From the NCBI GenBank assembly GCA_963664225.1, contig OY760937.1, positions 928,001-992,000 of the forward strand: a stretch of DNA of 64,000 nt. Reading direction: 5' to 3'. Made by a program: the position numbers and the translations under genes. This DNA comes from Verrucomicrobiia bacterium (GTDB lineage: Bacteria; Verrucomicrobiota; Verrucomicrobiia; Limisphaerales; UBA1319). Within the stretch, counting starts at the first letter, position 1. Each line of letters opens with the position of its first letter. Positions 1 through 64,000 of this stretch are shown piece after piece. The notes beneath the pieces are model-generated. The model saw only the letters and a list, made by a program, of their open reading frames with translations, was not told the origin of the DNA and searched no databases.

Positions 1-2425
1 CAGTGACACGTTGGAGGCCCTGGACGGCGGTGTGCCCGACTTCGCAAGTCACGCTTTCGCGGGAATTGTTGATGATGATGATTTGTTTCTCGACTCCTTC
101 ACCGGGAATGAAGTTGTGGTCCTTGCTGGTGAACCGTGTCGGCTTTCCACCAATATAGGCCAGGAGAGGACGGTTGTTGCGAATCAACGCCTGAGCGGCT
201 GGCGTGGCGATCCAGTCCGATCGTTCAAAGGCAAGGTCCATGCGTTCATAACGCTGATCGATGTAATCGGGACTGAAGCCAGGGCGTTGCAGGTTCTCCC
301 AATCCACTTTCAACTCACGACGGCGCTTGTCCACACCCTCGCGCAGTTTCCAGAAGTGGCCGTGTTCCCATGGCGAATTTGCGGACACGCCCCAGGTCCG
401 AAACGCCCGCCAGTTGTCGGTGAGATATTTTTCGAAGACCGGATAGCGCTTCTCCAGGCGCGTTGAGCCGACCTCGACCGGATAATCCCAGCGATGCCAT
501 GTCTTGCCGTCACGGAACTGTCTGGCTTCCCAGCGCAGGTTCGCTTTTTCCGGCTCACTGATCTGAAAGGCCTTGTCGCCAAAAAACTGCGCGTTCCATT
601 CCGCCAGACAAAACTCCCACGGCACAGCGGCGCTGCCGAATTCGCGCTTCCCGTTGTACCACCCACGATACATCGTCCAGTCCCATGTGAATGGCGCGCC
701 ATATTCACAGGTGAAGACGGGCTTCACGCCTTCGGTCGCCCAATGCTCGAACCAGTCCGAGAGTTCCTGGACCGGCGCAAAGTTCGGATAGAAATTGATG
801 ACATGCATGGGACCGAGATTGCCCGACGCATGGTGATAGACGATTCGGCTGGGGTCCAGATGGCTCACGATGGCCTCCGCGCGTCGGGCCTGTTTGACAT
901 TTCTTGCGGCCCAATTGTCACGGACGTCATGGATTCCGTCGATGAGGTCTGGATTCATGTCGTCGCTGTAACCGGTGGCATTGTGGCTCATGCTGTACAT
1001 CACAATCGAGGGATGGTTCTGCGCTGCGCGCACGTAGAATTCGGCATGGCGTGCGTAACCGTTGGTGCGATCGGCGTCGGCGTTCGGCCAATCGTAATGG
1101 CTGAAGTGCGGTTGCGAAAAGGAAACCAGCATTCCCACGTCGTCCGCAGCTTTGAGAATTTCCGTGAAGCCCAGGTGCGAACCTGGTTCACAGCCGTAAT
1201 TGTGCGTATAGACAAAATTGATTCCAAAGCTCTGGAGCCGCTGGAGACTCTCCCGTGCGGCTTCGTAAGTCGCGAGGTCGGCGCTGATTTGCGCATTGTC
1301 CAATGGGACGGCCGAAAGAAACAGGCGCGTGCCGTTGAGATAAAAATCACGACCCTCGATCCAGAACTCGCGAAAGCCAAAACGCTCAGGAAGGCCCGTA
1401 TCCAGCACCCCGCCATCGGCGGCAAGCAACGATAGTTCGAGACCGAAAGTGTTCTGAGGCGTGTGGGTGTCCCAGAGTCGGTCCGGCAGCCATTTTTCAG
1501 TGAAGGAAATCCGGCCCTCCTTGAGATCGCTTGTTCGAAATGTGGGGCTCGTAAACTCTTTTACCTTGGCGCCGTCCCGCGTAATCTGAGCGTGAAGTGT
1601 GTAGGAGATGTCCGGTTCAAGGCCGTTGAGGCCTGCGTCAAACGTGATTTCCTTTTTGCGCACCGAAGTCACCGTGCTTACATCACCGATGCGTGGCCCT
1701 TGTGGTGTGCTGACCAGATAGACGTCCCCGCAGAGTCCCCGACGCTCCACGGAGCCTTTCACTTCACGGGCGGAGGCACTGTCCCTATAGGCCATCATGA
1801 CCCCCTTGAGCGGCAGGGACACGACGAGCATGCTGAGAGTCTGGGTGGCCCTTGGACGACAGGAAGCGGTGATTTCGAGATCGCCTCCCGGGAAATGAAT
1901 TTCTCCCGCTTGTTTGCCGTCCACAAAGACGGCGGCATAGGAGTTAAGATATTCGGCTCGAACAGCGATGCGGCGTCCGGCCCAATTGTTTGGAATTGTT
2001 AATTGGCGTTGATACCACGCAGCGGAAAGTTTACTGAAATCCTGGCCCGCCCATTTCGGATGCGCAAAGATCGTCTGGCAATCCTTCTCCATGTAATCGG
2101 TAATGCCGGGCCAGCATCCGGGAACCTTGAACCAACCCCAATTTTCCGCAGGCACCTCGTCAGACTTTCCTTCTGCCGGCTGCCACTGCCAAAGGCCGTT
2201 CAGACAAATTCGCTCGCGGGTGGATGTGGTCTCACGAAACGCCTTACTGGTGTCCCAAACGGCTTTCACCCCATCCGGCAGGGCTGCGGCAATTTCGTCG
2301 GCTCCTTCGCCTGCTGGCGGGAGAACGAACAGGCAGGTGAACACAACAAGCGCGGAAGCGACGCTGGCTTTCAGTTGGACCGCATGGTCGCGCAACGCGG
2401 ACAATTCAAGGCAACGCATTTTCAT
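1..2425 (-). CDS. Secreted GH2-like glycoside hydrolase; 3' end runs off the window start
   Basis: Not in the ORF track. Manual minus-strand translation from ATG 2425: MKMRCLELS..., hydrophobic signal-like segment, ICLNGLWQW...VPGCW (GH2 sugar-binding domain), FGFREFWIEGRDFYLNG, ADDVGMLV, NHPSIVMYSMSHN (GH2 TIM-barrel-like). The + strand ORFs in 11-2578 are in-phase antisense shadows. Confidence 0.8.
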   Translation of the reverse strand, partial: MKMRCLELSALRDHAVQLKASVASALVVFTCLFVLPPAGEGADEIAAALPDGVKAVWDTSKAFRETTSTRERICLNGLWQWQPAEGKSDEVPAENWGWFKVPGCWPGITDYMEKDCQTIFAHPKWAGQDFSKLSAAWYQRQLTIPNNWAGRRIAVRAEYLNSYAAVFVDGKQAGEIHFPGGDLEITASCRPRATQTLSMLVVSLPLKGVMMAYRDSASAREVKGSVERRGLCGDVYLVSTPQGPRIGDVSTVTSVRKKEITFDAGLNGLEPDISYTLHAQITRDGAKVKEFTSPTFRTSDLKEGRISFTEKWLPDRLWDTHTPQNTFGLELSLLAADGGVLDTGLPERFGFREFWIEGRDFYLNGTRLFLSAVPLDNAQISADLATYEAARESLQRLQSFGINFVYTHNYGCEPGSHLGFTEILKAADDVGMLVSFSQPHFSHYDWPNADADRTNGYARHAEFYVRAAQNHPSIVMYSMSHNATGYSDDMNPDLIDGIHDVRDNWAARNVKQARRAEAIVSHLDPSRIVYHHASGNLGPMHVINFYPNFAPVQELSDWFEHWATEGVKPVFTCEYGAPFTWDWTMYRGWYNGKREFGSAAVPWEFCLAEWNAQFFGDKAFQISEPEKANLRWEARQFRDGKTWHRWDYPVEVGSTRLEKRYPVFEKYLTDNWRAFRTWGVSANSPWEHGHFWKLREGVDKRRRELKVDWENLQRPGFSPDYIDQRYERMDLAFERSDWIATPAAQALIRNNRPLLAYIGGKPTRFTSKDHNFIPGEGVEKQIIIINNSRESVTCEVGHTAVQGLQRVT

Positions 2426-2693
2426 GGTTCGGGTGGAGTTGTTGGTCCAACAGTATATCAAACGCCTGACGGCGACAGTAAAATAATGGAGGCAGCAACG
2501 AGCGCAATGAACCCACACAACCTAATCTCACAATGGCTTTGTGAATCCCAATCACCGATGGGTCTTGCAGCCCTGTGAATTTAGTCCGGCATCCTATCCG
2601 GTTGAAGTTTGACTTGTCATGGAAGACTTGTGTAAAAAGCAGCCTGATTCACCGAATGTTCTCAGGCTTGTGGCGGCCCATGGTTGTAAGTTT

Positions 2694-3431
2694 ATGAGTA
2701 ATAACATCGTTTTTATTGGCAGACACTCAGTAGCGAAAACCGGCGGAATATTCAGGCTTCTGCCTGGCATCGCACTCCTCGCAACTATTGCGTCCTCTTT
2801 TGGCACCCTGCCGCAGGAATACCAAGGGAGGCCTTTTGAGGACGCCTATCACAAGACCGGCATTGCATCCATCCCAGGCATTGTGCAATGCGCGTTATTT
2901 GATCTCGGTGGCGAGGGTGTGGGGTATCACGATGCCGATGCCATCAATCATGGCAGTGGGGAATTGAACCAGGAGAAGGGGCATCAAAGAGCCCATGCCT
3001 GCGCCTATATTTGGAACTTCCGCCGCGACGAAGGAGTGGATCTTTCCTATGTGAAAGACTGGGCGGACCTGAATCACACCAACATGGTCAGTCCGCAGAT
3101 CAACCAGTTTTACATAGGCTGGACCACGAACGCCGAGTGGTGCAATTACACCGTGAATGTCACGAGCCCTGGCACCTACCGAATCAAGGCCCTCTATTCG
3201 TATCAGGCCAACACGGTCACTTTCGATCTGAACGGCAAACCCGCCGCCACCTGCAAGCTGCCGGTGGCCACCACGAGCTGGCATTACTGGAATTTTGCCG
3301 ATATCGGAGCGATTACGTTTCCTGAGACCGGCAGGCAGTTGCTGACCTTCCATTACGGCTGGGGTAACAACTTCGCGTATTTTGAATTCGAGAAAGTCGA
3401 GTCAGCCGCCAGAGAATCCGTCCCACAATAG
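2694..3431 (+). CDS. Secreted carbohydrate-binding (CBM6-like) protein
   Basis: Signal-like LLPGIALLATIASS; IPGIVQCALFDLGGEGVGYHD and IGWT..EWCNYTVNV..PGTY motifs typical of CBM6-like jelly rolls. Start uncertain (2619 or 2694). Confidence 0.7.
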   Translation: MSNNIVFIGRHSVAKTGGIFRLLPGIALLATIASSFGTLPQEYQGRPFEDAYHKTGIASIPGIVQCALFDLGGEGVGYHDADAINHGSGELNQEKGHQRAHACAYIWNFRRDEGVDLSYVKDWADLNHTNMVSPQINQFYIGWTTNAEWCNYTVNVTSPGTYRIKALYSYQANTVTFDLNGKPAATCKLPVATTSWHYWNFADIGAITFPETGRQLLTFHYGWGNNFAYFEFEKVESAARESVPQ

Positions 3432-3671
3432 GCAGGCACCGGCGCGCTTGACGACATGAACCGCGTGGATCAGCGTGCGGCATCAGACCACGCCGCGCGG
3501 CGTGTATGAAAAACACCTGCCGCTGCTCAAGGAATTGATGGCCCAACCTGGCGCGATGCGGCGGGATACCCTGGACGGAAAGCTCGTCGGTGATTTTATA
3601 AAACCATAAGTTCGTGCTCGTCGGTAGCCGTGGTTCATATTATGCTATGCGGTAACTAAACCCTGATACCT

Positions 3672-6047
3672 ATGCATTCAATTCGTAATATGGTTTGCAA
3701 AACAGCGGTCACCTTGAGCCTGTTGCTTGGGATTGCTGGGATGAGCTGCGCGGCTTCGTCTGACACCACGGTGTGGTTCGATTCGCCCGGGACCAAATTT
3801 TCCGAATCCTGCCCGCTTGGAAATGGGCGGCTGGGGGCGATGATGTTTGGCGGTGTGAGCGAAGAGCGCATAGTGCTCAACGAAAGCTCGGTGTGGTCAG
3901 GTTCCCGTCAGGATGCGGATCGCGAAGGCGCGGCCAAGGTATTGCCCGAGATTCGCCGCCTGCTTTTGGAGGGGAAGAATGTTGAGGCGGAGGAGTTGGT
4001 AAGCCGGAATTTCACCTGCAAAGGGCCAGGTTCGGGTAATGGCGGAGGAGCCAAGGTGGCTTTTGGGTGCTATCAGGTGCTCGGAAATCTGCATCTGCTT
4101 TTTCAACAGGTTACCAATGCGCCCGTCAGTGATTACCAGCGTGAACTCGAGCTGGCCGACGCGGTGGCAAAGATGCGGTTTGTGCAGGGCGGCGTGACGT
4201 TTACCCGCGAGGCGTTTGTCAGCGCGCCCGATGAAGCCATGGTGTTTCGTTTCGCTTCGGACAAGGCGGGCAAGATCAGCCTCGATGCGCGGCTCGACCG
4301 GCCTGAGTGTTTCAAGACGAGCGCAGATGGCACCGCCGGTTTGCTCATGACAGGGCAGCTTGAAAATGGGGTGGACGGCAAAGGGGTGAAATATGTCGCG
4401 CGATTGAAAGTCTTGAATGTGGGCGGGGAGGTGTCCCTCCAGGGTGAAACGCTGCGCGTGCGCAATGCCGATTCGGTGTTGCTGTTCGTCACCGCCGCCA
4501 CGGATTACCGCGGGTTCGGTGGTCGCAATTTGACCGATCCTCTGGCTGCATCCGCCAGCGACATGGAGGCAGCCACCGCAAAGTCGTTCCAATCTCTTCG
4601 GGACGCGCATGTGGCCGATTATCAGCGGTATTATAATCGTGTCGCCCTCCAGCTTGGACCTGTGGATTCCGCCGTTTCAAACAAGCCGACGCCAGCACGC
4701 CTGAAGGCTCTGAAGAATGGCGCGGCCGATCCATCGCTCGCGGTGCTCTATTTCAATTTTGGCCGTTACCTCTTGATTTCGTCCTCCCGCCCCGGAGGAC
4801 TGCCTGCGAATTTGCAGGGTATCTGGGCGGAGGAAATCAACACGCCCTGGAATGCGGACTGGCATTTGGATGTAAATGTGCAGATGAACTATTGGCCGGC
4901 GGAGGTTTGCAACCTCTCGGACCTGACCGGACCGATGTTTGCCTTGATCGAATCGCTGCAAGCTCCCGGCGAACGCACCGCCAAGGCTTATTACGGCGCG
5001 CGCGGGTGGGTGGCGCATGTCATCACCAATCCCTGGGGTTTCACATCGCCGGGGGAGGGGGCGTCGTGGGGCGCGACCACCAGCGGGTCCGCGTGGCTTT
5101 GCCAGCATCTTTGGGATCACTGGCTTTTCACGCACGATAAGGCTTTTCTTAAAACGGCTTATCCGGTGATGCGCGGATCGGCACGATTTTACGCCGACCT
5201 GCTCATTGAGGAGCCGAAACATCAATGGCTGGTGACGGTCCCGGCCAATTCGCCTGAGAATAATTTCCGGCTTCCTGACGGAAAAACCGCAAGCATCTGC
5301 ATGGGGCCCGCGGTGGACATGCAATTGCTTCGCTACCTCTTTGGCGCGTGCATCGAGGCCTCGAGCGTTCTGGGCATCGATGAGGATTTCCGCAAGGAAC
5401 TCATTGAAAAACGCGCGCGACTGGCGCCCACACAGATCGGCTCCGACGGTCGCATCATGGAATGGCTCCAGGAATATCCGGAGCCGGAACCAACGCACCG
5501 GCATATCTCGCACCTCTGGGCGGTTTACCCGGGGGATGAGATTACGCCCAGCGGCACGCCCGCGTTCTCTCAAGCCGCCCGGAAATCGCTGGAAGCGCGC
5601 GGGGATCGCAGCACAGGCTGGGCGACGGCTTACCGCATGGCGGTTTGGGCGCGACTTGGCGATGGCGATCGCACGGAGAAACTTCTATCGACACTACTGG
5701 CAAACTGCACGCTGCCCAATCTTTTCGATACCCATCCGCCGTTCCAGATCGATGGCAATTTTGGCGCAACGGCTGCGATGGCCGAAATGCTGGTGCAATC
5801 GCACAGCGGGGTTATTGAGTTGCTGCCCGCGCTGCCGGCAACCTGGCCGGACGGCAAAGTGACCGGACTTCGCGCACGGGGCGGGTTCGAGGTGGACGTG
5901 GCGTGGAAAGGCGGGAAACTCGAATCAGCGGTTATCCGCAGCCTGGAGGGGCTTCCCTGCAAAATGCGCGCGGGCGGTAAGGCGGCTGAATTTGACACCA
6001 GCAAAGGAAAGACCTATCGCCTGAACGATGGGCTTATATTGCAATAG
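3672..6047 (+). CDS. GH95 alpha-L-fucosidase
   Basis: [53 protein letters not shown] motifs; signal peptide. Confidence 0.93.
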
Positions 6048-6085
6048 CCGAGGCGCACGAACCGTCGGCATGGGATTCGTATCGT

Positions 6086-6880
6086 TCAGGCTTCCGGGGA
6101 GTGGCCTGCGCCGTTGAGTTTGTGCGTGATTTTACGGACAACCGAACGGGGCGCCAGGCGGACTGAGAACACGGCCATTTTGTTGCGAAGTCCAGCCACC
6201 GCCACGCAACGGCCCCGGCGAAAAGCGTCATGGCCGATGCGAGCGACCTCTTCCGCCGACATGGCGCCCAACTTGAAAAGGTTCGAGTTTTGCATGTTGG
6301 CCGCCGCCGTGAAATTCGTATGCGTGGGGCCGGGACATAAGGCTGTGACCGTCAGGCCCGTTTCCCGCAATTCCTCGGCTATGGCTTCGCTGAAAGACAA
6401 CACATAGGCTTTTGTCGCGTAATAAATCGCCATCAGTGGGCCGGGTTGAAAGGCGGCCGTGGAGGAAACGTTGAGCACACCGCCGCACCGGCGCTCGATC
6501 ATGCCGGGAAGGAAGAGGTGGGTCAGATGCGTTAAAGCGGTAATATTCACCTGCAACATGGAAAGCTGACGCTCGAGCGGCAACTGCGCGAAAGGGCCCT
6601 GGGCCCCAAAACCCGCATTATTGACCAGAACGTCCACTTTGAGGCCCGCCTCCTGCATTTGGGCGAAAATACGGTTTGGGGTCTCCGGCAGGGCCAGGTC
6701 AGCGGTGAACACTTGAGCTTCGATTTTATGGTTTAGTCTCAACTCCTCCGCCAGGGATTCCAGCGCGCTGTCGTTTCGGGCCACGAGTATGAGTCGGCTG
6801 CCATCCGCCGCAAAACAATTTGCAAGTTCAAGCCCGATTCCTGAAGACGCACCGGTGATCAATACCGTTTCGGCAACCAT
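6086..6880 (-). CDS. SDR family oxidoreductase (DltE-like)
   Basis: TGASSGIG, NNAGFG and YYATK (YxxxK) motifs; likely start ATG 6880. Confidence 0.92.
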   Translation of the reverse strand: MVAETVLITGASSGIGLELANCFAADGSRLILVARNDSALESLAEELRLNHKIEAQVFTADLALPETPNRIFAQMQEAGLKVDVLVNNAGFGAQGPFAQLPLERQLSMLQVNITALTHLTHLFLPGMIERRCGGVLNVSSTAAFQPGPLMAIYYATKAYVLSFSEAIAEELRETGLTVTALCPGPTHTNFTAAANMQNSNLFKLGAMSAEEVARIGHDAFRRGRCVAVAGLRNKMAVFSVRLAPRSVVRKITHKLNGAGHSPEA

Positions 6881-7045
6881 GAACATTAAAATGGTGGATG
6901 CACCGCGGACTGTCAAACCGGCGGGAATTCGGGAGAGTCAGAGTTTGCTTAACGGGCGATTTGGGCGTGGTGAGGAAGATCAGAGGATCGAGTACCGAAT
7001 GGACCCGTAAAAACCCTCAATGGAAATTCCCGAAAAGGCCGTTAT

Positions 7046-9217
7046 TTATCTTAGCTTCGTTGAAAATGATCGCGGTCCGACGTTTGACATGTTCCATGAC
7101 TCGAAGCCAATTCGCGCTGCCGGGGAGCCCGACTTCAGATTGAAGTTCCCATGCGCCGGATCCACAAATAGCGGGTCTTCGATTATGCTATTCCGATCCT
7201 GACCTGCGTTTTGCCACTGGTCGAAACTCATTTGGGCGAAGAGGACCGGTTTGCCGGATGCGTTCCAGTAAAGATTGCGATCAAACACGCAAACGTTGGT
7301 TCCGCAATTGCCGCCATCATAGTCCCCAACCGCTTTCCCCTCCGTGAAAAAGAGGAGGTTGCGATGGAAGGAAAGCTCGAAGCCGCCCATGCCGCCGCGA
7401 TCCATTTGAGCGGCCCGATTCAAGGCAAAGATGTTGTTTTCCACTGTAATATCGTGGTTGTGGTGGGCGAACAAGGCGCCGTCCTGGCAGCGGTAAACGA
7501 GGTTGTTCTGGATCAGGATGTCGTGGCTGCCCTCATCTGGATAGATCCCCCAACCACCATACTCACGCCGCGTAATATCATGCACCACGTTGTGGGCGAT
7601 GCGACTGCCGGGAGCGCTACAGGTGTAAATTCCGGCCAGATCGCTAAGCATCCCCTGACCGATGTCATGCACATGGTTGTATTCGATGATATTGCCCATG
7701 GCCTCGGATGGCCCAAAATCCTGGACCGATCCCACGGAGATTCCCGAGTAGAACAAGTCGTAAATGTGATTGTGAATAACCTTGTTGCCGGCATTGTCGC
7801 CAACGAATACGCCCGCCGCTTCCGGGGTAAATCTTCCGCAGTGGGCAATTTCGTTGTCAGCCACCGTGACCCGCTGGCTGTGCGGGCCTTTTGGCATCGC
7901 GGCTTTGCGCCTGATTCCGCGCTCGGTCAGTTGGCCAGATCCATCCGTTTCCCATGAGAAAAAGTGACCAATCCTGATTCCGCCTGCGCCGATGTCCCTG
8001 ATTTGGTTGCGAGCGATCGCAATGTCCGAGCAGCCCACGCTCACCTCGGCGCCGCTGTTACCGATGTGTTCAATGCCGCCATCTGTGACCGCGCATCGTT
8101 CGGCGTATTCAAAAAGCAGCGCGCCGGGCACTTCCACGGCGGACTGTAGCGATGAGGCATAGTCGGCTGGCGGCTGCCATTCGGTGTGCGCAAAAACACA
8201 ACCCTCAAAGTGGAGGTCATGGACCGGGGCGTCGGCACGGCCGATTACACGCAGAACTTGCTGGAGGCACGGTGCGATGATCACGGCCGATTGCATTTCC
8301 TCACCGGCAGGCGGGAGATAGTATAAAACACCGTTTGGACGGTCCAGATACCATTGGCCGGGTGTGTCCAACGCCTCCATGACGTTCTCAACCCAGTAGG
8401 GCCCCGGTGCGCTTCCCGAAAGGAGGGCAAAGAGACTTGGACGGTCAAAGGTGACTGTGCGAGTTTGGGCGTTAATGCTCTCGACGGGCAAACGATTGTC
8501 CTGCCACTTCGTGATTCCCACAATCTCCACGTCTCGTAAATTGCGCCAGGTGGGCACAATATCGCCCGGCGCATAAATGAACTCCTTTGTCGGATTGCGA
8601 AGAAAATCCCCCGTATAGCCGGGCAGCGATTCGATGTGATAATCCCCTTGCCTGGGCAGCCTGGTTCTCGGACGGCGGGCACCGTTGACAAAGAGTTGGC
8701 GGAATCGCCATTGGCCTTGCTTCACCTTTGAAAGGTCCACCACCCAGGCCTTGCGACCATTGATTTCACCCCAACGACCGCCTCCCAAACGACGGCCACC
8801 ACTCAGGATGACCTTTTCTCCAGTGGCCGCCGCATAAACCACCGGCGCTTTTTCCGTTCCCGAATCTTCGGGGCCGAACTCCAGCGGCGACTCAAGATGG
8901 TATGTTCCTCCGCGAAGCAGGACATTCACGCGTCGCGGTTCCTTTTGAGTCTTGAGCAACGCCCGAACGGCCTCGCGCGCGCGCGCCACCGTCGCAAATG
9001 GTCCATCATTCCCGCCCGGTTCGGCCATTTTCCCCGACCACAGATCCTTGCCTCGCGGAGATACGAAGAAATCTGCGGTTCCCGGATTTTTGGAAGGCGC
9101 CGACGCTACTTCCTCCAGCCAGGTTTGAGAATGCGCCGTTACAAGCAATAGGCTCAGCGTCAAAGCGGTAACCACCGCCCTGATCCCAGTCAGCATGTCA
9201 ACCGTCCTGTTTCGCAT
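7046..9217 (-). CDS. Secreted right-handed parallel beta-helix protein (pectin-lyase fold, GH141-like)
   Basis: FFVSP.G.D, GPFAT..A, LRGGTY, YWVEN..ALD.PGQWY, Asn-rich repeats, GIYPDEGS, DPLFVDP..GNF. Start uncertain (9196, 9217 or 9256). Confidence 0.8.
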   Translation of the reverse strand: MRNRTVDMLTGIRAVVTALTLSLLLVTAHSQTWLEEVASAPSKNPGTADFFVSPRGKDLWSGKMAEPGGNDGPFATVARAREAVRALLKTQKEPRRVNVLLRGGTYHLESPLEFGPEDSGTEKAPVVYAAATGEKVILSGGRRLGGGRWGEINGRKAWVVDLSKVKQGQWRFRQLFVNGARRPRTRLPRQGDYHIESLPGYTGDFLRNPTKEFIYAPGDIVPTWRNLRDVEIVGITKWQDNRLPVESINAQTRTVTFDRPSLFALLSGSAPGPYWVENVMEALDTPGQWYLDRPNGVLYYLPPAGEEMQSAVIIAPCLQQVLRVIGRADAPVHDLHFEGCVFAHTEWQPPADYASSLQSAVEVPGALLFEYAERCAVTDGGIEHIGNSGAEVSVGCSDIAIARNQIRDIGAGGIRIGHFFSWETDGSGQLTERGIRRKAAMPKGPHSQRVTVADNEIAHCGRFTPEAAGVFVGDNAGNKVIHNHIYDLFYSGISVGSVQDFGPSEAMGNIIEYNHVHDIGQGMLSDLAGIYTCSAPGSRIAHNVVHDITRREYGGWGIYPDEGSHDILIQNNLVYRCQDGALFAHHNHDITVENNIFALNRAAQMDRGGMGGFELSFHRNLLFFTEGKAVGDYDGGNCGTNVCVFDRNLYWNASGKPVLFAQMSFDQWQNAGQDRNSIIEDPLFVDPAHGNFNLKSGSPAARIGFESWNMSNVGPRSFSTKLR

Positions 9218-9522
9218 GGCAAGTTTCAGTTGTTTTCGTTTTCGACGCGTGTTCATTCAAGGCGCCAACACAAATGGATCAAAAGGGAGAATGATCAGCC
9301 GGGCGGCCCCTGGCAAGACTTGACGACGCGCCCTGCGAATTCGGGCATGTTGGAAGTTGGTTGACGAGAGAAATGCGGATGCTAAGGATAAACAAAACAC
9401 ACGACATCCGAAGACCATGGTTTATCCTCAGATCGAAATACTATATGCATGGGGAAACTCGATCCTGGTCGCTGAAACTGATCAATCTTATTTCAAATCC
9501 GCGCTGCCGGACAAAAACGAAC

Positions 9523-10758
9523 ATGAAAAACATCCACAATTTAAAGGCCGCAATGGCAACAATGGCCGCTTGCGTGGTCTGCTGCGGTGGGCCGAGTCTT
9601 TCTGCCGGGGATTGGCCTCAGTGGCGCGGTCCGAGTCGTGATGGCAAAGTCAGCGGCTTTACCGCCCCAGAGAAATGGCCGACGAACCTGGTGCAAAAAT
9701 GGAGCACACCGGTCGGCAAGGGCGATTCCTCGCCCGTCCTTGTGGGCGAGAAGCTCTATACTTTCGGACGAAAGGACACGGACGAATTGGTTCAGTGCCT
9801 GGACTCCTCCACCGGCAAGACACTCTGGGAGGCGAAATATCCGGGTGACTACGTCGTAACAGGTCCCCCGGCCCGACACCCCGGTCCGAGGAGCACGCCG
9901 GTGGTCGCCGAAGGCAAGATCTGCACGTTGGGTGTCGGAGGTATTCTCTCCTGCTTCGATGCCACCAAGGGAACGCTCCTCTGGCGCAAACAAACCACCA
10001 ACGATTATCTCGGCATTCCATACAAGTCCGATTCCTCGATGTCTCCGATTGTCGAGGACGGGCTGTGCCTGGTTCACGTCGGCAAAAACACGAACGCAGC
10101 GGTCATCGCCTTCGATCTGGGCCGCGGCGAGGTCAAATGGAAATGGGATAGCGACGGCCCGGGCAATTCCTCGCCGGTGATCATGACCATGGGCGGGAAA
10201 AAACAAGTGGTCACCCTGACTTCAAAAAATCTCGTTGGCCTCTCGCTGGCCGATGGCAAATCACTGTGGCAGGTGCCGTTTGAAGCGACCCAGGGGAACA
10301 ACACGACACCCGTCATTGATGGTTCGACCGTGATCTACACCGGCCAGGGCAAGGGATTGTTTGCCGTGAAGATTGAAGCGCAGGGCGAAAACTACACCGC
10401 AACGCCTTTGTGGGCGAACATGAAACTGGGCGCACGGTTCACGACCCCAATCCTTAAAGATGGTGCGGTTTTCGGCTATAACAACAGTTTCTTTTGCGCC
10501 AGTGCCAAAACCGGTGAGACCCTCTGGACCGATGGCACGAAAAGCGGCCAAAATGCGGCGTTGCTCGACGCCGGATCGCAGCTTTTAGCCATTACGCAAA
10601 ATGGAGATTTTGTTGCCTTCAAACCGAGCCAGACGGAATATGCCGAGTTGGCGCGCATCAAGGTTGCGAGCACGGAACTCTGGGCGCATCCCGTTGTTGC
10701 GGGGAACAGAATATTCATCAGGGATGGTGAGACGGTGAGCTTGTGGAATATTGAGTAG
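9523..10758 (+). CDS. Secreted PQQ-like (BamB-type) beta-propeller protein
   Basis: DWPQWRGP.RDG N-terminal motif, repeated DxxTGxxLW blades, C-terminal HPVVAGNRIFIR. Confidence 0.85.
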   Translation: MKNIHNLKAAMATMAACVVCCGGPSLSAGDWPQWRGPSRDGKVSGFTAPEKWPTNLVQKWSTPVGKGDSSPVLVGEKLYTFGRKDTDELVQCLDSSTGKTLWEAKYPGDYVVTGPPARHPGPRSTPVVAEGKICTLGVGGILSCFDATKGTLLWRKQTTNDYLGIPYKSDSSMSPIVEDGLCLVHVGKNTNAAVIAFDLGRGEVKWKWDSDGPGNSSPVIMTMGGKKQVVTLTSKNLVGLSLADGKSLWQVPFEATQGNNTTPVIDGSTVIYTGQGKGLFAVKIEAQGENYTATPLWANMKLGARFTTPILKDGAVFGYNNSFFCASAKTGETLWTDGTKSGQNAALLDAGSQLLAITQNGDFVAFKPSQTEYAELARIKVASTELWAHPVVAGNRIFIRDGETVSLWNIE

Positions 10759-10786
10759 AACTACTTCGATCCACATTAACAAAACG

Positions 10787-11908
10787 ATGCGCATTATCAC
10801 CATGCAAAACTCCATCACGGCCGCATTCCATATCAGAACGCTTAATCATGTGGCATTAGCCGCATTGGGCCTCGCGCTCCTCGTCCCGGGCTGCCGAACC
10901 AATGCCCCGGAAATGTCGAAGTCCACCCCAGCCCTCAAAGCGCTGCCGCAATTCACGGCAGCCAATGTTCCCGTTGTCGGGCCCGAGGAAATCCCGATTG
11001 ATCCGCCCAATTGGATCGTATCCACGAATGAAACGCCCGCTGATTTTCCGGGCAATGGGCTTGCCCAGCACCCGATGCTTTACATCGGGGAAGGCTGCAA
11101 CAAAATGTTTCTGATCAATGACGGCAAAATCATTTGGACCTATTCGACAGGAAAAGGCTGGGAATATGACGATATCTGGATGATGTCCAACGGGAACATT
11201 CTCTTCTCCCGCATGGCGTGGGCCGCGGAGGTGACGCCACAAAAGAAGATTGTCTGGCGCATGGATGCCCCCAAGGGAACCGAAATTCATTCTGTCCAGC
11301 CCATCGGTCTGGACAAGGTGCTGGTCATGCAAAACGGCACGCCTGCCAAACTCATGGTCATCAACAAGAAGACCGGGGTCGTGGAAGTGGAGCATGCCCT
11401 TCCTTCCACCCTTACCGGGGAAGGGGTTCATGGCCAGTTCCGCCGTGCCCGCATAACGGCCCAGGGAACCTATCTCCTGCCGCTACTCCAGATGGGCAAG
11501 GTCATCGAGTATGACAAAGACTTTAATGAAATCTGGTCCTACAAAATTCCCAAACCCTGGGCCGCAATCCGGTTGAAAAATGGAAACACGCTCATCAGTG
11601 ATGAAAGTGACGAGCTCGCCCGCGAGGTGAATCCCAAAGGCGAGACAGTCTGGGAGTTCAACCTCAAGACGGACCTGCCGCCCGAGATCGGGTTTTCCGG
11701 CAGCCAAAGCTGCGTGCGCCTGGCCAACGGCAACACCCTCTTTTGCTCGAGAGCCGATGGAGGCAAGAGACCGCAGTTGGTTGAAGTCACGCCGGACAAA
11801 AAAGTTGTCTGGGTTCTTAAAGATTGGAAAAATCTTGGCCCGGCGACGGCCGTCCAGATCCTCGACGATCCGGGTGTTCCCGAAAACCCCGGCGAATTGC
11901 AGCGTTGA
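10787..11908 (+). CDS. Beta-propeller lipoprotein of unknown function
   Basis: Lipobox-like LLVPGC; repeated RLxNGNTL and EVxPxxxxVW blades. Confidence 0.7.
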   Translation: MRIITMQNSITAAFHIRTLNHVALAALGLALLVPGCRTNAPEMSKSTPALKALPQFTAANVPVVGPEEIPIDPPNWIVSTNETPADFPGNGLAQHPMLYIGEGCNKMFLINDGKIIWTYSTGKGWEYDDIWMMSNGNILFSRMAWAAEVTPQKKIVWRMDAPKGTEIHSVQPIGLDKVLVMQNGTPAKLMVINKKTGVVEVEHALPSTLTGEGVHGQFRRARITAQGTYLLPLLQMGKVIEYDKDFNEIWSYKIPKPWAAIRLKNGNTLISDESDELAREVNPKGETVWEFNLKTDLPPEIGFSGSQSCVRLANGNTLFCSRADGGKRPQLVEVTPDKKVVWVLKDWKNLGPATAVQILDDPGVPENPGELQR

Positions 11909-12176
11909 GGCGTTGTTCCGCTCAGGTAATGAGTTTGGGATTCTCGCAAATGGAAGGGATGCCTGTGATGAATTCCGAATGGGGCCCGAATTTGCCGGCG
12001 GGTTTGACGGTTTTGAGCTGGCATCGCCCAATGAGCGTGGGTAGATTTGCACCCGTGCCCCCACTGCCATCCCGAATGCATTGGAAGATGGATTGCAAAC
12101 CGCCTCCGCTGGGCGGCGGGGAGGTTGATTTCCAAGGCCATTTCGACCACTCTCAGGCGCCAATAAACACAAAACC

Positions 12177-14018
12177 ATGAAGCTGCACGCCATCGACCTT
12201 GCCATCATCGTGACCTACTTCGCGGCGGTCATTCTCATCGGCCTGTGGGTTTCACGGCGAGGGTCCAAAGACCTGGATGCCTATTTTCTCGGAGGAAAAT
12301 CACTACGGTGGTACTTGCTCGGAGTCTCGGACGCTTCCGGCATGTTCGACATCAGCGGGACCATGTGGATGGTTTACATTCTTTTTGCGTATGGCGCCAA
12401 GAGCATCTGGCTGCCGTTCCTGTGGCCGGTGTTCAACCAGGTGTTCCTGATGATGTTTCTGAGCGCGTGGCTGCGTCGATCCAACGCAATGACGGGCGCG
12501 GAATGGATTCAAACCCGCTTCGGCCGCGGCACCGGAGCGAACCTCGCCCATCTGAGCGTGGTGTTCTTTGCGCTGGTGAACGTGATCGGCATGCTGGCCT
12601 ATGCGTTCAAGGGAATTGGCAAGTTCGCGGTGGTCATGCTGCCCTGGCATTTCACCAGCCAGACCACCGGGGTGGTGACCGATGAAAATATTTACGCCAT
12701 CATCATTCTGGGTCTCACATCGCTCTACGCAATCAAAGGGGGAATGGTCAGCGTCGTCATCACGGAGATCATGCAATTCTGCATTTTGACTGTGACATCC
12801 ATCACCATCGGGATCATCGCGATCTGGAAGGTTTCCCCGGAGATGATTCAAAAGGTTGTTCCGGCAGGCTGGGATAATCCGTTCTTCGGCTGGAAACTGG
12901 GCATCGATTGGACCGGCATCTTCGACAAGGTCAATGACACGCTCAAGGCCGACGGAAACGAATTCTTCATGATCATCTTTGGAATGATGTTCTTCAAAGG
13001 CGTGCTGGCGAGTCTGGCCGGGCCTGCGCCGAATTACGACATGCAGCGCATTCTGGCCACCCGCAACCCGCGCGAGGCGTCGCTCATGAATGGCATGGTC
13101 AACACGGTGCTCTATTTCCCGCGCTACATGATGATCACCGGCATCACCGTGCTGGCCCTGGCATTCTGCATGACGGACCTGCGCTCGATGGACAAGCCTG
13201 ATTTCGAAAAGATCCTGCCCATCGTGCTGACGCAATATGTGCCGGCGGGCGTGGTGGGCTTCCTGCTGGCGGGCTTGCTCGCGGCGTTCATGTCGAATTT
13301 CGCCGCCACCATCAATTCCGCTCCGGCCTACATCGTGAACGACATTTATAAGCGGTTCATCAATCCACAAGTCGCCCCCAAGACGCAAGTCACCATGAGC
13401 CGCTTTGCATGCCTGGGAGTGTTATTCGTCGGAATTCTCTTCGGTCTGTTGGCCACTCGAATTACGGACATCATGATGTGGATCGTGGGCGCGCTTTACG
13501 GTGGTTACGTCATGGCCAACGTGCTGAAGTGGTATTGGTGGCGGTTCAATGGTTATGGCTATTTCTGGGGCATGGTGTCCGGCATTGTCAGCGCGATGTT
13601 CATGCCAGACGTGGCAAAAATGGTGCTCGGCCACCCCGTCAGCAACTCGCTCTATTTGTTCCCGGCGATCTTCATCATCTCTGTCATAGGCTGCTTCCTC
13701 GGCACGTTTTTGGGCCAGGCCGAAGACGAGGCCACTTTGAAGAATTTCTACAAAACGGTGAATCCATGGGGTTTCTGGGGGCCCATTCGGAAAAAAGTCA
13801 TGCAGGAAGATCCGACCTTCATTCCGAATCCCAGTTTCAAGCGCGACACTGTGAATGTGCTCGTCGGCATCGTCTGGCAACTCTGCCTCACCGCGCTGCC
13901 GATATACATCGTGCTGCAGCACTGGTCCTGGGCTGGCGCCATCGCCGCCACGCTCCTCGTGACCACGATATTCATCAAGTTTAACTGGTATGACAAATTG
14001 GAGAAGGCCCGTGACTGA
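12177..14018 (+). CDS. Sodium:solute symporter (SSS), probable manno-oligosaccharide uptake
   Basis: YFLGGKSL.W, QRILA, GLLAAFMS motifs, many TM segments; first gene of the mannan operon. Confidence 0.9.
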   Translation: MKLHAIDLAIIVTYFAAVILIGLWVSRRGSKDLDAYFLGGKSLRWYLLGVSDASGMFDISGTMWMVYILFAYGAKSIWLPFLWPVFNQVFLMMFLSAWLRRSNAMTGAEWIQTRFGRGTGANLAHLSVVFFALVNVIGMLAYAFKGIGKFAVVMLPWHFTSQTTGVVTDENIYAIIILGLTSLYAIKGGMVSVVITEIMQFCILTVTSITIGIIAIWKVSPEMIQKVVPAGWDNPFFGWKLGIDWTGIFDKVNDTLKADGNEFFMIIFGMMFFKGVLASLAGPAPNYDMQRILATRNPREASLMNGMVNTVLYFPRYMMITGITVLALAFCMTDLRSMDKPDFEKILPIVLTQYVPAGVVGFLLAGLLAAFMSNFAATINSAPAYIVNDIYKRFINPQVAPKTQVTMSRFACLGVLFVGILFGLLATRITDIMMWIVGALYGGYVMANVLKWYWWRFNGYGYFWGMVSGIVSAMFMPDVAKMVLGHPVSNSLYLFPAIFIISVIGCFLGTFLGQAEDEATLKNFYKTVNPWGFWGPIRKKVMQEDPTFIPNPSFKRDTVNVLVGIVWQLCLTALPIYIVLQHWSWAGAIAATLLVTTIFIKFNWYDKLEKARD

Positions 14019-14037
14019 TTCCATCTGGAGAAATCCC

Positions 14038-15891
14038 ATGAAAAGAATCCTATTGTCCATCGCCGCGTTTACACTTGTGACGACCCTTCACGCCGCATCC
14101 CAATTCCACGACTTTGTTCGCGTGGAGGGCGACCAATTGGTCGAGGGAGGCAAGCCGTTTCGTTTCATATCATGGAACATTCCCAACCTGCATTTGATTG
14201 AGGACAATGTGCCGTTCGAGTTGGACGGCCCCGGCTCAAAGACCAACGCCGTGCTGGGGTGGCGGTGGCCCGATCGTTTTGAAATCAACGATGCGCTGTC
14301 TGCTGTGCGGCAAATGAATGGACAGGTGGTGCGCACCTATGTGCTTTCGGTTCAAAGGACGCAAGATTCTCCGAACATACCGCGCCACGTTTTTGCGCCC
14401 GGCAAATTCAACGAGGAAGGGTTCCGCGCGCTCGACCAGGTGCTGCAGATTGCCAATGAACAGGGCGTGCGGTTGATCATTCCCTTTGTGGATAACTGGC
14501 ATTGGTGGGGAGGTCGCGCCCAATACGCCGGTTTTCACGGAAAGACCAAGGACGATTTCTGGACCGATCCCGAAGTCATTGCCGATTTCAAGCAAACCAT
14601 CCGTTTTGCCATCACGCGCACCAATACGCTCACCGGCGTGCGCTACGCCGATGACAAGGCCATCCTCTGCTGGGAAACCGGCAATGAAGTGGACAGCCCG
14701 GCCTTATGGACGCGCGAAATCGCCGCCTATATCAAGTCGCTCGATAAAAACCATCTGGTCATGGACGGCTTTAATTCAACCGAGTTGCGCGAAGAATCCC
14801 TGACCATGCCGGAGGTGGATATTGTCACCACGCACCATTATCCGGGAGGCAACAAACCCTTCGCCCAGCTTATCCGGGAGAACGCTGCGCGCGCGAAAGG
14901 ACACAAGCCTTATGTTGTTGGCGAGTTCGGATTTGTGGGGACGAAGCAAATGGCCGAGGCGATTCAAGCGGTGCGTGAAACCCAGACCGCGGGCGCGCTG
15001 GCGTGGAGTCTCCGTGTGCGAAATTGCGACGGGGGCTTTTACTGGCATAGCGAGCCGGCTGGCGGCAACAAATACAAGGCCTTCCACTGGCCCGGTTCCC
15101 CCATGGGAAACGACTACGACGAAACCGCCTTCATGACCCTCATGCGGCAGGAGGCGTTTGCCATCCGCGGTTTGCCGGTGCCGGAAGTCCCCGTGCCTGA
15201 ATCGCCAACGCTTTTGCCGATCACCGATGCGAGCGCGATCTCCTGGCAAGGTTCAGTGGGTGCGTCGAGTTACATCGTCGAACGCGCGTACAAAAAGAGC
15301 GGTCCCTGGACAACCGTTGGCGACAACGTGGATGAGAGCTTTGTGCAATACCGGCCCTTGTTCAACGATGAGACGGCCCGCAAGGGCCGATGGTTCTATC
15401 GGGTAAGCGCGAAGAATGGCGCCGGAGTGTCCGCGCCTTCGAACGTGGTGGGGCCAGTGCGAGTGTCCCGGACCACTTTGGTGGACGAGTTGGCGGATTT
15501 TTCGAAGGTAAACGCCCGATCCGGCGAATTGGAAATCCAGTCCAGGGATTGCCGTTCGGCCATGGAAGACGCGCACCGGGCCAGCGGATCTGTGGGCAGC
15601 GCGCTGGTGTATCGCGTGGGTTCCCGAATCACCAAAGGACGAGTCTTTGTGTATTTCCCGAAGGATATTGCAGACCTGAAATTCAGTTTTTCGAGCAATG
15701 GTTCGACGTTTCGCACCGCGACGGTGAAGCGAACGGATTTTCCATTTGCCGTGGGCGATTACGGTTATTGGAGGCGCGCGGTTTATGAACTTCCATCGGC
15801 CGATGCGAACGATCGTTTTGTGAAAATTGAATTTACCGGCCCGGCCCAAATCGGGCGTGTGGAGATTCAGAACGAGGGGGAGGCAAAATGA
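14038..15891 (+). CDS. GH5 beta-mannanase with C-terminal FN3-like and beta-sandwich domains
   Basis: RBS GGAG, signal peptide, VVRTY, WETGNE (acid/base), VGEFG (nucleophile), FN3-like WFYRVSAKN; mannan operon context. Confidence 0.85.
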   Translation: MKRILLSIAAFTLVTTLHAASQFHDFVRVEGDQLVEGGKPFRFISWNIPNLHLIEDNVPFELDGPGSKTNAVLGWRWPDRFEINDALSAVRQMNGQVVRTYVLSVQRTQDSPNIPRHVFAPGKFNEEGFRALDQVLQIANEQGVRLIIPFVDNWHWWGGRAQYAGFHGKTKDDFWTDPEVIADFKQTIRFAITRTNTLTGVRYADDKAILCWETGNEVDSPALWTREIAAYIKSLDKNHLVMDGFNSTELREESLTMPEVDIVTTHHYPGGNKPFAQLIRENAARAKGHKPYVVGEFGFVGTKQMAEAIQAVRETQTAGALAWSLRVRNCDGGFYWHSEPAGGNKYKAFHWPGSPMGNDYDETAFMTLMRQEAFAIRGLPVPEVPVPESPTLLPITDASAISWQGSVGASSYIVERAYKKSGPWTTVGDNVDESFVQYRPLFNDETARKGRWFYRVSAKNGAGVSAPSNVVGPVRVSRTTLVDELADFSKVNARSGELEIQSRDCRSAMEDAHRASGSVGSALVYRVGSRITKGRVFVYFPKDIADLKFSFSSNGSTFRTATVKRTDFPFAVGDYGYWRRAVYELPSADANDRFVKIEFTGPAQIGRVEIQNEGEAK

Positions 15892-17111
15892 AGCTTACTC
15901 TGAGTCCCGGTCAGACCGCCGATGCGCGCGACCTGGCGCAGCGCGTCCGCACGCAACTCTTTGGCCACATCCTGCCGTTCTGGTGCGGGCCTGCGGTGGA
16001 CCATGAACAGGGTGGCTGGATGGGTTGGCTGACCAACGATCTCAAGCCCGACCGCACGCAACCCAAGGGACTGATCGTGAACAGTCGCATTCTCTGGGCT
16101 TTCTCAGCGGTTCACCAGGTGAAGCCGGACCCGCTGTTTCGACAGATGGCCGAACGCGCTTTTAATTATGCGATGAACCGCTTTTGGGACACGCACCATG
16201 GCGGTGCTTTTTGGCGGCTGGACGATGCGGGCCGGATGTTGGACGACTCCAAAAAAATTTACGGTCAGGCGTTTTACATCTACGCGCTGGTGGAGTATTA
16301 CCGCGCATTTGGGTCCGCGCCAGCCGTGGCCCGCGCGATGGAGATGTTCGAATTGATCGAAAGCCACGCTCACGACGGTAAACATGGCGGCTACACTGAG
16401 GTTTGCGCCCGAGACTGGTCGGACGCCGGACCGGATGCGCGTCTGAGCGAGAAGGACCTGAACGAGAAGAAATCGATGAACAATCATCTTCACGTTCTGG
16501 AGGCCTATACCAACCTGTTTCGGGTCTCGGCGCTGCCAGAAGTGGAAGAACGTTTGCGCGAACTTTTGCAACTGTTTCTGGAGCGTATTCTGGATTCGCG
16601 GACGGGTCATATGAACCATTTCTTCGATGTAGAATGGCATGTGCGTTCAGACAGCTATACGTTCGGGCACGACATTGAGGCCAGTTGGCTTTTGTGGGAG
16701 GCCGCAGAAGCGCTGGGCGATCCCGCATTGTATGCGAAAACCCGCAAAACGGCCCTGCAAATGGCGGCCGTTGTTCGCGACGAAGGCCTTGGCGAAGACG
16801 GCGGTCTCTACTACGAAGGCAGGGGCGGCCAGACCATTGACCGCGGACGGGAGTGCTGGCCGCAGGCCGAAGCGGTCATTGGTTTCCTCAATGCCATGGA
16901 ACTAAGTGGCGATCCCAAGTATCTTGAGGATGCGCGGCGCGTCTGGCACTACGTGGAGCAAAACCTGGTGGACCATGTTCACGGTGAATGGTTCTGGCGC
17001 ATCGCTCCAGACGGCCGCCCGGATCCGAAATTGCCCAAGGTCAGCGAATGGAAAGGCCCATATCACGCCACACGCGCGTGTCTGGAAACCATGCGGCGTT
17101 TGGGTATATAA
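15888..17111 (+). CDS. Cellobiose/mannobiose 2-epimerase (AGE family)
   Basis: SRILWAFS, YGQAFYIY, KSMNNHLHVLEAYTNL, GHDIEASWL, WKGPYH motifs; ATGA overlap with the upstream gene. Confidence 0.92.
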   Translation: MKLTLSPGQTADARDLAQRVRTQLFGHILPFWCGPAVDHEQGGWMGWLTNDLKPDRTQPKGLIVNSRILWAFSAVHQVKPDPLFRQMAERAFNYAMNRFWDTHHGGAFWRLDDAGRMLDDSKKIYGQAFYIYALVEYYRAFGSAPAVARAMEMFELIESHAHDGKHGGYTEVCARDWSDAGPDARLSEKDLNEKKSMNNHLHVLEAYTNLFRVSALPEVEERLRELLQLFLERILDSRTGHMNHFFDVEWHVRSDSYTFGHDIEASWLLWEAAEALGDPALYAKTRKTALQMAAVVRDEGLGEDGGLYYEGRGGQTIDRGRECWPQAEAVIGFLNAMELSGDPKYLEDARRVWHYVEQNLVDHVHGEWFWRIAPDGRPDPKLPKVSEWKGPYHATRACLETMRRLGI

Positions 17112-17136
17112 TAGTCATTTGAATTATTCTTAAGTC

Positions 17137-18315
17137 ATGAAGCAAAAAACGTTCACAAAAAATCTCGAGCGCCTGCAACAGCAGCATCAGAAACTCATCC
17201 GGCAGCCGAATCGCGAGCGGAAATACGGCAACGGCATCTTTGACCGTTTCGAGAATCCTGTGCTCACGGCCGATCACACTCCTCTGACCTGGCGATATGA
17301 TCTCGATTTCAAAACAAATCCTTTCCTGATGACGCGGTTGGGCATCAATGCCGTGTTCAATGTCGGCGCGATGGAATGGAACGGCGGCATTGTTCTGGCG
17401 GCGCGCGTCGAGGGCTGGGATCGCAAATCATTTTTCGCCATCGCCGAGAGCCGCAACGGCGTGGAAGGATTCCATTTCTGGGATTACCCGGTGCGCATGC
17501 CGGAGTTTGACGACAAGGAAACCAATCTGTACGACATGCGACTGGTGCGTCACGAGGACGGCTGGATTTACGGGCTATTCTGCGCCGAGCGCCATGACGA
17601 TTCCAAACCAAACGATCTCTCCGCCGCCGTCGCGCGATGCGGCGTTGCGCGGACGAAGGACTTGATCAAATGGGACCGTCTGGCCGACTTGAAAACGAGC
17701 GCTCTACATCAGCGTAATTGCGTGCTGCATCCGGAATTTGTGAACGGCAAATACGCGTTCTATACGCGGCCCATGGCGGACTTCGCGGCGGCCGGTTCAG
17801 GCGACGGCATTGGCTGGGGCTTGTGTGACGATATCACCAGGGCGGTCATCAAGAAGGAAAGCATCATTGACCCGCGCTTTTATCACACCATCAAAGAGGG
17901 CAAGAACGGCCTCGGCCCCGCGCCCATCAAGACCGCAAAGGGCTGGCTCCATCTGGCCCACGGCGTGCGCACCACAGCGGTCGGAATGCGCTATGTGCTC
18001 TATCTGTTCCTCTGCGACCTGGAGGATCCATCGAAACTCATTAAAGCGCCCGGCGGTTATTTCATGGCGCCGGAGAATGACGAGAGGGTGGGGGATGTTT
18101 CGAACGTGCTTTTTTCGAACGGTTGGGTGGCGCGCAAGAATGGCGACGTGTTCATCTATTACGGTTCCTCCGACACGCGCACGCATGTGGCAAAGACCAC
18201 TGTGGATAAACTGCTGGATTACGTGCAGAACACGCCGGAAGACGGCATGCGTTCCAAGATTTGCGTGGACCAGCGGTGTCGGCTCATCGAGAAAAACCTG
18301 AAGTTGAAGGTTTGA
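17137..18315 (+). CDS. mgp: 4-O-beta-D-mannosyl-D-glucose phosphorylase (GH130)
   Basis: PLTWRYDL, RVEG.DRKSFFA, YDMRL..HEDGWIYG, RNCVLHPE, RVGDVSNV motifs. Confidence 0.92.
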   Translation: MKQKTFTKNLERLQQQHQKLIRQPNRERKYGNGIFDRFENPVLTADHTPLTWRYDLDFKTNPFLMTRLGINAVFNVGAMEWNGGIVLAARVEGWDRKSFFAIAESRNGVEGFHFWDYPVRMPEFDDKETNLYDMRLVRHEDGWIYGLFCAERHDDSKPNDLSAAVARCGVARTKDLIKWDRLADLKTSALHQRNCVLHPEFVNGKYAFYTRPMADFAAAGSGDGIGWGLCDDITRAVIKKESIIDPRFYHTIKEGKNGLGPAPIKTAKGWLHLAHGVRTTAVGMRYVLYLFLCDLEDPSKLIKAPGGYFMAPENDERVGDVSNVLFSNGWVARKNGDVFIYYGSSDTRTHVAKTTVDKLLDYVQNTPEDGMRSKICVDQRCRLIEKNLKLKV

Positions 18316-18557
18316 TCCGGCTATCGATGTGAACCGCCGGGCCTCTTACGCCCTGCGGTGTCGATCGTTTTTCAGCCGCGCAGACAATCCGATGGGTCGT
18401 CGCACCAAAATTGTTTTGCAGATTGATTGCCCGTTAGAAACGAGCTATTAATACAACAGAGTTTATCCGATGGGATAAAAATTCCAAAACGGCACGTGAA
18501 CGCCCCACTATCCGGGATGCGATCCGCCGCAAGACAACTCGAAAGGGGAGAAGCGAT

Positions 18558-19262
18558 ATGTCATTACAGAAGAAATTGACGGCAGAGTTCATCGGCACTT
18601 TGTGGCTTGTTTTGGGCGGCTGCGGAAGTGCCGTGCTGGCGGCTGGTTTTCCAAAAGTTGGCATCGGCCTGCTGGGCGTGGCCCTGGCCTTCGGTTTGAC
18701 GGTGCTGACCATGGCGTATGCCATCGGCCATATTTCTGGATGTCATCTAAACCCCGCTGTTTCCATCGGCTTGTGCGTCGGCAAGCGATTTCCGGCTTCT
18801 GAAGTACTGCCTTACATCGTCGCCCAGGTTCTGGGCGGAATTGCTGGCGCGGGCATATTGTATGTCATTGCCAGTGGTGGAGGCGGCTTCATCCTGAGCA
18901 GTGGTTTTGCCGCCAATGGATACGGGGAACATTCACCCGGATTTTACTCGATGGGGTCCGCGTTGGTGGCGGAAGTGGTGCTGACCTTCATGTTTCTCAT
19001 GATCATTCTGGGTTCCACCGACAAACGCGCGCCGCAGGGTTTCGCTCCAATAGCCATTGGTTTGGGATTAACTCTGATCCATCTGATTGGCATTCCAGTG
19101 ACGAATCTATCGGTCAATCCGGCTCGCAGCACTGGACCGGCGGTATTCGTGGGGGGATGGGCGCTGGCACAACTTTGGGCCTTCTGGATCGCTCCAATCG
19201 TGGGAGCAATTTTGGCCGGCGTGGTTTATCATTCGGCCTTCGAAGAAACGGAAAAATCCTAA
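18558..19262 (+). CDS. aqpZ: Aquaporin Z
   Basis: [13 protein letters not shown] and SVNPARS (two NPA motifs), NGYGEHSPG loop. Confidence 0.96.
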
Positions 19263-19369
19263 AAGTGCTTTCGGCACTAGTCGGACTTGACTCCAGTGCA
19301 CGGCGCAAAGCCTGCGCAATAGAGACGGCGACGTCGGCTTGGGTTCGAAATGCCGTGGTTGGGCGGCGC

Positions 19370-20155
19370 CTATTTCACGGTCTTGGCGCGGCCCAGCCAC
19401 ATCAGGCCATCGGCAATCAGTTTGTTCTGTGTCGCATCCGACATGACTTCGGGCCCGTGTCCCATGTTCATATAGAGCATCCGGTAACGCGTGTTCGTCC
19501 ACACCACAGGCAGGTCGCCCTCTCTCAGGATATCCTTTTTGCCGAGCGGATAATTGGAGGGATCGAGCGTCAGCAGGACTTTGATGTCCTTGTTCAATCG
19601 CGGGCTGGGTTTCCAAAAATACCATTCGTTGGTGGGGGAGATGAATGAGCCAGGCAGGTTGCGGGTCACGGGATGCGTGGGGTCATCGACGGTGAGTTTG
19701 GCTGGCAATGCGGGCCAGTTGTTGCTGTAAAAGACCGAGTCCCCAAAAAACTCCACGAACCACGGCCATTGTGTGTCCTTGTCGTTGTAACCGGCCACAT
19801 GGAAACCGAGCCAGCCTCCGCCGCCAACCATGTAATCCTGAAACGCCTTTCGTTGCGCCGAGGTGTGAGGGAAGTCGTTGATCCAGATCACGACCCGGTA
19901 TTTTACGACATTGGTTGCGTTAAGAGCGTTCCAATTCGTTGTTGCATCCAGCGTGAAGTGTTCTTTTGCGGCAAGCTCGTTGAGGAAGACCAAAGCGGCC
20001 TTGGCAAACCTGGCGTGATCAGGTTCAACGGTGGTTGAATAGAAGGCGAGCGCGCCAAACTCAGTTGGATGGTCCTGCGCGCGTAGGTCCATCGCCATCG
20101 TAAATGCCACGACCAGCCCTGGGAGAATGCGGTAAAAGTGAGTGAGGATGGCCAT
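19370..20155 (-). CDS. Secreted ThuA-domain protein
   Basis: GGGWLGFH, NEWY, PVVWTN, YMNMGH motifs; signal-like N-terminus. Confidence 0.85.
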   Translation of the reverse strand: MAILTHFYRILPGLVVAFTMAMDLRAQDHPTEFGALAFYSTTVEPDHARFAKAALVFLNELAAKEHFTLDATTNWNALNATNVVKYRVVIWINDFPHTSAQRKAFQDYMVGGGGWLGFHVAGYNDKDTQWPWFVEFFGDSVFYSNNWPALPAKLTVDDPTHPVTRNLPGSFISPTNEWYFWKPSPRLNKDIKVLLTLDPSNYPLGKKDILREGDLPVVWTNTRYRMLYMNMGHGPEVMSDATQNKLIADGLMWLGRAKTVK

Positions 20156-20159
20156 AAAA

Positions 20160-22103
20160 TTACCGGCCTCCGGCCCAATTGATCGCGTTGCGAAAGATGG
20201 TGGTGAACGACTTGTTCTCGAACAGGTCGGGGCCGTGGCCCATGAAGATATACAGGTTCCGGGCGGTCATGTGGTCATTCGTCCAGATCACCGGATGGTC
20301 CCCCATTTTGATATCGGACGATGGAGAGTACGAGGATTCGTCCACGCTGGCCAGCACGTGGACGTTCGGGCGCGGACTTTTGTCGTAGGTGTACCATTCC
20401 TCCCTGGGGATGACGAACGATTCGGGAACGTCCTTCATGCAGGGATGATTCCTGGCCTCCACGCGGACGGTCCCGGCGGCGAACTTCGGGATGTAGTTTT
20501 TGAATTTGATCCCACCCATGAAATCCGAAAACCAGGGCCACATGGGATAGCCGTCGAATTCACCCAGCAGCGTGGCGTGATGAAAGCCGATCCATCCGCC
20601 TTTGCCTTTTTCAATGTAGGACTTGAAGGCGGCCATTGCATCGGGTTTCCAGGTGTATGGAGGAAAATTGAGCTGGATGATGAGTTGGTAGTTCTCGAGC
20701 AACACCGAATTGATGGTGTCTGTGTTGGTGATGTAATCGACTTCAAATCCATCCGCCTGGCCACGTTCCTTGAGCCAGATTTTGGCGGCTTCGACGAAAG
20801 GCCCGTGCTGGCCTCCGGTTTCCGTAAGGATCAAGGCTTTGAGTTTTTGGGATCCAGCCAGGGGCTTCGAGTCAGGAGCTAACAGAGACTGAACAACGTT
20901 GGTGTTAACCCGGCAGTTCCCGGCCTTGAGATTCTCGACCAACTCGAACAATCCCTTGCTGGCAACCTCTTTCGAAGGCCGTTCGCCGGTTTTGTTCCAG
21001 AAATCGACGACTTTTTTGAAATCATCCGGTCGCGTGGCGGTCATGATACTGGTGCCCGAGCTGACTTTTTTGTAGGGCCACCAAGCCCAGCCAATGTGAT
21101 TCTTTTCAACGAGTCTGACGCACTCGCTGAACCATTGGGTGGTATTTTCACCGCTTTCCCCGAGCCAGAGGGGCATGTGGAACTTCTCGCGGAGATCGAG
21201 GAAGTGCGCGATGGCTGCCTGCGTATTCGGATTCCAGTATTTGTGGAAGCTCATCACCATGTTATCGTCCCATGGCCCGGGAAAACCGTTGTAATTATTT
21301 CCCCAGGCGTTGCCCTCAACGATGATGATGTGGTTGGTATCCACACTTCGAATGGCCTTTGTGATGGCCTGGTAGATTTCCCAAATGGGTTGGTTGGTGG
21401 CATCCTGTCTGCCGTTCTTGTCCTTGCCTTCAAAGGTCCAGTTGGGTTCGTTCAGCAAATCATAACCGCCAATCCATGGCTCGTTGGCATATCGCTCGGC
21501 CAGCTTATGCCATAGGGCAACGGTCTTCTGCTGGTTTTCGGCGCTTTCCCACAGGGAAGGTTTTGCCGGATCGTAATCAGAAATGTTGCCATCCTTGCCT
21601 TGACCCCCGGGAGAGGCATGCAGGTCCAGAATCAAATACATTTTGTTCGCCTTGCACCAGGCCAGGAGATTGTCGGTGAGAGTGAAACCATTGGTCAGCC
21701 AGGTGTTCTGTCCTTTAACCGGTTCGTTCTCCATGGGGAGGGTGAAGAGATTGTAGTGCATCGGCAGGCGGATGCTGTTGAAACCGGATTTCGCCAGAAG
21801 ATCGACATCCGGACGGGCCATGTGGTTTTGGAGCCAGAGCTGATAGAACCGGTCGCATTCCTCCCGGCCCACCAGATCGGTGATTCGTGCCTTGATGAGG
21901 TGCTGCATTCCTTCGTTTCTGATGCCGAGCATGTAGCCCTCCTGGAGCATCCAGCCGCCAAGCCCCATGCCACGCAGGATGACCTCCTTGCCCTGACCGT
22001 CCACAACTCGCGAATCTATGGCCCTGAGAAATCCGGCATCCTGGGCCTGGGACGTCGCCAGCAGGGATGCAAACAAAAAAAGCGAGACGGCGAATGAATT
22101 CAT
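20160..22103 (-). CDS. GH5 endoglucanase fused to a C-terminal ThuA domain
   Basis: LRGMGLGGWMLQEGYM, FNSIRLP, LDLHA.PGGQ, YDLLNEP, WLGESGEN; ThuA part GGWIGFHHA, EEWYTY, MGHG. Confidence 0.88.
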   Translation of the reverse strand: MNSFAVSLFLFASLLATSQAQDAGFLRAIDSRVVDGQGKEVILRGMGLGGWMLQEGYMLGIRNEGMQHLIKARITDLVGREECDRFYQLWLQNHMARPDVDLLAKSGFNSIRLPMHYNLFTLPMENEPVKGQNTWLTNGFTLTDNLLAWCKANKMYLILDLHASPGGQGKDGNISDYDPAKPSLWESAENQQKTVALWHKLAERYANEPWIGGYDLLNEPNWTFEGKDKNGRQDATNQPIWEIYQAITKAIRSVDTNHIIIVEGNAWGNNYNGFPGPWDDNMVMSFHKYWNPNTQAAIAHFLDLREKFHMPLWLGESGENTTQWFSECVRLVEKNHIGWAWWPYKKVSSGTSIMTATRPDDFKKVVDFWNKTGERPSKEVASKGLFELVENLKAGNCRVNTNVVQSLLAPDSKPLAGSQKLKALILTETGGQHGPFVEAAKIWLKERGQADGFEVDYITNTDTINSVLLENYQLIIQLNFPPYTWKPDAMAAFKSYIEKGKGGWIGFHHATLLGEFDGYPMWPWFSDFMGGIKFKNYIPKFAAGTVRVEARNHPCMKDVPESFVIPREEWYTYDKSPRPNVHVLASVDESSYSPSSDIKMGDHPVIWTNDHMTARNLYIFMGHGPDLFENKSFTTIFRNAINWAGGR

Positions 22104-22318
22104 AAAGACACGTTTACTTGATTGCGCTTCCAGCATTCAAGCTTGAAAAGTCTCGTGCTCATAGCTGGTTTCGGTCGATTCGTTGCCGCTTCGGCACTTT
22201 GTGACGTGAGATCGTTCATGCTAAATATCCTCGTCATCGAAAAACGCAGGTGTCCGAACGCCCATGAAAATGCCGATTCACATTGAGTCAAATTGGGGCG
22301 GGCTTCGCCGCTGGTTAA

Positions 22319-22482
22319 ACCCGAAATCCGAAATAGGAACGGCCCATCTGACGCAACCATTTGGCCATCCATGGTTTGAAACCGGCTGTGGATTATTGAT
22401 TTAATACACCCTCGCCGATTGCAAATCATGGCTGCCTCAAAGCATTGCATCATCTTGACCCTTCTTATTTCGGATTTCGGGT
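22319..22482. repeat. 24 bp inverted repeat whose right arm is the intron target
   Basis: ACCCGAAATCCGAAATAGGAACGG (22319-22342) versus CCCTTCTTATTTCGGATTTCGGGT (22459-22482): 22 of 24 complementary. Confidence 0.85.
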
Positions 22483-24457
22483 GTGCGCCAGTGAAATTGG
22501 TAGCCTCGTGGGTGAAAGTCCCGCCGGTCGAATTAGACGGTTCACGACCGAAATGCAGCGTCCGGGACGAGGCCGTGAGGCCGAACCACAAGCGGGACGC
22601 TGAAAGAACTGTCGGGTCGTAACGAAAGTAAACCTCATCAAATGAGCTCCGAAACCGAAATAACCGGTAAGCCGAGCCGCTACCCGAACGGCGAAGGCAG
22701 AAACGCGGCGTCATCAAATCGTCAAATGGGCGCTGTTGATTCCGGCGGAGTCAGCGAGGGCGACACGACAGGAAGGGAAACCAAGGTAAGCTGGGAGATC
22801 TCTGGAGGCGGGGCGATAAAGCCTCAACCGCCGGTGCAAGGAGGAACACCCTCCGAGGCCGCACGGGCAGCCAGAGAAGTCGGAGTCTTCCATAGTAGCG
22901 AAGAAGCTGGGGCGACCAAAACCCCGGCGGAGCCAAGGGAAGGCACTTGGATCGAAGCGAATCAAAACAGCGAGGGACAGGGAGATGGCCTTGAGGGAGT
23001 GGAAACACTTTTTCAACGGATAACAACCCCGATAAAAGTTCAAAAGCTGCAGCGAGCGCTATATTGCAAAGCCAAGGCTGAGCCGAAGTATCGGTTTTAC
23101 AGCCTCTACGGAGAACTGCTGCGGAAGGACGTGCTGGAAACGGCAATGGCCTCCGTGGCGCACAACAATGGCGCGGCTGGGATCGACGGGCAGACATGCG
23201 ACGTCTATCTTGCCAGCGACGAAGCCTGGGACCAATGGCGGAACCAACTGCTGGAGGAGTTACGCACGAAGAAGTATCGGCCAAGCCCGGTGAAGCGTGT
23301 GTATATACCAAAAGGAGACGGGAAGCTGCGACCCCTGGGCATCCCGACAGTGAAAGACCGGGTGGTGCAGACAGCGGTGGTGATTGTATTGCTGCCGATT
23401 CTGGAAGCCGATAGTCATCCGAACAGTTACGCCTATCATCCCAAACGCAATGCCCACCAAGCAATGGAGGCGATCAAGAAGGCTACGCTGACAGGACGCG
23501 TCGAAGTTATAGACGCGGACTTAAGCGGGTATTTTGACAGCATTCCCCACAGGCGTTTGTTGCGCATAGTGGCCAAGCGGGTCAGCGATGGAACAATTCT
23601 CAAGCTGATCGCAGGATGGCTGCGCGCGCCCGTGAATGAACCGCAAAGCGACACAGGGAAAGGCGGGACAAAGGGGGGGCAAGGTCAGAATCGACGGGGG
23701 ACTCCGCAAGGCGGGGTTGTATCGCCGATTTTAGCCAATGCATACCTCAACCAGTTGGATTGGGAAGTCAACGAACGCTGCGAACTCAAACCCGTGATGG
23801 TGAGATACGCGGATGATTTCGTGATACTCGGACAGCCGGGGCAGGGACGGGAACTGATGGAACGACTGGAACGATGGCTGAAGCAACGCGAGTTAGTGCT
23901 CAACGAGAAGAAGACCCGCTTGGTGGACCTCCGCCAGGATGGCATCAAATTCTTGGGATTCGCGCTAACAATGCGACAGGGGAAGGGGAAATGGAAATAT
24001 CCGCATGTGGAACCCCATCCCAAGAGCCAGAAGAAGTTTCGAGACGGGATTCGGGAGAAACTCAACCGAAGCACGCTATGGCGTGATATCGGAGAGGTGA
24101 TTCCCGAGCTCAACAAGAAACTCAAAGGTTGGAAGGGTTACTTTCACTACGGGAACAGCACCAAGGTGATGGGCCAGATGAACGAATACGTCAGCAGCAA
24201 GTTACAACGATGGTTGTGGCGCAAACACGGATGTAGTCGGGCGCAATGGTCCACATACCCCAAGGAGGATCTCTATGAGCGTTATGGTTTATACCAAATG
24301 CCGGAATATGCGGCATGGAAACGATGACGTCGAAGCGATGCAACGTATGATCCCCGGAGAGCCGGATGCGGGAAAACCGCCTGTCCGGTTCGATGAGGGG
24401 CGAAATGCGACGGTCATTGGCCACGGCCATTCAATCCGTCCATTTCGCCTACTCTAC
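22483..24457 (+). mobile_element. Full-length group II intron (AGC catalytic triad, not IIC)
   Basis: 5' GTGCG at 22483; domain V GAGCCGGATGCGGGAAAACCGCCTGTCCGGTTC (24359-24391); domain VI with bulged A24451 and AC terminus at 24457; EBS1 ACCCGAA (22682-22688) complementary to exon TTCGGGT (22476-22482). Confidence 0.93.
22999..24327 (+). CDS. ltrA: Group II intron reverse transcriptase/maturase lacking an endonuclease domain
   Basis: GAAGIDG, RVYIPK, RPLGIP..DRVVQ, DLSGYFD.IPH, GTPQGG..SP.LAN, RYADD, FLGF, X domain GWKGYF; no HNH. Start uncertain (GTG 22999 assumed; the ORF-track start 22642 lies in ribozyme domain I). Confidence 0.93.
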   Translation: METLFQRITTPIKVQKLQRALYCKAKAEPKYRFYSLYGELLRKDVLETAMASVAHNNGAAGIDGQTCDVYLASDEAWDQWRNQLLEELRTKKYRPSPVKRVYIPKGDGKLRPLGIPTVKDRVVQTAVVIVLLPILEADSHPNSYAYHPKRNAHQAMEAIKKATLTGRVEVIDADLSGYFDSIPHRRLLRIVAKRVSDGTILKLIAGWLRAPVNEPQSDTGKGGTKGGQGQNRRGTPQGGVVSPILANAYLNQLDWEVNERCELKPVMVRYADDFVILGQPGQGRELMERLERWLKQRELVLNEKKTRLVDLRQDGIKFLGFALTMRQGKGKWKYPHVEPHPKSQKKFRDGIREKLNRSTLWRDIGEVIPELNKKLKGWKGYFHYGNSTKVMGQMNEYVSSKLQRWLWRKHGCSRAQWSTYPKEDLYERYGLYQMPEYAAWKR

Positions 24458-24537
24458 TAAATTGTGCTACTTATTGGCCAGATGGTTAAGGATTCAGCGG
24501 TCGCACTCTCTTATGATCTGCGCATTCAATTCGATTT

Positions 24538-26292
24538 ATGAAAACGACCGCCAGACTGACCGTTCTTGCCGCCGCGTTTGCGACGCTTTTGGCCTACGCC
24601 GCACCGCCAGGACTTGAAACAGCGGAACCTTCGCCGCTCTCGACTTTCTTCATCAATCCGACGCGGGTCGTGTGGCAAAGCGATGCTGGCGCGAAAAACG
24701 CCGGTTCCCTGTTAAAACCGCACGCCGGTCAGGCTGTGCTCAAGGAGCCGCAGCCCCCCTGTGTATTGAACGCCAGTTCCAATTCGTCCGCCGGTGTGTT
24801 GCTGGATTTCGGCAGGGAGCTACATGGTTATGTCGAATTGATCACGCCCATGATGTCTGAACAGGGCAAGCTGCGCCACGTGCGGATTCGTTTCGGTGAA
24901 TCCGTGAGCGAGGCCATGTCGGAGATCGGTGGCAAACAGAACGCCCAGAACGACCACGCCATACGGGATCAAGTGGTAACGCTGCCCTGGTTGGGCAAAA
25001 AGATGGTCGGCCCCAGTGGATTCCGGTTTGTGCGGATTGATAATCTGGACCCGCAACTCTCCGTGGAGCTCAGCCAGGTCCGTGCCGTGCTCCAGATTCG
25101 CGACATCCCACAGGTGGGTTCTTTCAAATGCGACGACGAACGGTTGAACCACATCTGGCAGGTTGGCGCCTACACAGCCCATCTCAACATGCAGGAATAT
25201 CTCTGGGACGGCATCAAGCGCGACCGGCTGGTGTGGATTGGGGACATGTATCCCGAAGTCAACACCATCGACGCCGTATTCGGTTTCAACGAAGTGGTGC
25301 CCCGCTCGCTCGATTTGACCCGGGAAGTCACCCCGGTGACCGAATGGATGAACGGCATTTCCAGCTATTCCATGTGGTGGGTGCTCATCCATGAGGATTT
25401 GTGGATGCACAACGGCAACCGCAAATATTTGGAGGAGCAAAAACCGTATCTCACCGCATTGCTCAAACGACTTGCGGCACTGATCGGACCGGACGGGAAA
25501 GAGCACATCGACGGCATGCGCTTTCTCGACTGGCCCAGTTCGCCCAACCAACAGGGTGTGACTGCCGGTTTGCAGGGATTGCTCGTGATGACACTGGAGA
25601 GCGGCGCGCGAATGATGACCACGCTTGGCGATGCAGTGACCGCAAAAGTCTGCACCGAAGCGGCTGATCGCGGACGCAAGGTCGTTCCCGATGTGAACAA
25701 GTCCAAGTCCGGCGCTGCGTTGCTTTCACTGGCCGGAATGATGGATGCGAAGCAAACCTCCGACACCGTGCTCAAAGTGGGCGGGGCAAAGGATATTTCC
25801 ACCTTTTACGGATTCTATGTCCTTCAGGCATTGGCAAAATCCGGCGACACCGATACCGCGCTGGATTTCGTTCGCACCTATTGGGGCGCGATGATCGATT
25901 TTGGCGCCACGACCTTTTGGGAGGATTTCAACCTGGAGTGGACCAACAACGCAGGGCGCATTGACGAGTTGGTGCCTGCGGGCAAGAAGGATATTCACGG
26001 CGATTACGGAGCCTATTGTTACATCGGATTTAGACACAGCCTGTGCCACGGTTGGGCGAGTGGTCCCACCGCGTGGCTGAGCCAGACGGTGCTTGGAGTG
26101 AAGCCGCTCGAACCGGGCTGCAAACGGGTGCGCATCGCGCCGCAATTGGGCAATTTGAAATGGGTTGAGGGAACGTATCCGACACCCCTTGGTCCGATTC
26201 ACGTCCGCCATGAACGGAAATCGGACGGCACCATCGCCTCGAAAATCGAAGCCCCAGCCGGTATTCAGGTCGATTCCGCAACCAATCTATAA
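24538..26292 (+). CDS. GH78-type alpha-L-rhamnosidase
   Basis: LLDFGRELHG, GFRFVRI, WDGIKRDRLVWIGD, GATTFWEDF, SLCHGWASGP, PTPLGPI motifs; signal peptide. Confidence 0.88.
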   Translation: MKTTARLTVLAAAFATLLAYAAPPGLETAEPSPLSTFFINPTRVVWQSDAGAKNAGSLLKPHAGQAVLKEPQPPCVLNASSNSSAGVLLDFGRELHGYVELITPMMSEQGKLRHVRIRFGESVSEAMSEIGGKQNAQNDHAIRDQVVTLPWLGKKMVGPSGFRFVRIDNLDPQLSVELSQVRAVLQIRDIPQVGSFKCDDERLNHIWQVGAYTAHLNMQEYLWDGIKRDRLVWIGDMYPEVNTIDAVFGFNEVVPRSLDLTREVTPVTEWMNGISSYSMWWVLIHEDLWMHNGNRKYLEEQKPYLTALLKRLAALIGPDGKEHIDGMRFLDWPSSPNQQGVTAGLQGLLVMTLESGARMMTTLGDAVTAKVCTEAADRGRKVVPDVNKSKSGAALLSLAGMMDAKQTSDTVLKVGGAKDISTFYGFYVLQALAKSGDTDTALDFVRTYWGAMIDFGATTFWEDFNLEWTNNAGRIDELVPAGKKDIHGDYGAYCYIGFRHSLCHGWASGPTAWLSQTVLGVKPLEPGCKRVRIAPQLGNLKWVEGTYPTPLGPIHVRHERKSDGTIASKIEAPAGIQVDSATNL

Positions 26293-26308
26293 TTAGAATC
26301 ATCCAGAC

Positions 26309-29300
26309 ATGAAACGTATTCTTCTCTTCATCAGCTTTGGATTGCTTGCCTTCGCGACTTGTGCCGCCGATCCGTTGGTTGAGGGTTTCACCAACCCGCC
26401 CGCGCAGACCAAACCGTGGTGTTATTGGTATTGGATCAGCGACAATATTTCGAAGGAGGGAATCACCAGGGACCTCGAAGCGATGTCACGTTTCGGCATC
26501 GGCGAGGCGCTGGTCGGCAACATCTTCCTCGACGATGTGCCCGCCGGGAAAATCAAGGTGTTCACGCCCGAGTGGTGGGGTTTGATCGAGCACGCCATGC
26601 GGGAGGGCGGGCGCACCGGAGTCAATATCGGCCTGTTTAATTGTCCCGGATGGAGCCAGTCCGGCGGGCCCTGGATCAAGCCGGAACAAACCATGCGTTA
26701 TCTCACCTCGTCTGAAACGCGAGTCAGCGGTCCCATGAAGTTCTCGCAAAAGCTGCCTTCGCCAAACACGCAGTTCCAGGATGTGGCACTGCTCGCTTTT
26801 CCCGCGCCTCAGGGCGACACAGACACGCTCGCCGTCAAAAAACCGCGTGTGACCTGCGTGCCGTCAATCGCCGATGCGGGCAGGATCGTGGATGGCAAAG
26901 CGTCCACGTCCGTCGAGTTTCCGGATGGGGCAGGGCGGGGGAAGAATCCTTTGAGCGTCGAGTTTGAAGTGAACGACGCATTCACCGCGCGATCTGTCGA
27001 GATTATCCCCGCTGAAGAGGCCTTCAGCGCGGATTGCGAATTGCAGGCCACGGGCGCGGACGATGTTTATAAGACTATTCGCAAGTTCAAGTGCGATCGT
27101 TCGAACATGGTCACCGGCGTCGGTTTCATGCCACGCGGTCCTGTGGCGATTTCCTTTCCTGCAACCACGGCAAAAAAGTTCCGACTGGTCTTCGCAAACG
27201 TGAACGGGGCGGGCAAACCACGACTGGCGGAGATCGATCTTTCCGGCGCGTCGCGGCTGGAATTGTTTGTTGAGAAACAGCTCGGCAAGATGCACCCCAC
27301 GCCGCTGCCGATGTGGGATACCTATCTTTGGCCAACCCAGTCAGAGCCGGACGCGGCGGGGATGGTCGTGCCGCAAAAAGCGGTTCGCGACCTGACAAAG
27401 AATCTTTCATCGGATGGGATGCTGGTCTGGGACGTTCCACCAGGAGAATGGATCATCCTGCGCACCGGCATGACCCCGACAGGAATGAAGAACTCTCCCG
27501 CCTCGCCCGAGGGCCAGGGTTTCGAAGTGGACAAAATGAACCGGTCGCTCGCGAAATATCATTTTGATTCCTTCATCGGCGAGGTGCTCAAACGAGTTCC
27601 CGCTTCCGGGCGCAAATCCTTCACAAGAGTCGTTGCGGACAGCTACGAGATGGGATCGCAGAATTGGACCGACGGGTTTGACGCCCAATTTCAAAAGCGC
27701 TACGGCTATGATCCCAAACCCTGGCTGCCTGTGCTCACAGGACGTTTGGTGGGCAGCGCGGACCAGAGCGAGCGGTTCCTGTGGGACCTGCGCCGCATAG
27801 TGGCGGATCGTGTGGCCACGGACTATGTGGGTGGTTTGCGCGATGCCTCCAAATCCCACGGGCTGGGCCTGTGGCTGGAGAATTACGGTCATTGGGGTTT
27901 TCCCGGCGAATTCCTGAAATACGGTGGAGCTTCCGACCGGATCGGTGGCGAGTATTGGGTGACGGGTGATTTGGGGTCCATCGAATGCCGCGCCGCTTCG
28001 TCCTGCGCAAACACCTACGGCAAGCCATTTGTATCTGCCGAATCGTTCACTGGCGGACCTCCCTTCCAGAGTTCTCCCTCATCCCTGAAAGCGCGCGGGG
28101 ATTGGGCCTTCTGCGAGGGCATCAATCATTTCGTGCTGCATGTCTATATCGAGCAGCCGTGGGAGGACAAGGTGCCAGGAGTGAATGCCGGCTTCGGCAC
28201 GGAGTTCAACCGCCACAACACCTGGTTTGAGCAGGGCAAAACCTGGGTGGATTACCTGCGCCGTTCCTGCTGGCTCTTGCAGCAGGGCACGCGCGTGGCG
28301 GACGTCGCCTACTTTATCGGCGAGGATGCCCCAAAAATGACGGGCGTTCGCAAACCGCAACTGCCGCAGGGCCGGGACTTCGATTATATCAACAGCGAAG
28401 TGATTGAAAAGTCTCTCGCCGTGAAGAATGGGGTTCTGACTTTGCCGCATGGCACAACGTATCGCGTGCTGGTGCTGCCCGAGTTGGATACAATGCGCCC
28501 GGAAGTCCTTCTCAAGATTCGCGCACTCGTGAAAGCGGGCGCCACAATCATGGGCACGCCACCGTCCCGTTCTCCAAGCATGGAGAATTTTCCCAAGTGC
28601 GATCAGGAAGTCGTCAGGATGGCCAGGGATGTCTGGGGAACTGAAAATACGAAGCAGCCGGGCGAACGCAAATTTGGAAAAGGACGCGTTGTCTGGGGCA
28701 AGTCCCTGGAAGAGGTGCTCGCCTCGCTCAAATCGCCTGCGGATTTCGAGAGTTCCACAAAGCTGCGTTTCACCCACAGACGCACTGGAGACACCGACAT
28801 CTATTTTGTGGCGAATCCGAAGGCGGACACCCTCGTTACCACAGCGGCTTTCCGTGCGGGCGATCGTGCCCCGGAACTGTGGTCGCCGGATTCTGGAAAG
28901 ATTGAGAGTCCCGCGGTTTACGATTTGGCGGACGGGATTGTGCGCGTGCCGTTGTCGTTCGGACCCAATGGCTCGGTGTTTGTGATCTTCCGAAAGAAGG
29001 CCGCACCCGATGTGGAACGCATTGTGTCTGTCGCACGAAATGGCCAGGAGGTATTGGGCACCCGGTCGGTTCGCCCTGCATCTGTGACGGTTGGGGACAG
29101 CCCGAATAACTTTTCGTTCGCCGCGTGGATCAGGCCGGGCGATGACACGACACTGGTTACTGAGACCAACCGTGGCGTGGTTGGAATGGCTGAGAAACGA
29201 AATGACGCGCTGGCTGCCGCGCATGGAGAGGTCTTCGGCGGCGATAACCATGCGGGCTGCGGTTTGGCCGTTGGGCGAAATGGTGTTTGCGTCTTTGAAC

Positions 29301-30214
29301 ATGGAGCGAATTATTTTGCCCCGACGCTGGTTCATGCCGCATCCCTTCCCGATTGGACCCATGTGGCCGTGGTTTACAAGGATGGCCAGCCCCATTTGTA
29401 TCTGAACGGTGTTCTGGCACGAAAAGGTTTGAAGAGTGAGTACATCGTCCACAACGGGGCAGGGGCGGGCGGTCTCGCGCAGTTCCGCGGCCAACTCGGC
29501 GGTTTTGAACCATTCGCCCGCGTGTTGAGCGACACCGAGGTGGCCGGACTGGTTCGAAACATGCCGCGCCTGGCTGAGGCTGCAGGGGGAGTGCCGATTC
29601 AACTCACAAAACGCGACAACCACCTGGAAGCCCTGGCGATGATGCCAGGCGCTTATGAAGTGACGTTCGCCAATGGCAAACGCCAGTCGTTAAGCATGAG
29701 CCAGACACCAGCCACTCATGCGCTGACGGGTTCATGGGAGGTTCGTTTTACGCCGGGTTGGGGTGCGCCGGAACAAACCACTTTCGAGCAACTCATCGAT
29801 TGGACGCAGCATTCCGATGCTGGCATAAAATATTTCTCCGGCAAGGCGACCTACCGGAAAACCTTCGATGTCCCGTCCTCACAAAATACGGGTCAAGGTC
29901 CGCGGATCTTTCTAGATCTGGGCGAAGTGCGCGATCTCGCAACGGTGCGATTGAATGGCAGGGAAATCGCCACCCTCTGGCTCGCGCCATGGAGAATGGA
30001 TGTCACCAGTGCGGTGAAGCAGGGACCAAACGTGCTGGAGGTGGATGTGGTCAATGTCTGGAACAACCGGCTGGTGGGAGATATGGCCTTGCCGGTGGAG
30101 CAGCGCCGCACCTTTCTGCTATCGCCCACAGTCGGCAAGAACGCCCCGCTCATGTCCGCTGGTTTGATCGGTCCGGTTGTCTTGCAGAGGGCGGTCGAAT
30201 GCGACCTTGAATAG
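26309..30214 (+). CDS. GH106 alpha-L-rhamnosidase with internal LamG-like domain
   Basis: PWCYWYW..NIS.EGI..DLEAM, GWSQSGGPW, DSYE, AESFT, GINHFVLH; WTHVAVVY..LYLNG (LamG); C-terminal LDLG.V...NG and GLIGPV. Confidence 0.87.
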   Translation: MKRILLFISFGLLAFATCAADPLVEGFTNPPAQTKPWCYWYWISDNISKEGITRDLEAMSRFGIGEALVGNIFLDDVPAGKIKVFTPEWWGLIEHAMREGGRTGVNIGLFNCPGWSQSGGPWIKPEQTMRYLTSSETRVSGPMKFSQKLPSPNTQFQDVALLAFPAPQGDTDTLAVKKPRVTCVPSIADAGRIVDGKASTSVEFPDGAGRGKNPLSVEFEVNDAFTARSVEIIPAEEAFSADCELQATGADDVYKTIRKFKCDRSNMVTGVGFMPRGPVAISFPATTAKKFRLVFANVNGAGKPRLAEIDLSGASRLELFVEKQLGKMHPTPLPMWDTYLWPTQSEPDAAGMVVPQKAVRDLTKNLSSDGMLVWDVPPGEWIILRTGMTPTGMKNSPASPEGQGFEVDKMNRSLAKYHFDSFIGEVLKRVPASGRKSFTRVVADSYEMGSQNWTDGFDAQFQKRYGYDPKPWLPVLTGRLVGSADQSERFLWDLRRIVADRVATDYVGGLRDASKSHGLGLWLENYGHWGFPGEFLKYGGASDRIGGEYWVTGDLGSIECRAASSCANTYGKPFVSAESFTGGPPFQSSPSSLKARGDWAFCEGINHFVLHVYIEQPWEDKVPGVNAGFGTEFNRHNTWFEQGKTWVDYLRRSCWLLQQGTRVADVAYFIGEDAPKMTGVRKPQLPQGRDFDYINSEVIEKSLAVKNGVLTLPHGTTYRVLVLPELDTMRPEVLLKIRALVKAGATIMGTPPSRSPSMENFPKCDQEVVRMARDVWGTENTKQPGERKFGKGRVVWGKSLEEVLASLKSPADFESSTKLRFTHRRTGDTDIYFVANPKADTLVTTAAFRAGDRAPELWSPDSGKIESPAVYDLADGIVRVPLSFGPNGSVFVIFRKKAAPDVERIVSVARNGQEVLGTRSVRPASVTVGDSPNNFSFAAWIRPGDDTTLVTETNRGVVGMAEKRNDALAAAHGEVFGGDNHAGCGLAVGRNGVCVFEHGANYFAPTLVHAASLPDWTHVAVVYKDGQPHLYLNGVLARKGLKSEYIVHNGAGAGGLAQFRGQLGGFEPFARVLSDTEVAGLVRNMPRLAEAAGGVPIQLTKRDNHLEALAMMPGAYEVTFANGKRQSLSMSQTPATHALTGSWEVRFTPGWGAPEQTTFEQLIDWTQHSDAGIKYFSGKATYRKTFDVPSSQNTGQGPRIFLDLGEVRDLATVRLNGREIATLWLAPWRMDVTSAVKQGPNVLEVDVVNVWNNRLVGDMALPVEQRRTFLLSPTVGKNAPLMSAGLIGPVVLQRAVECDLE

Positions 30215-30293
30215 TTGTTTTGGTATTTTGGTGTGTTGATTCACGCATCCTGGAAAAGGGCATGATCAGCCATGAGCAGCATTGATTGCTGCT

Positions 30294-30704
30294 TCAGGGC
30301 TCGTGCGGATGCGACCGGCAAGAGGCGGCATGGCGTACATCTCCGGGGAAAAGCGTATTTCCAACGGAAGCCAGGATTGTCTCTGGAGCGCAGGGTTTTT
30401 CAAAGAAATCCGCAGCACCCAACTGCCGGGCGGTTTCGCGCAGGTCGTTATCCTTCCGTCCTGTTATGAAGATAATGGGGATGTCGCCCAGGCCCAGTTC
30501 GCGCAACCGCTGGGCCAGGGAAAATCCGATCCCCACAGGCATCCAGACCTCGCAAACGATCAAATCCGGACTCTGGTCCAGGATGACTTGCAGTCCGGTG
30601 AGGCCGTCGGAAGCGATCAGGACATCGTAGCCATTTGCCATGAGGCAATCCGCCAGATCCATGGCCGTGCGCCTGTCACTTTCCAATATGAGTATTTTTT
30701 TCAC
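30294..30704 (-). CDS. Stand-alone response-regulator receiver, atypical
   Basis: KKILILESD, PDLIVCEVWMP (Glu at the usual phospho-Asp), IIFITG, FFEKP; likely GTG start at 30704. Confidence 0.8.
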   Translation of the reverse strand: MKKILILESDRRTAMDLADCLMANGYDVLIASDGLTGLQVILDQSPDLIVCEVWMPVGIGFSLAQRLRELGLGDIPIIFITGRKDNDLRETARQLGAADFFEKPCAPETILASVGNTLFPGDVRHAASCRSHPHEP

Positions 30705-31287
30705 TCTCAGGGAATAAACCGTCACCGGGATAGTATTTCTGGGAACAAACAGGGCAAATCCCATGCGTGAAATGCAGGTCGGCGCGCTCCTGCAAATAAG
30801 TTTCCAGATGAGTCCAGTAACCTTTGTCGTCCCGGATGTTTTTGCAGTGTGCGCATATCGGGACCAATTCGTGAAACTTCTTCAGTTCCGCCCATTGAGC
30901 CTTGTATAAAGTCTCCTGGCCTTCAACGCGTTCGGTGACATCCATGCCACTGCCGATGTAGCCGGCGAACTCTCCGGCCTGATTGTTGAAGGGAACGACC
31001 CTGTAAATTATCCAGCGGTAAACTCCATCATGGCGGCGTATGCGATATTCCATCTGGCACGGTTCACGCCGGGCAAAGGCGAGGTGGTAGATGGCCAGAC
31101 AGCGCTTCAAGTCATCGGCATGCATGCTTTCCGCCCAGGCATCGACGTGTTCCAGTCCGGCGGTTGGACCCACAAAATCGAGCCAGCGGCGATTGAGATA
31201 ATCGCACTTTCCCGTGGCATCCGAGCGCCAGATCATTAATGGCGACTCTTCGACCATACGGCGATACTCTTCCATTGAAGGGCGCAT
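30676..31287 (-). CDS. PAS-domain protein with C-terminal Cys4 zinc-ribbon-like tail
   Basis: PAS/PAC (YLNRRW, EYRIRRHDG.YRW, DVTER) followed by PICAHCKNIRDDKGYW...FTHGICPVC. Confidence 0.82.
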   Translation of the reverse strand: MRPSMEEYRRMVEESPLMIWRSDATGKCDYLNRRWLDFVGPTAGLEHVDAWAESMHADDLKRCLAIYHLAFARREPCQMEYRIRRHDGVYRWIIYRVVPFNNQAGEFAGYIGSGMDVTERVEGQETLYKAQWAELKKFHELVPICAHCKNIRDDKGYWTHLETYLQERADLHFTHGICPVCSQKYYPGDGLFPESEKNTHIGK

Positions 31288-31302
31288 GGCGGAATTGTTC
31301 AA

Positions 31303-33321
31303 TCAGACTCCAGCCAGCTCAGGCGGGGTGTCTGGCATAGACCTTGTGGCTACCGGTTGAGCCACGTCCGTATCCAATCCTGCAATCACTGAGGCTTTCC
31401 CGGTCGATTTTAAAGGGATCCCTTTTGGAGAGTAAGGGAGGTATTCCGGCACCAATTGATGGATCCGTTCTCTGACTTCCGCCACGGACAGGGAATACAA
31501 ATCATCCCCCAATCGTTCGAACTCCGCCTGGATAAGATCGAGCGATTCCGGTTTGTGAATGAAGCTCATGATCCGGGGATGGCGGGTCGGGCGGAAATTC
31601 TCACCCTTGCAGTGGAGTTCCTCGAAGAGTTTTTCACCCGGCCTGAGCCCCACGAATTTGATCTCGATATCCACGCCCGGTTTCAATCCGGAGAGTTGAA
31701 TCATCTGCCGGGCCAGGTCGGCGATTTTGACCGGTTTGCCCATATCGAGGACATAAATTTCACCACCCTGACCTTGGGAGCAACTTTGGAGCACCAGGCC
31801 AACGGCTTCGGGGATGGTCATGAAGTAACGAACCATTTCCGGGTCGGTGACGGTTACGGGCCCACCCTCCGCAATTTGTTTGGTGAAGGTCGGGACCACG
31901 CTGCCTGAGGATCCCAGAACATTGCCGAATCGAACGCAGATGAACTTGGTGGCTCCGGAATTCCTGGCGAACAGGGCCTGGAGATAGATTTCCGCCAGGC
32001 GTTTGGAGGCGCCCATCGCGTTGGTGGGGTTGACGGCCTTGTCGGTGGAAATCATGAGGAAGCGTTCGACTCCAAATTCAAGGGCCATTTCCGCCAGAAA
32101 TGCTGAACCCATGGAATTATTGCGAACGGCCTCGGTGGGTTGGCGCTCCATCATGGGCACATGTTTATGCGCCGCCGCATGGAAGATCACGGATGGATGG
32201 TGCGCCTCGAAAACGGAGCGCATGCGCACCGGATCGAGAATGTTGGCCACCACCGGGACGATGATCCCTTCGAAACCAAGATGGATTAATTCCTGTTCGA
32301 TCTGGAATAACTGCACTTCGCAGTGTTCCACGAGTAAAAGCCTTTGTGGTCTAAACGCGGCAATCTGCCTGCACAGTTCGCTGCCGATGCTGCCGCCGGC
32401 TCCGGTCACCATGACAACGCGGTTTTCAAAGGTGTGCCGGATGGCGTCTGTTTCCAATTCCACCGGCTCCCGCCCCAGGAGGTCCTCGATGCTTACGGGG
32501 TGCAGTTGGCTGACCGACACCGCGCCTGAGGTCAATTGGGCGATGGAGGGAACGGTCACGCAGTTCAGTCCCGCTTCCTGGCCGACGGTGGTGATTTCCG
32601 CCAACCGTTTGGCGGTGGCGGAAGGCATGGCAATGATCAAAGTGGAGACATTGTGTTTGCGGGCCACCTTTTTGAGCACTTCCGGGCGTCCAACAATTGG
32701 GATGCCGTGAAGCGATGACCGCCATTTCAATGGATCGTCGTCTAAAAAGATGACGGGTTTCATTCTGAGGCCGGGTCGAGAGCGGAGTTCCTCCACAAGG
32801 TTGGACCCGACGTCCCCGGCGCCCGCAATGGCGACGCGCTGAACATTGGCTGAAGTGCGTCCATAACCGATCCAGCGGCCTTCGTGAAACATGCGATAAC
32901 CGACGCGCATGGAATAGATGCATCCAATGGCCAGGAGCGCATCGATGATGATGACGCCGCGGGGAGGCGAATAATCCATGCCGATCACGTAACGCAGGAG
33001 GAAGAGTAGTATCGCCCCGAAGAGAGTGGCTGCAATCAGGCGCTCCACGTCCGGTAAGCTGAAATAGCGGGTGATGCTGCCGAAATGACCAAAGACAGCA
33101 AGAACGGTCAATTGCAAGCCGACCACCACAAACCAATGCAGGAGAATTTGAACCTGATATTGGCCAGGGATTGCGAAATCAAAACGAAGCTCATAGGCCA
33201 GCCACAAACAGGCGAGCAGCGCCATCGTATAGATTGCGATCAAGGCAGGCCGCCGCACGTAACGCCACCAGGGAGGTGCGCGTCGGGAAAGAAATTTGCT
33301 AAGTTTTGCCGCTCGTTCCAT
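31303..33321 (-). CDS. Membrane-bound NDP-sugar 4,6-dehydratase (CapD/PglF/WbpM family)
   Basis: N-terminal TM segments, IEDLLGR, VTGAGGSIGSE, HAAAHKHVP, STDKAVNP, RFGNVLGSSGSV, RPGEKLFEEL. Confidence 0.93.
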   Translation of the reverse strand: MERAAKLSKFLSRRAPPWWRYVRRPALIAIYTMALLACLWLAYELRFDFAIPGQYQVQILLHWFVVVGLQLTVLAVFGHFGSITRYFSLPDVERLIAATLFGAILLFLLRYVIGMDYSPPRGVIIIDALLAIGCIYSMRVGYRMFHEGRWIGYGRTSANVQRVAIAGAGDVGSNLVEELRSRPGLRMKPVIFLDDDPLKWRSSLHGIPIVGRPEVLKKVARKHNVSTLIIAMPSATAKRLAEITTVGQEAGLNCVTVPSIAQLTSGAVSVSQLHPVSIEDLLGREPVELETDAIRHTFENRVVMVTGAGGSIGSELCRQIAAFRPQRLLLVEHCEVQLFQIEQELIHLGFEGIIVPVVANILDPVRMRSVFEAHHPSVIFHAAAHKHVPMMERQPTEAVRNNSMGSAFLAEMALEFGVERFLMISTDKAVNPTNAMGASKRLAEIYLQALFARNSGATKFICVRFGNVLGSSGSVVPTFTKQIAEGGPVTVTDPEMVRYFMTIPEAVGLVLQSCSQGQGGEIYVLDMGKPVKIADLARQMIQLSGLKPGVDIEIKFVGLRPGEKLFEELHCKGENFRPTRHPRIMSFIHKPESLDLIQAEFERLGDDLYSLSVAEVRERIHQLVPEYLPYSPKGIPLKSTGKASVIAGLDTDVAQPVATRSMPDTPPELAGV

Positions 33322-33827
33322 TTTGATGTGCCCAAGACCGACTCGCCCCACATAAGAGGCTATAATGTCAAAAGAGGCCAGAAATGATCAGGAATCGCAC
33401 GAAATAATGCAGTAAACGAGGGCATGGGTGAAAGTTGGAAGGGAGGGCTTTCAGGTGAGATGCAGGCTTTGAGGCAGACAGACGTTCATAAGTTACTGTG
33501 GTTGTGTGAATTAAGCTGTTAAATCCCGCCCTGCTTTAACGGATTGCGCAAAATGGGTCACTTGAGATGCGAGCGTGGCGGACAGATGGGTTAAGCCCAG
33601 GAACTTCAATTGGTGTACTTTTTCACTCGCCTCCAAGTCGGTAAACCGGTAAACGGTACGGTTCGAGTTAATAACCACCGGTGGTTAACACCGGGTCCGA
33701 TGACTGTTTAGGCGTTTACAGATGAAAATGTGGCGTTTATTACTAGTTCGTTGATGGGTGGATATGGAGTCATTGAGAATAACGGCATAAGGCTGATCAT
33801 GGCTCGGCCGAATTTGACACGCCACGT

Positions 33828-34541
33828 ATGATACAATTAAATATTTTTCGCTCTTCGTCTTGCGAAGGTTCCAAACCTGAGGATCCAGGTTTACAATCGA
33901 GAGTGGCGCGCAACCTGGTATTTGCGGTTCTGGTCGGGCTCATAGGTTTGTCATCGGTTTGGCCGGTATTTGCGCAACCTGCTGTCGGCCAAACGAATAG
34001 TGCCACGGGGTCCGACACAGCGGTGGCGGCTCCTTTACTGAAGCTTAATGTGCTCAGGCCGAACGATGTGGTTTGGGTAAAGGTGTATCAGGAGGATGAT
34101 TTGGAGACCAAGGCGGCGGTTGACAAGGATGGATTTATCACGATGCCGCTCCTGGGTCCGGTGCAGGTGGGGCAGAAGACAGCAGAAGAGGCCACCGGGT
34201 TGATACGGTCGCTCTATGCCAAGGACTATCTGGTCAATCCACGGGTGAGCGTCACTTTGATTGAGAGGGCCAGATTGCGGTTCACGGTGATGGGCCAGGT
34301 GCAACGGCCGGGCACCTACGAGTTTCCAGATAATGAATCGCTGAATCTGCTTCAAGCCATTGCCATGGCGGGGGGTTACACGCGGCTCGGTGCTCCGAGC
34401 AAGGTCGGGTTGCAGCGAATGCAGGATGGCAAGCCGGTGGTCATACCGTTGAATGCCGAGCTGATGAGCAAAGATAAACAGGCCAAACCTTTCGAGCTGA
34501 TGCCCGACGATATCATCACTGTTGGCGAACGAATTTTCTAA
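33828..34541 (+). CDS. wza: Polysaccharide export protein (Wza/OPX, SLBB domain)
   Basis: DGFITMPLLG, V.GQVQRPG.Y, AIAMAGG, L.PDDII.V.ER.F motifs. Confidence 0.85.
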   Translation: MIQLNIFRSSSCEGSKPEDPGLQSRVARNLVFAVLVGLIGLSSVWPVFAQPAVGQTNSATGSDTAVAAPLLKLNVLRPNDVVWVKVYQEDDLETKAAVDKDGFITMPLLGPVQVGQKTAEEATGLIRSLYAKDYLVNPRVSVTLIERARLRFTVMGQVQRPGTYEFPDNESLNLLQAIAMAGGYTRLGAPSKVGLQRMQDGKPVVIPLNAELMSKDKQAKPFELMPDDIITVGERIF

Positions 34542-34549
34542 GATAGCCC

Positions 34550-36793
34550 ATGCAAGATCCCGAATACCCCAATACGCAGAACGGGCCCGAATATTATGGA
34601 GCACCCGAGCCCGGTGGCGAACTCAAGGACTTGATCAGCAAGTTGTTGGACCGCGCATGGCTGATTTCGTTGTGTGTGATTGTCGCCCTCCTTGCGGCGG
34701 CCATTTATTACAAGCGCGCCCCTCGCATTTACCAGGCGACCACGACGGCCCAAGTGGAGCAGGAGGAACAGCGCGTGGTCAAGGTTGAGCAGATTGTGAA
34801 GGAGGATCTGAGAACGGTCGAAGTCCTTAACACCATTGTTCAAAAACTGCGCAGCCAGCCGTTGCTGGAGCTTGTGCTGCAGACCAACGGGATTACGAAT
34901 GCGGCCTCTCTATTTGGCACGAAGCCGCAGACGAACGATGCGGCCATGAGCAGCGAGCAGTTGGTGGGCGCTTTTTCGGGAATGGTCAAGACGAGTTTGC
35001 GGCGCAATACGCGGCTCATCGATGTGACGGTGTCGCACCCCAATCCGGAGTTGGCGGCCAAACTGGCCAATTCGGTTGTCGAGCAGTATCTGACGCAGGA
35101 CTTTCAGGTGCGATCGATTTCGACGAAGGGAGCCTTCACGTTTTTGAACGATGAATCGCAACGTTTGAAGAAGAAGCTGGAAGCTTCCGAGCAAGCCCTC
35201 CAGGCCTACAGGGAAGAAGTCGGCTCGGTTTCGATGCTGCAGGGGGGGGACTTTGTAATGCCCCAACTGACGGAATTGAGTTTGCGTGTGACACAGGCCA
35301 AGAGCGAAACTATTCGCCTGAAGTCTTCTTATGACCAGGTGAATGCCGCGCGCACCAATCTCACGGAGATGCTTACCGCGCCGCAAATTGTGGCTGATCC
35401 GGCGGTTGCGGATGCCCGGGCGCTCCTCGCAAAGCTGGAGAATGATTTTGCGCTGATCCAGCAGCGGTATAAGGCGATGCATCCCAAATACATTCAGGCG
35501 ACGACATCGCTGGAGGAAGCGCGCCGGGGCCTGAACGCCGCAGTCTATAAGGCGGCGGATTCGCTGCGGGTGGCTTACGAGAATGCGGTGACCACGCAGA
35601 AAGGAATGGAAGACAGCTTCCGCGAGGCCCAGGAAAAAGCGCTGAAAGTGAGCCAGCAGGCGATCCATTACAACGTGCTCGCCCGGGAAGTGGAGTCGGA
35701 TCGGGCTTTATTTGACTCAGTGGTCAACCGGTTGAAGGAAACATCCCTGACAACCGATTTGCAGCCTGAAAAGATCCGGGTGGTGGAGCCGGCGACGGTT
35801 CCGAGCGGGCCTGCTTCGCCGAAGTTTAAGATCATTTTTGGCGCGGCGCTGATCGGTGGTTTGATGATGGGCTGCGCGCTTGCCTTGGGCTTGGGCATGC
35901 TGGATTCGTCGATCAAAGGGGTGGACGACGCGGAGCAGTATCTGCAACTGCCGGTATTGGCCTCCATTCCGCGACTCAAGGAAGTCAAAAAGACACACAA
36001 AAATCTGGTGGCGGCCGACGGCAACGCATCACAAGGCGCGGAGGCATTTCGAACCTTGCGAACGGCTTTGGCGATGTTGGGCAAGGAGGAAGTGCGCCGG
36101 ACGTTTGTTTTTACCAGCACATTGCCGCAGGAGGGCAAGTCGTTCACATCGCTTAATTTTGCGGCGAGTCTGGCGCAACAGGGATTGCGCACTTTACTCA
36201 TCGATGCGGATCTGAGGCGGCCGAGCATCGGGGAGTATTTGGAGCCGGATGCGGAGGAGAACGAGGAGCTGCCGGGGTTGACGGATTGCCTGGTGGGTCG
36301 CAAGCAGTTGTTGGAGGTGGTCAGATCGATTGAAAAAGTGGAGCATTTTTTCTGGCTGCCAGCGGGACATTTTGCGCCTAATCCGGCGGAATTGCTTGCG
36401 AATGAGCAGTTTGGAAAATTGATTCAGGAAGCGCTGAAGACCTATGATCGCGTAGTGGTTGATTCGGCGCCGATTCATGCGGTCAGTGACACACTGTTGA
36501 TTGCGGATAAGATCCAGACGACGGTGCTGGTGTTGCATGGTGGCAAAACGCCGCGCAAGCTTGTGGCCCGGTGCGTGCAGTTGCTGCAAGGCGCGGGAGC
36601 CCAGATGGGTGGGATTGTGATGAATCTCCTGTCGAACCGGCGCGGACATGGATATTACGATTCCTACTATTATTACGGGCATTACGGGTATTATGGGAAA
36701 GACGGGAAACGTAAAAAGAAGTCGTCCCGTTCGGGTTCGAAGCAACCGGGCGTTAAATCCGAAATCACGGAGATTGATAAAGTAGTGAAATGA
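34550..36793 (+). CDS. wzc: Polysaccharide co-polymerase / tyrosine autokinase
   Basis: Two TM segments, coiled coil, EAFRTLRT, Walker A STLPQEGKS, IDADLRRP, VVVDSAP, C-terminal Tyr cluster YYDSYYYYGHYGYY. Confidence 0.92.
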   Translation: MQDPEYPNTQNGPEYYGAPEPGGELKDLISKLLDRAWLISLCVIVALLAAAIYYKRAPRIYQATTTAQVEQEEQRVVKVEQIVKEDLRTVEVLNTIVQKLRSQPLLELVLQTNGITNAASLFGTKPQTNDAAMSSEQLVGAFSGMVKTSLRRNTRLIDVTVSHPNPELAAKLANSVVEQYLTQDFQVRSISTKGAFTFLNDESQRLKKKLEASEQALQAYREEVGSVSMLQGGDFVMPQLTELSLRVTQAKSETIRLKSSYDQVNAARTNLTEMLTAPQIVADPAVADARALLAKLENDFALIQQRYKAMHPKYIQATTSLEEARRGLNAAVYKAADSLRVAYENAVTTQKGMEDSFREAQEKALKVSQQAIHYNVLAREVESDRALFDSVVNRLKETSLTTDLQPEKIRVVEPATVPSGPASPKFKIIFGAALIGGLMMGCALALGLGMLDSSIKGVDDAEQYLQLPVLASIPRLKEVKKTHKNLVAADGNASQGAEAFRTLRTALAMLGKEEVRRTFVFTSTLPQEGKSFTSLNFAASLAQQGLRTLLIDADLRRPSIGEYLEPDAEENEELPGLTDCLVGRKQLLEVVRSIEKVEHFFWLPAGHFAPNPAELLANEQFGKLIQEALKTYDRVVVDSAPIHAVSDTLLIADKIQTTVLVLHGGKTPRKLVARCVQLLQGAGAQMGGIVMNLLSNRRGHGYYDSYYYYGHYGYYGKDGKRKKKSSRSGSKQPGVKSEITEIDKVVK

Positions 36794-37084
36794 TAGATTG
36801 GTGGCGCGGGCGAATCGTGACTGCGTCACCTTGTTTCACTGTTCCATTTCACAAGACACCAAAATATTCATTTATTTTGGACGCCAGGTTTCAAGGCGAA
36901 TAGAGACCCAATTGAGCCAGGCCATTCACGTTTAGCAGGCGAATTGGGTTGGAGCATGAAAGGCGGTTTGCAAAACAGGGGTAGGCAAGGTTCGCCGCCC
37001 TTGAATATTTTCGGAATTTCTGCTGCGAGTTAATCGTTATTATTAACAAATAATATAAAGACCCTCCAGACAACGTTTTCTGCC

Positions 37085-38554
37085 ATGCCCCTGCTGAGGA
37101 TCGCTGACCAACTCCTTGGTGCTGCGTTATTGTTTGCTGTGGTGTTTGGTCCATGGGCATTTGGAACCACGGAACCATGGGCTGTTCAGATCATGAATGG
37201 CCTTGGTCTTGCTGTTTGGATTGTGTTGGGAGTCAGGTGGTTGCTGATGAGGGCGCGTTTTTTTGGAATGGTCAGCGACGATCCAGGCAGCAGCCACGGG
37301 CATGGTTCCAAAGAGAGGCTTTTTACCAGGATATTTGGGGTGCTGACGGCCTTGTTCCTTCTGTACTGCATGATGAGTGCCTGGAATGCGCGCGCCACAG
37401 TACACGCCCAATCGTTCAGTTTCGACTACCATGAAATAATAGGATGGCTGCCACATAGTTATGACAGCGAGAGCAGTTGGCAGTCGTTTTGGATGTATTT
37501 GGGAATTGCGGGGCTGTTTTGGGCGTGTCGGAGTTGGATTCTGGCCGGGGCCGCAGCGGAGCGGCGCAGGATGCGAGAGGGCGGTGAGGATTCTCACGAA
37601 CGAAACAGCTCGTTGCTGCCTGAACGTTTGCGTCTGTTACTTTGGGTGGTGAGCATTAACGGCGCAATTCTCGCTTTGGAGGGGATCATTCAACGGATCT
37701 CAGGGAGCAATGAATTGCTCTGGCTGGTGCAGCCGACGATTAACAAGGCTGGGATCGCGCAATTCGGGCCATATGCCTATCGGTCCAATGCGTCGCAGTA
37801 TTTCAACATGGTTTGGCCGGTGACATTGGGATTGTGGTGGACTTATCAGCAAGCTGGTCGCAGCCATGGTCTGGCGCAAATCCAAATGGCAGGCAGGCGA
37901 CATCACTTTCTGATTTCCTTCGCTTTGCTCATGGCTATTTGCCCGATCCTATCGACGAGCCGGGGAGGGGCATTGATCATGGCAGCCAGCGCGGTGCTTG
38001 TTGGGTTTGTGTATTTACTGGCTCAATGGCGCAGCACCTGGAAGGCAAAGCTTGGGGTTTTCGCCCTGCTGGGGGTCATGGTTGGCGGAGGGGTTCTGCT
38101 GGGATGGCAGGAGTTGGGACCCCGGATGGAAATGGAGGCCTTACAGGAGGGGTTGGACGGAAGGGAGGCGCTTTTTACGACGGGCTGGAGGATGGCAGCA
38201 GCTCAACCTTTATTCGGAACCGGGCCGGGCACATTTAGCAGTTTGTTTCCGCTTTTTCGAAGGGCCTCGATTGATGCCTGGCCAGCGCAGCTTCACAATG
38301 ACTGGCTGGAAACGTTTATTACATTCGGCTGGGTGGGCACGTCGATCCTGGTTCTGGGGCTGGCGGCGCTCGTTCTGCGCTGGTTCTTCCGCGGCAGGAT
38401 TTACGGCGAAAGGCATTTTGTCATGCTCATTTGGATCGCGCTGGGAGGATGCCTGATCCACGCCTGCTACGATTTTCCGCTGCAGGTTCATTCCTTGCTG
38501 ACGCTCTTTGTCCTCCATTGCTCGGTGTTGTCCTGTGTTGCCCGCAGGGTGTGA
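37085..38554 (+). CDS. O-antigen ligase / Wzy-like polymerase family protein
   Basis: Multi-TM; STSRGG, PLFGTGPG.F, HNDWLE, DFPLQ motifs. Confidence 0.85.
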   Translation: MPLLRIADQLLGAALLFAVVFGPWAFGTTEPWAVQIMNGLGLAVWIVLGVRWLLMRARFFGMVSDDPGSSHGHGSKERLFTRIFGVLTALFLLYCMMSAWNARATVHAQSFSFDYHEIIGWLPHSYDSESSWQSFWMYLGIAGLFWACRSWILAGAAAERRRMREGGEDSHERNSSLLPERLRLLLWVVSINGAILALEGIIQRISGSNELLWLVQPTINKAGIAQFGPYAYRSNASQYFNMVWPVTLGLWWTYQQAGRSHGLAQIQMAGRRHHFLISFALLMAICPILSTSRGGALIMAASAVLVGFVYLLAQWRSTWKAKLGVFALLGVMVGGGVLLGWQELGPRMEMEALQEGLDGREALFTTGWRMAAAQPLFGTGPGTFSSLFPLFRRASIDAWPAQLHNDWLETFITFGWVGTSILVLGLAALVLRWFFRGRIYGERHFVMLIWIALGGCLIHACYDFPLQVHSLLTLFVLHCSVLSCVARRV

Positions 38555-40253
38555 AGGCGAGGCGAAGGATTCCGGGCAAGGCGTTTGCTTCTGATTGGCG
38601 AGAGTGGCTTGTGACCCATGGCATTGATGGTCCGTCTTCCGCCATCAGGAAAGTTCCGATGCGGGACCCCTACTTCGACTTGATGATGCGCCTGGGACGG
38701 GACTTATTTGTTGGCGCAGCCACGGGGATATAGAGTTCGAATGCAGATCCGGCGCCCCATTGGCTGGACACCTCAATCCAACCTTTATGCTGCCTGACGA
38801 TGTCGCAGACCGTTGGCAATCCAAGACCGACCCCTTTGCCGGGATCCTTGGTGGTGAAGAATGGCTCGAAGATGCGCGGCAAGTGCGCTGGCGCGATACC
38901 CGTTCCGGTATCGATGAAACTCAGGCGCACGAATTCGCCGGCCCGGGCTTCGGGATGGGCCTGCGCGTCGGATTTATCAAAACGGACTTTTTCTGTTTTA
39001 ATGTGCAATTTTCCTCCGGATTGCATGGCGTCGCGTGCGTTGATAACAAGGTTGAGGAGGACCTGTTCAAGCAAGCCGACGTCCGCGAGGACGCGGGGCA
39101 GTGCCGGTGCTGGCTCAAATTGCAGATCGATTTTTTCCCCGAGTATGCGTTGCATTGTCTTTCCCAAGCGCTCAATTTGCGGGTTTAAATCCAGCACTGT
39201 GGCGTGGAAGTTCCTCTTGCGGCCAAAGTCGAGCAATTGGCGCACCATTTTAGAGGCGTTTTCAGTGGCGAGGACCATCTCGGCAACGCACTCGACGGCT
39301 TCGGGGCCAAGTTTATCGCGCTCCAATTGGAGAAGGCTGGCATTCGCACGAATGACGGCAATGAGATTGTTGAAATCGTGGGCCAGTCCAGCGGCAAGCT
39401 GACCGATCGCTTCCATTTTCTGCGATCGGCGCAATTGCTCCTCCAGGCGTTTACGTTCCGTAATATCCCGCACGATGGTTGAAATGCCAATGACCCTGCC
39501 ATCGGAATTTTTTACGGGGGACGCGGTCAGCCAGACATCTATATGCCTCCCATCCTTTGTGACGCGGACCGTCTCAAAAGGTTCCATCGATTCCCCGCGG
39601 GCCACGGCGTTGTGTATGCGCTGAAGTTCCTGGCGGCGGTCGGTTGGAATGACCCGGGCGATTGACTGACCCACAATTTCGGCCGCGGAGTATCCATAGA
39701 TGCGTTCTGCGGCGGTGTTGAAGCTCACCACGATATCATCGAGCGTTTTGCCAATGATCCCGTCATTGGCGGAATCGACAATTGCCGCGAGGCGATCGCG
39801 CTGTTCTTCAAATTGTTTTTGCCGGGTGATGTCACGAACATTGCAGATGATTCCAACGGTCCTGCCCGTGGAGTTGCGCAGCGGCGCGTTCCATTGCGAC
39901 ACCCAGCCGGCGCGCCCCTTCTCAGGAATTCGATATTCAAATGCCAGGCTGGTCGTTTCATTGGTTTTGAGCGTATTAAGCAGTTGTTTTCGGATGGCCA
40001 GATTCCGAAACAATGGGAAGACCTCCACCAAATTGCGTGATAAAACCTCGGAGGCGGCATAGCCTGTGATTTTTTCCATTTCAGGATTCCAAAACCTGAA
40101 ATTGAGCTTTCGATCATAAACGATGATCCCTTCCTGGATGCTGGAAACGATCTGGGCGTTCAGCTGACTGGATTCGCGCAAGGCCTCCTGTGCCTGGGGG
40201 TGAGTTGTTCTCTGTGTTGTAAAATGGTTTTTCATAAAAGTTATTCACCAAAA

Positions 40254-41504
40254 TTACCTGGCGGTTTTGGTCTGCAGACTCAGCACCCACGAACCATGCA
40301 GCTGCTGGTTTTTGGCATGTATTTCCGGATCGTAGGGCGCGTGGGTTTGGAGCATTTTCCAGATGATTTTGAGCCACCGCTGGCCCAGACACCGCAAAGC
40401 GCAAGCGTGGCTTTTGCCCTCTTCCCGTTTTTTCTGGTAGTAAACCTGTGCCCAAAGACATTTCTTGCGACTGCAATCGCTCCACAGATGCACGGCATGG
40501 CGGAGGAACTTGTCGCAGTGGTGGCGGATGCGGACCTTGTCGATTTGTCCCGATTGATAACTCACAGGAGCCGTGCCCGCAATGCCCTGCAGATGCTGTG
40601 CGCTTTCAAACCGGCCCGACCCGCCGCCGATTTCTCCCAGCAGCCGTGGAGCCAAAAACGAGCCCGCTCCGGGCAGCGAACCGAACAAGTCATGGTCGGG
40701 GTGCTGTGCAAACAAGGCCTGGATTTGCGCGTGATAAACATCCAGTTGCTGCTGCAACGTGCGTAACATTTTGGCCAGGCTCACCGCCAGGGTGCCCTTG
40801 GCCGCCGTCAGGGCCGCCGAGCCGCAAAACTGATCGGCCCGTGCAAAAATGCCCATCCGTTTTTCAGCGGTTTCCGGCCGCCAGAGCTTATGAACGTGCA
40901 GGAACTTTTCCCACCGTCGCTTGCCGGCTTTGACCAGCGCACGAGGCGTTGGAAACTCAATGATGAAATCCCACGCCGAGGCCATGGTCCAATCCTCAAA
41001 GGCCTCCAGGGCCGCCGGATAGTATTCCAAGAGAGCTTGTTGCAATTGATTTACGAACAGCGTGCGCTGACCGATGAGATGAACCTCATCCCGGCAGAGC
41101 ATCTGCAACTGGCTGGTCAGCGCGTCCGTTGGGACCAGCGCTTTCCAACCGTGCCCGTCGATCCGCAAGGCATCGGCCAGAGACCAGGCATCCAGAAAAT
41201 CGGTCTTGCTGCCGCTGGGCACCTTGCGATCCCGATACCGCTGGGCGCTCTTGGGATTGACCGGATAGACCGTTGCCTCCCCCCTCAGGAGCTGGTCCAC
41301 AGCCGTGCCGAAGCTCGTCTCAATGGCCACCGCCAAAGGGGCGAAGGGCGCCGTCTTTTTCCGCCATTGCTCCCAGCCCTCCTGGGAATGCTCGAAGCGG
41401 AACTGTTCCACGATCTTGCCCTCTCGATCGACGATGACCACATCGTGATGATCCCGGGCCCAATCCAATCCGGCAAAACAGGATATCTCCAACCATGATT
41501 TCAT
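40254..41504 (-). CDS. IS110 family DEDD transposase/recombinase (416 aa)
   Basis: RBS GGAGGA; GLDWA, AIET, KTDFLDA (DEDD RuvC-like), SLPGAG, APVSYQSG (catalytic Ser domain). Confidence 0.95.
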   Translation of the reverse strand: MKSWLEISCFAGLDWARDHHDVVIVDREGKIVEQFRFEHSQEGWEQWRKKTAPFAPLAVAIETSFGTAVDQLLRGEATVYPVNPKSAQRYRDRKVPSGSKTDFLDAWSLADALRIDGHGWKALVPTDALTSQLQMLCRDEVHLIGQRTLFVNQLQQALLEYYPAALEAFEDWTMASAWDFIIEFPTPRALVKAGKRRWEKFLHVHKLWRPETAEKRMGIFARADQFCGSAALTAAKGTLAVSLAKMLRTLQQQLDVYHAQIQALFAQHPDHDLFGSLPGAGSFLAPRLLGEIGGGSGRFESAQHLQGIAGTAPVSYQSGQIDKVRIRHHCDKFLRHAVHLWSDCSRKKCLWAQVYYQKKREEGKSHACALRCLGQRWLKIIWKMLQTHAPYDPEIHAKNQQLHGSWVLSLQTKTAR

Positions 41505-41520
41505 AGATCCTCCGTTACGG

Positions 41521-41678
41521 GGCATCGGAGCGCTGTCGTCAGTCAACCTGATACAGGAAGCCTCGCGGGCAATAGTTCTCTCAGACTTTTTGACAGGCGC
41601 CGTCGGACGGGCCGGTAAACTCTCCTCAGTCTTCTTAAGACAAGGGGTGTATGACCGTGATCCATCCGGGGCGATGCC
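41521..41678 (-). ncRNA. IS110 bridge RNA (core region, ends approximate)
   Basis: Closing stem GGCATCG/CGATGCC; target loop CACCCCT + hairpin GTCTT-AAG-AAGAC + TGAGG; donor loop AGAGAAC + hairpin GCC..GGC + GTATCAG, matching the actual target and donor junctions. Confidence 0.8.
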
Positions 41679-41687
41679 GCCAGAAGC

Positions 41688-41716
41688 ATTATACTCCGGC
41701 GACAAAAGTTTTTCAC
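41688..41716 (-). promoter_or_regulatory. Candidate internal sigma70 promoter for the bridge RNA/transposase
   Basis: GTGAAA-N17-TATAAT; the perfect -10 (41693-41688) lies just upstream of the bridge RNA closing stem. Confidence 0.5.
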
Positions 41717-42519
41717 CGCTCGATTTTTTGGCGGCGGCACAGTTATTCACCGTTAGCTGCGGGGAGCTTCCCGGGGCTCTCCTCGCCAACGGATGATTAC
41801 CTGTGGAAACCGTATCAGGGGTGATGTCCTCGAATATCCGCAAAATCAAATTTGCCGAATTTTGGTCCGGCATCCAATGTGTAATCTGAAAGACTTTGTT
41901 GTTACAGAGATCGACCGTTTCCAAGATTCCAGAAAACTTCCGCCCCGTCTGTTTTTTAAATGGGCAATTGGGGCATTTAAGTTTGTCGTCCTTATATGTT
42001 TTCCAGCAGGGGCTGCCGGTTTTTGTATTCGGGAAGAGTTTTTCCAGCGCTTTGTTTCTGAAGACGACACGACCCTTCAAATCGATCAGATCGATGCCAA
42101 TCGGAAAAGCATTGAGCAAGTCGCCATTGAACATCAGGTCTGAAAATTGAGACGACTCCTTTCCTATGTGATCCTGAGCGCCATTGGATTTGCGCGGGTT
42201 TCGTGATTTTGGGTCTCGCTTCATTCCTCTCAAGAAAACAGGCCGTTCTGGCTGGTTTGAGGCAAAAATGCCCACACATGAGACAGCGATCAAGGAGAAT
42301 GTTTTCCGATTCAGTGGGAATTGCGGTTGGTGCAATTTGGGTTCGGATGCATGGAATTCGCGTGAATGATTCTGGTGGCGCGTCATTTGGATTGCCACTA
42401 AAGTGGTCCTGCGATGCGGTCGGTCCGGCGTAAATCGGGCGAAATATGGTTCGACCGATGGTGGAGTAAACTGAGAAGGCATGGAAGACCGCCTTTTTTA
42501 TTATAGCGATAGAGATGAT

Positions 42520-43407
42520 ATGAGCTTATACGCGCATCCCGGGGTTTTGGTGGAAACACAATGGGTCAAGGACCACCTGAATCAGCGTGGGCTGAAAGTT
42601 ATTGAAGTTGGACTTAACACACACGCGCATGAGGCGGGCCATATCCCGGGTTCGATTCCCATGAATTGGCATGCGGACCTTCAGGATCCCGTTCGAAGGG
42701 ATTTTATCGGGCGCGACGGTTTTGCACGCCTTGCCGCCGGGGTGGGGATCAGCCCATCGGACACGGTGGTGTTCTATGGCGATCAAAGCAATTGGTTTGC
42801 GGCTTATGGTTTTTGGCTCTTCAAATACTTCGGACATCGGGATGTGCGCCTGATGAATGGAGGCCGGTTGAAATGGTTTAATGAGGAGGATCGCCCGATC
42901 GTGGTGAACGACACCCTGGTGAAGGCCGGTGAATATGAAGTGGCTGACGTGGACGTGTCCATTCAAGCAAATATCAACGATGTTCTGGAGGCCTGCGAAT
43001 CGGGAAATCACAATATCATCGATGCGCGTGTGGCCGACGAATTTTCGGGGAAAATGATCGCCCCGCCCGGATTGAATGAAACCGCAATGCGCGGCGGGCA
43101 TATTCCAGGAGCGATTAATATTACGTGGAACGCGATGGTTCAGCAGGACGGCACCTTCAAATCCGCTCAGGAATTGCGCGCGCTGATGTTCGAGCAAAAA
43201 GGCTTGGACCCTCACAAGCCGACAATCACTTATTGCCGGATTGGCGAACGCTCCTGCCTGACATGGTTTGTGTTGAAGTATTTGCTGGGCGTTAAAAAGG
43301 TGGCCAACTATTACGGGGGATGGGTCGAGTATGGGAATATGATCGGCCTGCCGATCGAATTGCCCGCCAGCGCGTCCAAGACGGAAGAAATACCTGTGAT
43401 GCTCTAA
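42520..43407 (+). CDS. Two-domain sulfurtransferase (rhodanese, SseA/CysA-like)
   Basis: GHIPG twice, LMNGGR.KW, active site YCRIGERS, Y.GGW.EYGN. Confidence 0.92.
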   Translation: MSLYAHPGVLVETQWVKDHLNQRGLKVIEVGLNTHAHEAGHIPGSIPMNWHADLQDPVRRDFIGRDGFARLAAGVGISPSDTVVFYGDQSNWFAAYGFWLFKYFGHRDVRLMNGGRLKWFNEEDRPIVVNDTLVKAGEYEVADVDVSIQANINDVLEACESGNHNIIDARVADEFSGKMIAPPGLNETAMRGGHIPGAINITWNAMVQQDGTFKSAQELRALMFEQKGLDPHKPTITYCRIGERSCLTWFVLKYLLGVKKVANYYGGWVEYGNMIGLPIELPASASKTEEIPVML

Positions 43408-43432
43408 AAGTCACAAGTTTTCGATATCGCGA

Positions 43433-44266
43433 CTACCGGCCAAAGGCCATTTTCAGGCAGGCCAGGCTTTTAGTGGCAATGGCTTCCGGTCCTTCGTCGA
43501 AATTGAATACTTCCACGGAGACAAAACCCTTGTAACCCACGGTGGCGAGGGTGCCAGCGATGGGTTTGAAGTCCACTTGCCCGAATCCCGGGCCTTTCAG
43601 ATTGGGATCGTTGGCGTGGAAGTAGCCCACATGATCGGCGGATTCCTCAATGATTTGTGTGATGGCTTTGGCTTCGGAGCTCATCGCCTTGACGTCCAAA
43701 ATGATTTTGAAATTGGGGCTATTGAGTTGTTTTATGAATCGCACCGCTTCGGCGGCGGTGTTGATGAAATTGGTCTCCACCGGCGATAATGGTTCCAAAC
43801 AAATGGTCACCCCGCGCTTTTCGGCCCGCGCCACCGGTTCGCGAAAGGTATCCAGCGCCCATTGCCAGGCCTGCTCGTAGGAGACTCCGTCCATGACATT
43901 GCGCTGCTTGGGCGATCCCACCACCATGAAGCGCCCCCCGATGTCGGCGCAGAAATCAACCAACTCACAAAAATAATCACGGGTCCGTTCGCGTATGGAG
44001 TGATCCGGATGGTTGATGTAGAGACCGGCTGGTTTGACGAGCACCCAGTGAATGCCGGAGATTTGAATGCCCGCCTGAGCCGCATTTTCGCGAATGGCCT
44101 TGCGCTGGAGCGCCGAAATGTCGGTGACGGTTTCCGCCAGGGTAAACGGAGAGATTTCAACCGCGTCGTAGCCCGTGACCGCCGCAAAACGAAAGGTCTT
44201 GTCGAGGCTCCAACCCTGAAAGATCTCGTTGCAGATCGCAAATTGAATGGGGTGTTGTTCGCGCAT
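43433..44266 (-). CDS. Sugar phosphate isomerase/epimerase (TIM barrel, ketose 3-epimerase-like)
   Basis: CLEPL...ETNFINT, LDVK, HAND, PG.G..DF, SVEVF motifs. Confidence 0.85.
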   Translation of the reverse strand: MREQHPIQFAICNEIFQGWSLDKTFRFAAVTGYDAVEISPFTLAETVTDISALQRKAIRENAAQAGIQISGIHWVLVKPAGLYINHPDHSIRERTRDYFCELVDFCADIGGRFMVVGSPKQRNVMDGVSYEQAWQWALDTFREPVARAEKRGVTICLEPLSPVETNFINTAAEAVRFIKQLNSPNFKIILDVKAMSSEAKAITQIIEESADHVGYFHANDPNLKGPGFGQVDFKPIAGTLATVGYKGFVSVEVFNFDEGPEAIATKSLACLKMAFGR

Positions 44267-44352
44267 GGACGTGAAGATGGCAAAAGAAACCCTTCAGGGC
44301 AAGATCAGCGCTTGACCCGGAGGCAGGGCCAGCGTCAGATTTTGCTGTGCAA

Positions 44353-45453
44353 ATGACCTCTCAAGAACAAGCAGCCAACGCCCGGCCTTGCCGGGCGGAT
44401 GAGGCGTTCACGCCATTGGTCAGCGTCATCATTCTCAATTACAATGGAAGCAAGTGGCTGGAGCGGTGTCTGGAAACGTTGAAAGCGCAGACCATTTTTT
44501 CCCAATTGGAGGTCATCCTGGCGGACAACCTCTCCACGGATGGCTCGGATGTTTTGGCGGCGCGCCTGATCGAGGGTTGGACCAATGGCCGTTTTGTTCA
44601 AAACGGGGCGAACCTGGGTTTTTGCGAAGGGAATAACCGTCCTGCGTCGCAGGCCCGGGGTGAGTTCTTATTTTTCCTGAATAACGACACATGGCTCGAG
44701 CCGGGCTGCATGGAGATGCTGGTTCGGGAGGTGCGCGCGCATGGGGCCCATGGCGGAGGGCCGTTGGTCCTGAATTACGCGGATGACTCCTTCCAATCGC
44801 TCGGCGCGGATGGTTTTGATGTTTTTGGGCTGCCATCGCCCCGGCGATCATGGTCAGGTGTTCAACCGGTGTTAATGCCGGAGGGCTGCGCCTTTCTGAT
44901 CGAGCGACGGGTATTTGTCGAGATTGGCGGATTCAACGCGGATTTTTTCATGTACGCGGATGAATACGATCTGGCTTTTCGCGCATGGATTGCCGGTTAC
45001 CGTCTGGTGGCGGTACCATCCGCGCGTCTGCATCACAGGGGCGCGGCGAATGTGAATCCCAAGGGGGCTGGCGCGGTCGAGGAGTTCCGCACGAGCGCCC
45101 AGGTGCGTTTCTTTAGCAACCGTAACTGTCTGTTGCTATGGCTGCAGAATGCCCAGCACCTGTTCCTGGTGGTGGCTTTTTTGCAGGTGTCGATGCTCTT
45201 TTTGGAATCCCTGATAGCGCTGGTCCTGATTCGTGACATGACCTTTGTGAGGAAAGGCTATTTTGGCGCGATTGCGGATTGCTGGCGGCTGCGGCGACAC
45301 ATCAAGACAACCCGCCACCGGGTGGCCAGATACCGCCGACGCGGCGACGGGTGGATGCTGCGTTTCCTGGGCTGGCGGTTAAGCCGCTGGCAACAATTTC
45401 AAATGATGCGCGCCATGGGAATCCCCAAGGTGAATACCAATCCAAAAAAGTAA
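44353..45453 (+). CDS. GT2 glycosyltransferase
   Basis: VSVIILNYNG, DNLSTDGS, NLGFCEGNN, FLNNDT, FFMYADE.DL motifs. Confidence 0.9.
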   Translation: MTSQEQAANARPCRADEAFTPLVSVIILNYNGSKWLERCLETLKAQTIFSQLEVILADNLSTDGSDVLAARLIEGWTNGRFVQNGANLGFCEGNNRPASQARGEFLFFLNNDTWLEPGCMEMLVREVRAHGAHGGGPLVLNYADDSFQSLGADGFDVFGLPSPRRSWSGVQPVLMPEGCAFLIERRVFVEIGGFNADFFMYADEYDLAFRAWIAGYRLVAVPSARLHHRGAANVNPKGAGAVEEFRTSAQVRFFSNRNCLLLWLQNAQHLFLVVAFLQVSMLFLESLIALVLIRDMTFVRKGYFGAIADCWRLRRHIKTTRHRVARYRRRGDGWMLRFLGWRLSRWQQFQMMRAMGIPKVNTNPKK

Positions 45454-45529
45454 CCCCGCTCGATGGATCGGGGGCTGCTGTAACAAAACAGACAGCCCCC
45501 AAGTCGCAGGCGCGCGTTTGAATCAGGAT

Positions 45530-46915
45530 CTATTTCAAACGATACGGCTCGCGCAGCGAGCGCATTTTCAAACGGCTATCAGCTTCGCCATCTTTGACGA
45601 ATTTTTCCCTGACGGGATTCCAGGTCAGTTTGCGTTCCAAACGCGTGGCGATATCGCTGAGATGGCAGAGCGTGTCCGCCTGAACGGCTTCTTCGATGGG
45701 GCAGATCGCGGGTTTGCGACTGAGTACGCTTTCGAGGAAGTTTTTCGCGTGATTGGAGCTTTCGATCAGGTGCAAATCACTGGCCTTGGGTTTCTCCTCC
45801 ACCAGTCCCTCCGGCGATGTGATGATGGTGGTGCGATCCACCAGTACCCATCCGTCCGTACCCTCAAATGCGGTGCCGTGATCGACGATTTTGCCGTATT
45901 TTTTCTGCCATTCGCCCAGATCGTTCATGGGAAGGATTTTGTCATAACCATTGCGGGTGCCGCGGTAGGTCATGCGTACACCGTCGGGGAATTGAAAGTT
46001 AACATCCCAGGCCACGGACGTGTTGCAGGCGCCAGTTGTGGGAATGATGGCCTTGCCTTCCACATCGAAGGGGGCCTTCATCATTTCTGGGCAACCCCAA
46101 AGGGCGATGTCCAGCGGATGCACACCCCAGCCCGCGATGAATCCCAGCGCATAATCGTAATTAAACCACCAGGTTTTATAAGATTGGGCCGGTGGGCTAT
46201 CGACGCATTTGCCTTCTGTGTGCGGCGTTTTGGGCGCCGGACCGAGCCATTTTTCGTAATCAATTCCTTCGGGAACTGGTGCTTCCTTGGTCGAGCCTCC
46301 CGGAGTACTGGCCGAGCACCAGACATTGATCTGTTTCAGTTTTCCGATCCGCCCGTTGCGGACCAATTCGCAGGCCTTCCGAAATTGTTCACTGGAACGC
46401 TGCTGTGTGCCAAATTGAAAAATAAGCTCATTCTTCTGCATGAGTTTGCGCAATATCTGGTCTTCCTGGACAGACAGGCCCATCGGCTTCTCAAGGTAAA
46501 TATCCTTGTTCGCGCGGGCTGCCGCCACGGATACGGGCACATGCCATTGATCGGTGGTTGCGATGAGCACGGCATCGATGTCCTTGCGCGCGAGCAACGC
46601 CTCGTAGTCGTGATAAGTGGCGCAATCCTGGTTTTTATACTGGTCGTTGACCTGTTTGCGGGCGATTTCGAGGTGGTTTTTGTTGACGTCACACACCGCC
46701 ACCACCTGTGCCAGGGGCAGATTCAGGAAGTTGGCCATGTCGCCGCGACCTTGCGGGCCGTTGCCGATGCAGCCTACCACCACGCGATTGCTGGGGGCCA
46801 CTTTGCCCTCCTTGCCAAAGATCGTCGCGGGCAGGATTGTTGGAAATGTGGAAGCCGCCAGGGCCATCGCCAGGTGTCCCTTCAAGAAATGGCGGCGGGT
46901 TATTTTTGTGTTCAT
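45530..46915 (-). CDS. Tat-exported Gfo/Idh/MocA oxidoreductase
   Basis: TRRHFLK Tat signal, IGNGPQG, IYLEKP, GTQQRS, WLGPAP, WGVH.LD. Confidence 0.9.
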   Translation of the reverse strand: MNTKITRRHFLKGHLAMALAASTFPTILPATIFGKEGKVAPSNRVVVGCIGNGPQGRGDMANFLNLPLAQVVAVCDVNKNHLEIARKQVNDQYKNQDCATYHDYEALLARKDIDAVLIATTDQWHVPVSVAAARANKDIYLEKPMGLSVQEDQILRKLMQKNELIFQFGTQQRSSEQFRKACELVRNGRIGKLKQINVWCSASTPGGSTKEAPVPEGIDYEKWLGPAPKTPHTEGKCVDSPPAQSYKTWWFNYDYALGFIAGWGVHPLDIALWGCPEMMKAPFDVEGKAIIPTTGACNTSVAWDVNFQFPDGVRMTYRGTRNGYDKILPMNDLGEWQKKYGKIVDHGTAFEGTDGWVLVDRTTIITSPEGLVEEKPKASDLHLIESSNHAKNFLESVLSRKPAICPIEEAVQADTLCHLSDIATRLERKLTWNPVREKFVKDGEADSRLKMRSLREPYRLK

Positions 46916-47184
46916 AGGATGTGGGTTGTTCAGGAGAAATAATAGGCAATATTGGCTTCAAAACCAGCCTTTTTTCTGTGCGAAGCGGGCCTTCTTTGGC
47001 ACCTACCTAAACACACTGAATGCCCAAGTCCATTTCCCCAGGAGTCCGGTCGATAATGACCAGAGGCTCATCAGGAGCACAGGCATCACGATCCGTTTGC
47101 TTCAGAAGAATGCCAAAATAAACCCGCTGATGAACGCTCGTGAAACTACAGAATCCCCCAATTGGCCAGGACCATTTCAGTTTT

Positions 47185-47964
47185 TCAACCGATTTTCAGG
47201 CGCTTGAGCAATTCCACGGATAGGACTTCGTAAGCCGCGGACCCGGCGCTGTATTTGTCGTAGTGGATGATCGGCTTGCCGAAGCTAGGCGCTTCGGCCA
47301 GACGCGTGGCGCGCGGGATGACGGTGTCGAATACCAACTCCTTGAAATGCTGGCGAACCTCGCCCACCACCTGCTGGGACAATTTGGTGCGCGCATCGAA
47401 CATGGTCATGACCACGCCCAGGAGTTCCAGCCGCGTGTTCGCGCCCGAATCGCGGAGCTGGCCCAAAAGTCGGGTGATCATCGAGATGCCCTCCAGGGCG
47501 TAATACTCGCATTGCAGCGGAACCAGTAGCCAATCCGCCGAGGCAAACGCGTTCAGCGTGAGAATGCCTAGGGAAGGGGGGCAATCGATCAGGATGAGAT
47601 CGAACTGGCCGCTGTCGCGCACTGGTTGCATGGCCAGATTGAGCCGCTGAAGGTGGTTGTCCATGCGGGACAATTCAATATCCGCGCCACAGAGATCCAC
47701 TTCGCTGGGAATCACATGGAGCCGCTCGAATGCGGTGGGTTTGATTTTGTCCATGAGCGCGCCTTCGCCCAGCAGCACCTGATACACGCTGGCGCCTTCC
47801 ACTTTTTCCACTCCCACGCCGCTGGTGGCGTTGGCTTGTGGATCGACATCCAGGAGCAAAACACGCTGCCCCGCCGCAGCCAGGCATGCGGACAAATTAA
47901 CGGAGGTCGTGGTCTTTCCGACCCCGCCCTTCTGGTTTGCGATTGCGATTACATTCGTTGGCAC
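47185..47964 (-). CDS. parA: ParA/Soj family ATPase
   Basis: NQKGGVGKTT, DPQANAT, IDCPPSLG, QCEYYALEG, LAEAPSFG; likely GTG start at 47964. Confidence 0.93.
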   Translation of the reverse strand: MPTNVIAIANQKGGVGKTTTSVNLSACLAAAGQRVLLLDVDPQANATSGVGVEKVEGASVYQVLLGEGALMDKIKPTAFERLHVIPSEVDLCGADIELSRMDNHLQRLNLAMQPVRDSGQFDLILIDCPPSLGILTLNAFASADWLLVPLQCEYYALEGISMITRLLGQLRDSGANTRLELLGVVMTMFDARTKLSQQVVGEVRQHFKELVFDTVIPRATRLAEAPSFGKPIIHYDKYSAGSAAYEVLSVELLKRLKIG

Positions 47965-48032
47965 AGGCCGACATTTAAGAAGATACTTCCCTGAGTGAAC
48001 AGCAAAAACGCGCTGGCTCAAATCGGCGGGAC

Positions 48033-48203
48033 GTAAGACAAGATTCTTCAGCGCCATGAGAACGCCAATAAAAGCGGATGGAAATATAGTCGTAACGATG
48101 ATACCAGGAATTTAACGAAAGTTGTTGCCGAAAACCGGACGTCGCACGAGGGCGCGTGGTATACAACATATTCAGGCGCATCACCTTGTAGGCCCGGTGC
48201 CCT
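48033..48203. repeat. ~170 bp dispersed non-coding element, copy 1
   Basis: Colinear with 57950-58121, sharing exact blocks such as TAAAAGCGGATGGAAATATA, TACCAGGAATTTAACGA and ATACAACATATTCAGGCGCATCA. Confidence 0.9.
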
Positions 48204-48211
48204 CACCGGGC
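48188..48211 (+). repeat. GTAG-type REP-like palindrome
   Basis: GTAG followed by GCCCGGTG-CCCT-CACCGGGC, a perfect 8 bp hairpin. Confidence 0.7.
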
Positions 48212-48362
48212 GTCTTCCGTGTTTTCGTCCTTTCTTGCATTTGCCGCCTACCTGAATTTTGTCCTGCCCCAAAATCGCCGGCTTGCATCACTGTCCCGGT
48301 TCGTTCAATCGCCTTTAGGTCATGGACAGTATTTGTCCAAGGGTGCGCGTCATAATGCGCGC

Positions 48363-48581
48363 ATGATGTTGCTTTTTAACAGGCCTGGTGTCGGCAGGCA
48401 AAAGTTGATCGCGTGCTTTGGCAAGGCCCGGCTTATTGAGGAAGCTGATGGAAGTTATACCCTGCGTGGAGGCACGGCCAACGACCAGGTGATGGCCAAC
48501 GAATGGATTTCGCTGTTCCTGCACGAAGCGGTGCCGCGCTGCGAATCAAGATCCAAGGCCGTGTCGGGCTGCTTGCGATGA
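48363..48581 (+). CDS. Small hypothetical protein (~72 aa)
   Basis: FGKARLI...DG.Y.LRGG...EWISLFLHEAVP resembles small proteins I recall from Verrucomicrobiota (unverified); fills the gap before the convergent ADH. Confidence 0.5.
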   Translation: MMLLFNRPGVGRQKLIACFGKARLIEEADGSYTLRGGTANDQVMANEWISLFLHEAVPRCESRSKAVSGCLR

Positions 48582-48596
48582 TGCGCCGAAGGACGG

Positions 48597-49757
48597 TTAC
48601 AATGCGCGTCTGAGTATTTCCACGACCTCCGCGGTGGTCAGCAGAATCGGATTGGCCTTCATGCTGCTGGCGGCGCTTGCTTTGGAAGCCAGTTTTTCAA
48701 AGTGGCTGGCGGTTACGCCGTAATGAGAAAGGGTTGGAATGGAGAGTTCCCGGGCCGTTTCCGCAGTCCAGGCAACGGCATCGGCCGCTGTGGCACGGGG
48801 ATTTTGGGTCAGAATTTGCGCGATTTCCTCGAAACGATGCGCTGCCGGGTGATTGGGGGCGCGCGCCGAAATGGCGCTGAGATTCACCGCCATGACCTGC
48901 GGCAGAAGCGCGGCGCACAGCGCTCCATGGGGAGCATCAAACATCCCCCCCAGGGGTCCCGCCAGACCATGAACCGCGCCCAGTCCGGCATTGGCAAGGG
49001 CCAGTCCACTCAAGACGGCGGCCAGCGACATGTCCTCGCGCGCCGCAAGGTCGCTGCCATTCTTAAAGGCGGTTTTAAGGGATCGTGCCGCATGCCCAAG
49101 TCCCTCACGACAGAAGCTGTCGGTGATCGGATTGGACCGTGAACAAACGTAAGCCTCCAATAACTGCGTCAGCGCATCCATTCCCGTGCAGGCCGTCAGA
49201 AGCGGCGGCATGTCCAGGGTCAACTGCGGATCGATCAAGGCCACGCGCGGCAACATGGAGACGTGCCGGATGCTTGCCTTGACGCGGTGTTCGGGCGAGG
49301 CGATGACGGCGTTGCGCGTGACTTCCGAGCCAGTGCCAGCCGTGGTGGGAATGGCAATGCAGGGCAGGGCGGGCTTTTGCAGAGGCTGTCCTCGACCCAC
49401 CACTTCCAGATAGTCAAAGAGGTTGCCGTCGTTGGCTGCGATGGCTGCAATGGCTTTGGCCGTGTCAATGGAGGAACCGCCTCCAACCCCTATGATCAGG
49501 TCAACACCCTCGGATTTTGCGCGAGCGGCTCCCTTTGCGATGTTCTGGGTATCGGGTTCGCCGGAAACGGAAAACACGGAACTGGACAGGCCCGCTTCGG
49601 TCAACTGCGCCAATATGGAATCCGCATGGCGTGCTTTGCGCCCGGTGACAATGAGGGCGCGGCGTCCAAGATTATTGGCCGCCGGACCCAATTCCTGGAT
49701 GGCTCCGGCCCCAAAAATAATGCGGCCTGCAGAGGCGAATTCGAACCGTGCGGTCAT
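48597..49757 (-). CDS. Iron-containing alcohol dehydrogenase
   Basis: GGGSSIDTAKA, IPTTAGTGSEVT, GMDAL, GAVHG, PHG motifs; TAATG overlap with the upstream gene. Confidence 0.92.
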   Translation of the reverse strand: MTARFEFASAGRIIFGAGAIQELGPAANNLGRRALIVTGRKARHADSILAQLTEAGLSSSVFSVSGEPDTQNIAKGAARAKSEGVDLIIGVGGGSSIDTAKAIAAIAANDGNLFDYLEVVGRGQPLQKPALPCIAIPTTAGTGSEVTRNAVIASPEHRVKASIRHVSMLPRVALIDPQLTLDMPPLLTACTGMDALTQLLEAYVCSRSNPITDSFCREGLGHAARSLKTAFKNGSDLAAREDMSLAAVLSGLALANAGLGAVHGLAGPLGGMFDAPHGALCAALLPQVMAVNLSAISARAPNHPAAHRFEEIAQILTQNPRATAADAVAWTAETARELSIPTLSHYGVTASHFEKLASKASAASSMKANPILLTTAEVVEILRRAL

Positions 49758-50050
49758 TAATCTGGATTCATCCACGCGAATTTCTGGCTGGTGCGCGGAA
49801 TTGCCATCATTGTTTCCACCGTATCGCGCCATATTTTGTAATGCGCGGTTTCCTTGTGGCGGGCGGGATCCTCTGTTGTGCGATAGGCCTCGACCAGCGT
49901 GAACCGGGCCGGATCGTCGGCGCGCTGAAGAACATCAAACCGCGCGACACCGGGTTCCTTTCGGCTGGCGCGCGCATTTTCCATGCTGGCAGTTTGGAAT
50001 GCTTCAATGCACTCCGGTTTGACCTGAATATCCACCAATACCGTTAACAT
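49757..50050 (-). CDS. ABM-domain protein (LsrG / putative quinol monooxygenase-like)
   Basis: VKPE, EPG..RFDV, F.LVEAY, HKETAHY..W motifs. Confidence 0.85.
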
Positions 50051-50080
50051 GGGCGTATCCTTTCCTGTTCGCATCACACT

Positions 50081-51115
50081 CTATTTTTGCGCCAGCAAAG
50101 CATTGAGCTTGGACATGACCGCAAAGGCGTCTGCCACATAGAGCACATCGGCCTTGCCGCGCGCCCAGCCGCAATTGGGATCGAGATTGATGGCGCGGCG
50201 TTCGTTAATGAAACGCCAGCCGACAGTGTGCGGTTCCTCGCCGTGGCAGCAAGTGGCCAGTCCCTTTTGATGGCGCGGAGTTGAGCCGGTCTGGCCAATT
50301 TGATTCAAGTGCGTGAGGAAGGGCAGGACTGCCTGACCTTCGCCGCTCAGATCGACCAGCGATTTGCTGCTGCCCAACGAAGCCCGTGTGACATGCAGAA
50401 AATCCATGATCAAGGTTTCCGCCTCTTTGACGTGTGGTTGGCCGTCCGCCTGTTTCTTGGTCCAACCGGCTCCGGTGACGAACAATAACGCCGCCTCGGG
50501 CCGGATGGTTTGCTGATCCGCCGGTGGGGATTGAAATCCCGTCACTCGTGTTCGCTGGGCTTCCGCTCCGAGGGTTAAAGGCAACATCTCAACCACAACC
50601 GGTTTGCCGGTTCCCTGGAAAGGAACGGCGGAACCCGCGTCCATGAGCATGATCCACGGGCGTTGATTGCGTTGCAGTGTTCCCTCAATGCGTTGGCGAT
50701 AATACCAGCGGTTTGTGGCAACCTTGCCATCGTTCACGGGAATGCCGCTCACATGGGTGTCCACGCGACCGTTGAGACGCAATGCCACTCCGGCCATGGC
50801 GCGCGCAAAACGGGAAGTATGCGCGGCAATGACGATGGTCGCCTGTGCGGTGGTGCATAAGGCCTGTGCGGCCGCGGCGTCTGTCGCGTAATGGGCATCG
50901 CGCAGGGATTCATGACGGACACCGATAAACCTGGTGGCGCCGCAGGAAGCAATGCTGTCAGCGGTGGCTTGAACTTCCGGCCCCATCAAACCGACGACCA
51001 GTGGGGCGTTGTTCAGGGATTGTGCCAGCGTCTGCGCAGAGGCCAGGGCTTCCAATGCCGGTTTGGCGAGCGTGCCGTCCGGCTCTGTATGTGCGAGAAA
51101 TAGCAGGGTTTCCAT
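50081..51115 (-). CDS. etfA: Electron transfer flavoprotein alpha subunit, divergent
   Basis: LGSSK, QIGQTG, AINLDP, AD...VAD motifs; adjacent to the beta subunit. Confidence 0.8.
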   Translation of the reverse strand: METLLFLAHTEPDGTLAKPALEALASAQTLAQSLNNAPLVVGLMGPEVQATADSIASCGATRFIGVRHESLRDAHYATDAAAAQALCTTAQATIVIAAHTSRFARAMAGVALRLNGRVDTHVSGIPVNDGKVATNRWYYRQRIEGTLQRNQRPWIMLMDAGSAVPFQGTGKPVVVEMLPLTLGAEAQRTRVTGFQSPPADQQTIRPEAALLFVTGAGWTKKQADGQPHVKEAETLIMDFLHVTRASLGSSKSLVDLSGEGQAVLPFLTHLNQIGQTGSTPRHQKGLATCCHGEEPHTVGWRFINERRAINLDPNCGWARGKADVLYVADAFAVMSKLNALLAQK

Positions 51116-51132
51116 GGTAATAAAGGGAGAAA

Positions 51133-51945
51133 TCAGGCGGTTTTGATCCAGGCGGCGATATCGCGCGCCACATCATCGGCGGACATATCCTTGACGATTT
51201 TGGTCTCGCGCATTTGTTTGGGCAGGGCGACGTTCAAATAAGCGCCTGGTTCCGCCGTCGTTTTTGCGGGTTTGGCCTTTTGGAGCGCCGGCATGATTCC
51301 CCGCATATTCGCCATTCCCACCTGCGGGTTGTTGCGCGGTTCCGGCAAATTCCCTGTGGCCCATCCGAGCACGGCGGGTGGACCCACGCACACGGAGACC
51401 TGATGTTTGGCCCCTTCAACCCGTTCGAGGATTTGCAGGCTGCCATCCGCGTTGACCGTTAATTGATCGACCCCTTGAAATTGATCGAGGATGCCCAGGC
51501 GTTCTCCGACGAGCGCAAGCGTGGTCCCCGTGCCGCGCGAGGCGGATTCCCAACCGCCGAAAAGGAGCAGCCGCGTGTGATCCAATCCGGGCGCGGCCTT
51601 GATTGCTTCGGCGAGCGCTGCGGAGGTTTCCCATGCTTCGGAGAAGCCGCTGGCCGAACCGTCGAGCACGATCAATTCGAAGGGCACCTTTTGGGCCACG
51701 GTCATCATGACCTGTTGCAGCTTGGCCTTTGGTCCCAGACTCACGAGCCAGACTTTGCTGCCCGGCGTATTCTTCGCAAGGTTCGCCGCCTCATACAGGG
51801 CGTGGCTGGCCCAGGGATCCAATACCGCCGGGAGCATCATTTCGTTCTTTAATCCGGGACCGGCAGGGGTGGTCACCGGCTCCAGAGTCTGGAGCGGATC
51901 GGGGACGATGCTGCCGCATACAACAATGTGATAACCGTTACTCAT
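51133..51945 (-). CDS. etfB: Electron transfer flavoprotein beta subunit, divergent
   Basis: IVVC...VPD, LDPW..HALYEA, VSLGP, EPR motifs. Confidence 0.8.
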   Translation of the reverse strand: MSNGYHIVVCGSIVPDPLQTLEPVTTPAGPGLKNEMMLPAVLDPWASHALYEAANLAKNTPGSKVWLVSLGPKAKLQQVMMTVAQKVPFELIVLDGSASGFSEAWETSAALAEAIKAAPGLDHTRLLLFGGWESASRGTGTTLALVGERLGILDQFQGVDQLTVNADGSLQILERVEGAKHQVSVCVGPPAVLGWATGNLPEPRNNPQVGMANMRGIMPALQKAKPAKTTAEPGAYLNVALPKQMRETKIVKDMSADDVARDIAAWIKTA

Positions 51946-52147
51946 GCGGCCTCATTCATAGAGAAATCCAATGTCTGGTGCAAGTGTCAGGTACGCGCTT
52001 GGGAAAAAAGATTTGGCCGGGTCGGCACGGCCATGAGGTTCCAAACACCCGGTTATTCAGGGAATCTGGGGAAATAATAATGCCCGCGTTCCGGCGAAAT
52101 CTCGCAAGAACCGGGCAGGGAATCGATACCGTACCGACCGGGCGCGG

Positions 52148-52903
52148 TTACTTGACCATGTTCACCAAAGGCGACAGTCCTTGAATGCGCACTTCCAGGC
52201 GGTCGCCGGATTCGATCGGGCCAATGCCGCTGGGTGTGCCGGTCAGGATGATGTCTCCGGGCAGCAGTGTCATATTGGTCGAAACGAAACTCACCAGGTT
52301 GAAACAATTAAAGATCATCTGGCTGGTGTTCGAATTCTGGCGAAGCTGGCCATTTTGGAACAACTGGATGGTCAGATCATGCGGGTCGATCTTGGTTTCG
52401 ACGTAAGGCCCCAGAGGAGTGAAAGTGTCAAACGACTTGCAGCGCGCCCATTGGCCTTCGGCACTTTGAATGGTGCGGTCGCTGATATCCTGGGCGGCGG
52501 TATAGCCAAAAATGTAACGCGCGGCTGCGGCGGGAGTCACGTTGCGCACACGGCGGCCAATCACAATGACCAACTCGGCCTCGTAATCCACCCGATGATT
52601 CGTAAACGGAATCTCGATCTTGGCGCCATCGGCAATAAGCGATGTGGGAGCCTTCAGCCAGAAGAGCGGCTCCTTGGGGAGCGGCTTGCCGGTTTCACGG
52701 GCGTGGTCCGCGTAATTCAGCCCCACGGCGATGATTTTGGACGGTGCCACCGGGGTGAGTGTCTTCACGCCTTTTGAAGGAAGCGGCTTCTTCTCGTAGG
52801 ACGGAGACCCAAATGGATCTCCAATCAAACGGAAAAGCTCGCCATCGACAACCTTCGCATGGAAGATCTCGTCACCCTTTTGGAATCGGCCAATAGCTGC
52901 CAT
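52148..52903 (-). CDS. Fumarylacetoacetate hydrolase family protein
   Basis: KIIAVGLNYADH, DYEAEL, DISDR, KSFDTFTPLGP, PGDIILTGTP.G. Confidence 0.93.
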   Translation of the reverse strand: MAAIGRFQKGDEIFHAKVVDGELFRLIGDPFGSPSYEKKPLPSKGVKTLTPVAPSKIIAVGLNYADHARETGKPLPKEPLFWLKAPTSLIADGAKIEIPFTNHRVDYEAELVIVIGRRVRNVTPAAAARYIFGYTAAQDISDRTIQSAEGQWARCKSFDTFTPLGPYVETKIDPHDLTIQLFQNGQLRQNSNTSQMIFNCFNLVSFVSTNMTLLPGDIILTGTPSGIGPIESGDRLEVRIQGLSPLVNMVK

Positions 52904-53032
52904 ATATTTGCGCTAATAATAACAACAAATTGCCAATGGTCGCAAGCTTAAAGTCAGGAATCGAAAACCAAAAATCGTAGAGACCACATCGTCGGACTCG
53001 ACTTATGCCGTTGCCTGTGTAGTCTTTGGCCC

Positions 53033-54355
53033 ATGTCTGAGCCGTCACAATTCGCACCCTTTGCGCCGGTATTGGGTCTTTTGCTGGGATTGCTCTGCCT
53101 CATGGCGGCCATGCGCGCGGGCAAACGCCGCCGTTTGGTCGATAATCTGCCCACTTCCAGAACGACAGGCGTTTTTATCGGGCTGGTGGAGCTCAAGGGC
53201 ACTGCGGAGGCCGAACAACCACTGGTCAGCTATCTTGCCGGCCAGCCTTGTGTGCAATACGCGTGGTCCGTTCAGGAGCATTGGTCCCGGACCGTCACCG
53301 AGACCTATACGGACAGCAATGGAAAAACCCAGACGCGCACGCGGCATGAGAGCGGTTGGACGACGGTGGCCAGCGGTGGCGAGATGATTCCCTTTTTTCT
53401 GAAGGACACGGAGGGCGTGATTCGCATTTTGCCCATGGGCGCCAATTTGCAGCCGCTGGGAATCTTTGACACCACCTGTGGATTGGGGGACGCCCTTTAT
53501 TACGGGAAAGGCCCTCAAGGAGCCGTGTCGAATTCAGATTTTCGCCGACGTTTTTGTGAAACCGGCATTCCCTTGCACACCCCTCTTTACGTGATGGGAC
53601 AGGCGCGCGAGCGGGACGACATCGTGGCGGCCGAGATTGCCGAGGATAAAAATGCCCCCATGTTTCTGATTTCGACAAAATCCGAAGAGCAGGTCAGCTC
53701 CGGGTTTGCATGGGCGTACATCGGCTGGGGAATTCTGGGCGGAATTCTCGGATTGGCGGGAATTTTTGCGCGGGAACGCATGCTCAACGTCGAATCGCCC
53801 GTTGTGCTGGCCTATGCGCTGGTGGCGTGCGGTTACGCAATGGCCTGGTTTCTGGCGTGGGTTTGGATGGTTTACAACAGCATGGTGGATCTGCGCCAGC
53901 GGGTGAATCAGGGATGGTCGCAGGTCGATGTCCAACTCAAACGCCGGCACGATTTGATCCCCAATCTGGTGCAAACGATCCAGGGTTTGCGGGATTACGA
54001 ACAAAACCTGCAGGTCGAGTTGGCTGCCCTTCGGGCCCAGAGCACGGCGACTCCGCCCGGGGAGCCGGGACCGGATTATCGCGCCTGTTCGCAAACTTTG
54101 GTGGCCATTGCGGAGAAATATCCGCAGATCAAGGCCCAGGAATCGTTTTTAAACCTGCAAAAGAATCTGGCGGATACAGAGCAAAGAATTGCGCTGGCGC
54201 GAGGCTATTTCAACGCCATCGCCACTTTTTACAATACCCGGTTGGAAATCGTTCCCGACCGTTTCATTGCGGTCCTTGCGGGAATGAAGCCCCAGGCCCT
54301 GATGGCGGCCAATGAATTCGAGCGCGCCCCCGTCGTCGTTGAACTGGCCTCGTGA
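53033..54355 (+). CDS. GIDE-like domain fused to LemA
   Basis: TM + PTSR....GLVELKG + F.L.D..G.I.I (GIDE-like); two TM segments; YN.....R.RV...WSQVDVQLKRRHDLIPNLV, EKYP..KA, E.RIA.AR..FN (LemA). Confidence 0.8.
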   Translation: MSEPSQFAPFAPVLGLLLGLLCLMAAMRAGKRRRLVDNLPTSRTTGVFIGLVELKGTAEAEQPLVSYLAGQPCVQYAWSVQEHWSRTVTETYTDSNGKTQTRTRHESGWTTVASGGEMIPFFLKDTEGVIRILPMGANLQPLGIFDTTCGLGDALYYGKGPQGAVSNSDFRRRFCETGIPLHTPLYVMGQARERDDIVAAEIAEDKNAPMFLISTKSEEQVSSGFAWAYIGWGILGGILGLAGIFARERMLNVESPVVLAYALVACGYAMAWFLAWVWMVYNSMVDLRQRVNQGWSQVDVQLKRRHDLIPNLVQTIQGLRDYEQNLQVELAALRAQSTATPPGEPGPDYRACSQTLVAIAEKYPQIKAQESFLNLQKNLADTEQRIALARGYFNAIATFYNTRLEIVPDRFIAVLAGMKPQALMAANEFERAPVVVELAS

Positions 54356-54400
54356 CCTGCCATCAAATCACAAGGCCTGGCATTTCGTTGTCTGAGCCGT

Positions 54401-55843
54401 TTAAACCTTTTCAGGCACGACAAAAGGCGGACGATAGATGCGGGTCAGCATCTCGTTGGCCTTGTCGTTCTCGATGAATCGCTCGGTTTTTGGATCCATT
54501 TTCAGAACAACGCCCAGGGTCCCCTTGGTTTTGGTCAGGTCCACCCCATTAGCCTGGAGATGTTCGTGGCAGCGTTCCGCAGTCTCCATGGCGTCAGGAT
54601 CGGATTGCAGCGCTTCGCGAATTTCATCCGGCTCTTTTTGTGCGCCGAGTCGATACGAAATATTTCCCGTGTGGCACAGCGCGCTGGAAAGATGGCCTTC
54701 AAGAATGTCGGCGTTCAGGTCGGTATGCTTCCGGCTGCGAATGGCCTTGATCCAATTCTCGAAATGGTCACCGCCCGCATCAAACGACTTGATGACCTTT
54801 CCGTCGTTGTCGAAGGCCTTTCCGGCGGAGTAGCTGGTGATGACCATGTAGCCGTCTTCGCAATGCACCACCAGACCGATGCTCGCGCCCCGGTATTCAT
54901 CCATTTTTGCATCGGTGGTGCTGCGGGGCAAACCACGCACCTCGAAGATCAGCTTTGCCTTTTCATACTCGTGAAACATGAACATCGTGTTGGGCGTTTC
55001 ACCATCATCCTCGTATCCCAGGCGACCGCCCACACTGAAGATGCGGGGCGAAAGCTCGTTGACCTGGAGCGCCCAACGCGCGAGGTCCATTTGGTGGATC
55101 CCCTGGTTGCCCAAATCCCCGCAGCCGGTGGGCCAGACCCAATGCCAATCGTAGTGGAGTCTTTTGCGGTGCAGCGGTGTCATCGGCGCCGGACCGGTCC
55201 AAAGATCGTAATCGACGGAGGCGGGAACGGGTTGTGGTCCCTCGGTCTTGCCAATACTGGCACGCCGTTTGTAGCACAAGCCGCGGGCTATTTTGACTTT
55301 CCCCAATTTGCCATCGTGCAGGTATTGCATCATTTCGCGCATGCCTTCCGTGGACCGGCACTGAGTTCCCGTTTGGACAATGCGATTGTATTTGCGGGCG
55401 GCCTCCACAATCCTGCGTCCTTCAGAGACATTGTGAGAAACGGGTTTTTCCACATAGACGTCCTTGCCCGCCTGGCAGGCCCAGATGGAAATAAGCGCAT
55501 GCCAGTGGTTGGGCGTGGCCGTGCTGATGGCGTCGATATTTTTGTTTTCCAGCAGCTTGCGGATGTCGGTGTAGGCCTCGACCTTGATGCCCTTGGCATC
55601 CAATTGCTTGACGTTCTTATCCAGGACATCCTTGTCCACATCGCATAGGGCGACGAGCCGGACGCCTTTGAGCTTGGTCAAACTGGCGATGTGACCTGCC
55701 CCCTGGGCATTAAAACCGACGACCGCCACGCGAATATCATCATTGGCGCCCCGCGTCTGGGACCAGGAGGGCAGGGGCAGGGCGAGGCTGGCGCTGGCGG
55801 CAAGCGACGTTTTTAAGAAACCGCGGCGTGAGAGGATTTGCAT
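54401..55843 (-). CDS. Tat-exported Gfo/Idh/MocA oxidoreductase
   Basis: SRRGFLK Tat signal, ATPNHWH, VYVEKP, GDLGNQGIH..D. Confidence 0.92.
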   Translation of the reverse strand: MQILSRRGFLKTSLAASASLALPLPSWSQTRGANDDIRVAVVGFNAQGAGHIASLTKLKGVRLVALCDVDKDVLDKNVKQLDAKGIKVEAYTDIRKLLENKNIDAISTATPNHWHALISIWACQAGKDVYVEKPVSHNVSEGRRIVEAARKYNRIVQTGTQCRSTEGMREMMQYLHDGKLGKVKIARGLCYKRRASIGKTEGPQPVPASVDYDLWTGPAPMTPLHRKRLHYDWHWVWPTGCGDLGNQGIHQMDLARWALQVNELSPRIFSVGGRLGYEDDGETPNTMFMFHEYEKAKLIFEVRGLPRSTTDAKMDEYRGASIGLVVHCEDGYMVITSYSAGKAFDNDGKVIKSFDAGGDHFENWIKAIRSRKHTDLNADILEGHLSSALCHTGNISYRLGAQKEPDEIREALQSDPDAMETAERCHEHLQANGVDLTKTKGTLGVVLKMDPKTERFIENDKANEMLTRIYRPPFVVPEKV

Positions 55844-55880
55844 ATCATTAAAGGGTTAAGCTACTGAGTTAAGCGACAAA

Positions 55881-56849
55881 TTATTTGGTGTATTCCCGAT
55901 ACAGACCGGCAATGTCGGAGTCCTTTTCATTGCCCATGTGGAAGATCAGGCGATAGCGAAACGTGACGCTTTGACCCGAGGGAATCTTTAAATCGCCTGC
56001 GCCAACCGGTTTCTTCTCAAAATCATGAAGGCCGAAGGGATTCGCGGCGAAAAGGCCGTAATCACGCACATGCCACGTCGTGGGATAACGCGGATTCTTC
56101 GGATGATCGAAGAACGCCACACCCACAGTTTCATTGTTCACCGGACCGTAATAGTCGCACCAGGCGGCGCGTTTGCCCCAGGTGTCCCCATCCTTTTGCC
56201 CGGCGCTGTTGATGATGTGCCCCTTGCCCGTTTTGCCGGTCAAACGCATCGTTTCCGCCAGGCGTATCCCCATCGAGCCTTCCTTGGTGTCACCAAAGAC
56301 CACATCGCCCTCCGAGGCTTTGATCGTGATCTCAAAATCGATCCAGCGCAGCTTGTCGCTGTTTCCGATGCGCACCACGCGATCTTCTGTGCAAACCGTT
56401 TTTCCAGCGGGGCCAACCCATTTAATCGCCTCCTTAAAGGAACCTTCCTTGGAACCCGACTCGATATCGGTGAACTTTTCATGAACGATGAGGCCCAGGT
56501 CCGGACCCTCATCCGCCCAGAAATTGACTTTGTTCACCTCACCATGGGAGTACCAGAGGGATTTGTGATGGGGATGGTCGTGCTCCTCGCCTTCGGGGCT
56601 TTTCATCGGCCAGTTGCGCGTCATGGCCTGGCCGCCCGGCCCGATGATCGGATACATGTACGGGCGTCGGTCCCCTTGATAGACATAATCCGAGAAAAGT
56701 TGGCCGCCGATTTCAATGCGGAGCCGGTCCTTCTGATCGGTGATTTTAACATCCTGAGCGGGGAGGGGATTTGCGGCCTGCAGCAGGCTTGAGCCCAAGG
56801 CCAGCCAGAGCAACACGCCGCATGAGATGGTTTTTACATGCCGGGTCAT
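55881..56849 (-). CDS. Secreted PmoA-like (PF14100-type) protein, not a methane monooxygenase
   Basis: Signal peptide, PY.YP, DHPHH.SLW, DTKEG, DHP.N..P..WH.R.YGLF.ANPFG. Confidence 0.75.
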   Translation of the reverse strand: MTRHVKTISCGVLLWLALGSSLLQAANPLPAQDVKITDQKDRLRIEIGGQLFSDYVYQGDRRPYMYPIIGPGGQAMTRNWPMKSPEGEEHDHPHHKSLWYSHGEVNKVNFWADEGPDLGLIVHEKFTDIESGSKEGSFKEAIKWVGPAGKTVCTEDRVVRIGNSDKLRWIDFEITIKASEGDVVFGDTKEGSMGIRLAETMRLTGKTGKGHIINSAGQKDGDTWGKRAAWCDYYGPVNNETVGVAFFDHPKNPRYPTTWHVRDYGLFAANPFGLHDFEKKPVGAGDLKIPSGQSVTFRYRLIFHMGNEKDSDIAGLYREYTK

Positions 56850-57071
56850 GGCTTTGGATTATGCGTTTTAACCCCGCGCAGTCAAAAGGAATTCGCGTGG
56901 AATTTTGGGCCCGCGACCGTGGAATAGCTTGAACCCGCCGCCGTATCTGGTAGGAACATGGCGTATTGCATTATATAAATGTCATGTTATGAGAATCCTT
57001 TTTGCCAGGGCCAATAACCAATTTGCCTCGATGCGCGCCGCATTAAGCCGTCATTCCCTGCCGGTAACGCC

Positions 57072-57953
57072 GTGAAACGTAACTCCCTTCATGCCTGGTT
57101 CCTGGCGGCGCGTCCCAAAACGCTCGCCGCCGGTTCGGTCCCGGTGATCGCGGCCTCTGGATTGGCAGCGCATTTCGGACATTTTCAGCTAGTGCCTGCA
57201 GTGCTCTGCCTGATGTTTGCACTGCTCGCCCAGATTGCCTCCAATTTCAGCAACGACTATTTCGATTTCATCAAAAAGACCGATAACGAAAATCGGTTGG
57301 GGCCGGCACGGGCCGTTGCTTCTGGTTGGATCGAACCCGGGAAAATGCTGATGGGCACGATCTTGACCATTGGTCTGGCCTGCCTCTTTGGACTGGGACT
57401 CGTCTATTACGGTGGATGGGCCATGCTCCTGGTCGGCCTCGCCTGCGTGCTGGCTCTCCTGGCCTATACCGCCGGTCCCTGGCCTTTGGCCTACAACGGC
57501 TTGGGGGACCTGTTCGTCCTGGTGTTTTTTGGGATTGTAGCGGTGGTGTTTTCCTTCTTCGTGCAGACACTCACCTTCAAGCCGCTCGTTTTCGTGGCCG
57601 GTTTCATTATTGGCCTGCCTGCCGTGAACATTCTGGTGCTCAATAATTACCGCGACCGGGAAAACGACAGGGCCTGCCACAAACGCACCACCATCGTGAT
57701 CTTCGGGGAGGCGTTCGGACGGTGGTTCTACCTGTTGAACGGCCTGGCGGCGTGCCTGCTATGTCTGTTTTTCATAAGGGAATCGCTTTGGGCGGCGCTG
57801 CTGCCCTTCCTATACCTGCTGCCGCACTACAAAACCTGGCGTAAAATCTGCGCGATTCGGGAAGGCAAGGCATTAAACAACCTCCTGGGCGAAACCTCCC
57901 GAAATCTCCTGATAATCGGACTGTTGCTTACGGCTGGTTTGTTATGGGAGTAA
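57072..57953 (+). CDS. menA: 1,4-dihydroxy-2-naphthoate prenyltransferase
   Basis: ARPKTL, N..NDYFDF, YT.GP, GLGD, NNYRD..D...KRT motifs. Confidence 0.92.
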   Translation: MKRNSLHAWFLAARPKTLAAGSVPVIAASGLAAHFGHFQLVPAVLCLMFALLAQIASNFSNDYFDFIKKTDNENRLGPARAVASGWIEPGKMLMGTILTIGLACLFGLGLVYYGGWAMLLVGLACVLALLAYTAGPWPLAYNGLGDLFVLVFFGIVAVVFSFFVQTLTFKPLVFVAGFIIGLPAVNILVLNNYRDRENDRACHKRTTIVIFGEAFGRWFYLLNGLAACLLCLFFIRESLWAALLPFLYLLPHYKTWRKICAIREGKALNNLLGETSRNLLIIGLLLTAGLLWE

Positions 57954-58121
57954 GACAAAAATCTTCAGCGCCAGGAGAAAGCCATTAAAAGCGGATGGAA
58001 ATATATACGTAACGATTGTACCAGGAATTTAACGATGGTTGTTGGTCGGAAACCGGACGCTGCACGAGGGTGCGTGGCATACAACATATTCAGGCGCATC
58101 ATCTTGTAGGCCAGGTGCCCT
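57950..58121. repeat. ~170 bp dispersed non-coding element, copy 2
   Basis: Colinear with 48033-48203; its first bases overlap the menA TAA; ends in a half-decayed GTAG REP (GTAGGCCAGGTGCCCT). Confidence 0.9.
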
Positions 58122-58225
58122 GATATGCCGTCCCAGGGATTGGAGTTCTAGCTTCCACCGAACAGACCATCGCTTTATCCGGCGTTTTCACATGTAGTCC
58201 CGACGCCCCCATCGTGCGGCAGCAG

Positions 58226-58270
58226 GTAGCGCAGGTTGCTAACCTGCTGTAGCGCAGATTGCCAATCTGC
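58226..58270 (+). repeat. Tandem GTAG-type REP-like palindromes
   Basis: GTAGC-GCAGGTT-GCT-AACCTGC and GTAGC-GCAGATT-GCC-AATCTGC, with a compensatory change in the stem. Confidence 0.75.
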
Positions 58271-58417
58271 AAGCATTGAAATCCATCCATGGTCCTCAAT
58301 TGAAGTGGCCCGGATCTCCAACTTCACCCGACCAGGCCATCGCATCGCAGAGGCGTTGGAAGTCGAACATCCCTTCGAAAATTAAAGTCGCCCCTACGTG
58401 CGCCACCCATCCTCCGG

Positions 58418-58512
58418 GCAACCCGGAATGGGTTGCATCACTCAGTCCCGGGTTGGCCGCCGAGGACTACCCGGGGTCCCTGTCCATCAGAATTCCAACG
58501 CTGTAAGCGTTG
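58418..58512. repeat. Composite palindromic (REP-like) element
   Basis: GCAACCC/GGGTTGC, CCCGGG/CCCGGG and CAACGCT/AGCGTTG hairpins in series. Confidence 0.55.
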
Positions 58513-58514
58513 AA

Positions 58515-58652
58515 TCAAATTCTTTTCCCGTCTTGCTCATCCAAAACCGTCCAATACGCATCGCGCACGACCTCGCTGGAGTCGGCGTATCCGCCAACTC
58601 GAACTTTCTGAGCGATGAAGCGCTCCAGGTCTTTTGTCAATGTCACTTGCAT
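58515..58652 (-). pseudogene. Truncated orphan ParD-like (ribbon-helix-helix) antitoxin, 45 aa
   Basis: Manual translation MQVTLTKDLERFIAQKVRVGGYADSSEVVRDAYWTVLDEQDGKRI; matches the ParD RHH pattern up to SEVVRDA, then diverges; no toxin follows. Confidence 0.7.
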
Positions 58653-58699
58653 GACTGTTTTTTCCCGGGTGGTCTGCCTGATGTCAACCGGCTGAATTT

Positions 58700-59953
58700 C
58701 TATTTAGCCTGGACCAGACTGGGCATTGCCCACAACTCCTTGATCGTCGTCTCCGTATTGGAACCTTCGGGACAGGCGGCGCTGCGGGTGTTAGCCCAGT
58801 ACCAACGGGGCGCGCCCGGGGTGCCCGGGGTGATCACGCGGCTGCCCGGCATCTGCAGAAATCCATTGGTATCGTTCTTTCTGACCCAGTCCCACGCATA
58901 ACGCAGCCATTCATTGCGCTTGGCCTCCGGCTGAAGCGCGAACCAGGTGATTTCATCCCAGCCCCAGACAAAGTATGCTTTGCTGGGTTTGCCTGGATTG
59001 CTGCAACCGAAATTATCGAATTCAACGATGTATGGCAGATTCTTGCAGGACCAGCCACTGGGCGTGATGCCGCCTTTGCTCCTGAGGTAGATGGAATCCA
59101 CGTTGCCAACCTTGAGCACACCTTCGAACGGTTTATCGTCAACTTCGGCAATGCGCATGGGGAAGGAATGAAAATCGAAGAGCAATTTTTCTCCGAACAA
59201 ATAACCGCCGGTCGGCACATGGGCATCGCACACCAGGAAATGTCGGCGGGCATGTTGATGCGCGTAGGTTCGCACGTGGCTGAGCATGTCCCACCAATGC
59301 GCGTGGTCCTTGTCATTCCAATCCATGAGCCCCACCTGACCGAAATGGATGGCCTCGATTCCCGCGTCGATATAACTGGTCGCAAGGTGATAAAACCACA
59401 TGCGCGTCTCCAACCGGCTCATGTCCGGCACAGAGGAATCCTTGCCCCAGTGGTTCACCTGTCGTCCGTCCGCATAGATCATTTGGTCGTATTGGAAATT
59501 GCGATTGGTCACCGGCTGACCGAACGCAAGAAACACGCGTTCGGGAATGGTCTGGGTCTCCACGTTTTTGGTGATAATCTCGAACGCCCCTCCCTGCAGG
59601 ACGATGTCCGGATCGGCCTTGTGCAGCAGCTCCGCATAGGGCTTCGCAGTCTGCAAAAAGATGGGAAGGTTCTGCTCCCGGCCCCAGAGCAGGAATGCGC
59701 GCCCCACGAATTTGGCCTTGGTATTGAGAAGAAAACGGATGTTGTCGCGCGGATCCACTCCACGGCTGTTACGCGGTTTGGTCAAATCATCATGCAAAAG
59801 CTCTGTAAAGGAAATGGAGCGGGAGAGATAATTTTCCAGAACCACCCGGGTCATGCAGGAATCAAATTTAAAATCCTGTGAAAACCCCTGGATGCTCCAG
59901 AGCAACCACACCGCAATCATTAAACCCAATCGGATGATTTTCATTCGTTTCAT
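58700..59953 (-). CDS. Secreted hypothetical protein, possibly a TIM-barrel glycoside hydrolase
   Basis: Signal peptide; aromatic-rich; GIEAIHFGQ, YIVEFDNFG, WGWDEI motifs; family not recognised. Confidence 0.7.
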   Translation of the reverse strand: MKRMKIIRLGLMIAVWLLWSIQGFSQDFKFDSCMTRVVLENYLSRSISFTELLHDDLTKPRNSRGVDPRDNIRFLLNTKAKFVGRAFLLWGREQNLPIFLQTAKPYAELLHKADPDIVLQGGAFEIITKNVETQTIPERVFLAFGQPVTNRNFQYDQMIYADGRQVNHWGKDSSVPDMSRLETRMWFYHLATSYIDAGIEAIHFGQVGLMDWNDKDHAHWWDMLSHVRTYAHQHARRHFLVCDAHVPTGGYLFGEKLLFDFHSFPMRIAEVDDKPFEGVLKVGNVDSIYLRSKGGITPSGWSCKNLPYIVEFDNFGCSNPGKPSKAYFVWGWDEITWFALQPEAKRNEWLRYAWDWVRKNDTNGFLQMPGSRVITPGTPGAPRWYWANTRSAACPEGSNTETTIKELWAMPSLVQAK

Positions 59954-59980
59954 GGCAATCTGGAGTTGTTTGTCGGGTAA

Positions 59981-60538
59981 CTATGTTCCTTTGTGGGCTT
60001 GCTGCAAAATCCAATCCGCGGCGCCGGATAAATCATCCGCCACCAGCGCCCTCATTATGGCCTGCGGATCTTTCTTCTCGGTTTTAGTTCCGTAGCCCGT
60101 TCGCACCAAAATGCTTTTCTTCACACCCGCATTCCATCCGCATTCCAGGTCGATCAGCTTGTCCCCAATCATATAACTGCCGGACAAATCCACGCCATGG
60201 AAATCTCGCGCATCGAACAAAAACTGCGGGGACGGCTTGCGTCCGCGGCTGGGCTGGTCCGGGGCCTCCGGCGCAATGTAAATCTGCTTGAATCGGACCC
60301 CCTGTTTCTCGAATTCGCTCTCGAGATGCTGATGGACTTTGGCGACATCTTCCATCGTGAAATAACCGCGCCCGACGCCGGATTGGTTTGTCACCATGAA
60401 CAAAAGATAGCCCGCGTCCAAGAGGCGTTTTAGCGCGGGTGCCGTGCCGGGGATGATGACGACCTCCTCGGGCCGATGCAGATAATGCCTTTCCTCAATC
60501 AGGACCCCGTCACGATCCAAAAAAACAGCGCGGCTCAT
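59981..60538 (-). CDS. gmhB: D-glycero-D-manno-heptose 1,7-bisphosphate phosphatase
   Basis: FLDRDGV, VTNQSG..RG, RKPSP, IGD...D, VRTGYG; overlaps hldA. Confidence 0.9.
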   Translation of the reverse strand: MSRAVFLDRDGVLIEERHYLHRPEEVVIIPGTAPALKRLLDAGYLLFMVTNQSGVGRGYFTMEDVAKVHQHLESEFEKQGVRFKQIYIAPEAPDQPSRGRKPSPQFLFDARDFHGVDLSGSYMIGDKLIDLECGWNAGVKKSILVRTGYGTKTEKKDPQAIMRALVADDLSGAADWILQQAHKGT

Positions 60539-61548
60539 TTTCGCAGGTTAAAGCCTTCGAGCAATTCCTTGGGCGTGACTGTCGCGGTGCCGAATTTGCC
60601 AACCACAACCCCTGCGGCGTGATTGGAGAATATGGCCGCTTCGACGGGCGATGCGCCTGAGGCAATCGCGAGTGTGAACGACGCAATGACCGTGTCGCCC
60701 GCGCCCGAGACATCATAGACCTCGCGTGCCATGGTGGGAATGTGGAATGGCGCCTTACCGTGCCGGCAGAGGAGCATGCCTTGATCTCCGAGCGTGATTA
60801 ATAAAACGGCCGGTTTCAGATTTTGCAGAAGGCGGTCCGCCACGGCGAGCAGTTTGGGATCCTGGAGCGGATTGGTCGCGCGGCCATTCTCGACCATCCC
60901 GGCCAATTCGAACGCCTCCTTGCGGTTGGGAGTGATCAGCGATAGGCCCTGCAAATCGAGATGATGCACGGGTTTGGGGTCCATGCTCAACCAGATGCCA
61001 CGTTCCCGGCACCAGGTTTTGACGGTGTCCAGGAGCGCTTGTGTCACAACGCCTTTCCCGTAATCGCCCACGATGATGCCGTCCGCGTTGTCGAGATGAA
61101 CCCGCAATTGGGCCAGCAGGCGGCGCATGCCCGCATCATCCAGGTCCCCACGCGTTTCACGATCGACGCGCACCACTTGTTGCTGGCTGGCGATAATGCG
61201 TGTTTTAACGCTGGTCATGCGGTTGCGAATCGCCACCAGCCCGGAGCATCCCACGGAATTTTCGTTGAGAAGCGCCGTGAGTTGTTTGGCGGACGGGTCA
61301 TGGCCGAGCACGCCGAATAACTCCGTGTGCGTGCCCAATGCGGTAAGGTTGCGCGCGACGTTGGCCGCGCCACCTGGCATTGCGTTTTCATGGTCGAAAT
61401 CAACGATGGGCACCGGCGCTTCAGGCGAGATGCGGCTGACACGGCCCCACAGGAAACGGTCGAGCATCACATCACCAAGGACAAGAACACGGAGTTTTTG
61501 TGCGTCCGCAAGGAGTTGGCGGACGCGCGCCGCTTTGAGTGTGTTCAT
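60535..61548 (-). CDS. hldA: D-glycero-D-manno-heptose-7-phosphate kinase (RfaE domain I)
   Basis: GDVMLD...[34 protein letters not shown]. Confidence 0.92.
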
Positions 61549-62351
61549 GGCTGGTCCAAAAATGCGGTGAGCGGACTGGTGGGGTTTGCTTCGAAACTTT
61601 CCGACGCCATGCCGGTTTCAAAAGCCATGCGTCCGGCCTGAACTGCCAATTGGAACGCGGCCGCCATCCGGCAGGGATCGGAGGCGACGGCGATGGCCGT
61701 GTTGACGAGGACGGCGTCCGCACCCATTTCCATGGCCTCGGCGGCATGGCTTGGAGCGCCCAAACCGGCGTCCACGACCACGGGAACCGTTGCCTGCTCG
61801 ATGATGATCCGGATTTGGTCCCGCGTCAGGATTCCGCGATTCGAGCCGATGGGCGAACCCAGGGGCATGACTGTTGCCGCGCCCGCTTCCTGGAGGCGTT
61901 TGGCCAGCACGGGATCCGCGTTGATGTAGGGCAGTACCACGAAGCCTTCGCGGACCAGTATCTCAGTGGCCTTGAGGGTTTCTATGGGGTCCGGCAGGAG
62001 ATAACGCGGATCGGGATGAATCTCGAGTTTCACCCAGTTCGGCAATCCGGCCGCCTTGGCCAGCCGGGCCAGTCGCACGGCCTCTTCCGCATTCATCGCG
62101 CCGCTGGTGTTGGGCAGGATGAGATATTTTTGAGGATCGATGAACTCGAGGATGTTGGCAAAAGGATCTTTTTTGCCGGACAAATCCGCGCGGCGAAGTG
62201 CCACCGTCACCAATCCCGTGCCGCTCGCGGCACAGGCATCGCGCATGGCCTCCGGCGAGGAAAACTTGCCGGTCCCCAAAATCAGGCGGGATTGAAACTC
62301 GCGTCCGGCGATCATCAGCGGACGCGAACTTTGCATCGTGGAAAGGCGCAT
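61545..62351 (-). CDS. thiG: Thiazole synthase
   Basis: [44 protein letters not shown]; start 62351 or 62336. Confidence 0.96.
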
Positions 62352-62380
62352 GGCGCTTGAAATAAGTCAAATATGCCGCG

Positions 62381-64000
62381 TTAACCGTTCTTTCCGCAGC
62401 ATTGTTTGAATTTCTTGCCGCTGCCGCAGGGACATGGATCGTTGCGACCGACTTTGGGGCCCGTGCGCACCGGTTTGGCCTTGGCAATCGCATCGCTGGC
62501 CTCGGTGACCATGTCGCTGGCTTTGTTGGCTCCGGCGCTGTCGGGGGCAGCGGCTTCAGCCACCACCGACCCATAGGCGGTGGCTTGCTGGTGAACCATG
62601 CTCTTGGGCAGGTTCCGCAGGAATTGCTCAAACGCCAGCAGACTGGAGGCGCTCAGGAAGATGTTGCGGCAGATTTCCGTCTTGATGCTGACCATCAATT
62701 CCTCGAAGGACTTGAACGCCTCCGCCTTGTATTCGATGAGCGGATCCCGCTGGCCGTAAGCGCGCAATCCAATCGAGTTGCGCAGGCTGTCCATGTAGTA
62801 CAAATGCTCCTGCCAGAGTTTGTCGATCGCGCTGAGTATGGTGTAGCGCTCGACATTCTTGATGGCCAGGGGATTCTCAAAACTGGCCTTGAGCTCATAG
62901 GCGTCTGAAACGCTCTTCGAGATGAGCGTGGTCACGGCAAATTGCGCCGGGCTCAGTCCATCATACAGGGAACCCTCAACTGGGGCTTCCTGCGCGGAGC
63001 GGGCCGTTTGGACGATATCCGACTCGCGAAGGCCCACCGGGAACGTGGTGTTCACCCAATCGGAGATGCCACGGACACTCCATCCGTCCACATCAGCAGT
63101 CGGGGAGGAGAGCAGGGCGATTTTCTGGACGACCACTTCTTCCATGATGTCCATGAGGCGTTCGCGCACATCGTCGCTGCGAATGATCTCATTGCGGAAG
63201 CCGTAGATGACTTCGCGCTGCTTATTCATGACATCGTCGTATTCGAGCGTGCGCTTGCGAATTTGGAAGTTGTGCTGCTCGACGCGTTTCTGAGCCGTCT
63301 GGATCGAACGGTTCAGCAGCGGATGGGTCAGCTCCTGGCCTTCTTCCAGACCGACGCGCTCCATGACTTTGCTGATGCGGTCCGAACCAAACAGACGCAT
63401 CAGATCGTCTTCCAGCGAGATGAAGAAATGGGAGGAGCCGGGATCGCCCTGGCGCGCGCAACGTCCGCGCAACTGGCGGTCAATGCGTCGGGATTCGTGG
63501 CGCTCCGTGCCCATGACGTGCAAACCGCCCAGGTCCGCAACGCCTTCGCCCAATTTGATGTCGGTGCCGCGTCCTGCCATGTTGGTGGCAATGGTCACGG
63601 CGCCCCGATGTCCGGCCCGCGAGACAATCTCCGCTTCCTGCTCGTGGAACTTCGCGTTCAGCACGGAATGGACGACGCCCGCTTTTTTCAACAGCCGGGA
63701 AAGGTGCTCGCTGGTTTCCACCGAAATGGTGCCGACCAGGATCGGGCGTCCTTTTTGGTGAATATCCGTGATCTCCTTGGTGACCGCGTCAAATTTTTCG
63801 CGCTTGGTTTTGTAAACCGCGTCGTTTCCGTCTTTGCGCGCAACGGGCTTGTTGGTCGGAATGACCAGGACGCCCAGTTTATAAATATCGAAGAACTCGG
63901 TCGCTTCGGTCTCCGCCGTGCCCGTCATGCCCGCCAGTTTGGCGTATAGGCGGAAATAGTTCTGAATCGTGATGGTGGCCAGCGTCTGGGTTTCGCGCTC
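62381..64000 (-). CDS. secA: Preprotein translocase SecA (5' part beyond the window end)
   Basis: [68 protein letters not shown]. Confidence 0.98.

Follow-up and report, generated by a model that had tools for sequence, protein, structure and literature searches.

The DNA analyzed, a stretch of 64,000 nucleotides referred to here as the window, harbors at positions 22483–24457 of the plus strand a complete group II intron of 1975 nt (GTGCG...CTAC), which is present in the genome in 19 copies that are 100% identical over the 1975 nt. Its limits were drawn from Rfam matches, from the genome search and from the fact that its excision restores a transposon target duplication; the 3′ end lies at 24457, and the position 24460 given in a sequence-only reading of this DNA is 3 nt too far. 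The region 22515–22760 matches the Rfam model RF02005 (54.9 bits; cut-off 49), a IIB-type D1–D4 model, and the region 24357–24457 matches RF00029 (49.3 bits; cut-off 40). Domain V (24359–24391, plus strand) folds with a 2-nt bulge and a 5-nt loop GAAAA, and it opens with GAGC, i.e., it has an AGC triad at 24360–24362 rather than the CGC of IIC introns, in agreement with that first reading. It is followed by a long domain VI (60 nt; 24395–24454, plus strand), for which the MFE and centroid folds are the same (−56 kcal/mol, z −7.0); A24451, located 7 nt upstream of the 3′ splice site, bulges from this domain.

The open frame of the intron-encoded reverse transcriptase/maturase spans 22642–24327 on the plus strand, with the conserved protein starting near 23002. 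We found that the protein matches Pfam RVT_1 (1.8e-34) and GIIM (1e-13) as well as TIGR04416 (356 bits; cut-off 300), and that it retains the YADD motif of the reverse transcriptase. No Pfam or NCBIfam domain beyond RVT_1/GIIM that could represent a D/En (HNH) region was found in it, and the frame ends only 25 aa past the GIIM match, leaving nothing D/En-like after domain X. The element thus has a ribozyme, a reverse transcriptase with a maturase X domain and a covarying EBS1–IBS1 pair, the hallmarks of a mobile group II intron, and it belongs to an endonuclease-less lineage, as had been supposed.

EBS1 (ACCCGAA; 22682–22688, plus strand) sits in a 9-nt terminal loop closed by GCCG/CGGC and is complementary to IBS1, TTCGGGT (22476–22482, plus strand), a pairing proposed earlier and now borne out by sequence, fold and covariation in relatives. 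The candidate EBS2 CCGAAAUAA (also given as CCGAAATAA; 22655–22663, plus strand) lies downstream of the conserved domain I sequence CGAAA, in the variable loop, and is complementary to IBS2 TTATTTCGG (22465–22473, plus strand), which spans 5′ exon positions −18 to −10; a complementarity search of the window returned for this region a pair of 12 nt at 92%, so that this proposal was upheld as well.

The 5′ exon belongs to a non-coding miniature element (MITE) of 162 bp (22320–22481), with ends CCCG...CGGG of IS1380 type, recognized by genome blastn, its ends and its duplications. IBS1 consists of its last 6 nt and the first T of the target duplication. The left copy of this duplication is TTAAA at 22315–22319, and the remainder of the right copy, TAAA, lies beyond the intron at 24458–24461, where the 3′ exon begins with T24458, the IBS3 position; the two 5-bp flanks become identical once introns are removed. 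The inverted repeat described in the sequence-only reading is real and its right arm holds the target, but the 24 bp assigned to it fall short: the terminal arms, 22319–22363 and 22438–22482, are 45 nt long and 78% complementary, and the right arm ends at 22482 with the T that opens the right copy of the duplication. The minus strand of the left arm, read from 22335 down to 22319, offers the second, unoccupied target TATTTCGGATTTCGGGT|T that had been predicted there, an exact match to the 17-mer motif (contig 950319–950335, minus strand) that is empty and in the unfavorable orientation.

In the genome, blastn detected 19 uninterrupted copies of the MITE, 3 interrupted ones and 3 fragments. The element is short, contains no ORF of at least 50 aa wholly inside its interior, generates duplications, and its terminal repeats resemble the termini of a 1532-bp insertion sequence present in 5 identical copies. 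The latter encodes a transposase that matches the family model NF033539 (227 bits; cut-off 180) and Pfam DDE_Tnp_1_4 and, having terminal inverted repeats and a short target duplication, belongs to the IS1380 family, in which the duplication is 4–5 bp long. In single-stranded form, an empty MITE folds as a single long hairpin (−49 kcal/mol, z −8.8). Among 9 other genomes of the bacterial family concerned (draft assemblies, hence weak evidence of absence), neither the intron nor the MITE was found, and 4 of them gave distant intron matches only.

Class and relatives of the intron

Introns of class IIC typically lack an EBS2, their EBS1 is short and their domain V shorter, and a stem-loop sets their target. 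Assignment to IIC or IIC-attC was rejected for the window intron on account of its 7-bp EBS1, 9-bp EBS2, AGC triad and IIB-type D1–D4 model. Bacterial class D (IIB3) was rejected too: the reverse transcriptase shares 30% identity with its class D counterpart from pBpOF4-01 (Table S1, PMC3552965), the sole class D reference and the outermost branch of our tree, and the ribozyme of that reference matches RF01999, the window ribozyme RF02005. The nearest labeled reverse transcriptase is the class F/g3 reference Ni.ha.I1, with 40% identity over 430 aa. Class labels were taken from Tables S1 and S2 of PMC3552965, a paper from whose text Bradyrhizobium, Verrucomicrobia and Planctomycetes are absent. 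In a tree with references from g1, class F/g3 and class D, the window clade, a second intron of the same genome and the g3 clade join at 90/84, with the g1 and D references outside; the three-way split is uncertain and the branches are long. A 5-nt domain V loop is described as common to IIE and IIF, and a long structured domain VI as a feature of IIF (PMC3753933), and both are present here (GAAAA; 60 nt). The window intron looks IIB-type and IIF-like, not class D.

None of the 8 relatives for which the 5′ exon is known has the EBS1 of the window intron; when each EBS1 was compared with its own exon, 6 pairings were perfect, one included a G-U and one a mismatch. EBS2–IBS2 pairing was seen in 5 relatives (4–7 bp) in the same register, with its 3′ end at −10; it is strong only in the window genome, the 3–7 bp of the relatives often being no better than shuffles. 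The first base of the 3′ exon is T in all 19 genomic copies as well as in the 5 relatives for which the 3′ flank was read. Six of the 8 relatives have in common a homologous 5′ exon that ends in ...CAACTGCCGTTTTCAGGT|T, and elsewhere this sequence forms the terminus of IS1380-like elements bearing a transposase and of MITEs of 160–240 bp with 5-bp TTNAA duplications. For these comparisons other genomes were scanned with AACYGYCGTTTTCAGGT and, among the matches listed, only those that were repeated, paired or transposase-linked were used, as a collection of that size is estimated to yield a few hundred chance matches. For two relatives the insertion site is the 3′ end of an inverted-repeat element, roughly 77 nt long in one case and 160 nt in the other, and another lies after a terminator-like hairpin recognized by eye.

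A tentative reading of these data, to which we give clearly less than even odds, is that the whole intron clade (the window intron and at least 10 relatives from several phyla, with reverse transcriptases 57–84% identical) is specialized on the outer junction of IS1380-family elements, that EBS1 changed in the window genome to match a different IS1380-type terminus, and that the intron is a follower of transposition. If so, each jump of an IS or MITE would open up two new sites, of which one could always be used at the fork, the intron might exploit outward promoters and the mobilization of adjacent DNA, both described for this IS family (PMC9330008), for its expression and its transfer between genomes, and a clade-wide link to IS1380 ends would imply long-term co-evolution of a retroelement lineage with a DNA-transposon family.

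Genomic copies and strand asymmetry

The 17-mer target motif occurs 53 times in the genome at no more than 2 mismatches, 39 times exactly, and a reversed-pattern control gave 0 matches. The motif is thus not unique, and the palindromic repeat family postulated from the window alone stands insofar as the motif is genome-wide and all 19 identical intron copies sit in it; the repeat itself proved to be the terminal inverted repeat of the 162-bp MITE and of its relative, the 1532-bp IS1380-family IS. Every copy (19/19) is preceded by TTCGGGT and followed by TAA (10 copies) or TTA (9 copies). The insertion point lies one base beyond the element end, inside the 5-bp TTWAA duplication, and the TAAAT/TTAA that had been taken for the GT/TRRRY register of IIC-attC introns is instead the rest of this duplication. 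The intron occupies 8 right and 5 left MITE ends, 4 IS ends (3 beside the start of the transposase gene, 1 downstream of that gene) and 2 solo ends; at the two solo sites no partner repeat and no nearby IS1380 transposase were found, and overall 6 of the 19 copies have no partner arm nearby. When introns were removed in silico, a perfect 5-bp TTWAA duplication was recovered for 19 of 20 MITE/IS elements, which indicates that the insertions were independent and later than transposition.

In contigs of one sequencing run, which may be the assembly's own source, intron depth was 462 compared with 22–23 for the unique flanks; this roughly 20-fold excess fits the copy number. The joint 22482>24458, which would represent ligated exons (...TTTCGGGT|TAAA...) or an empty site, was absent from the contigs of 4 of the 24 sequencing runs listed, a result that neither supports nor excludes splicing or empty alleles; the six RNA runs contained only 6–8% of the sequence words and were left aside.

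A search for CGGAKTTCGGGT yielded 55 sites, from which 49 were kept because the intron or TAA/TTA came directly after them and 6 were dropped. The intron occupies 19 of the 49. We defined as favorable the orientation matching fork movement, with the origin placed at dnaA (2,990,590–2,991,069). With the origin set at 2.98 Mb, 19 of 25 favorable sites and 0 of 24 unfavorable ones are occupied (Fisher 1.2e-8); at 2.99 Mb the fractions are 18/25 and 1/24 (8e-7). Without any assumption on the origin, the 6 copies on the minus strand cluster in a single block of the circular chromosome (P = 7e-4). Six sites in the favorable orientation are still empty, including 3 identical in sequence to occupied ones. 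Coding-strand bias is negative from 1.2 to 3.2 Mb, GC skew turns near 1.25–1.45 Mb and both 16S genes lie at 3.99 Mb on the plus strand, so that these independent origin and terminus markers agree roughly with the intron blocks. GC skew is untidy, its mean-centered fit giving a block from 1.25 to 3.7 Mb that makes 2 of the 19 copies unfavorable, and the two replichores so implied would differ greatly in length (about 1.7 versus 4.1 Mb), the origin and terminus positions being putative. Replication-coupled insertion as proposed below would put the terminus between 0.95 and 1.66 Mb and the origin between 2.19 and 2.99 Mb. Where GC skew is uninformative, as here, intron orientation could itself mark fork direction.

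The genome constitutes an unusually clean natural experiment on the movement of endonuclease-less group II introns, with 49 near-identical sites in both orientations around one chromosome, about three quarters of one orientation filled and almost none of the other.

Target recognition and mobility

We propose, with a probability of about 0.85, that the window harbors an active endonuclease-less IIB-type (IIF-like) intron that retrohomes by RNA–DNA pairing to the outer junctions of IS1380-family elements and their MITE, filling the lagging-strand-template sites. EBS1 (7 bp) and EBS2 (4–9 bp) would pair with the outer junction of either element, recognizing the terminal ~17 nt of the repeat as well as the T that opens the 5-bp TTWAA duplication. 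Insertion takes place between duplication bases 1 and 2, which leaves the intron one base outside the transposon. Each transposition would create two new sites of opposite orientation, and the one to be filled would be that at which the intron sense strand serves as lagging-strand template. At replication forks, nascent lagging strands probably serve as primers for reverse transcription; since the protein has no nuclease, a preference for the lagging-strand template would be expected from such priming. As points against this proposal, scans of the MITE region and the IS with a sigma-70-like promoter consensus, which may not suit this organism, returned none, and the IS end that bears 3 of the 4 IS-associated intron copies has a terminator-like hairpin immediately inside it.

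The asymmetry could also reflect selection or transcription context, e.g., survival of a copy only when co-oriented with neighboring genes. We consider this very unlikely. Coding-strand bias does occur in the same blocks, which confounds the directions of transcription and replication, and the window intron is co-oriented with a downstream rhamnosidase-like gene; but the coding bias is weak (absolute maximum 0.34, usually below 0.2 per 200 kb) and the intron asymmetry nearly absolute, the copies are identical, leaving little time for purifying loss, and a replication-linked bias is reported as experimentally shown for the endonuclease-less RmInt1, RmInt2 and Sr.md.I1 (PMC4615759).

Retrohoming guided by EBS pairing has further to be weighed against structure-guided targeting of the IIC/IIC-attC kind, by which the intron would recognize the 3′ base of the MITE DNA hairpin and a downstream TRRRY-like motif would set the register. 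The window intron resembles those introns in having no endonuclease domain and in being intergenic, inserted where a hairpin-forming repeat has its 3′ base; the single-stranded MITE does fold into a single extended hairpin that has the insertion site there, 13 of the 19 copies sit at MITE ends, and the three relatives found next to inverted-repeat elements or a terminator-like hairpin fit the same picture. It differs from them in its 7-bp EBS1 covarying with the exon, its EBS2 and its AGC triad, and 4 copies lie at ends of the 1532-bp IS, with the partner repeat 1.5 kb away, and 2 at solo ends, so a hairpin is not required at 6 of the 19 sites. Moreover, the downstream TAA/TTA belongs to the transposon duplication, in a hairpin the opposite arm would pair with the IBS bases and so hinder EBS pairing, and a comparison of the empty MITE with Rfam gave at E ≤ 1 only two chance microRNA matches. 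We rate this explanation as still less probable than selection.

Least probable of all is that the transposase passively spread the intron as DNA adjoining a mobilized IS1380-family end, a view favored by the IS1380-family elements ISEcp1 and ISPme1, which are described as mobilizing DNA beside one end and carrying outward promoters (PMC9330008), and by two MITE::IS composites that share the same internal junction, but opposed by the restored duplications, from which it follows that the intron arrived after each element had transposed, by the use of both ends of both element types with a choice that tracks chromosomal position, not element polarity, and by the presence of the intron at different IS ends in the two composites; no duplications were seen that flank an element-plus-intron unit.

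Comparison with known systems

The strategy of using both repeats of an IS as targets with a lagging-strand bias is already published: the endonuclease-less RmInt2 is described in both inverted repeats of ISRm17 and as homing preferentially to the lagging-strand template (PMC4615759). The window intron resembles RmInt2 in having no endonuclease domain, in the identity of all its copies, which points to a recent burst, in its use of two IS inverted repeats, which provides one site per strand, in its bias toward the lagging-strand template and in its tolerance of imperfect EBS2/IBS2 pairing. It differs in copy number (19 versus 7) and in class, as RmInt2 is a class D intron and the window reverse transcriptase is only 30% identical to the class D reference, with another Rfam D1–D4 model for the ribozyme. 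The targets are distinct as well, ISRm17 for RmInt2 and an IS1380-family IS and, mostly, its MITE for the window intron; RmInt2 is said to insert "within the inverted repeats" (PMC4615759), whereas the window intron inserts one base outside, in the target duplication. In a check on the family of ISRm17, Sinorhizobium was not among the top ten genera with plasmid matches to the transposase of the window genome.

RmInt1 of S. meliloti, a class D intron found in ISRm2011-2, likewise lacks an endonuclease, colonizes an IS, prefers the lagging-strand template and reaches a high copy number, as far as described in PMC4615759 and PMC5894124; in contrast to the window intron, it inserts into the transposase gene itself, where each IS offers a single orientation, and both the intron class and the IS family are different. 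Our data carry the plasmid-assay results for RmInt1 and RmInt2 over to an entire chromosome, in another phylum and with another class of intron. They also reveal a three-layer nesting of parasites, the intron on the MITE/IS and these on the genome, in which a site for the intron arises only via transposition. A full-text literature search listed nothing relevant on group II introns homing to MITE or IS1380 ends; PMC4853749 was rejected as a precedent, since it concerns a group I intron carrying a MITE.

Ni.ha.I1, located on plasmid 1 of Nitrobacter hamburgensis and listed as "bacterial class F", g3 of Toro and Martinez-Abarca 2013 (Table S2, PMC3552965), shares with the window intron not only the reverse transcriptase similarity given above but also the N-terminal LQRxLYCKAKAEP motif. 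It too is endonuclease-less, has a size of about 1.9 kb and is listed within a transposase gene. The g3 introns differ from the window intron in that they form a clade of their own (98/98) without the window clade and in that their ribozymes match RF02003, not RF02005.

Anatomy and class of the intron

The window carries a complete group II intron at 22483-24457 on the plus strand, which begins with GTGCG and is 1975 nt long; its end lies 3 nt before the position (24460) proposed by the sequence-only reading. Domains I-IV match the Rfam model RF02005 (54.9 bits, cut-off 49) and domains V/VI match RF00029 (49.3 bits, cut-off 40). The AGC triad of domain V lies in a 33-nt hairpin whose 5-nt loop reads GAAAA, and domain VI folds into a long stem of 60 nt with a bulged A 7 nt from the 3' end. 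Domain IV encodes a reverse transcriptase (RT)/maturase (TIGR04416, 356 bits, cut-off 300) with RVT_1 and GIIM Pfam domains and a YADD motif. Pfam and NCBIfam profile searches detected no domain downstream of the maturase domain; therefore, the intron is devoid of an endonuclease. Both EBS1 (22682-22688, in a predicted loop closed by GCCG/CGGC) and EBS2 (22655-22663), together with the 5'-flank stretches complementary to them, match the initial description.

The closest labelled RT is that of Ni.ha.I1 (listed in Table S2 of PMC3552965 as "bacterial F", group g3) with 40% identity, compared to 30% for the class D and 31% for the g1 reference. In a 24-row RT tree, the window intron and four close relatives form a clade with 100/100 support, which joins the g3 clade and a second intron of the same genome at 90/84, leaving the D and g1 references outside; the three-way split between window, g3 and second intron is not separated, branches are long and the labelled references comprise only D, g1 and g3. 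As for the ribozymes, the window intron and that of relative L013 match RF02005, the g3 members RF02003 and the class D reference RF01999. A 5-nt domain V loop has been reported for IIE/IIF introns and a long domain VI for IIF (PMC3753933). We rejected classes D and IIC and describe the intron as IIF-like.

The genome's second intron, also of group II, belongs to a family of four copies with 99-100% mutual identity (G000:C1, the genome contig, 1676503-1678505, 2329485-2331485, 5161411-5163379, and 5604127-5606107). Its RT shows 42% identity to the window RT, and an obvious GTGYG start is absent. The 5' flanks differ, sharing a TTGAG..CT.TG-like motif. One copy of a 1281-bp repeat (G000:C1:1674981-1676261 and about 10 other places; ~11 copies, 98-100% identity), presumably another IS, adjoins this family.

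Target element and insertion register

Across the 5.78-Mb genome, 53 sites match the 17-mer target with no more than two mismatches (39 exactly), against 0 for the reversed-pattern control; most of them form inverted pairs 147 nt apart. BLAST of the 164-nt unit against the genome recovered 19 uninterrupted and 3 interrupted copies along with 3 fragments. Identical terminal bases are carried by a 1532-bp IS, present in five identical copies, whose 473-aa transposase scores 227 bits against NF033539, the model for the IS1380 family (cut-off 180). Based on the paired 17-mers, the 164-nt copies and the terminal bases shared with the IS, the inverted repeat next to the window intron is the terminal repeat of a MITE (22320-22481), a non-coding element related to this IS1380-family IS. 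The repeat noticed in the sequence-only reading is thus real, yet its arms reach 45 nt at 78% complementarity instead of the claimed 24 bp. As single-stranded DNA, the empty MITE is predicted to fold into a single long hairpin (-49 kcal/mol, z -8.8).

The intron is found in 19 genomic copies, identical over all 1975 nt. TTCGGGT precedes every one of them, followed on the other side by TAA in 10 and TTA in 9 cases. Thirteen copies occupy MITE ends (8 "right", 5 "left"), four occupy IS ends (3 beside the transposase start, 1 after the transposase), and two are solo-end copies without a recognisable element; no MITE in the genome bears the intron at both ends. We deleted all 19 introns by script and inspected the elements with both ends intact (15 MITEs and 5 ISs). 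Identical 5-bp flanks (TTAAA, TTTAA or TTTAT) were restored in 19 of these 20, the sole exception having ATTAA vs. TTAAA; two imperfect copies outside this set, inspected by eye, confirmed the model (TTGAG, TTGAA). The element ends are therefore CCCG...CGGG, and the duplication begins with the T that closes IBS1: the intron separates this T from the second duplication base and lies a single base beyond the transposon. The restored duplications fix the intron boundaries and show that every insertion postdates the transposition at its site. Homing through a repeat family without an endonuclease, as the sequence-only reading supposed, is right in outline and its underlying observation is confirmed; its attC/IIC flavour is wrong. 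The transposon's TTWAA duplication accounts for the "GT|TRRRY" register.

Two MITE::IS composites (G000:C1:828002-831676 and 2984654-2988329) have the IS inserted at one shared internal TTTAA site, in matching relative orientation; the intron entered them afterwards, at different IS ends, both times on the plus strand. Since an outer duplication of its own bounds each composite (TTGAG in one, TTTAA in the other), the composite may have moved as a unit. Another MITE copy (L010, G000:C1:264453-266681) is split by a different IS with an IS1634-family transposase (NF033559, 329 bits), and the usual TTWAA is missing from its left outer flank. The 5' flank of one solo copy (G000:C1:3973869-3974268) is built of other short repeat families (66-150-nt matches, ~20 genomic places), which end ~10 nt before the target motif. 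A terminator-like hairpin with a T-run (L009, 1592-1620) lies just inside an IS end beside the transposase start, pointing outward, directly before the intron target.

Orientation relative to replication

The plus strand carries copies at 0.045-0.95 Mb (5) and 2.986-5.61 Mb (8) and the minus strand its six copies at 1.66-2.19 Mb, so that the orientations form two blocks on the circle (chance contiguity of the six minus copies, 7e-4). The dnaA gene is located at 2,990,590-2,991,069, GC skew turns at ~1.25-1.45 Mb, and coding-strand bias is below zero between ~1.2 and 3.2 Mb and above it in the rest of the genome; both 16S genes are at 3.99 Mb on the plus strand. Out of 55 matches to CGGAKTTCGGGT, we kept the 49 followed by the intron or TAA/TTA and dropped the other 6. 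If the origin is placed immediately left of dnaA, 19/25 fork-co-oriented sites are occupied vs. 0/24 others (Fisher 1.2e-8), and if it is placed at 2.99 Mb 18/25 vs. 1/24 (8e-7), counts that hold for any terminus from 1.0 to 1.6 Mb and rest on an assumed origin and terminus. Centring the skew on its mean gives a fit (1.25-3.7 Mb) that would leave 2/19 copies in the unfavourable orientation. In the favoured one, the intron sense strand is the lagging-strand template, a bias that experiments have demonstrated for RmInt1, RmInt2, and Sr.md.I1, which likewise lack an endonuclease (PMC4615759). The assumed origin and terminus would give very unequal replichores. Over the single contig, GC skew is mostly positive (cumulative +116,285) and near zero at 1.4-3.6 Mb, which together with dnaA at 2.99 Mb implies either such unequal replichores or recent large rearrangements.

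Relatives and known systems

Genome and metagenome collections yielded 14 loci of relatives on 13 distinct contigs (L108 and L015 share one), with RT identities to the window of 57-84%, after which identity falls to ~42%. The 5' exon could be read in eight relatives, none of which has the EBS1 of the window; the exon is fully complementary to the relative's own EBS1 in six (L012, L013, L014, L107, L109, L110), and pairs with one G-U in L106 and one mismatch in L111. EBS2 pairing, of 9 bp in the window, comprises 4-7 bp in five relatives, with the 3' end likewise at -10, and exceeds 95% of shuffles in only two of them; at the occupied sites of the window genome only TCGG of IBS2 is invariant. 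The EBS2 assignment is thus less secure than that of EBS1. For IIE/IIF introns, EBS2-IBS2 is described as dispensable for self-splicing, with a suggested role in homing (PMC3753933).

Six relatives (L012, L014, L106, L107, L109, L111) share, by alignment, a homologous 5' exon ending in ...CAACTGCCGTTTTCAGGT. In L107 this motif is the right arm of a ~160-bp inverted-repeat element, and the L013 intron adjoins the end of a 77-nt palindrome; no partner arm was found within 486 nt for L014. A motif scan of one genome per species returned at least 120 stretches, of which 80 loci (82 matches) were examined among the matches listed, many probably due to chance. Among these listed matches, the motif is repeated inside several genomes, forms inverted pairs 161-236 nt apart (L187, L218, L240, L244, L247), is flanked by 5-bp duplications (TTGAA and TTCAA, in L218 and L244) and borders IS1380-like transposases of 25-30% identity to the window's (L194, L241). 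None of the 82 examined matches is followed by an intron; draft assemblies break at such repeats. The recurrence of the shared motif as paired, duplicated and transposase-linked ends suggests that the whole clade may track IS1380-type termini with the same one-base offset.

The homing strategy itself is already in print: according to PMC4615759, the seven identical copies of RmInt2 (class D) in S. meliloti GR4 all reside in ISRm17 inverted repeats. What is new in comparison is the intron lineage, the target IS family with its MITE, and the insertion point within the duplication just outside the element, as well as the scale (19 copies occupying ~3/4 of the usable sites) and a link to IS1380-type termini that may hold for the whole clade. 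Literature searches for an intron that homes to the ends of MITEs or IS1380 elements gave nothing relevant among the results listed. We consider the mechanism well supported and the broader clade-wide pattern possible.

Another relative's intron, on a 2209-nt metagenome contig (L105), is preceded by its own 3' end and followed by its own 5' start, which could reflect tandem copies arranged head to tail, a circular intron or a cycle in the assembly; its EBS1 is unmatched by the upstream "exon." Metagenome runs X5 and X7 contain contigs of a variant set apart from the window copy by 7 shared substitutions (window 22598-24259), thus a close relative of the window intron exists in other samples. 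In the window, MITE and intron fill a 2401-bp gap between divergent genes encoding a GH5/ThuA protein (20160-22136, minus strand) on the left and a rhamnosidase-like protein (24538-26292, plus strand) on the right, with which the intron is co-oriented; without both elements the gap would measure ~260 bp.

Follow-up and report, generated by a model that had tools for sequence, protein, structure and literature searches.

The question raised by this locus is whether the non-coding end of an insertion sequence encodes a bridge RNA whose guide segments match the element's own target and donor, as an initial annotation had proposed. The window, i.e., the whole stretch of DNA analyzed, comprised 64,000 nt of contig OY760937.1 (positions 928,001 to 992,000, forward strand) from the assembly GCA_963664225.1 of a Verrucomicrobiia bacterium. 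Positions 41816–41505 of its minus strand are very probably the non-coding left end of an active insertion sequence of the IS110 group and encode a bridge RNA. Systems of this kind are already known; the present one belongs to a remote branch of the IS110 family, and it leaves the known understanding of how bridge systems work unchanged. Bridge recombinases are under development as programmable DNA-insertion tools. To our knowledge, characterization has covered only IS621 together with a small number of orthologues that are closely or moderately related to it.

The element was 1,614 bp in length (minus strand, 41816–40203) and consisted of a 312-nt left end, the gene of a 416-aa DEDD/Ser recombinase, and a 49-nt right end (Table 1). 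It interrupted a PAS histidine-kinase gene in frame, and its relevance for the host is local for this reason. On the minus strand, junction 1 reads ...ATCACCC-CT|GATACGG..., and junction 2 reads ...AGAGAACAA-CT|CACCCCC...; read directly, the ends GATACGG... and ...AGAGAACAA do not form inverted repeats. CT is the dinucleotide core common to target and donor, and it was also the core in most relatives. The same exact ends were found in four copies in the element's own genome, 99–100% identical to each other and each flanked by CT on both sides. The restored target of the initial annotation proved to be real: a 13,687-nt public contig of run X2 joins 40202 to 41817, skipping 1,614 bases, with two ambiguous letters at the joint which correspond to the CT core. 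One contig of run X1 carried the same empty-site joint, and both the occupied and the empty forms were present in X1. Contig depth was 67.1 in the element versus approximately 20 in the flanks (X1) and 29.5 versus 10.4 (X2), values that are not readable as copy number or cell share. No circle-junction joint was found among the listed contig joints, which is uninformative either way.

Table 1. Positions of the element, its predicted RNA and its targets in the window.
Feature	Position	Strand	Evidence or remark
Whole insertion sequence	40203..41816	-	1,614 bp with one CT core (40204-40203) included; second CT at 41818-41817
Left target ATCACCC (41825-41819) + core CT (41818-41817)	41817..41825	-	7/9 match with LTG (CACCCCT)
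Right target CACCC, first 5 nt past the core	40198..40202	-	3/5 versus RTG-predicted CTCCT
Right end, 49 nt; left donor AGAGAACAA (40213-40205) and -35-like TTTACA (40223-40218)	40205..40253	-	
Recombinase gene, 416 aa + stop codon 40256-40254	40254..41504	-	Pfam, NF033542, fold
Bridge-RNA core: closing stem, TBL arm, DBL arm	41519..41683	-	covariance model R1, 152.7 bits, E 2.2e-33
5' stem-loop domain; conserved helix AGGUAAUCA/UGAAUAACU around a covarying inner stem	41731..41804	-	RNAalifold
Target-binding arm: basal stems, internal loop, hairpin GUCUU-AAG-AAGAC (41641-41629)	41599..41672	-	covariation
Donor-binding arm: stems CCUGUC/GACAG(C) and AGUC/GACU, internal loop	41532..41597	-	covariation
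Donor-binding arm hairpin GCC-CGCGA-GGC	41570-41560	-	
LTG UACACCCCU, 5' side of TBL loop	41643..41651	-	column homology in alignment A3
RTG AGGAG + invariant AG pairing with core CT (AGGAGAG)	41620..41626	-	covariation with right target
LDG CUGAGAGAAC	41575..41584	-	AGAGAAC identical to left donor 40213-40207
RDG GUAUCAG	41548..41554	-	reverse complement of CT-GATAC (41818-41812)
TBL handshake guide UU	41618..41619	-	complementary to AA (40206-40205), the final two donor bases ahead of the core
DBL handshake guide	41546..41547	-	G41547 complementary to last left-target base C41819
Internal sigma-70-like promoter GTGAAA-17 nt-TATAAT (probable), just 5' of bridge-RNA core	41688..41716	-	10/12 matches
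Extended -10-like TGaTACGGT, core T + left-end terminus	41809..41817	-	half of putative circle-junction promoter

Pfam, NCBIfam, and the predicted fold all place the recombinase in the IS110 family. PF01548 (DEDD_Tnp_IS110) matched residues 11–163 (4e-30), PF02371 (Transposase_20) matched residues 273–356 (6.5e-14), and NF033542 ('IS110 family RNA-guided transposase') scored 176.7 bits against a cut-off of 140. Residues D14, E62, D102, D105, and S318 were invariant across 24 homologues, as was the pair S318-G319; in our reading of the alignments, the first four most probably constitute the DEDD tetrad. The serine motif SYQSG aligned with RYESG of ISCro4. The predicted structure had a pLDDT of 81.6 and a pTM of 0.71, with a low-confidence loop at 313–328. 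The top 10 PDB fold matches of this model were all IS621 or ISCro4 chains (E 2e-13 to 9e-13), and RuvC chains were also among the matches. Of 8,000 proteins scored, 4,240 had E ≤ 1e-20, and many were 65–70% identical to the recombinase; the 80 related loci belonged mostly to Verrucomicrobiota and Planctomycetota MAGs. The protein had been called divergent; this is true with respect to IS621 (approximately 18% identity), but it is a member of a very large clade.

The structure of the RNA was evident from comparison of related loci. In the covariance-model alignment of 74 distinct rows, 89.2% were paired, each of the seven helices was paired in 90–99.7%, and 32 of 37 pairs had changes on both sides. 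Helices of the target-binding arm were 90–99.7% paired in 74 distinct sequences, and those of the donor-binding arm were 92–99% paired, with compensatory changes. The MAFFT alignment had 87% of cells paired versus 30–46% when slid, and its covariation score was 0.504 versus 0.09–0.13 (as high in none of 500 shuffles). RNAalifold recovered the two internal-loop arms on 39 sequences, and on 25 left ends it gave 11 pairs, 6 of them with compensatory change, in the 5' stem-loop domain. Of 80 related loci, 79 had a match of the covariance model immediately upstream of the recombinase gene (78 matches were full-length and one was cut by a contig end); the degraded locus L078 gave none. All four guides lie on the sides of the two internal loops of this covariation-supported structure.

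Single-sequence folding gave a z of −3.33 for the whole left end, while the 180-nt core folded no better than shuffles (z −0.71) and its minimum free energy structure missed or mispaired the donor arm; therefore, the comparative structure was relied on. A permissive Rfam scan of 39800–42300 produced three chance-level matches, none of them in the left end. The stem said to enclose all the guides, GGCATCG (41678–41672) and CGATGCC (41527–41521), was found at these positions in the window copy, but it was only 58–60% paired across the family and is thus specific to the subclade. Likewise, a longer left end had been noted, and a 133-nt 5' domain is indeed present; however, this length is normal for the clade, the relatives having 100–212 nt.

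All guide strings quoted in the initial annotation were present on the minus strand: CACCCCT at 41649–41643, TGAGG at 41628–41624, AGAGAACTATT at 41581–41571, and GTATCAG at 41554–41548. The chance of such matches was estimated with 200,000 mononucleotide shuffles of the 312-nt left end; the three guide 7-mers occurred singly in 1.5–2.4% of shuffles and all three together at a frequency of 1e-5. The left-target guide (LTG) CACCCCT and the donor guides LDG AGAGAAC and RDG GUAUCAG were identified correctly; these guides covary with flanks and ends across relatives. The guides of relatives track their own flanks. LTG and left target were identical at 4.00 of 7 positions in cognate pairs versus 1.79 in non-cognate ones (n = 51), and the right-target guide (RTG) matched the right target at 4.19 of 5 positions versus 1.53 (n = 54); in both cases, none of 10,000 permutations was as high. 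Only elements from other genomes were used in these tests, the termini of relatives were called by fuzzy match, and several loci without a called terminus are absent from the left-target tests. Nucleotides 1–5 of the right target were complementary to columns 80–76 of alignment A3 in 79–87% of cognate pairs versus 25–33% of non-cognate pairs, and the position-by-column diagonals concurred with the permutation tests. A loose regular expression for left-end termini was also tried and dropped, its candidates being mostly false.

The fourth guide, TGAGG, had been mis-registered by 5 nt, the correct segment being AGGAGAG (Table 1). If the bridge RNA were real but TGAGG (41628–41624) were its right-target guide, pairing with C-CT-CA, all four guides would match perfectly, and TGAGG is indeed exactly reverse-complementary to CCTCA in the restored target, while in the AGGAGAG register the window site agrees at only 3 of the 5 positions of the right target. 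We regard this reading as highly improbable. A 5-mer of this type occurred in 28% of the left-end shuffles and therefore carries no weight. Among 54 relatives, the register located 5 nt 5' gave no signal (2.09 cognate versus 2.15 non-cognate matches of 7), whereas the register ending at the invariant AG gave 6.19 versus 3.53 (as high in none of 2,000 permutations). This AG (41621–41620) was invariant in 39 of 39 aligned sequences, and the sister copy L004 matched the AG-ending register at 5 of 5 positions, or at 6 of 7 when extended.

With AGGAGAG as the right-target guide, the predicted right side of the target is CT-CTCCT, compared with CT-CACCC at the window site and with CGCCT (4/5), CTCTT (4/5), and CTCCT (5/5) at the sister copies. 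The initial annotation is right on three of the four guide segments; in the corrected register, only 8 of 12 non-core target positions (5/7 left and 3/5 right) were matched at the window insertion. Mismatches fell in the distal left-target positions 1–3 at all four own-genome sites. Other copies had been expected in CACCC-CT-CA; the four sites share (C/A)ACCC-CT-CnC(C/T), which is the centre of the guide-predicted TACACCC-CT-CTCCT. A search of the own genome for the latter sequence returned no perfect site, one with at most one mismatch, and nine with at most two, the shuffled-guide controls averaging 28.6; the target is thus no abundant repeat. Natural guide covariation suggests that the recombinase would be programmable.

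Donor guides followed the ends of their own elements. Left-donor variants of relatives (AUAGAAC, AGAGCAC, AGAGGGC, and AGAGAAU) were mirrored in their own LDG and left-end variants (AATAT, GGTAT, GTTAC, and GATAT) in their own RDG, with 100% complementarity at the right-donor positions in cognate pairs; these donor-end tests involve some circularity, since conserved terminal motifs had served to locate the ends. The 3' part of the LDG (UAU) had no match to the donor's AAC. Handshake guides, a concept described in PMC11208158, were also detected. The handshake of the target-binding loop (TBL) matched donor positions 6–7 at 1.65 of 2 positions in cognate pairs versus 1.02 (n = 31), and the first handshake nucleotide in the donor-binding loop (DBL) matched target position 7 at 0.88 versus 0.32 (n = 50), with none of 10,000 permutations as high in either case. 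The second DBL handshake nucleotide gave no family signal (0.20 versus 0.20).

Two left-end-only remnants (86–88% identity) elsewhere in the genome demonstrate that relatives of the element do decay, and the window copy could likewise be a fossil, immobile now and with guide matches that are historical. This is extremely improbable: copy L001 was identical to the window copy, L003 and L004 differed from it at 1 and 9 bases, respectively, all four copies had open 416-aa frames, the catalytic residues of the window recombinase were intact, and the kinase-gene site was empty in the 13.7-kb X2 contig, with both forms occurring in X1. The element was therefore rightly described as intact, and the insertion is recent or strain-specific. 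There is next to no probability that the left-end structure is a mere 5'-UTR or DNA-level feature (translational control or protein-binding repeats resembling the ends), with a likeness to target and donor that does not reflect RNA guidance: it does lie directly upstream of the recombinase start, its closing stem ending 17 nt before the ATG, and the transposase of ISPpu9 is regulated by small RNAs and UTR structure (according to a reference title in PMC11208160), but protein-binding repeats would not yield compensatory changes in seven helices, they fail to explain the covariation of the loops with left and right flanks outside the element, and they leave unexplained why the strand sense differs between the 5' and 3' sides of each loop, exactly as in IS621.

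The bridge-RNA reading, in which, as in IS110 elements, one loop binds the target, the other binds the donor, and the core is CT, agrees with the protein family, the predicted fold, the RNA covariation, and the guide covariation. In the proposed mechanism, the RNA would form a 5' stem-loop and, after it, two arms, each broken by an internal loop. The LTG UACACCCCU, on the TBL's 5' side, would pair with the target's bottom strand, since its sequence equals the left target plus the CT core. The donor loop would read the joined ends of the excised circle, the LDG (C)UGAGAGAAC pairing with the terminus of the right end and the RDG GUAUC-AG with CT-GATAC at the terminus of the left end. The handshake nucleotides, located immediately 3' of each AG, would be positioned to catch the top strands that are exchanged, the target-loop UU being complementary to the donor AA and the donor-loop G to the last C of the target. 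Strand exchange at the CT core would then be carried out by the 416-aa DEDD/Ser recombinase as a tetramer on both loops, and the element would insert without target duplication beyond the shared CT. This strand logic agrees with the rules published in PMC11208160, according to which LTG and LDG pair with the bottom strand and RTG and RDG with the top strand, the core being included in each pairing. By analogy with IS621, the RNA would be made and bound by the recombinase, and the chemical steps would follow the same order.

The internal sigma-70-like site was the sole promoter-like site in 40150–41900 (shuffles gave 0.6), and a -10-like box occurred at the same place in the nearest relatives; it probably works as a promoter. 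At a fixed right-end position, 56 relatives had -35-like hexamers (mean 3.7/6 versus TTGACA), and the left-end tip carried TG in 55 of 60 relatives, most of them with TACnnT; both features are consensus resemblance only. A putative promoter may be rebuilt across the right-end/left-end junction, for which PMC11208160 gives a precedent in IS621. The sole contig from an RNA library was a 533-nt metatranscriptome contig (X19) covering 41275–41804 from a relative approximately 90% identical, and this contig cannot show transcription, ends, or strand.

The element resembles IS621 of E. coli in many respects, as PMC11208160 and PMC11208158 describe the latter: the left end is longer than the right end, the CT core is present at both junctions, a 5' stem-loop is followed by the target-binding loop and then by the donor-binding loop, handshake nucleotides are located 3' of each core complement, the protein combines a DEDD RuvC-like domain with a serine-bearing Tnp domain, and putative -35-like and -10-like boxes are split across the right-end/left-end junction. 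The predicted fold matched the IS621 structures 8wt6 and 8wt9 (E ~2e-13, target TM 0.71–0.74), whereas identity was only ~17–19% in the structural alignment (phmmer E 2.4e-6), and the window protein has 416 aa versus 328 aa in the IS621 chains. Differences were also found in the RNA. According to the same reports (Durrant et al. 2024, PMC11208160; Hiraizumi et al. 2024, PMC11208158), the IS621 bridge RNA is 177 nt long, and its RTG was analyzed there as four bases, while the RTG of the window element comprises five right-target bases plus the core. Unlike in IS621, only the first DBL handshake nucleotide covaries in the window family, the 5' and 3' sides of the two arms are connected by a closing stem in the window subclade, and the larger 5' domain (133 nt) bears an additional, putative sigma-70-like promoter immediately ahead of the TBL arm. 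Retention of all guide logic, including the handshake, at approximately 18% identity supports the generality of the IS621 mechanism.

ISCro4 (PDB 9t56) has the same fold and domain order as the predicted window protein (E 4e-13, target TM 0.73–0.75); the serine motif and the DEDD blocks align, and the sequence relation is distant (E 2e-6). According to PMC11208160 and a review abstract, the IS1111 group with its seekRNA belongs to the same DEDD recombinase superfamily and has an element-encoded RNA with target and donor guides. Its long right ends, short left ends, and 7–17-bp subterminal inverted repeats, as given in PMC11208160, differ from the 312-nt left end, the 49-nt right end, and the RNA upstream of the gene in the window element. 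In our literature search, no paper joined 'bridge RNA' with 'Verrucomicrobia'; the clade may already be listed among the predicted orthologues in ISfinder or the supplements of PMC11208160.

The locus provides natural data on a bridge system: four near-identical copies at four sites, one empty-site allele, and about 50 relatives with guides matching their own flanks. For editor screens, it may offer an orthologue that is already at hand, is apparently active, and has defined target guides of 9 nt and 7 nt. It is conceivable, although rather doubtful, that the clade is a structurally distinct class of bridge RNAs, with the closing stem clamping both arms into a three-way junction, a 5+2-nt RTG, a single-nucleotide donor-loop handshake, and, in the window's subclade, a strong internal RNA promoter. 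If this were true, the internal promoter would let integrated copies make the bridge RNA without the 5' stem-loop and independently of circle formation; this would set the clade apart from IS621, whose integrated copies express the bridge RNA only weakly according to the abstract of PMC13626964. Additionally, a second target-binding arm was observed upstream in the sister elements L063/65/66, L083, and L055, and it could give one element two target specificities.

The IS110 element of the window, reported in the initial annotation to carry a bridge RNA with four guides matching its own target and donor, is real and was rightly interpreted, with one guide misplaced. The strings quoted for it were all found at their coordinates. 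When the left end was shuffled 200,000 times, the 7-mers CACCCCT, AGAGAAC, and GTATCAG each occurred in 1.5–2.4% and jointly in 1e-5 of shuffles; the 5-mer TGAGG occurred in 28%. In all respects tested, the design of the system is that of IS621.

Features of the element and of its bridge RNA
Feature	Sequence or length	Position	Strand	Basis
Left junction	...GAGGACATCACCC-CT/GATACGGTTTCC...	41830-41805	minus	direct reading
Right junction	...CACAGAGAACAA-CT/CACCCCCAGGCAC...	40220-40190	minus	direct reading
Left end	312 nt	41816-41505	minus	
Recombinase gene	416 codons	41504-40257, stop 40256-40254	minus	
Right end	49 nt		minus	
Left target guide (LTG)	UACACCCCU	41651-41643	minus	column homology
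Right target guide (RTG)	AGGAGAG	41626-41620	minus	column homology
Target-binding loop (TBL) handshake	UU	41619-41618	minus	
Left donor guide (LDG)	CUGAGAGAAC	41584-41575	minus	column homology
Right donor guide (RDG)	GUAUCAG	41554-41548	minus	column homology
Donor-binding loop (DBL) handshake	G(U)	41547(-41546)	minus	

Between both CT dinucleotides, with one CT counted, the element measured 1,614 bp on the minus strand. It interrupted a sensor kinase gene with PAS, HisKA, and HATPase_c in the downstream part; without the element, the reading frame was restored (...EDITP/HPQAQEAL..., codons read directly). For the occupied/empty-site test, public contigs were aligned to window 39700-42300. A 13,687-nt (13.7-kb) contig of sequencing run X2 joined 40202 directly to 41817, leaving out exactly 1,614 bases (2 letters ambiguous), so that the kinase-gene site was empty. 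One contig of run X1 was joined likewise, and other X1 contigs stopped at the element borders. The joined contigs of both runs demonstrate that the empty site exists as DNA. The boundaries of the element are exact; its insertion, which differs between, or within, the sequenced cultures, is strain-specific or polymorphic. The empty form may be the state before insertion or that after excision.

The genome contained four full copies of the element (99–100% identity) and two left-end-only remnants (86–88%). Compared with the window copy, one sister was identical, one differed by 1 base, and one by 9 bases. The 416-aa frame was open in all four copies, confirming the element as intact. The remnants (L005:1501-1647, C1:5568853-5569005, 88%; L006:1501-1556, C1:3260801-3260856, 86%; C1 is a contig of the same genome) each began exactly at the left-end terminus, after target-like ...CCC-CT or ...TCC-CT, and L005 stopped shortly past the start of the bridge-RNA core.

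The recombinase matched Pfam DEDD_Tnp_IS110 (4e-30) and Transposase_20 (6.5e-14) as well as NCBIfam NF033542 ‘IS110 family RNA-guided transposase’ (176.7 bits, cut-off 140). The sole matches by sequence among solved structures were IS621 (E 2.4e-6) and ISCro4 (2e-6), chiefly in the C-terminal domain. For an AlphaFold model made from an alignment of 24 sequences (pLDDT 81.6, pTM 0.71), the ten best PDB matches were all chains of IS621 or ISCro4 synaptic complexes (E 2e-13 to 9e-13, target TM 0.71–0.75); identity of 17–19% agrees with the protein having been called divergent. TIGR-Tas and Nop5-type proteins ranked next. Residues D14, E62, D102, D105, and S318 were invariant in the 24 homologues; homologues numbered thousands, many of them 65–70% identical. 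The element is a new, apparently active member of the IS110 bridge systems, on a branch distant from characterised enzymes. By analogy, it would produce the RNA, bind it with its protein, and insert as directed by the loops. A full-text search of the literature found no paper joining ‘bridge RNA’ with ‘Verrucomicrobia’.

Folded as a single sequence, the whole left end gave a z of -3.33, but the 180-nt core gave -0.71 with the donor arm mispaired. Since the one-sequence fold was unconvincing, 80 loci of relatives, mostly from Verrucomicrobiota and Planctomycetota MAGs, were fetched via the 24-homologue alignment for comparative structure. Their 165 nt upstream of the gene were alignable, with conserved anchors and variable blocks. 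RNAalifold (39 sequences) yielded a pair of arms, both interrupted by an internal loop and capped by an apical hairpin. In the MAFFT alignment, 87% of cells were paired versus 30–46% for slid partners, and the covariation score was 0.504 versus 0.09–0.13 (0/500 shuffles as high). In the model-based alignment (74 distinct rows), 89.2% were paired, with seven helices at 90–99.7% and both-side changes in 32 of 37 pairs. A covariance model built on the 39 sequences located the RNA in 79 of the 80 loci, each time directly upstream of the gene; 78 matches were full-length, that in L027 was cut by a contig end, and no RNA was found in L078, a degraded locus. The proposed enclosing stem GGCATCG/CGATGCC was present in the window copy and showed compensatory changes in subclades, but family-wide it was only 58–60% paired.

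The left end had been described as longer; its 5' domain (133 nt) falls within the range of relatives (100–212 nt) and is thus typical of the clade. At left-end positions 13-86 (41804-41731), a AGUUAUUCA-like strand paired with a UGAAUAACU-like strand to give a long, conserved hairpin around a covarying inner stem.

Strand logic of the window guides was that published for IS621, where the core is included in each guide pairing (PMC11208160). The ends of relatives were called from conserved sequence, the left-end terminus from the terminal sequence itself and the right-end terminus from the donor motif with CT after it; loci lacking a called terminus, duplicate guide–flank pairs, and the window's own four copies were dropped. 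LTG matched the left target at 4.00/7 in cognate and 1.79 in non-cognate pairs (n=51), and RTG matched the right target at 4.19/5 versus 1.53 (n=54). The TBL handshake matched the donor's last two bases at 1.65/2 versus 1.02 (n=31), and DBL handshake nucleotide 1 matched the target's last base at 0.88 versus 0.32 (n=50). For each of these, 0/10,000 permutations were as high; DBL handshake nucleotide 2 gave no signal (0.20 versus 0.20, n=50). Thus, the proposed guide–target covariation was confirmed in the aligned homologous ends, in accordance with the assignment to IS110 systems with a bridge RNA. By position, right-target bases 1-5 formed a clean anti-diagonal (79–87% complementary versus 25–33%) with no signal past base 5, and the left-target diagonal was strongest adjoining the core.

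On the donor side, left-end terminus variants (AATAT, GGTAT, GTTAC, GATAT) and right-end variants (AUAGAAC, AGAGCAC, AGAGGGC, AGAGAAU) were mirrored in the donor loops of relatives. Across the family, the donor's two bases ahead of the core covaried with the TBL handshake, their match to the LDG being less consistent, which accounts for the imperfect tail of AGAGAACTATT, initially read as donor guide. In the window, handshake UU faces the donor's AA; the IS621 structural work (PMC11208158) found that such a handshake-to-donor arrangement favours strand exchange.

Three of the four guides were placed correctly. The fourth, TGAGG (41628-41624), supposed to pair with C-CT-CA, was rejected: the AG pairing with the CT core was invariant in the family at 41621-41620, and the 5-nt shift gave 2.09 cognate versus 2.15 non-cognate. 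Moving the RTG window 1–5 nt 5'-ward abolished the cognate signal. AGGAGAG predicts CT-CTCCT, and the own-genome flanks agreed with this in 3/5 (window copy, ATCACCC-CT...CT-CACCC), 4/5 (CGCACCC-CT...CT-CGCCT), 4/5 (TGAACCC-CT...CT-CTCTT), and 5/5 positions (GGAACCC-CT...CT-CTCCT). Against the expected CACCC-CT-CA context, the four own-genome sites shared (C/A)ACCC-CT-CnC(C/T). The window insertion, with 5/7 left-target and 3/5 right-target matches, thus sits in an imperfect site. Sister copies L003 and L004 lay within a short repeat (...GGAGGAyCTT...AACCC-CT-CTCyT...CTCTCCCCGyTCGTGCC...), a third member of which was unoccupied (TGAACCC-CT-CTCCT, plus strand of the same genome near 797213).

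Contigs about 90% identical to the window element were found in X6 (metagenome) and X19 (metatranscriptome), with listed differences clustered in the target-binding loop and none in the donor-binding arm. In the 533-nt X19 contig, 13 of the 39 listed differences (50 in all) fell in 41617-41652, the target loop and hairpin, and none of those listed in donor arm 41509-41616. In relative L033 (1259-1447), a 24-nt insertion lay within the donor loop, on its left-donor-guide side, with the model still scoring 131 bits. A subclade (L063:1155-1225, also L065 and L066; L083:1189-1309; L055:86-198) carried upstream a second TBL-like arm without a donor arm (39.7, 22.8, and 15.3 bits in L063, L083, and L055, respectively) and had longer ends (left about 400 nt, right about 210–250 nt). 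The guide-like segments of this arm in L063 resembled the main target loop of L059 instead of its own; the arm may give the bridge RNA two targets or may have been left behind by an exchange of loops.

The sole sigma-70-like site in 40150-41900, GTGAAA-17-TATAAT (41716-41688, 10/12 matches), lay just before the TBL arm and is a putative promoter. A -10-like box occupied the same place in the nearest relatives; relatives with the shortest left ends lacked the segment. In 56 relatives, the right end carried a TTTACA-type hexamer 14–19 nt ahead of the core, and 55 of 60 had TG plus TACnnT at the tip of the left end. By analogy with IS621, a promoter formed at the junction is plausible.

A single 742-aa open frame (42482-40254, minus) ran from the 222 N-terminal kinase codons through the left end (104 stop-free codons) into the recombinase, so that the kinase gene could be translationally fused to it; the shared frame is probably coincidental. 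In the right end, an ATG (ATGAAAAACC...) opened a 521-aa frame (40235-38670, minus) into the PAS-HisKA-HATPase part of the kinase. The segment ATGAAAAA, which many relatives conserve in their right end, may be an A-rich UP-like element instead of a start region, given its position directly upstream of the -35-like box.
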